From Lingula anatina (Eukaryota > Animalia > Brachiopoda), in contig CM120649.1 of NCBI GenBank assembly GCA_051362555.1, positions 15,762,567 through 15,826,566 on the forward strand: a stretch of 64,000 nucleotides of DNA, given 5' to 3'. Within the stretch, counting starts at the first letter, position 1, and each line of letters starts with the position of its first letter. A program made the translations under genes and the position numbers. Under the pieces are notes generated by a model. It had not been told where the DNA came from. It did no database searches and was given only the letters and a program-made list of their open reading frames with translations. Of this stretch, positions 1-64,000 are shown piece by piece.

Positions 1-2340
1 TTGATATGAGACATTGATCACCGTCATCATATTACATGATAAATGTCACCAGTTGAACTTACCACCTGTTGCTATGACGATTATACCATGCCTGATAATG
101 TTACCTCATAATTACTGAGTTAAAGTCTGACTTTGGGAGAACTAATTACCTGTGAGACATTAGTGATTCAGAATTTAGATAGGTTTACAACATTAGTGAC
201 AACACTGTCTATGTCACTTCATATTGAAAATGTGAGTATAGTCCATTTTAGTGAGGCTGAATGATTTTACAATGGTAAAAGCATCTGTCTCTTGTGCGGA
301 AATGTGTATAAAGCAATAAACAGCAGCAATTTCTGTTTTATGTATCCCTTAATTATGTAACAGGAGAACTGCGTTGTTGTGTTGAAGAAAATTGTCAAAG
401 TACCTGGCACTGGTAAACTTTGTATGAACTTATGCCTTTTTTTTCTATAGTCGTATTGCTGTCATTGTGAAATGTGGTGATATTTGAAAGTCACCTCTAA
501 GAAAAATGACCTTTTAATATGCAGTGACTGAGTGTGATTTGTACTAAAATGTATGGAGAGCATATACGGATAGATGTGGTTTTTGTCTTTAGGGTTAAAA
601 TGGCATGTCTGAGTTACGGTTTAAAACAGATGTCGTTATATCATTGCGTAGGTAGAGAAGACATGTTCCACAGTACCAATATTTTTCTATTTTTTGTTTA
701 TTTATTCATTTACAGGAAAGTATAGATTGTATATATGTCATTCGTGTTTCAGCCAATATGCAAGTAAAACAATAATGTTCTAACAAATGCTGTTTTTAAT
801 TTTGTTACTGAAGCATTGTATTGCACCTTGAGTGTTTGATTTCCAAACTGATATTGAATAATAAATCTATTGAGTAGCTACCCATTCAGACATGTAAATT
901 TAAACTAACCATAATTGTGTCAGAAATAAATACATAAGTTGTGAGGCAAAGGACTGAGAACTTTGGCTTCCTTGGTACCATTGTTTGATGCTTGATTGTT
1001 AAAAAGGTGCATGTTTTTATGCGAGAATAATGAGCATTGAGTCGGACTGAATAACCACAGAGTTCTAGAGCTAGTCAAGGTGACCCTGGGATTAGATATT
1101 CAGATGAATGTAATTTTCCAAAGTGTCTTTTTTTTTCAGTTCTCAAAGCTTTAAATTGAAAATTTATTTTCCTGTTTTTCTACATAGGCAGTGATCAAGC
1201 TTTCAACTTTGGAGATATGTGGCAGAGTTTGGCATGCTCTCCGGTCCAAAGTGGTCCTTGTCTTAACACACATATAAACATTATACTTGTTTCATCTGTA
1301 ATAAAATGTCTTAAAGATTAGCACCCCCCCCCCCCCCCCATCAGAAATAAGCTTTTTTAAAATAAATTTTAATTTTAGATATTTTTTTATATATGACATA
1401 TCAAAATAACTAAAAGTACAATGGGGTTGTCCTGATCCTTTCATCACCACATCACCACAACTTCCACCCCCCCCCCCCCCCCCCCCCCCCCCAATGATAT
1501 ATGAGATATATATCATGGAATCAGACGTGTAAACATGTCCTTGATCTAGTTAGCTGCACTTGGCATGTTATAGTATAGAAAGTAAGCAGCTACATGGAGA
1601 TCATGTGTTTATCACCAGGCAGGCAGATGATAGCCATGAGATGGTGGATTAAGTTATCTGATCACTTTATAATGTATATTTATAGTGTCTTCAGATGGGT
1701 ATTTAGACAGGGGAGGGGGGTGTCAAAAGAACCTCTTTTTTTGGACGCAAAATAGGTCTCCCCTAACTGGTAATTAAGTTTTCATTCAGTACCATTTTTT
1801 TGTTTTGTTTTGTTTTGTTTTTAAATTTAGCGTGAGGTTAATGACCTTAACCTAATGAGTACATGTCTGTCTTTTTTTATATACATACATTAATGGTACT
1901 CCACTTAAACAAACTTGAGAGAAAGAGAGAGAGTGGAGAGGGTGAGAGAGAGAGAGAGACGGAGTGCATCCTTTTGTAAACAGCATGAGGTGAATGACCT
2001 TTCCCTAATGAATACACGTCTTTTTTATGTACACAAATGGTACTGCACAATGGCGATCATGAATTTACAAGCCAGTCAAGCACTGGATGCCCCCTCATTG
2101 AATATATTACCAAGGGTTAAGTGGAGGCTGTGGTTTGCTGGTTTTGTTCCTGATAAATGCATGTTTGCCATGTGCGAAGCGTGTGTACTGAAGCCAGTTT
2201 GTCCTTCTTGGAATTTTCCTCACTGCAAAAGCATCATGTACACCAAGGGTTTCCATATGGTGACTGGTTAAGGTAACATTAGGAGGAGTGAAATCTACCA
2301 GAAATGGCTGGAAAATGAATGGTTTGTCATGAAGCTGTGC

Positions 2341-2372
<32 letters not shown>

Positions 2373-3402
2373 GTGTTTGTGTGTTTGTGTTTACATTTTG
2401 TGCTGTTTTTTCTGGCAATCTGGTGTCCTTAAAACAATAATAAAATTTTAAAATTGGCAATTTTAAAATGTATACCCCAGTTTACTGCTCACCTGAGGAT
2501 GATGAAAATGCATTAAATATCACATTTTCACAAATGGCTTATCAAGGCATAACACAATTCTACAAGATGATGAGTTTTGGCTTATTCCATTCTTGGTAAG
2601 CTGTTTTATATCAGGATCATAATGCTAAATGCTAAATTCCAAGTCTGGTAGTGTGTTTATTGTCCCAGTGAGGCAGTACAGACATGTATCACATCATGTT
2701 GACAAATTATGACATTTAGCGTGTGACGTCTGCCAGCCGTAAATGATGCTGACTTTCCCAGTGAGGTTGACTGACGCAAAGGTCTTGTTTATAGTCTAGA
2801 GATCGTCATTTAATCCCTAGTAGGTTGTTGGCACTCAGCTTTGGAGAGACATTACAGTAACATATAGTATAACATTAGTATAACAACAATTAATGGGCTT
2901 GCTATTCAGGCATTGGTGAGTGTAGTATATGTATTATTTGGTGTTCTTGGACAATAGCAGAGTATTGGATCTGACTTCTAAAGAGAGAAAGCAATTTCAG
3001 GATTTTGTTTTTCAGAACATCTACTTTATTGTTTTCAGGATGTCTGTGGTAAATATCATCAATAATATATAACTATCAGGATGTATTTGTAGCAATGGGG
3101 CCACAGAGGGGCTAGCTGACAAAGGGTTCTGAAGCATGTGGATTGGTATATTTAAAATGCATGAGAAAATGATATTAATGATTTATCATTATTGCATTGA
3201 TTGTATATGAATATTCATTATGTTGTTTAATGTTTATATTCCAAGTGGTTTGGGCTAGAGAATTGGCCCAGTTGAGATTTGAAGATGGCAGCTAATTGAT
3301 TCTTAATGTTCTTCAGTGGTAATTGTGTAAAATTGCATGTATTTGAAAAGGTTTATTGTATGGATGTACTGTAAAGACATCATCTATGTCTGTTTATTTC
3401 AG

Positions 3403-3660
3403 AGTGGCCTTGCAGGAGAACTAGCCAGCCTGAAACTAGACGCCTCCCCACAACAACCCATGGAAGCTGTGCCCGAACACGAGCGCCGCGAGAGGTGGGA
3501 GCGCGGACAGGTGGACTACCTGGGCGAGGACAGTTTTCAGAAGATCCAGGAAAGGATAGACTCCACGCTGCAGTCTGGTCCGCCCCAGGGACAGCCCAAG
3601 CCCGTTGACAAGAGCAAAGGAGCTGTCCCTAAGGCTAGTAGAAAGCATGTCCGGAAATAG
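3403..3660 (+). CDS. Terminal coding exon of an unidentified gene that starts upstream of the window (SGLAGELASLKL...RRERWERGQVDYLGEDSFQKIQERID...RKHVRK*)
   Basis: Acceptor tttatttcag at 3393-3402, GC-rich open frame to TAG at 3658-3660, followed by several kb of T-rich UTR-like sequence. The WERGQVDYLGEDSF block looks conserved but I cannot name the family. Confidence 0.7.
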   Translation, partial: SGLAGELASLKLDASPQQPMEAVPEHERRERWERGQVDYLGEDSFQKIQERIDSTLQSGPPQGQPKPVDKSKGAVPKASRKHVRK

Positions 3661-4629
3661 AGCATGTACAGTGTGTATTGCATGCTTGGCTAAATTTGTG
3701 TTCATGGTATGCAGACTGATTTTCTTTTTGCACATTTGTTTGTTTGTTTGTTTAGATGCTGTCATTTTGATTTTTGTTTATGTTCATTTGTGATTTTATT
3801 TGTGCAGACGCACTCTTTTTTATTTGTCATTGTATAATGTAATTAGACTGAAATTTCCCAAATCATCTGTATTAAATCACCTTATTTGATAACTGCTGCA
3901 TGTGAAGTTAATTGTTTTTATAATAATTGCATGAAGACAAATTTTACGAAATGCCTTACTTTTTCACTACCCATCCTAGTTTCTACCCTGGCTTTTAATT
4001 TTTTGACACCTATCACCAGCATTTAAAGCTAACCCAGACCAAGACCAACTTCTCATAAGAACTCTAGAGTAAAATTTGGTAAAGCCATAGTTTTTAAACC
4101 ACCATTTTAGTCAACTTCATATCTTTCAGACCAACAGTTTAGTCTACTCTTTATATATCTTTTACACCAAAATTTTATTCGATTTTAAATCATTTCTACC
4201 TGCATTTTAGTTTACTTCAAATCTTTTAGACCAACATTTAAATTTACGTCACACGAGAATTAATGTGCACTACTACATTTAATGGAGAAGCAGTTTCTCT
4301 TTGATATAACTAAATATAATTCACTGAATTGGACTGCTGTCTCTTTATGTTTGGTCTAGGTTTCCAAAGATTTCACTCCAAAGATCTTAGGGAAAAAGGG
4401 TTGCTGTTCAGCAAAATTGAGAAAAATAGTAAACATTATACACCTCTTAAAGATTTTTTATGGCAGCCATAGCGCATGGTTTTAAATATAAGTGATGTAA
4501 AGGCTCCATATTTGCATGGAAAATGTTTTTGAGAAACTTTCATCTTAGACGTTGCTCCGTAGCAAGTATTTTATGGTACATTAAATCAGGTCAAAGGTAA
4601 CTTGAAGCAGATTTAAGTAAATGACATTT

Positions 4630-5030
4630 GATCATAATTTCCTGTGCTGCTTTCTGTTAAAAGATTTAACTTGGTGTTCAATTTTCTTTGCTACTTTCTT
4701 TTGAAATTTGAAATTCTGATGTCATTTGATGTGGTAACTTCTGTTGAAAAGTTGACTTTGGTTGTCTGCCCTTTTTTTCTTGAAAGTTAAAATTGGGTTG
4801 TAATATTTGTTTTTTTTTTATAATGTTTGCAAATAGTAACTTTTGTTAATTTGAAGGGCTACTTTCTATTGAAAGTTTCAATTTTCTCATAAATGTTCTC
4901 AGCTACTTTCCGTTGAAGGTTTTAATTTGGCCATCAATTTTCTGGGCTTTTTTCTGTTGAAAATTTCAATTTTGTCAGATATTTTCTTGGTTACTTACTA
5001 TTGAAAGGTTAAATTTGGTCTTTTTTTCCA
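4630..5030. repeat. Degenerate minisatellite of about 44 bp (core tttctgttgaaaagtttaatttgg) in the putative 3' UTR
   Basis: Recurring tttct[ga]ttgaaa...aa[tc]ttgg cores at roughly 44-nt spacing; strongly diverged. Confidence 0.5.
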
Positions 5031-8000
5031 GTGAAAAGTAATTGACGTTGGATCAAGCTGAAAACCACAACTATCTGTACATGCATGAGGACATTGACTG
5101 CTGCATTTGACATTGCCAACACTTAACTTGTGATGAGAAAAGCTCACGATTGCCAATATGAACAATGTACATCATTGCGCTAGAGAAGACAATATCAAAA
5201 TGTTTGCCATTGCGCTAGAGAAGACAATGCCAATTGTTAGAGAAGAAAACCAAGTGAGTTCGCTGAGCTTACTGCATTGGACAGTCTCCCAGCATCTCTA
5301 TGGAAACTTTATTTCATACATAGGCCTCAATCTCTACATTATTGTACATATGTTATGCATTTTTTTCTTATGTTAGGGGAATGTATGTTTTGATAACCGT
5401 CAAAAACTAATATGCTAGAGTTATAAACTGAAATTCTGCCATAAATGACATGCCAGTACTTAATGTACAGGTATCTTGAATCCTGTTTTTTTAATTTTTT
5501 TTTTTTTCATATTTGAGCATTCTTATAAAGGCACCTGTCCAGTAATTTATCCCTTTTATACATGTTCACATATATACATATTTAAATTGCTTTGTTGCTA
5601 TTATAAATGTAGTATATTGCATTACTTGGGATTCTAATCTAGAGTTTTGTTGTCATGTGTAACATGTAGACTGCATTGCTCAAGAGTTCTAATCAATACT
5701 GTTGTTATAGTTGTATACATATATAGACTGCGTTGCTTAGAGATGCCAATAAGACATATTGATGCTTTGCTGTATTAGATTACAGCAACATTAAGGGTTT
5801 CCGCGGATTAGAAAAGAAATGAGAGTATAGCAATAAAGATTTTGCCATTCAGTTTGCTATTAAATTGTGTCTTTTATATTGTATCCTTTCTCTGAAAACA
5901 ACCATGAGCCAAATAGATTTTTAAGAAAACTGGGAAAAGGTGTTGCTCAAGTCTGACAAAATCCCTCTCCACACCCTTCTACTGTTACATTTTTTTATAC
6001 AAGATGCCTTTAATTCTGGAGAAAGAGATTTCGATTTTTTGTGCCATGCAATTGGAAAGTTCACTTCTGCTACAGTGTGCAATATTATAGACAGTTGTTT
6101 GTGTTGTGTTGTTAATGTTCATGGAACACTTAGATACTGATCCTGTTCTGTAAGTTATATGAAATATGAAGTAGTTTGAAGTGTAACATGTAGGTTTATT
6201 TTGCTGTAAGTTATATAAAATTGGAATATCTCCAAAGATTATCATAAATGAATAAATGCGAGTTGGTCCGAGTCTTTTAAGATCTGACTTGTCTGCTGTA
6301 GAACAATCACCTATAGATTTCACCTGGCTGATCTTTTGTGCTTGTTTCAGAGCTTCTGTCAAATTTGCCAGCTTTCATTTTTGATCTGTCAGGTGGATTA
6401 ATGCTTTGCTGAGCTGTAAGATTTTACTCAGTGCATATTAAAGCTATTTCTTTGATAAAACTCTAAAGCAAAAAAAAAAATGAAAATAAAAAGATTTGTG
6501 AGCCAGGTAGATTTATGAAGATGTTTAGAAACTAACTTGGTGATAGAAATTCAATGATCTATTTAAGGATGCAATTGTACACGTTTAAATACATGCTGTA
6601 CAATACAATTGTATGTTTAAATACATGCCGAGTAATTGTATTTCTATTGATATGTTCATTTATTGTAATCCTTGTTGGTTTCTAGATTACAAAAGACCAG
6701 TTTTTGCTATACAGTGTGTAGAAACCATTCTTATGTTAAAAAAGATGCCATTTGCATATAAAAGTACCATTTCCCTTGTTGTCAAATATTATGTTTTTCC
6801 CGTCATGTTGTAGTCTTTGAATAGAATTTGTTGTACACACACACAGTGTAATCCTCTTGTAGCCTCAACTCCTTGATGAGCTTTATGTTCAGGTTCCCAA
6901 ACTGAAAAGATGTTCAAGCTTTATTAGCTGTTGTAAAGAAACACCTTTAACAGAATATTAGTCTGAAAGATCCTGTTTATTACATGCTTCTTTTAAAAGC
7001 ATAAAATCTGGACTTAGTTTGACTAAGAAAATTAAGAAAATAGTCCGCAAAATTTTTCAAGTCCTGGAATTTTAATAAAAGCTTGATTTGTAGACTGGGT
7101 AAAAGGGAGATAGTTACTCGCCTCCCCTCCCTATTTAGGCAGCTGGAATAGATTCTTTATCATCCTGCCATGCTATATAAAGCCAGTGAAACAACTTGGG
7201 CTTCAGATACAGTATTATTATTATTATTAATGTCATTATAGTGAATTAGCTGTTTCAAGACACAATACAATACAAGATAATTAGAGTATGGACTTAATAT
7301 AACTTGGTTATCTTCTTTTTTATGGACAAATATATGCTTTATTAATTTAGTGAAGGTTAATATGCTAATTGGATAATGCTTGTTTTCTACGGCGCAGCTC
7401 GTGCAGCCATGGGGCACGGCACATGGAATGTTGCACAAGGACACGGGACGGTTGACGTCATTTAGTTGTGGTGAATTAGTTGGGAGGTAGCCGAGCTACC
7501 CTGAACGGGAATAAAATGACATATTTACATAAAATATTTTTGTTGTCTTAGTTGTTGTTATTTCGTTTATATTGACTTTGGTTGTGTTGTGTGGCAAACC
7601 TCTGAATGGTGATGTCAAAAAAGCGGCGTTGGTGGGTGTCACCCTACTAGGGTCTGCAAAACGTGATTTTAATTTATATCTTTTTTGGAAATGAAGTGTG
7701 TTAATCTGTTAAACTGATTGCATTCTGTAAGAGTCCTTGCGTAGTCGGATCAATCTCAGTAGACCCATATTTTCATTGGAAATTAGCCCTAAACAGCTTA
7801 TGACCAAGGGGCTCAATGATCTCTTGGACAAATGAAACATTTTTATTGATTTAATAAGTTAAATTAATAATAACAAGAAATGGAGCTGTCTTGGAGTGGC
7901 TGTGTGCTCTATGAGTACTTTTCTAGTCTTCAATGAAAACAATTGCTGGTTAGATTATATTGTAGTGTTTTATTGTAAAACTCTCACTTGCTTCTATTGC

Positions 8001-8048
8001 AGTGGTACAAAAGACAAAATAAGATCCTTTAAACAAAATTTGTATTGG

Positions 8049-8124
8049 AATAAAGGCTATAAGAAAAAAAATGTTATCTATATAGGCCGAACATTTAAAA
8101 CACTTGTACTACTAAAACTTTATT
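8049..8124. terminator. Candidate convergent polyadenylation signals (AATAAA on + at 8049-8054; AATAAA on - at 8119-8124 for RYK)
   Basis: Both hexamers sit where + strand composition flips from T/G-rich to A/C-rich, as expected where two tail-to-tail 3' UTRs meet. Confidence 0.45.
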
Positions 8125-10057
8125 GCTGAGCAAGAGAAAAAAATAAGACTTATAAAAAGTCCAGAAATATGGTCACTAACTGTGGATACATCCTTAATAC
8201 TTTTAAAAAGCAAACCCTACTTAACTTATAGCATACCTCACACATGTATTCTATACAAAACAAGTGAAACCATGTACAATACAATAACAATATTATATAC
8301 AATTATATTTATATATGTACATACATACAAGTACAAATATTTAGCACCTCTGGTTTCGTTAAAAAAACTTTACACAAGAGCTTAAATAACTTTAAAATCA
8401 CCCTCTTACAAGGAAAATGATCTGCCTTTCAAAATTCAGAAGGATCTATTAGAAAAGTGACTAGATAAATTCACTGTACTGAAAAGTTTCTTCTGTACAT
8501 GAAATTCTAAACATTTAAATCATGATCTTATTTTAATCAACTCATCAGTAACTGATTTAATACATATGCTAAGACTTTAAAGTTGACAGGATTGATTATT
8601 ATGAGCCGTCTACTTCTTATTTAACATGAGATAATAGAATGAACCCCACCTAACACCCGTGACATATTCTGAGTGACTACTTATCACTTTGTAAAAAAAA
8701 AAAAAAAAAACATCTTGGCAATTAAGCTTGGATCAAAATGAGCAAACTGGATGTTCTAAGGTGACAAATTTACCCAGATTCAGTCACTAAAATAATGTAC
8801 AAATTTTTGAAAAGGGGAAAAAAGACAAAAAAAAAAAAAAAATGCTCTGGACTCTGTCCAAATTCAAGCATGACTAGAGTCTAAATATAGAATTACAAAA
8901 TCCACCAAAAGAAAAATCTAGCAAAAATTATTTAAAATGGATGTGGACTAGATGAGTTGTTCTGTGATTTAAAAATAAATTCATTTTGATCTTTTGATTC
9001 TGTGGAGAACTTGCAGCACAGGTGACCTCTGACCTCAATGACCCCTGGATATGACCTCTGACCTTAATGACCTTTTTATCACCTGGACTCCATCTACAAT
9101 ATTATGACCTCATTGACTAGGTTTTGGGTTGATGCCATAAACCTTTATGATACCATTTATTTTCTAAATCCTGTGCCCCTTTTTCGAGTCTTTTCTCCTT
9201 TGTTCGCGATTTACTGGTTTACTTATTGACTTTTTATCAGACTGTTCTTTCATAAAAAAAAAAAAAAAACATCGCTGTCTCATGAAACTTTGATTGTCAT
9301 CTCCCGTTTTCCATGCTAACTGCCAGTATAACTGTTTAACAAAGCTATCAAATCTATTCACATCTTCAGTTCTGCCCCTGACCTCACACTGATGAATGGT
9401 TGTATTTTTGAATGATATTGTGCATTGCATCTTTGAAGCTTCTGTTGTATTAATACAAACGCATTGTCTTGTCTGCCATAATTACACCCCATCCTCAGCA
9501 TTCAGCAACAGCCAGGGTATCCTTGTTGGTTACTGGATGGAGAAAAGTTAATCCTTAACTACTAGTTAAATAAATATCATTACTGTCTCAAATGGACCCT
9601 GAATAAAACCTTTTAAATTAATAGCTGTCAAAATCTCCCCCCCCCACCCCACCAATGAATGATATTTTTTCTTGATATTTTCTCTGTAATGCTGACCTAC
9701 AACCCTGACTGCAGGATATGGTTTCATCCCACTTTCAATACACTTCCATTAGAAACTGTCAGTTAAAATGACAGCTCTCTGAAACCGGTGACTGTCTCCG
9801 ATATCCTTCGCGTGGCAATTCTAATAAATGCTGCTGTGTGCAGCATCTTCCAAAATCCTGCTTTAAAGTCTACAGTAACCGCAATCCACTTCTCTTTCTT
9901 TTCTTCCTTTTTTCATCAAAGATTTTAGATAAATAACTCCGGTTGAACTGGATGGACTTCACTTTTTCCTCTCTTCTAGACTTCATAAATGCTGTCAAGG
10001 TGGAGACTTTCAAATGCTACAACCTGCTTCCTTTCTTTCTTTTTCTTTCCACATACT

Positions 10058-40846
<30,789 letters not shown>

Positions 40847-40899
40847 CTCGGTAGAGAAGCGTGAAAAATCACGGGTCGAGTACAAACGAAGTCGGCCTC

Positions 40900-41249
40900 C
40901 TTTCACATTTTGTGTTCATTCGAGTTTAGCCTCTAAACTTTAGCCTCCAACTCCTGTTGTGAATGACTAGAAAATGCCCTGTATGTAACATAGGCGGAAT
41001 AATCATACGCATTCACATATGGGTAAAATAATTATTTTTTTGTGAATATTTTCTCAGTCACATACATATGCTAATCTAAGGCTGCATATAGTATAAAATA
41101 AGTAAATTTGTTTGGAATTGAGAGTATAATACATGACGCATGCGCATTATGTTCAGTATGGTAGCGAAGTAACTTCCGTTATGTTCATGTGAGAAGGATT
41201 TTTCGAAATATTGTATTGATTTGGCGTGGATTGGGCCTTTTTGTGTACG
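40900..41249. promoter_or_regulatory. Probable bidirectional promoter between RYK (-) and CWC15 (+), including the putative non-coding first exon of CWC15 ending at 41249
   Basis: Head-to-head arrangement; TGACGCATGCGCA (CRE/NRF1-like) at about 41133-41145, ACTTCCG (ETS-like) at about 41172, donor CG|gtaagg at 41250. Confidence 0.5.
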
Positions 41250-41588
41250 GTAAGGGATGTAAAACATACCAAAGTTATATACTTTTTATATGTATTTAAT
41301 TTATTGTGTACATAAAGGCGATAACTTTGCGGTTTTTCTCCTTCGTCGTAAAACATCGTTGTTGCTTGATTGCCCTTAACTTGTATGTGTAGAAGTTGAA
41401 GTCTGAAAAATGAAATGGCTCTTCTTTATTTCTGGATTACGTTCAAGTTCACGTTCTGAACTGAATAATAATCTTTAAACCAGGAAGGTTTCTAGAAGTA
41501 TCTTTCCAAGGGTAAAATATTGTCAGTCTGTTGCCCTAGTATCATTGGTGAAAGTATTCAGGATGTAGTGCCAGGGGCAGGTAGAACC

Positions 41589-41662
41589 GGCCGGGTAGCT
41601 CAGTAGGTAAGAGCACTCGCCCTGTAAGCGAGGGGTCCCGGGTTCGATTCCTGGTCTGGCTG
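41589..41662 (+). tRNA. tRNA-like (Thr-TGT-like) sequence in the 5' LTR; element-borne, probably not a translational tRNA
   Basis: Cloverleaf GGCCGGG-TA-GCTC..GAGC-A-CTCGC-CCTGTAA-GCGAG-GGGTC-CCGGG-TTCGATT-CCTGG-TCTGGCT; intact A and B boxes; C at position 33 and three G-U pairs in the acceptor stem. Confidence 0.6.
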
Positions 41663-41779
41663 GTGATTTTTCTGCACTCACCCCAAATCGCTACAATGGT
41701 GGCAGCGGTTGTGAGAGATAGGGCTCGCGTCTTTCGGCATTTGGGGGGGAGGAGTGTAGTGCCAGGGGCAGGTAGAACC

Positions 41780-41853
41780 GGCCGGGTAGCTCAGTAGGTA
41801 AGAGCACTCGCCCTGTAAGCGAGGGGTCCCGGGTTCGATTCCTGGTCTGGCTG
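41780..41853 (+). tRNA. Identical tRNA-like (Thr-TGT-like) sequence in the 3' LTR
   Basis: Same sequence as 41589-41662. Confidence 0.6.
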
Positions 41854-42609
41854 GTGATTTTTCTGCACTCACCCCAAATCGCTACAAGGATGTGCCTCCA
41901 GGATTTTCATCTTTTTCATTACTTAATCACTTCCATTCATCACTTGAATGCTCCATGTAAAACTTTATGTTACTATCTTATGAGATCTTGAAAGCTAATT
42001 AGGCTCAGCTCTTTTAGTTCTCTAAAGTATTCACGGTGTCTACTTACTGAATTGGAGAGTGATCACTGTGGCTGTTGCTAGGCTCTGTGAGAGTTGTAGA
42101 GATCCTCGATCGTAGCACGTCCGAATCGGAGTGGAAGATCCTAGACAATGCCACAGCGACGGGTATGATGTCACAATATTGACAATCGTCAGTAGGGGGC
42201 GTGCTCTCCCCACCTGACCCGACTCACTCACCTGTTGGGGCCTATCTTGGCACATGATGAGCAGACCAGGTGGAGGAAGGAAAAAACTCTGATTACAACA
42301 TCTCTAATCCATCATTCTTGGTATATGATCTGATTTTCTTGCCTTGCTTTAAACTTATTGTATATTTTTTCTATTTCAGAATACTTAAGACTGTTTGACA
42401 CATGTTGTGTCACATCACAGTAGACCAGCACAGCCCTGGATGACTACAGTCCTTCTATATCTCTAATCCAACGTTCTTGGTATAGGATCTGATGTGCGTT
42501 AAACTTAGTGTCTATTTTCTCTTATTTCAGAACACTTAAGACTGCTTCCCATAGCTGGTTCACATAACTGCAGCTTAGCTGTTTCACACTGCAGTAGACC
42601 AGCAGAGAG

Positions 42610-45380
42610 ATGACTACAGCTGCGCGTCCAACATTTGAGCCAGCGCGGGGAGGGACTGGGAAAGGAGAAAGGGATCTCGGTGCTTTGTCCAAACAGTATT
42701 CCAGCAGAGATTTACCATCACATACTAAACTCAAGTACAGGTAAGGTGTAGCTTGGTTGAAATATTTAATCATCTTGTAAAAATATTGGATTTGTTTTCT
42801 TGTTTCCTATTAGAAATAATTTAATACCAGTTCTACCAAAAAAAGCAGCTGTGCTGTTGACAACAAAATTCATGAATTGTACTAATCATTTTTACTGATT
42901 AAAAACATTAAAAAACTGATTGCATAATTTTAACTTTTATATTATGTATACACACATACAAATAGATGCAAGATGATCCATTTTAGCTATTAAAATTCCC
43001 TTCAGTTCCTTCAGTAACTTTGAGTACATTATGTGGTACATATTGTAAATTGTGGTAGTTGAGACATCATCATATACATTTAGATGGTATTGAAGTGAGT
43101 GATTGTTCTATAGGTATTAGGAAACATTTTTAAGAAGGCAGTTTTTAAGTGCTGCTTGTGGCAATAACTTTGTTAAAGGAATATTTAGTTCACTTCTGTG
43201 TACTTTCCCCGATCCTGAAAGGAATAAAGCACAATGTGTTTTGTAATTTGTGCCAGTAACTTTGTAATAGGTGAAATGTTCTGTCCCCTCTTCCCTCTTC
43301 TTTAATGGAAAAGTCAGTGTGTTAGTTGTGACAGTGATTGTGTTGATACACATCATGCTGTATTTCAGACAAGATGGCCAGAACACAGCTGATGACCTGC
43401 GCAGCCGTGATTTCCGCAGCCATTTGGAGGAGAGGGAGAGAGCAGCGCGGGAAAAGAGAGACAGAGATAGGGGGAGAGGTGAGGAACATGTAAAACATAT
43501 TTAATTTTAAAAAAGTGTATGAACCTATAATAATGATGGTGATGAGGAAGGTGATATAAGAAACTGATAGGATGACATTGGGAATTGTTAAATGAAATAT
43601 TTCAATATATTTTTATCGGTTGGTCAGATATCGTTTTAGTTGTGAGCATTTTAAAAACTGAACTTAGTTTGCAAAAATTCGGATCAAAATAAACTTTGTT
43701 TTCAAAAGTCTTACTAAAACACTGAGCACCCCTTATCATGACACAACACACTTCACACATCTTACCATGTAATAACTTATTGAAAATCTAATATATCCTC
43801 CTCATCAGAATATCATGTGGATAACAAGGGTATCTATTTGTATATACAGATAGCAGTAGCAGTAAGAGACCTAGACTAGATCAGATCCCAGCAGCAAACC
43901 TGGATGCAGATGATCCCATTGACGATGATGATGTGAGTTCGATATATTAAACTTATTCTTGTTTTATAGAAAAACCACTCTATGACTGCAATTCTTTCAT
44001 TTTGAAATGTTATATTAAATCACAACGGAGGTTATTTCAGTGATAAAAGCATTAATTCAGTCATTTAAATATAATATAAATGAGATATATATCATCAGAA
44101 AGTATTTCACTGTCTCAACAGTGAACTAAAAAGAAGTATAATACATAGAAACTGAGTCAAAAAGATCAGAAATGTGCTTGTTTAGAGAGAGAGATGGAGC
44201 CTGTTGACAAAAACTACTTTAAAACTTTGTCTGTAATTGCTGTTATCAATATTTCAGGATGAGGAAGAAGACAGCAGTGATGACGAGGATGATACAGCAG
44301 CACTGTTAGCTGAACTCCAGAAGATAAAGAAAGAAAGAGCCTCAGAGGCGGCCAAGAAGGCAAGTCTTTCTAAGATCAAGGGACATTAAATATTGATTAT
44401 TTTCAACTGCAGAAATAAAAGGATATATGTCGAATGCAGTTAATTGCGATTAGAAATCACTACTTTAAGCTTTTGCTTAATTAACAACCTAGTGCATACA
44501 GTGCGTTGATGAAAATTGATGAATTATTTTAGTTTTTAAATATTATGAAATATCACATGAATGAAAGTACAAAATTAAAGTACAGGTATTGTTTTTACTG
44601 ATTAATATATTGTGAAACATGATATGCATGGTGTGACCTTTGACCTGTGTATGTTACTATACCAGGAAGCTGAGCGTAAAGCAGAAGAGGAGCGCATCAG
44701 GATGGAGAACATCATCAAGGGAAATCCTCTACTCCATAACCAGGCGGACACTGCCAAGACAGACTTCAAAGTCAAAAGAAGGTTTGTTCACCACCAGTTA
44801 CCTCTGAAAAGAGAACCTCACTTTCTGGGGTCTAAAAATGAATTAAATAATTATTTCTAGTGATTTGCAATCATTTTCTGTGCATTTGATCACTTAAAGT
44901 TTTAAAGAGAGAAGTGTGGGTTATCAGCTGTGTATTGATCACACTGATGCAAGTGTAGTTCACCCCCTTTAAAGTGTGCATTGATAAATTTTATAATACA
45001 AATGGGATAACTTCCACTTTCTACTGCTCTAGTAAATAACATTTGCTAAATTAGTCATCTTTGAATTCTTTGTTAGCAATAATGAAAACTGCAATTCTTT
45101 TCTTGTTTAAATTGTGAAATTGCACCTGGGTTTAAAATATGTCACTAATAAGGTGAATCGGATATCTATATCAACCAAACAGGTAGATAATGTGTTAATT
45201 ACTTCTTTGACTTTAAAAATTTAATCAGTGTTAATCCACTGTTTCCATTCCAGATGGGATGATGATGTCGTATTCAAAAACTGTGCGAGAGGCGAAGAGG
45301 ACAAGAGCAAACGTGGCTTTATCAATGACTCCTTACGATCAGAATTCCACAAAAAATTCATGGAAAAGTACATCAAATGA
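42610..45380 (+). CDS. CWC15: Spliceosome-associated protein CWC15 (Cwf15/Cwc15 family); 6 coding exons, 669 nt, 222 aa
   Basis: Exons 42610-42740, 43369-43478, 43850-43932, 44258-44359, 44666-44781 and 45254-45380 join in frame. [15 protein letters not shown]...[90 protein letters not shown]. Confidence 0.97.
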
Positions 45381-46967
45381 CACGCTTTTTATATGGACTG
45401 CTTTAAATGGATTCAGTAGTAAATGAGGAGGAAAGGATACAGAGTCGCGTTTTAGAAGGAATTATTAAAACTGCATTTCACATTTAGCAATCTGATTTAC
45501 CCAAAAGGTGAACCATTTGTGATGAACTGCATCTTTTATAGGGATGCTTGCAGAGTGTGAGAATTGATGATAAAACATCGTTTTTAAGGCAAAGGATGGA
45601 TCTGTTGTGTTATGTCGGCAATTCTGGGTGTAACACACACAAGTTACGTGATTCTCAATAAGTCACTGAATCGTCTCGTGCAAGGAACATTTTCATTTTC
45701 ACAGACAAATATGATCGTGTAAACTGCAAAAGAGATTTCTTTTTCAAGTGCTAAATGTAAGACATTGTTCTGGATAGGGACTAAGAAAATATCACCAGAA
45801 TGTTGATAATACAGGAGATTAAGTAAATTAGAGGAACACTTTCGTTTTAGTGACGATTTCATAAATGCGCCAGTGGAAACAATGATCCCTGATAATATTT
45901 CAACTGTTTGTATAGAATCTTTACACACTAGGTCTATGAAGTAAAGGTGGCGTTATTTTAAAGAAGTGATTGAGACTTCAATTTTTATAATGAATTATAA
46001 TATAAATTTGATAAGTGTTGTGTTCTGTCTATATCAAGTCACTTGATCAACCGGTAAGCAGAAGGGACATTATATTAACAATTACAAAGTAAGCTTTTTA
46101 ACCCAACGCGAACCACAAACAGCTTGCTCCGATTTTTCTTTAATGTTTATGCAAAATAAAATCAAATCTTAAAACTTTCCGAGAAAAGACAACGTGATAG
46201 TTTATCATGAAATAATACGAAAACCAAAAGCCATTTGAAGCTATATATTGCGACCTTTACTTCAATATGTTCACGTTCAACAAGATTTAACCAATTTTGA
46301 CATGATTGCGATTTTAATTTGCGCTATATGCAGCGTAACACTAAATCAGGAATGTTTTAACTGTAATATGCAGATAGGGTCTCATCCCTGACTTACGATA
46401 TCACATATCTTATAAAAACAAATTCCACTTAAATATCTATCTTAATATCATTCAAATGATTAATCTTAAGTAAAACAGATATACGTAGAAAGTGCAAGGT
46501 TTCGCATATTACCAAGATTCTAGATCTGATATTGTTGAAATAATAAAATGTAAGCATGTATGATTACAAATCACAGTCACAGCGATTGTTAAAGAATTGT
46601 GAACATGATTGTTTCTTTCTTTTTTTTTTTTTTTTTTCGCTTCTGTCGTAAATTTCTTTATAACGCTAACGTCCAACGTTTAAATCATGACCTCGAACAG
46701 TTTTGTAAAGCTCACTTTACACTAGATTTTGTAGGCTACTCTACATTTTAAAAAATATAACCCCGTGGTAATTTGATTTCGCCGGACAATTTCTATTTAA
46801 TAAATCCAAATTTTAATGAACACCGCGGGCATATAAACGATGCAATTGTGACCAAAACATTTAATTTGTGCCCTAGACTTGAAAAGAGTATATTTGTTTT
46901 CAGAATAAACAAAAAGCAGTTCTTTTTAACAATATATATACACATAATGCGAGTATCATCTCTGCTT

Positions 46968-47969
46968 CTATTTCACTTCATTGGTCTCAATAAAGTTCAA
47001 CTTTTTCTTTTCGGTCTGCTTCTTTAGACCGACTTTAGAGGGCGCTCTGAGCAGTCCCAGGACCTGGCCGCTCCCATCCCGCGCCTTACAGTACCCCCCA
47101 CTGCCACACACAGGGTAGTTGGTGGGACAACACCGGTTGTCAGGACAACAGATGGGAAACTCCAGCTTGCAGCAGTGCTGGTCCGGGGCGCCGCAACATA
47201 CCGGGTAATCCTTTGGACAGCAGTGCTGATCCGGGGCACAGCACGCGCCGTCCGCTAGGGGGCAGCACCAACTCTCGGTCAGGTTCTTCTTGACGTAGCC
47301 GAGGAACGGCATCGTGTAGGAGCAGCATTTGGTGTTCAGGCCACAGCAGGCACTGGAAATCGGGCACTGGCTGGGGTAGCTGCCGAAACACGGGCAGCCC
47401 AGACGGATGTGTCCTGACAACTCCAAACACCTAGAAGCAGTGTCGTAGTCTTGGCAGTACTTGGTCAGCATTAAGTCGTCCGCGGCGCCCTGCCAGTTGT
47501 TGACCCGGAAGTACCCGAGGAAAACCGTGAAAGTGGCTAGTTTCGTCCCGCCCAAATTGTACGCCATGTCAACCACGGCATTCTGGACAGGACAGCACAA
47601 GCTTGGGAAGTTAGACATCAGTCTGGAGGCGTCCATTAGTGCCTGTTTGACTGAATAATTAAAAAGACCCTCAATCTGGGTGTCATTCAGGCAGACGACT
47701 TTGCTGCAGTCGCATGTCTGATCTACGGGCGTTGAAGCACCGTTGAAAATCTTGTTAAAATCTGCTCCGACGGACGCTAAGGCTTGCTGTGCACCCTGGA
47801 GCTGCAGGTTAAAACCTATCCCGATTGTCTTGATCCCCCGTGTGTCCTTGTACATGCATTTCCTGGTCCCCTCGTGGCGTCTGATCATTGGCTTGGGGTC
47901 ACATGACTGGACAGGCGAGTCCAGTGTGACTATCGCCACCACTATTGTTATCCGTATGAAGAGATTCAT
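46968..47969 (-). CDS. Secreted phage-type (T4-like, GH24) lysozyme fused to a C-terminal granulin-like Cys-rich module, 333 aa, single coding exon
   Basis: Signal-peptide-like MNLFIRITIVVAIVTLDSPVQS, then IRRHEGTRKCMYKDTRGIKTIGIGFNL (T4 lysozyme: [27 protein letters not shown]) with the E-x8-D-x5-T triad; AVVDMAYNLG and NWQGAADDL match the T4 C-lobe; tail WCCPLADGACC..D.HCCPKDYPVC. Confidence 0.88.
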   Translation of the reverse strand: MNLFIRITIVVAIVTLDSPVQSCDPKPMIRRHEGTRKCMYKDTRGIKTIGIGFNLQLQGAQQALASVGADFNKIFNGASTPVDQTCDCSKVVCLNDTQIEGLFNYSVKQALMDASRLMSNFPSLCCPVQNAVVDMAYNLGGTKLATFTVFLGYFRVNNWQGAADDLMLTKYCQDYDTASRCLELSGHIRLGCPCFGSYPSQCPISSACCGLNTKCCSYTMPFLGYVKKNLTESWCCPLADGACCAPDQHCCPKDYPVCCGAPDQHCCKLEFPICCPDNRCCPTNYPVCGSGGYCKARDGSGQVLGLLRAPSKVGLKKQTEKKKLNFIETNEVK

Positions 47970-49198
47970 CGTGTCCGTGGTCTGGAATAGAGATCGATGA
48001 AAATTATAGAGTCCGAAATCAATTTTAAGAGAAGACAAAAAAGAGTGAGAGAGTAAAAACATTTCCCTTTTTGTTTCCTGCAAGGTACATATGACTCATG
48101 TGCGTATGTCCTGTAATTAGCTGCTTTCGTTCCCCAATATAAGGTTATTGTAAACATTGTTGATGGAATAACCTTTTTAGAAAGAGGGTGGTAAAATGCC
48201 AAAAGCCTCCCTCCCCCTGTTGCAGTGAAACATTACTCATACTGCCCATGATTAAAATAATACAAAATAATATCTCCAGGGCGGTGTGACTCGTTCGTTT
48301 CATGGCCAGACCAGCGGAGACAGAGTGTGCTCTTAAGGCCCATAATTATATATATATAAAATAATGCCATTCTAGTATGATGATATAAACACGGAAAATG
48401 GTCCCAAACTTGCGATTGTAATGAAAGAAAACATAACGACGACTTTTAATCATCTAGTTATCTCTATTTCTCAGTATCACTAGCTAGTTTCTAACACTAC
48501 TGCCAAACAGACGTCGTTAGAGGTGTTTTTGCGAAAAGAAGACGAATAAGATGTAAGTTTTGATAGGCAGAAAAGTTGAACATTATTGTCCATACTGATA
48601 AGATCAAATTACACGTTAACACAAACACACAGGAACAGACGTCTTTAGCGTATGGAAATCTATTTTTATGCCTTTTATAATTTTTTCATTACACACTGGA
48701 TGGATCATTATCATTAAAACTGCAGCGCCCACGTCGCGTATAGCTGTGAAATTCGTAGCGAGTGATATATAGGAACTCATCACAATGGGCATAAAGGGAT
48801 CGATTGCTTACGGATCGATTGGTCATTTATTTATTTTATATATTATGTTTCAAAGTTTTGATGTAGCCTGTCATATTTGAGACTGACTATTGTACTTGCC
48901 CTCAAACGAACTGCACCAGGGCTTATGTAGGCCTTACCACGTTTCCCCATCAGACTGTCTTACCATGCGTTACGTTAACCTGTTATGTTTGTTATTGGCA
49001 AAACAAATCTGGGTCACACGCAACACTTGATCATGAACAAACGACTATGCTAGCAAACGCTCTAGATCGACTTTTAAACCTGCTCAGAATCCGGTGTGAT
49101 TGATGTCATTTTTGGTACTTAACTGTCCTAAAGTACACCTCAATCTTCATAGGCTCTGTACAAAATGACCAAGGCTTATAGGGTCTTATATGTCTTAC

Positions 49199-49291
49199 CT
49201 AAGCGTTAACAGGTGAGCGTCGGCAGGACTAGACAGCCAGCGTACTCAGTCGAAGAATGAAATTGCCAGCACACGGGGGCGAGATTAAATA
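49199..49291 (-). promoter_or_regulatory. Putative core promoter and non-coding first exon of the lysozyme gene (5'-UTR intron 47982-49198)
   Basis: On the - strand: TATTTAA at 49291-49285, Inr-like TCATTC at 49260-49255, donor AG|gtaaga at 49198; acceptor ctattccag at 47982, 12 nt before the ATG. Confidence 0.5.
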
Positions 49292-50412
49292 CTTAAAACT
49301 GGAACACCAAACTCTCCACCCTCAAGGCTAGATCTTCTTCACCTGCACACACCTGCTACTGTAGCTGCGACTTCCGCGTCTCGTGCGCTGTTGACTCCCT
49401 TTGTGTCAGGTGTGTTGTTGACCCTGGGTTTCGTTCACGGTCACATGCTCCCAAGTGAGGAGCCTTAAGTCTGTGCTTGACTCACAGGCGGTAATATGAA
49501 TGACGTAGTTATACCGCTACCGTATGCTACGGAAATATGAGAGAGAGGGAGAGAGAGAGATATGTCATTATAGTACAAATAGCCAAGTGTAGATACATTA
49601 TACATACGATAATGATCACTTTCATGTGAAAAAAGTAAACAATGCCACTGTACGGATGACCAAGAAGTTATAACTTCTTGGGATGACTAATATCAAGGAG
49701 TTATAACAGAAGGTTCTGTTATAACTCCTTGCTAATATATACTAGTCAAGGCACAGAGTATTACTACATGGAGAAAGTATTGGGTTATCATTTATCGGTT
49801 TTCTTGTTTGTACAGTTGCACTGTCGATAATTATATCATTTTTGAAAAAAAAGTACTTTGCTACGTCTGACCGGATCCATATGTAGACGTGTTAATGCAC
49901 AGGCAAACTCCTGGCTTTGAAAAAAATATAGAGAACGAATGGTTATAAGAGTACGGTGGAAAATGAGGCGTGAAAGTCCGCATTGACTGAACCAGGTTGG
50001 AAGATCCTTAATGTACTGTACGACTGTGATGTGCAGCATTAAACAAGATCGATTGCGAGATATTTATTTGATTTATTTAAATCATTACACTAACTTCACA
50101 TCAACTTCGATCCCCAAATTAATAGACGACTTTCGTTGTTTTTGAATGCACATAATTACCCTTTGTATGCCGGAAGATAACAACTTGGTTTTGAATAAAT
50201 GAAAAATTAATGAATGCATAAAACACTTCTTTTATGCTATAAAATCAAAATCCTGGATATCATCTTATTACCATTAAACTGAAACACCTGTGGCAATATG
50301 ACGTTGTGATAAATTTACAAACATAAGTATCCGCCAGTCTGCTTAATTCACTTCGCCCACCATGGCAGCGGACAGCATGGTCGAAGACACCAGTCAAACG
50401 TCATCAATAAGC

Positions 50413-50579
50413 ATACTTACCTGGCACAGAAGTTAACCGTGATCATTAAGGCGGTTCTTCATTAGCGAGGCCTCACCATTGCACAATACGGTTTGGCTGA
50501 CCTGATCGATTACCCCAAATAGGGGTAACTCGGGTGCGCAATTTTTTATTGTGGGGGACTGCGTTCGCGCTATCCCCTG
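50413..50579 (+). ncRNA. U1: U1 snRNA (variant), copy 1
   Basis: ATACTTACCTGG 5' end, stem-loop II loop ATTGCAC, stem-loop III, U-rich Sm-like site, stem-loop IV GGGGACTGCG-TTCG-CGCTATCCCC; 167 nt. Confidence 0.95.
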
Positions 50580-50921
50580 ATTATGAAATCAAAATCAATC
50601 CACTAATCTTCCTCTGAGGTATCACCAACAAAACTAATATCTCACTCATTTTAAGTCAATAGATTTTAGTCGGAGATTCCACGTAAACAGTGCATTTCGC
50701 CTTGACTAAAGATCCTTTATGAATGACTGTGATGTGCAACATAACACAAGATACGATACGGCATACATTGTACATGCATGCTTGTGATCGCGGGGTATTT
50801 AATTGGTTCTGCATTGTGGGCTTCCTCTCGCCATATTACACATCTTTGTCCCCATTGGCTGGTTGTCTACAGTGATCGTAGACACTTTGATTGGCCAAAA
50901 GTCTACAGTTACTGTAGACGT

Positions 50922-51789
50922 TTAATAATAATAATAATAATAAGATTCTTACATGGCGCCTTACATTCTATCTCAAGGCGCCTTACAATAATGGCTAATA
51001 TACTAAAATCATTAAAATGACTACAATATTTTAATCATAAACTCTCATTGGAAACCATTTAAAATTTACACTACTAAAAATCAATCTTATTAAAAAAAAA
51101 ACATATATATATTAAAATAAAATCTAAGAGATATAGACAGAATTAAAAAAGTGGGTCTTTAAAAGAGATTTAAAATTGTCAAAGTCTTCTGTTTTCCTAA
51201 TAAAATTTGGTAGACCATTCCACACTTTTGGGGCGTAGATCATAAAAGCACGATCTCCATAACTTTTTAGGCACCCCTTCTCTAAAACAGAATGTTCTAA
51301 AATAAAATCATTCTCAGTATTAAAACGTGTGGACCGCCGTGGTAAGTTAAAACGGATAAGATCAGATAAATATAATGGTCCTTGTGAATGGATCGCCTTA
51401 AAAATAATACAGAGTACTTTAAAATCAATCCTCTGCTTCACAGGCAGCCAGTGTAATTCTTTCAGAATGGGAGTGATATGGTGTGTACTATTGTACTTAA
51501 TTTGACAAACCAGTCTTGCAGCTGAGTTTTGAATAACTTGTAACTTTTTAATCTGATAGTCACAAATACCAAAGAGACTATTGCAGTAATCTAATCTTGA
51601 TGATATAAATGCATGTACTAATTTTTCAGTGGTTTTGTTATCTAACACTTTCCTTATTTTTCCAATGCGCCATAGTGCATAAGATGCTGATTTACACACT
51701 TCAGATACACGCTTGCCCATAGTGCCATTTTCATCGAGGGTAACTCCCAGATCTTTTACAGAACTAGATGGTTTTATAAGAACATCTCC
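50922..51789 (-). mobile_element. 5'-truncated L2-clade (CR1 group) LINE: ORF2 C-terminus, 3' UTR and (TTA)n tail
   Basis: ORF 51124-51720 LVHAFISSRLDYCNSL...LQVIQNSAARLV...HITPILKELHWLPV...GDRAF...FKSLLKTHFF; tail at about 50924-50943; inserted in the spacer of U1 unit 1. Confidence 0.9.
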
Positions 51790-52246
51790 TAACCAAGGGA
51801 ATGCCGTTGAACGTAGACTATTACCGCTCCACGAGTGCTTTTTATTGTAAAAGAGCTTCTAATATGGGGAAATTGTACACATTCTGTTCGAAGGCCGTTT
51901 GAGATGAAAAAACCATTACACTCACTACACACCAACTTCGATCCCCAAGTAAATACGACGACTTTCGTTATTTTTGAATGTACATAATTACCCTTTGTAT
52001 GCCGGAAGATAACAACTTATTTGACATATGGTTTTGAATAAATGAAAAATTGAAAGCCACCTCTTTTATGTTATAAAATCAAAATCCTGGATATCGTCTT
52101 ATTACCATTATACTGAAACACCTGTGGCAATATGACGTTTTGATAAATTTACAAACATAAGTATCCGCCAGTCTGCTTAATTCACTTCGCCCACCATGGC
52201 AGCGGACAGCATGGTCGAAGACACCAGTCAAACGTCATTAATAAGC

Positions 52247-52413
52247 ATACTTACCTGGCACAGAAGTTAACCGTGATCAATAAGGCGGTTCTTCATTAGC
52301 GAGGCCTCACCATTGCACAATACGGTTTGGCTGACCTGATCGATTACCCCAAATAGGGGTAACTCGGGTGCGCAATTTTTTATTGTGGGGGACTGCGTTC
52401 GCGCTATCCCCTG
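52247..52413 (+). ncRNA. U1: U1 snRNA (variant), copy 2
   Basis: As copy 1; stem-loop I loop GATCAATAAG. Confidence 0.95.
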
Positions 52414-53174
52414 ATTATGAAATCAAAATCAATCCACTAATCTTCCTCTGAGGTATCGCCAACAAAACTAATATCTCACTCATTTTTAGTCAATAGATTT
52501 TAGTCGGAGATTCAACGTAAACAGTGCATTTCGCCTTGACTAAAGATCCTTTATGAATGACTGTGATGTGCAACATTACACAAGATACGATACGGCATAC
52601 ATTGTACGTGCATGCTTGTGATCGCGGGGTATTTAATTGGTTCTGCATTGTGGGCTTCCTCTCGCCATGTGACACATCTTTGTCCCAATTGGCTGGTTGT
52701 CTACAATGGTCGTAGACTCCAAACTCTGATTGACCAAGAGTCTGCAGTTCCAATGGAATGCCGTTTTATTATGAAAGAGCGTCCAATATGGGGAAATTGT
52801 GCACATTCTGTTTGAAGGCTGTTTGAGGTGAAAATACATTACACTCATTTCACACTAACTTCGATCCCCAAGTTAACACGACGACTTTCGTTATTTTTGA
52901 ATGTACATAATTACCCTTTGTATGCCGGAAGATAACTTATAAGACATATGGTTTTGAATAAATGAAAAATTAATGATTGCATCTAACACTATTTTTTGTT
53001 ATAAAATCAAAATCCTGGATAGCGTTTTATTACCATTATACTGAAACACCTGTGGCAATATGACGTTTTGATAAATTTACAAACATAAGTATCCGCCAGT
53101 CTACTTAATTCATTTCGCCCACTATGGCAGCGGACATTATGGTAGAAGACACCAGTCAAACGTCGTTAATAAGC

Positions 53175-53341
53175 ATACTTACCTGGCACAGAAGTCAACC
53201 GTGATCATTTAGGCGGTTCTTCATTAGCGAGGCCTTACCATTGCACAATACGGTTTGGCTGACCTGATCGATTACCCCAAATAGGGGTAACTCGGGTGCG
53301 CAATTTTTTATTGTGGGGGACTGCGTTCGCGCTATCCCCTG
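53175..53341 (+). ncRNA. U1: U1 snRNA (variant), copy 3
   Basis: As copy 1 with a few substitutions; stem-loop I loop GATCATTTAG. Confidence 0.93.
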
Positions 53342-53562
53342 ATTATAAATCAAAGTCAATCCTTTCATCTTCCTCTAAGGCATCACTAACAAAACCAATA
53401 TTTCATTCATTTTTTGTCAGTAGATTTTGGTTGGAGATTCCACGTAGACATTGCATTGCGCATATTGACTGCCCCAGGAGGAAGGATCCTTTCTGTAAGT
53501 CTGTGATGTGCAGGAATACACAAGATACGATACGACATACATTGTATATATATATATATATA

Positions 53563-56140
53563 CAACATTGGTCAAAAAGGTTGTCCCACCCCCATTTCCA
53601 TGTACAGGGTTACCACTTAATATGGAATATTTTTTATCATTGTTATTTTTGAGTGCTGATTAATTTTTTTTAGCTTGAGTCATTAAAAAAGTATGTCACA
53701 GAGTGATAATAACATCCAGTCTTCTGTTGTGAGATATTTTGGTCAATAATATTAAATCTGACATAAGATGCCATTCAAAAGAAAGGAACACCCCCAGAAA
53801 ACCATATCAACAGTTTGATGTCAGTATAAACTTTAAGATAAGATATTAAAAAAAATGATAACCTCCGGACAGTGATATGTTACACAGTCAAAGAACTCAC
53901 TACAGTAAATCATGGAAAGTCAGTAATTGCGGGTATGACCTCCAGCAGCCGCTTGCCGCGACCTCATCCTACATGGCATATCCTGTGACACGTTTTTTAG
54001 AGTTTGGGTGGGGATATCATTCCACGCAGTGATATTTGCCTGTCGCAGTTCATCACTATTTACCGGCCAAGGACCATAGCTATTAAACCTGTGAGTTACT
54101 TCCGCCCACAGATTTTCAATTGGGCTCATATCTGGAGAGTTTGCAGGCCAGGGCAGTTGCTGAACCCATTGGTTTTGAAGAAAAACAGTGATTCTGCGGC
54201 CTCGATGTGGGGTTGCGCAGTCGTCTTGGTACACAAAGTTGTTCCTGAAGATGAATCTTACCAATCGAAGCATTGTTTGCTGTAGAATGTCTCTGTAGGA
54301 ATCCTGGATGAGGTTGCCTTCTAGAAAAAAAACTGGTTCTGGGCACCGACATGAAATACTCCCCAAACAGAGACGTTACCATCCCCTGCTTGCACCCTAG
54401 GCAGTACAAAATCATTGTTTTATGCCCCTCGTACACGTCGGTGGACACGGATTCGACGATCAACCCTAAAAAATCCATATCTGGCCTTATCACTGAAAAC
54501 AACGTGTTTTGGCTGCAAACGCACGTGGTCCCAAGCCCTTTGCAGACGTCGCTGTATATGACCTGCTGTTAACAGTGGTTTCCCTACTGGCCTTCGTGCA
54601 AAATAACCGGCTTGCAGAAATCTCTTGTTCACGTGGGACCTTGAAACGGGCGTTTGAATGACATTCTGCCTCTCTTTTCTGAGGACACTGGTTGTCTTTG
54701 TACGACCAGCACGGCCTCCACTAAGGAGAAGGCGATCCTGTCTTCTTGGTGTGATACGCGGACACCCAGTTCGAGGTATTGGAGTAGGTGCCCCTGTAGC
54801 AGCATTTCTTTGGAGGACTTCACAAACGGTTCCTGATAAATGTTGAATTACCTGGCAATGGCTGTCCGTTTCTGGCCATTTTCTCTGACAGCAAGAATCT
54901 CATAGTAAGCTGCGTTGCTTTGCTGTCGTACCATATCTTCACTAAGGTACCTGTCAAGTTTCAGAGCGATCCCTTTGTTGCTTCTCTAAACACGCTCCAA
55001 AGATTGACCAAACCCATGCGTTTTTATACAAGGGCAGAAATTGCCGAAAAGACCACCCCTCACATTTCTGACCACAGGACATGCAACTGCATGCATCAAT
55101 TGTTTCGAGAGTTGTGTGGTAATTAGGTAACACATCTGGCTACACATGGAGTGACACCTCAGCTTTGGAATTAAAGTAGTTAGAGAGAAATTAAATATTT
55201 TGTAGAAAATTTATTCGCCAAAAAATAATATTCCATATTAAGTGGTAACCCTGTACTTTTATTTACAAATGATCACCTCACAGCTGTAAATTGTTAGAAA
55301 TAGTGCTTTTTATTATACTCTGACTAACATGATTAATGGTTAAAAAAAATACAAAATAGTGGTGAAAATATACATTTTATACCGTTTAGTAAAATTTTGA
55401 GGTACCCCCTCAAATCCACTGTTTCACTGTGACTTCTACAGATGTAAAGAAATGTCTATTAAATTGAAAAGACGCCATCAAATGTCACCAAATTCACACA
55501 CAATATTAGCATTAGGGTCTGCTCATTAAAGGTCACGTGCCTAACAGCGTGTGCGTCTACCGCGTACTACAATTATCTCCTGTAGACGGCGCGACAAGCC
55601 TTCAACATGGGTAACAATTCTGTTATATGGGATATTGTCCCATTCATCCTAAAGAGCGTGGCGGAATTGGTCAAGATTATTTGGGAATTGGTTTTCCTCT
55701 GTAATGCACATTCCAAGTAATGCCACAGGTGCCCAGTAGGATTAATATCAGGGCTCAAAGACGGTTGTCCCCTCCTCAGAGTCCTGTGTTTCTGCTACAA
55801 ATCGCTTGCCAGACGAGAGCTGTGAGCAAGTGCCTTGTCACAATGAAGCCAGTAGCATCCCTGAAGTCACCTCTTGCAAATGGAGTGAGATTTCTGTTGA
55901 GCATGTTACATTAAAATGCCCCTGTTACTTTTTGTTCCAAAAGGAACAATGTACTAATACCATGGGCTTGGAATGTTCTCCAAACGCGGACTGATTTAAC
56001 ACCTCAGGCAATATCCTACACACACCCTTCCAAGAGGCATTTTTAACATGCCTATCGACCCTCATTTGACCATCGATGGGATACAAGAAATAAGCAGTTA
56101 TCCATGCGTACATGCAGGAAACGTGTTCATTCTTTGTCAA
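53563..56140 (-). mobile_element. Older degraded Tc1-like element hosting the nested Tc1 above
   Basis: TA|CAACATTGGTCAAAAAGGTTGTCCCACCCC TIR-like start at 53563, resuming after 55255; second transposase remnant SPDINPTGHLW at 55573-55758; no matching right TIR found. Confidence 0.6.
53605..55253 (-). mobile_element. Full-length Tc1 (DD34E) DNA transposon with a disrupted transposase
   Basis: 27-bp perfect TIRs CAGGGTTACCACTTAATATGGAATATT with TA on both sides; transposase remnants from ATG at about 54934 to 53920 with stops and frameshifts: RRPVGKPLLT, VVFSD, QDDCATPH-(34)-SPDMSPIENLW, GGHTRNY. Confidence 0.93.
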
Positions 56141-56420
56141 TATATAGGTCTAATTTTAACATTAAGAAAATCGTTTTAAAAAGATAACGCGAGGAAAATT
56201 ACTTGTCCAAGTGGAACTTTACTAACATCAGTGTAGCAACTTAAATCACGAAGAAATAAACACCAAATTTATCTGATCTCCGGCGAAAAACTAAACGGAC
56301 ATAATTTTGAACCTTCCTTACTGTTGTTACTGTTGCTCGCAGCGCCAACTTTCAATCTCCAATCTTTCTAGTTTAAACCTGCCACTTCTCAGGAAGCGAG
56401 TATGATGTCTAACTTCTTAC

Positions 56421-56642
56421 TAAGGCTGTATTCCCAGAGCTTTTAGATCGATCTATCCCCGCAGGGAGTCTCACTAGATTACTGTCAGATAATCCGGCTT
56501 AAATGTCCGTCTCACCTACTACAAGCTGTAAGGGGGTAAATAACTTTTGTGTCCGCCCGGCTGACAGCTATTTCGCGTGAACCCCCAGGGAGTTAGGTCG
56601 ATCTAAAGTAGATCGATCTAATCTCTGGAAATGGGGTCTAAA
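56421..56642. mobile_element. Probable MITE with imperfect inverted ends
   Basis: attcccagagc-ttttagatcgatcta at left versus tagatcgatctaatctctggaaat at right. Confidence 0.5.
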
Positions 56643-57280
56643 TTGAAGAATATTTATTTTAAATGACTCAATAAATAATTTGAGGCCATTTTTCGCGGCG
56701 ATGCTGGGTTAAGGAGAAAAAAAAAATCGTTACGTGTTTTGGCGTACGTTACGTGTTTTTGTTTGGTATTTTGTAATATTTTAGCCATTTACAAAATCAA
56801 TTCAGTTACATCGATGAGTTAGCTAGACGATATCGTAACAAGAAACATTCAAATGTTTAACGTGAAACACAACAAAACTGCATTCTTTTTTGTAGTATGC
56901 AAAAGCTTTGTTACCAGGCAATGTGAAAAATGTACTTGATATTGAGTAGAAAATGTATCATTAAATTAAATGTAATTTCCATTTACCGCAGTGCAATTTT
57001 GTTAGTACTAATAACATTCAAACATTAGTCAAAGGCCACATTCATACGTAAAACTAAGCCATAATTTTAATGAACTCAAAATCACTGTGCGCTGTTCATA
57101 TCGGATACATGAATAAAGACTTTTTATATAGCGTATTTTTTATTTTAATTTTTATATAAAAAGTACAAAAATGTTGACAGAGCTGGGCGAGGTTATGATC
57201 AGTGCTGTTTTATTTTTATTATTTTTTTTTACAAAGTAACAATAATGGTACATAGAGGTTATTAAGGGTATCGTATGTAA

Positions 57281-57495
57281 TTACCTCCGCCAAGAAGGTT
57301 ATGTCTTCACCCGTTTGTCTGTCTGTCATCAACAAAAGTTATGGACCGATTTTGATGAAATTTTCAGGAACTGTCAAAGTGGGCCAAGGAAGAGATGATT
57401 AGTGTTTGGTGGTGATCCGGATCAATAATCAATCAATAATAATCAAAAATCGCTGCCTTGGCGGAGGTCTGCGCTCTCGGAGTGCTTTTCTAGTT
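57281..57495 (+). mobile_element. Non-autonomous Helentron/HINE (DINE-1-like) element, copy B
   Basis: TTACCTCCGCCAAG ... (GTCT)n ... CTTGGCGGAGGT, hairpin GCGCTC-tcg-GAGTGC, TTTTCTAGTT; same family as 20272-20458. Confidence 0.78.
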
Positions 57496-57678
57496 TATAA
57501 CATTATTGTTGTAAACATAACGCAAAAACAGATCTAAGCACAAATGATCAGTATTTAACTGGAGATAAGGTATTATCTCTCTTAGCATTCACCTTAATAC
57601 TTCCCATCTTATAAATGACAAAATTAAAACTAAAATTTGGAAATGACGAATTCAATCAAATTCTAATTATTCAGTTAA

Positions 57679-57902
57679 GACTCCGTTCACATGAAAAATC
57701 CATTTTCTAAAAATCTATTTTCTATTCACGGTATCTTGTGATCACTCCGAGCGCAACCGAGAATTAATTACAGCTTTGGAAGTAACTGGCTCGCGCTGCC
57801 AGTAATTCCGCCGCGGGGTATTCAGGGCACAGACCGTGATCACAAGATACCGCGAATAGAAAATAGATTTTTATAAAATAGATTTTTCAAGTGAACGAAG
57901 CC
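57679..57902. mobile_element. MITE with terminal inverted repeats of about 65 bp, flanked by TTAA (Kolobok- or Harbinger-like)
   Basis: gactccgttcacatgaaaaatcc...ggtatcttgtgatcac mirrored by gtgatcacaagatacc...tcaagtgaacgaagcc; TTAA at 57675-57678 and 57903-57906. Confidence 0.8.
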
Positions 57903-58109
57903 TTAATTTCCAATGGTTGACCTAGAAGGCAAAGCAATTGAAGCTTGCTTCTGTTAAATAGTCTTTTTGTATTGAATTGCAATTAAAACTTAATTACATA
58001 AAACCACTGTCATACCGCAGATACATAACACACTCCCTAAAGAAATATATTGTAAATACAGCGAGAAAAATACCAAAGTAAAAACCAACAGCACTAATGA
58101 ACTTTGTCA

Positions 58110-59140
58110 ACTGTAACTAATTAAGGCATTTAGGTAACTGATCCATAAAGTCGGACCTTATTCTAAGATCAGAATTGTGAAATCGAGTCAATGAGTAGGC
58201 TTTTGGTATACTGAATACATGTATACTACATACTTGGACCTAATTCTAAGGCCAGAATGGTGGGGTTGAGTCTATGAATTGGAATTCAGTAAACCATCGA
58301 TTTAGTTTGTCATAATTCTAAGATGAGAGTGGTGGGATGGAGTCCACAAATAGGTGTTTAGGTAACTCATCGATAGACAGACATAATTCTTAGATGAGAA
58401 TGGTGGGATTGCGTCCATGAATAGCCGATCAGTAAACCGATCCATAGAGACGGACCTAATTTTAAGACGAGAATGGTGGGATTGCATCCATGAATAATCT
58501 ATCAGTAAACCAATCCATAGAGACGGACCTAATTTTAAGACGAGAATGGTGGGAACGATTCCATGATTAAGCTTTTAGTAAACTCATTGATACAATCAGA
58601 CAATTCTTAGATGAGAATGGTGGAATTGCGTCCATAAATAGCCAATCAGTAAGTCGATCCATATAGTCAGACCTAATTTTAAAACAAGAATGGTGGGATC
58701 GCGTCCATGAATAGCCTATCAGTAAGTTGATCCATGTAGACGGACCTTATTTTAAGACGAGAATGATGGGATCGCGTCCATGAATAGTTGATCAGAAAAC
58801 CGATCCATAGAGACAGACCTAATTTTAAGACAAGAATGGTGGGATTGCATCCATGAATAGCCAATCAGTAAACCGATACATATACACGGACCTAATTTTA
58901 AGACAAGAATGGTGGGAACGAGTCCACAGGCGTTTAGTAAACCCATCAATAAAGTCGGACCTAAATTTAAGACAAGAATGGTGGGACTGAGGTCATGAAT
59001 AGGCATTTAGTAAGATGATCAATATTGTGGAACCTAATTCTAAGATGAAACGGGTGGGATCGAGTCCACGAATAAGTTTTTAGTAAACAGATTGATAAAG
59101 TCAGACCTAATTTTGAGAGAATAGCAGTATTGAGTCCATA
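58110..59140. repeat. 73-bp tandem satellite, about 14 copies
   Basis: aatggtggga recurs at 58399, 58472, 58545 and onward at about 73-nt period; unit includes cagtaaaccgatccatagagacggacctaattttaagacgag. Confidence 0.92.
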
Positions 59141-60637
59141 TGATAAAGATGAGGATAGGTAGCACTGCACTGCTGGGAGCACCACATTGGTCAGTTCAGT
59201 TCCAGCCACCAAGCCATTCCATGAACTGTGCACCATAATTATCTAGTAGGGCAGTTCAACACGTTTTTCTTTTTTTCTGTAAGATCATTTTTAAACCAGC
59301 ATATCAACAACCCTCTACATAATGAAACCACACTGTCCGTAGCTAGCACAGTCCTGTTCTTGAAACTCCCAGGTTTTTCATCTAGACTCTTCAAACTAAT
59401 CTGAAAGTGAGCAAATAAAATACATATAATGTGTTATTGGTATACACGATACTTTTGAAGTGAATAATTCTCAAATAAATATTAAAATCCAATTTCATAT
59501 AGTCTCTAAGGTTCTTATACATAATGTAAACAATTTTGCCTTTTTTAAAAGTCAACTGTTGTGTGTGTTTTAGCTATTTTGGGGAAAAGTAAATTATAAC
59601 AATCTTCATTGACTTCAACAGTTGCAGATAGATAACGCACACACCTCAATTTCTGTAACAGGTTCAGGGTTAATGTTGCCCCCTGTGGGACATCACATCT
59701 ATGATAACATATAATGGAAGTTTACTTCTTTCTTGCCCTGAAATAGTGTGTTGATTTCTGCTTTGATAATGGTGTGATGGTACTGCATTCATCAATATCA
59801 TGTATGCTAAAAGGCCAGATAAAATCAGTCATTAAAATGGCTAAGTATCAGTGTCTGACTACTGATAAAAAACAGCAATAGCTGGACTAAGATACTTTTC
59901 ATAGCCCCGACTTACGCATATCTAGATCTCAAAGTTTAGCTAGTATGCCAAGCCCTCCCCCAACGATCAGCAAAAGAAATATTACATGATAAATATAGAA
60001 AGGGACATTGTTAACAGATATAAACTTAATATCTAAAATAAGATTACATAAAGGATCTTCCCTACTGCACTCCAAGACCAAAAGTTGACCCCCTCCACGA
60101 GAAGCAACGCTAAAGTATGGTCACAAAAGTGTTTCAAACGCAATAAAATTACATTGCTCAAAATACTCTACCCCTTCACATCATTAAAATTATGTTTTCT
60201 TATTTATTTTTGGCCTCGTACAGCTAATTTAGCTTCCATTCATAAAGTTATGTGAAACTTAATGTCCTCATTTGTTGTACAATCGCCATTTAATCACCTC
60301 TTTCTCATCATTTTACGGTAAAATTTTCTTTTGAAGGAACTCCATCTCGCATAAAAGACCCTCACTCAAAGTGATGCCACACCTGCATCTGTGATTTGCA
60401 GGATGCAATACGATGCTATACTGAGTTTTAGCCTTGAGTTCCAATGGCGGGCTTCTTCCTCCTGTCCTTTTGCCCATGTGGCACAGGTGCGTCCTGATTG
60501 GCTGGTCATACACTCCAATTTCTGATTGGCCAAAAGTCTACAGTAACGATAGCACTTAACCAATGAAAAGCTGTAAATCGTAGACTTTACTGTAGACTCG
60601 ACGTCTACAAAAAATTAAGCATTAGCAATGGAAATGC

Positions 60638-60670
<33 letters not shown>

Positions 60671-60978
60671 CTAAAAATAACTAAAAACATATCTAGAGAT
60701 CATCTTTAGCGAAAAGTAGTCTTTATATTTCCTTTTGATACCAGGGAATAGCAAAATGCATAATTTAAAATTAAAAGCGTAACAACCAGAAACATTCATT
60801 AATATTATAATCAAAATTAAGAATTATCTTCGTAAAATATGTGGAGTTCATCTATGTGACCTTAAATTGTTTTGTTAAATTTATAAACATAGCTAAATAA
60901 TAATTATTTCTTTTTCTCTTAGCTATTATCTCAGCGAGCAGCAAGGTAAACTAATGAGGTCACGGCTCTGATACAAGC

Positions 60979-61145
60979 ATACTTACCTGGCACAGAAGTT
61001 AACCGTGATCATTAAGGCGGTTCTTCATTAGCGAGGCCTCACCATTGCACTATACGGTTTGGCTGACCTGATCGATTACCCCAAATAGGGGTAACTCGGG
61101 TGCGTAATTTTTTATCGTGGGGGACTGCGTTCGCGCTATCCCCTG
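60979..61145 (+). ncRNA. U1: U1 snRNA (variant), copy 4 with diverged flanks
   Basis: Coding part nearly identical to copy 1; flanks only patchily similar. Confidence 0.95.
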
Positions 61146-63405
61146 AAATCAAACTAAAATTAATATCACAAAGATTAGTCCCTAATATACCTCCTCTGTG
61201 CATGCCAAACCTTAAACTTGTTGGCACTCTGATAAGGATGGGGATGGAGTCTCTTGTCACGTATAGCCTTGACAAATATATTAACGCATGCCACTTACAT
61301 GTATCGACTCTTTCACAAAGGGTCCCTTATTTTGTTATCTAATTTTGTTACAAACCAGACCCCTTATCTCCTTGAGTGTACAGCAGAGTTTATGAATTTA
61401 AAGTTTTTTAAAAGCTTTTTTTTTTAAATTTTATTACAGCTCCATTAGAGAATACAACTAGAAATCATTAGGCCTGAAGGTACAAGGGTTCTAAATCTGG
61501 TGGAATATTGTTCATAACTTACCAGAGATGCGAAACATTTTTTAAAAGGCACCTTAATTATCATAATTGGTCAACACTTTTCTGTTATTTCTTTTATTTT
61601 TATTGACAACTTAAGAGGAATTATTGTCATTCCTAGATAAGTCCTCTAATTTTTTATAGGTTTATAAGTTTGTTAAATGATAATGATCCAAGACTTTTTT
61701 CATACAGAAAAAACTTTTTTCTTAGGTTATACCCTCAAAATTCTAACCGGCAATAAATGTGCCATTTTCAAATTGATTACCATCAACCTTTATAAGATTA
61801 AGAAAACAAAATCATATTATTTATTTATTTGTGTGCAACTTGGACACATTTCACATACTTTATGAAATTCTCCCCCCCCTTTTTACTTTGACACCCGCAT
61901 TGTCTTAAATGTTTCATATCTGAGTGTTGAATGAAAAAGTTTTTATGAAATTCCATTTTCATATTGCAAAATATATGTAACAACACCTCATAAGCACAAT
62001 TTTTAAAAACTTATTTTATTACAGACATAAATGTAATTACAATACATACAGTGCATATCAAATACAAATATTTACAATGTAAAAGTTACACATATACTGT
62101 GTATAAATCCAAGTAGCTAAATCACAAAACAGTGACAACTAAAACACAACTAAAACTTTCTCATGGTGAATAATTTAAAAATTCTTAAAAACCTGAAACA
62201 TGGCAGACATATAATACACAGCTGTTTGAGCTGTAAGTAAGAAAAAATTCATCCACACTTTTTTCATAATTGGCCTTCATAATTTTGTACTGCAATTTAT
62301 CCCCATATGTAAACTTCACATGCATGTGTGCCTTTTATGATGGGAAATTCGTCACAACTTCATATTATAACAATAAAAAGATGAAACTAATTAGAACAAC
62401 TTTCCATACTGTAAAAAAGGTGGAAAAAGGTCCTTCTTGAATTAAAATCTGATCAAGGCCTTTTCTCTATCAATCTTTGCCCTTTCTCAAGTTGGATTAA
62501 TTAAAATCCAAATGTCCAGAAATTTTGACTACAGGCCTATAATTCTTACTTGCATGACTGAGCAGGCCAGACCATGACCCCTGCTTTACAATACATAAAC
62601 TCAACATATCACATTAAAAAGTGAATAGAGATATATAATTATAAGAAATACTTACAGCATTAAACACAAATTTGTTAACATCAAGAGATTCTATAGAACA
62701 TGTTAAAACTTATATGTACTGATGAGCACTGTACATAAGCTCCCATTACACGAAAACACAACTTCAGCAAACACCCAGCTGCAATGCTTTTAGAGTGAAC
62801 TGTTTTACAGTGAGCAAACTCATAACACCCCCCTCAGAGAAACTCTTTTGAAACCCTGGTCTAAATCAGATGTCTACATCAGTGGGTGACTAAGCTTCAT
62901 AAAAACCACAAAATGTGTTTTTATAACACAAGAAACAACTTTCTCCTACGTAGATTACTGCCAGTTTGGTTTGCATGCATCTCAGACCCCTCTGTCACCT
63001 TTATTTTAGTAACTAATATTGATATCATGATTGTAGACTCTGGCTCCACTTTCAGGAACAATTCAAAGACGGATCCAGAATTATATTTTCTGACAGTCTT
63101 CCAAATTATCTTTGTTGATCCAGCCTCCAATTTTGACTGTCTTCTGACAGCAAAAAATTAGATGTCCGTCAATGAAAACTTGAAAATCTGACCTAAATCT
63201 GCCCCTGCAAGTATCATATCATTGTAGACTCATGCAGGTTTCACTTTTATCTCAGATCCAATCTATCACTTCGGACACAAGAGGTACCACTGTCAATATA
63301 GTCTGACAGTCCATCCAATTTTAGGTCCAAAGAGACTCTACATCAATAATTTAAGATATCCCTCGGTAAAACCCGATATCCTGGACTGAGGGTGTTGACG
63401 TTCCT

Positions 63406-63866
63406 CAACTTGGTTGTATTTTGAGCTCTCTGACATCTTTAATTTGACAATAAGTCAAGCCTGTAATCAAAAAGTACAGATCTATAAATAGAATATAATA
63501 GTTGCAGGCCATTATTCAAAAGGTTTCAAATGGCAGTTAAATGATCCTTTTTTTAATCATTACTAATTTTAGATTGTTAGATCTGTAAATAGGGGTTTAT
63601 ACAATACAAAGCTCATGGTTATTTCTAAATCTGTTAAGTGTAAGAATTTTCAAAGGAAACCACGATAATATTGAGAAACTTAATTAACCACTGGACCAGA
63701 TAATGAGAGAAATTGCTTGTAGTGACACTGTCATCATAAGAAATATACAAACTCACATAGGGAGAAACAAAAAGTGGTGCCCTTCTTCTAATCCTCCTCA
63801 GTTACCTCTGACACCTGTCGTTTGGGGACAGTTTGAAACACCAGGTGTTCCTGGATGAGGTGAAAC
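63406..63866 (-). CDS. 3'-terminal exons of an unidentified - strand gene entering from the right (exon 63806-63866; last exon from 63460; UTR to about 62000)
   Basis: tatttcag acceptor and gtaac donor bound a 61-nt open exon; ttacag acceptor at 63461; AATAAA on - at 62015-62020. Frame is ambiguous: ...RFHLIQEHLVFQTVPKRQVSEA* or ...GLTYCQIKDVRELKIQPS*. Confidence 0.4.
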
Positions 63867-64000
63867 CTGAAATATAAACAGTTATTTTAATTTAAAAATC
63901 AATGAAAATCTAAAGTGAACACTTCAATATCACTATACAAACCAAGAAGTCAGGACAAAGTGGATTTTACTACCGTACATCAAACATGGCAGATACTTTA

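Follow-up and report, generated by a model that had tools for sequence, protein, structure and literature searches.

Helenus, Cassandra and Ajax are TRIM elements that carry a small-RNA-derived Pol III promoter in each of their LTRs; according to Kojima (2024, Biology 13:119, PMC10886601), this promoter is derived from tRNA in Helenus, whereas it is derived from 5S in Ajax and in Cassandra, a plant TRIM bearing 5S rRNA. A Helenus element is defined by two LTRs, a total length under 1000 bp and the lack of a coding sequence. In that paper, families were clustered at 75% identity and copies were counted at 90%, and what is conserved from one Helenus family to another is the A and B boxes (section 3.5). 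The animal Helenus elements have target-site duplications (TSDs) of 4 bp and primer-binding sites (PBSs) with likeness to those of Gypsy elements only, and a Gypsy element sharing their PBS was proposed to mobilise them in trans; Gypsy elements with a tRNA-Leu(AAG) PBS are printed in Fig. S2. Pol III transcription of Helenus was proposed and not validated, such validation being given for Cassandra only. Very recent activity has already been reported for a goldfish Helenus family. The main text has no mention of insertion polymorphism and no discussion of terminators in Helenus, its mentions of terminators concerning Cassandra. When supplement part 7 was inspected by eye and without a chance control, a T run of at least 4 was seen behind the B box in 22 of the 24 named LTRs; elsewhere in the supplement, 0 of the 3 fish LTRs shown whole have such a run there.

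For the brachiopod Lingula anatina, row 187 of Table S1 in the same paper gives the family Helenus-1_LAn with an LTR of 132 bp, an internal part of 59 bp, a full length of 323 bp and a TSD of 4 bp. In the supplement, the Lingula families are present as entries of Data S1 and Table S1 only, and the paper neither counts their copies nor assigns their PBS nor reports RNA for them. In the open-access literature, we found no follow-up on the Lingula families, and Kojima (2024) was the single relevant source found there under the name TRIMp3; PMC13570524, in the passages compared, only cites Helenus. Both the class (Helenus/TRIMp3) and the exact family of the element described below are already in print, and the discovery value of the present locus is small for this reason. 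What is added beyond PMC10886601 is a polymorphic site, its gene setting and the question of the terminator.

Structure and family identity of the element

The window, by which we mean the whole 64-kb stretch of L. anatina DNA that was analysed, has a GC content of 36.5% and contains spliced genes. At 41560-41890, a script finds AGGA, an LTR of 132 bp, 59 bp, an identical LTR of 132 bp and again AGGA in this order, the element itself being 323 bp long (Table 1). An earlier note made from the sequence alone had claimed this anatomy, including the TG...CA ends, the PBS and the polypurine tract (PPT), and it was confirmed base for base. No duplication of 5 or 6 bp fits the element ends, where the script finds only the 4-bp AGGA; the computed chance agreement of two random 4-mers from the window is 0.0057. 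In each LTR, the A box, the B box and a T5 run follow one another in that order, the A box starting at 41596 in the 5' LTR and at 41787 in the 3' LTR, and the B box at 41641 and 41832, respectively. Self-BLAST and a PBS pattern search found no further copy of the element within the 64-kb window, which also contains no Gypsy element with a matching PBS.

Table 1. Coordinates of the element, its parts and the surrounding gene in the window
Feature	Position	Strand	Basis or remark
Left target-site duplication AGGA	41560-41563	+	single copy in the empty allele (327 bases skipped)
5' LTR, 132 bp, TG...CA, short terminal inverted repeat	41564-41695	+	script
tRNA-like unit of the 5' LTR	41589-41662	+	A box 41596-41607, B box 41641-41651
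Anticodon loop of the 5' LTR tRNA-like unit	41621-41627	+	TGT, but C at position 33
T5 run behind the 5' LTR tRNA-like unit	41667-41671	+	from sequence; predicted role as Pol III terminator
Internal part, 59 bp, without coding capacity	41696-41754	+	only short overlapping frames
PBS, 13 nt, complementary to CCA-tailed tRNA-Leu(AAG)	41697-41709	+	single base (41696) separates LTR and PBS
Polypurine tract, 12 nt, all purine, abutting the 3' LTR	41743-41754	+	from sequence
3' LTR, 132 bp, identical to the 5' LTR	41755-41886	+	script
tRNA-like unit of the 3' LTR	41780-41853	+	Rfam and sequence
T5 run behind the 3' LTR tRNA-like unit	41858-41862	+	from sequence
Right target-site duplication AGGA	41887-41890	+	script
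CWC15 intron 1 (5' UTR intron, GT..AG, 1281 nt)	41250-42530	+	spliced RNA reads in 3 of 3 RNA runs
CWC15 coding exons, start codon 42610, stop near 45381	42610-45381	+	Pfam PF04889 and translations

Standard programs call a tRNA inside each of the two LTRs. ARAGORN assigns tRNA-Thr(TGT) at 41588-41663 and 41779-41854 and calls no tRNA besides these 2 anywhere in the window, Rfam RF00005 gives 58.5 bits to each unit (gathering score 29; E 2.5e-11), and pairing is possible in all four stems. These calls would be in favour of a genuine tRNA-Thr(TGT) gene that was duplicated in tandem, but a PBS and a PPT lie between the units and the whole matches a published TRIM, and we assign next to no probability to such a duplication. 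Elongator tRNAs have U33, and a functional cytoplasmic tRNA-Thr(UGU) has the canonical acceptor end G1-C72. Its cloverleaf is present in the units, but they have C33 in place of U33, G1-U72 in place of G1-C72, three G-U pairs in the acceptor stem and G73; judging from these letters, a unit probably does not function as tRNA-Thr. Every copy of Helenus-1_LAn is nevertheless registered by tRNA scanners as two tRNA-Thr(TGT) genes, and this inflates the tRNA annotation of the genome.

The fit of the PBS to tRNA-Leu, which had also been claimed, held good when we compared it by eye with the honeybee tRNA-Leu(AAG) end that PMC10886601 prints in Fig. S2: over 13 nt (41697-41709), the PBS is perfectly complementary to this tRNA with its CCA. 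If reverse transcription were primed instead by a tRNA-like RNA cut from the element's own LTR, the CCA-tailed 3' end of the unit could pair over 7 nt from 41700 (4 nt beyond TGG). This pairing, however, needs a non-consensus base of the window copy and would move the LTR end by 3 nt, whereas at the true PBS start of 41697 the unit pairs over 0 nt beyond TGG, against 13 nt for tRNA-Leu; moreover, no such complementarity was found by Kojima (PMC10886601). Self-priming, which we regard as extremely improbable, was rejected on the basis of these 0 nt at 41697, the 4 nt being obtained only in the register shifted by 3.

When compared by eye with Data S1 of PMC10886601, 316 of the 323 bases (97.8%) are those of the Helenus-1_LAn consensus, i.e. 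130 of the 132 LTR bases and 56 of the 59 internal bases. There are five variant sites in all (7 of 323 positions when both LTRs are counted): 41660 and 41661, with their twins 41851 and 41852 in the 3' LTR, and the internal positions 41710, 41711 and 41714. This family match would by itself make Lingula the most likely host. To look at the family in other samples, we used a public run index, which lists 21 runs with one organism label, 10 of them covering part of 40800-42700; five of the 11 listed DNA runs (X1, X2, X3, X4 and X10) were compared as contigs, and X5-X7 (sample same as X4), X8, X9 and X11 were left out. At 41710, 41711 and 41714, the published letters dominate the family depth, with 2226, 2226 and 2499 of 2499 in X1 and 3258, 3258 and 3479 of 3624 in X2. 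Because the family reads hold the published letters at variant sites, the comparison by eye with the consensus is confirmed.

The assignment to a Helenus-type TRIM made in the earlier note is borne out by the lengths, the TSD and this identity, while its suggestion of a probably new family has to be dropped: since all three lengths and the size of the TSD agree, the copy at 41560-41890 is best taken as a member of the already published family Helenus-1_LAn. In favour of a new, undescribed family, which we consider highly improbable, one could point to the five variant sites, at 3 of which (41660, 41710 and 41711) the window copy has the letter of Helenus-3_LAn, as read by eye from the consensus. 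Nevertheless, 97.8% is far over the 75% clustering threshold, and the remaining LTR follows Helenus-1, not Helenus-3, and the reading was rejected at the family level on the basis of this identity to Helenus-1_LAn. The variant pattern may reflect a minor sub-lineage or a template-switch mosaic of Helenus-1 and Helenus-3.

The consensus of Helenus-1_LAn agrees with the window copy in its termini, in the start of the PBS, in the PPT and in the tRNA-like unit and differs in the PBS match, which is 14 nt in the consensus and 13 nt in the window copy. Helenus-2_LAn and Helenus-3_LAn share with it the PBS start, the 4-bp TSD and an LTR in which a tRNA-like part is followed by a T run, and have a similar internal part and PPT, whereas their LTRs (127 and 132 bp) are clearly diverged and have other leaders and anticodon arms. 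Bivalve families in the same paper (e.g. Helenus-4_PiIm and Helenus-1/2_TeGr) are alike in having TG...CA LTRs, a similar tRNA-like unit and a 4-bp TSD, but their PBS types are Lys, His, Ile, Pro, Glu and Ser and their internal parts are unrelated. The anticodon loop at 41616-41632, which has C33 and TGT, recurs unchanged in the pearl-oyster Helenus-4_PiIm in Fig. S1 of PMC10886601. This common loop hints that the Helenus elements of brachiopods and bivalves go back to one ancestor or were passed from one group to the other.

Foldings gave z = -0.88 for the whole element (22 of 100 shuffles equally good), z = -1.91 for the LTR (10 of 200 shuffles as good), z = -0.16 for the tRNA-like unit and z = +1.68 for the internal part. 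Because a strong structural signal is absent from these foldings, we do not claim the long leader-trailer stem that is predicted in the LTR.

The empty site and the age of the insertion

Contigs in 4 of the 5 DNA runs join 41559 directly to 41887, so that the 323 bases of the element and 4 bases of one AGGA are skipped. This empty site is found in X1, X2, X3 and X4, which belong to three studies (P1-P3), with one contig each and full flank depth; the fifth run, X10, has no flank cover at 90%, and the empty site is thus found in 4 of 4 runs covering the site. An empty site with a 4-bp duplication is decisive structural proof of insertion. Both tRNA-like units and their spacer are jointly missing there and one AGGA is left, and tandem tRNA-Thr genes were rejected on this ground; the apparent tRNA-Thr pair consists of LTR parts, as the earlier note had supposed. 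A functional tRNA-Thr(UGU) gene should be a fixed locus, but the units are absent in every run that covers the flanks.

The presence of the empty site in 4 of the 5 DNA runs shows that this is a young and polymorphic insertion. Across 760 + 101 flank bases, 0 differences separate the contig of X1 from the window, while the left flanks of X2, X3 and X4 have 4 to 8 differences from it. The flank of X1 is identical and lacks the element, and therefore the insertion took place on a haplotype that is still extant in the empty form; the coexistence of carriers and non-carriers of the same flank haplotype means that the family moved very recently. The very recent insertion claimed in the earlier note had been based on the identity of the two LTRs, which for a 132-bp pair is a weak clock, zero differences being compatible, at the 5% level, with a divergence of as much as about 2.2%; the claim stands on the empty site, and presence/absence polymorphism is a stronger sign of youth than LTR identity.

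The filled allele was not found among the listed contigs of the 5 DNA runs, which show a minority of the pieces and drop rare variants. If the best-matching run came from the window's own source animal, this animal would be heterozygous or mosaic, or the filled allele would have been dropped by the contigs. The missing filled allele and the presence in X1 of the window's exact flank haplotype without the element would also be expected if the copy were an assembly artefact, i.e. a misplaced repeat contig. We nevertheless hold an artefact to be very unlikely: an assembler would not double exactly 4 target bases around exact TG...CA ends, the two non-consensus bases are common to both LTRs, and the runs compared are 5 samples only, in the form of contigs that drop rare variants.

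The depth of the internal part relative to that of the flank is 34, 37, 12 and 10x in X1, X2, X3 and X4, respectively, a ratio that is not a copy number, and contigs exit at or beside the LTR ends (41563/41564, 41695 and 41753/41755) into other flanks. Because of this raised depth and of the contigs leaving at LTR ends into other flanks, the family is interspersed. Two runs, X10 and X18, have the same species label as the others, yet they are strongly divergent; the reads of X18 are mostly 90-95% alike on CWC15 exons, and X10 holds Helenus-3-like pieces. The species label seems to cover distinct lineages having these TRIMs in common.

Transcription and proposed transposition

Taking the evidence together, we are highly confident that the locus is a very young, polymorphic copy of Helenus-1_LAn in intron 1 of the splicing-factor gene CWC15; the element is likely transcribed by Pol III and primed by tRNA-Leu, and its mobilisation by a Gypsy helper is predicted. 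In the cycle of LTR elements, the first strand is primed by a tRNA at the PBS and the second by the purine tract, and strand transfers complete the copy. For the present element, a source copy elsewhere would have yielded a 5' LTR transcript of about 274 nt that begins close to the tRNA-like unit, Pol III likely using the A and B boxes in this LTR; the RNA would pass the first T5 and stop at the second. Such read-through is required by the Pol III model because the first T5 should halt Pol III before the PBS. The LTR would accordingly be divided into a U3 of about 25 bp, an R of about 83 bp comprising the tRNA-like unit, and a U5 of about 24 bp. Host tRNA-Leu would prime at the PBS and the purine tract would prime the second strand, and two strand transfers would regenerate identical LTRs; the two non-consensus bases common to both LTRs are as reverse transcription from one RNA would give. 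Copying and integration would be carried out by proteins of a Gypsy helper, with a Gypsy-type integrase giving the 4-bp duplication, and the tRNA-like unit would likely serve as the promoter, being neither a working tRNA-Thr nor the primer. The Gypsy-type mobiliser favoured in the earlier note appears likely also from the 4-bp TSD together with the PBS likeness of animal Helenus to Gypsy only (PMC10886601).

RNA was examined in X12, X15 and X18, which are 3 of 9 added raw-read RNA runs, by reading 6%, 6% and 25% of each run; two libraries are poly(A)/oligo-dT and one is unspecified, and short unpolyadenylated RNA is lost by such libraries. The depth on the element in X12 is 3-9.5 in antisense and 2.5-4.4 in sense, compared with 173-247 on a CWC15 exon; it is 1.2-2.7, in sense only, in X15 and about 1 or less in X18. 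This depth is similar to that of the other repeat of the same intron. No Pol III transcript was seen in these 3 RNA runs, whose libraries are unsuited to short Pol III RNA, the depth being below 10 and having no pile-up of starts or ends. All covering reads have the consensus letters (12 of 12 over 41710-41714 and 9 of 9 over 41851-41852), and the family RNA therefore comes from other copies; it fits passive co-transcription within host RNAs.

These RNA reads bear also on the possibility that the template is a Pol II RNA reaching the element from a host gene, CWC15 for example; the tRNA-like unit would then be a relic or a fold for packaging or strand transfer. Most Pol III transcripts would stop at the T5 of the 5' LTR and be about 83 nt long, the family reads in a poly(A) library lie on both strands and have no discrete ends, and the window copy is in sense within a transcribed intron. 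We consider a Pol II template unlikely, however, with the A and B boxes intact here and being the conserved part across Helenus families, with a U3 of only about 25 bp, which is below the usual size of a Pol II promoter, and with the defined ends inside the LTRs that host read-through RNA would require.

Within the preferred Pol III reading, a more specific model can be proposed tentatively, at somewhat below an even chance: Helenus-1_LAn would be still jumping in living Lingula via Pol III RNA, and a leaky T5 would set the RNA ends, giving mostly an 83-nt tRNA look-alike and a minority of 274-nt template, the whole R being a cloverleaf that is kept paired by selection. The variant bases at 41660 and 41661 swap one G-C and one G-U pair, and the acceptor stem stays closed; Helenus-2_LAn, compared by eye, keeps this stem closed via other pairs. 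From the letters, this gives a weak hint that the tRNA-like fold is retained. If the model is true, it would be the first to show how an LTR element with a tRNA promoter works in an animal, and the segregating copy in the CWC15 intron, with its donor-like splice motifs described below, would be a natural test allele. Lingula is a usable system for the questions of Pol III drive, passage of the 5' LTR terminator and the Gypsy helper that arise from PMC10886601.

The host gene CWC15 and other features of the window

A match to PF04889 was obtained on 3 of the 4 exon pieces of CWC15 tested, 2 of them above the cut-off. Read cover places the untranslated first exon at about 41150-41249, and 57, 13 and 1 reads in X12, X15 and X18, respectively, are spliced to 42531; an alternative acceptor at 42594 is used by 7 reads spliced to 42595 in X18. 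The element lies in the gene's sense, 314 nt behind the donor of intron 1. When the 92 GT sites of the intron are ranked by a crude score, 4 of the 5 best come from the element, and its donor-like motifs have 7 of 9 consensus matches, which by this crude score equals the true donor; donor-like sites of the two LTRs lie at 41607 and 41798. No RNA reads with the variant letters of the window copy were found in the 3 RNA runs.

Several other observations concern the same gene. The sequences at 42300-42433 and 42459-42608 form a degenerate local duplication with a spacing of 150-174 bp and 80-90% likeness; it lies at the boundary of CWC15 intron 1 and exon 2, where the RNA runs differ in using the acceptor 42530 or 42594. 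In the same intron, 42016-42335 is occupied by pieces of a second high-copy repeat, with a depth up to about 2,900 against 73, and this repeat is found in the divergent run X10, too. Upstream, RNA reads diverge on opposite strands between 40736-40904 (-) and 41150-41249 (+), about 250 bp apart; CWC15 has a bidirectional promoter in common with a minus-strand transcript. The end of a very high-copy, SINE- or MITE-like repeat lies at 40400-40468, with a contig depth of 16,304 compared with 98 in the flank and with many RNA reads.

Further repeats are present elsewhere in the window. Remains of a Tc1/mariner-type transposase are found in separate frames at 53920-54899 (-), with matches to HTH_Tnp_Tc3_2 and DDE_3. 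A repeat of roughly 800 bp is present in three copies (88-93% alike) at 50079-53549 and in a fourth, partial one at 60975-61164. Between the first two of these copies, at 51124-51858 (-), there is a 244-codon frame with no Pfam match above the cut-off, which, going by a motif, looks like the end of a LINE reverse transcriptase. Offsets in self-BLAST point out tandem arrays at 23075-24353 and 58120-59140, with periods of about 161 bp and about 72 bp, respectively.

Among coding sequences, a protein tyrosine kinase exon (PF07714), presumably Ryk-like, is found at 11879-12295 (-). An intron-less frame of 375 codons at 46968-48095 (-) has a signal-peptide-like start followed by a phage-type lysozyme domain (PF00959; E 3.5e-05, above the cut-off) and then a Cys-rich tail, which matches granulin (PF00396) only weakly and below the cut-off. 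Horizontally acquired phage-type lysozymes are known from bivalves, and this fusion of a lysozyme with a Cys-rich tail may deserve a look.
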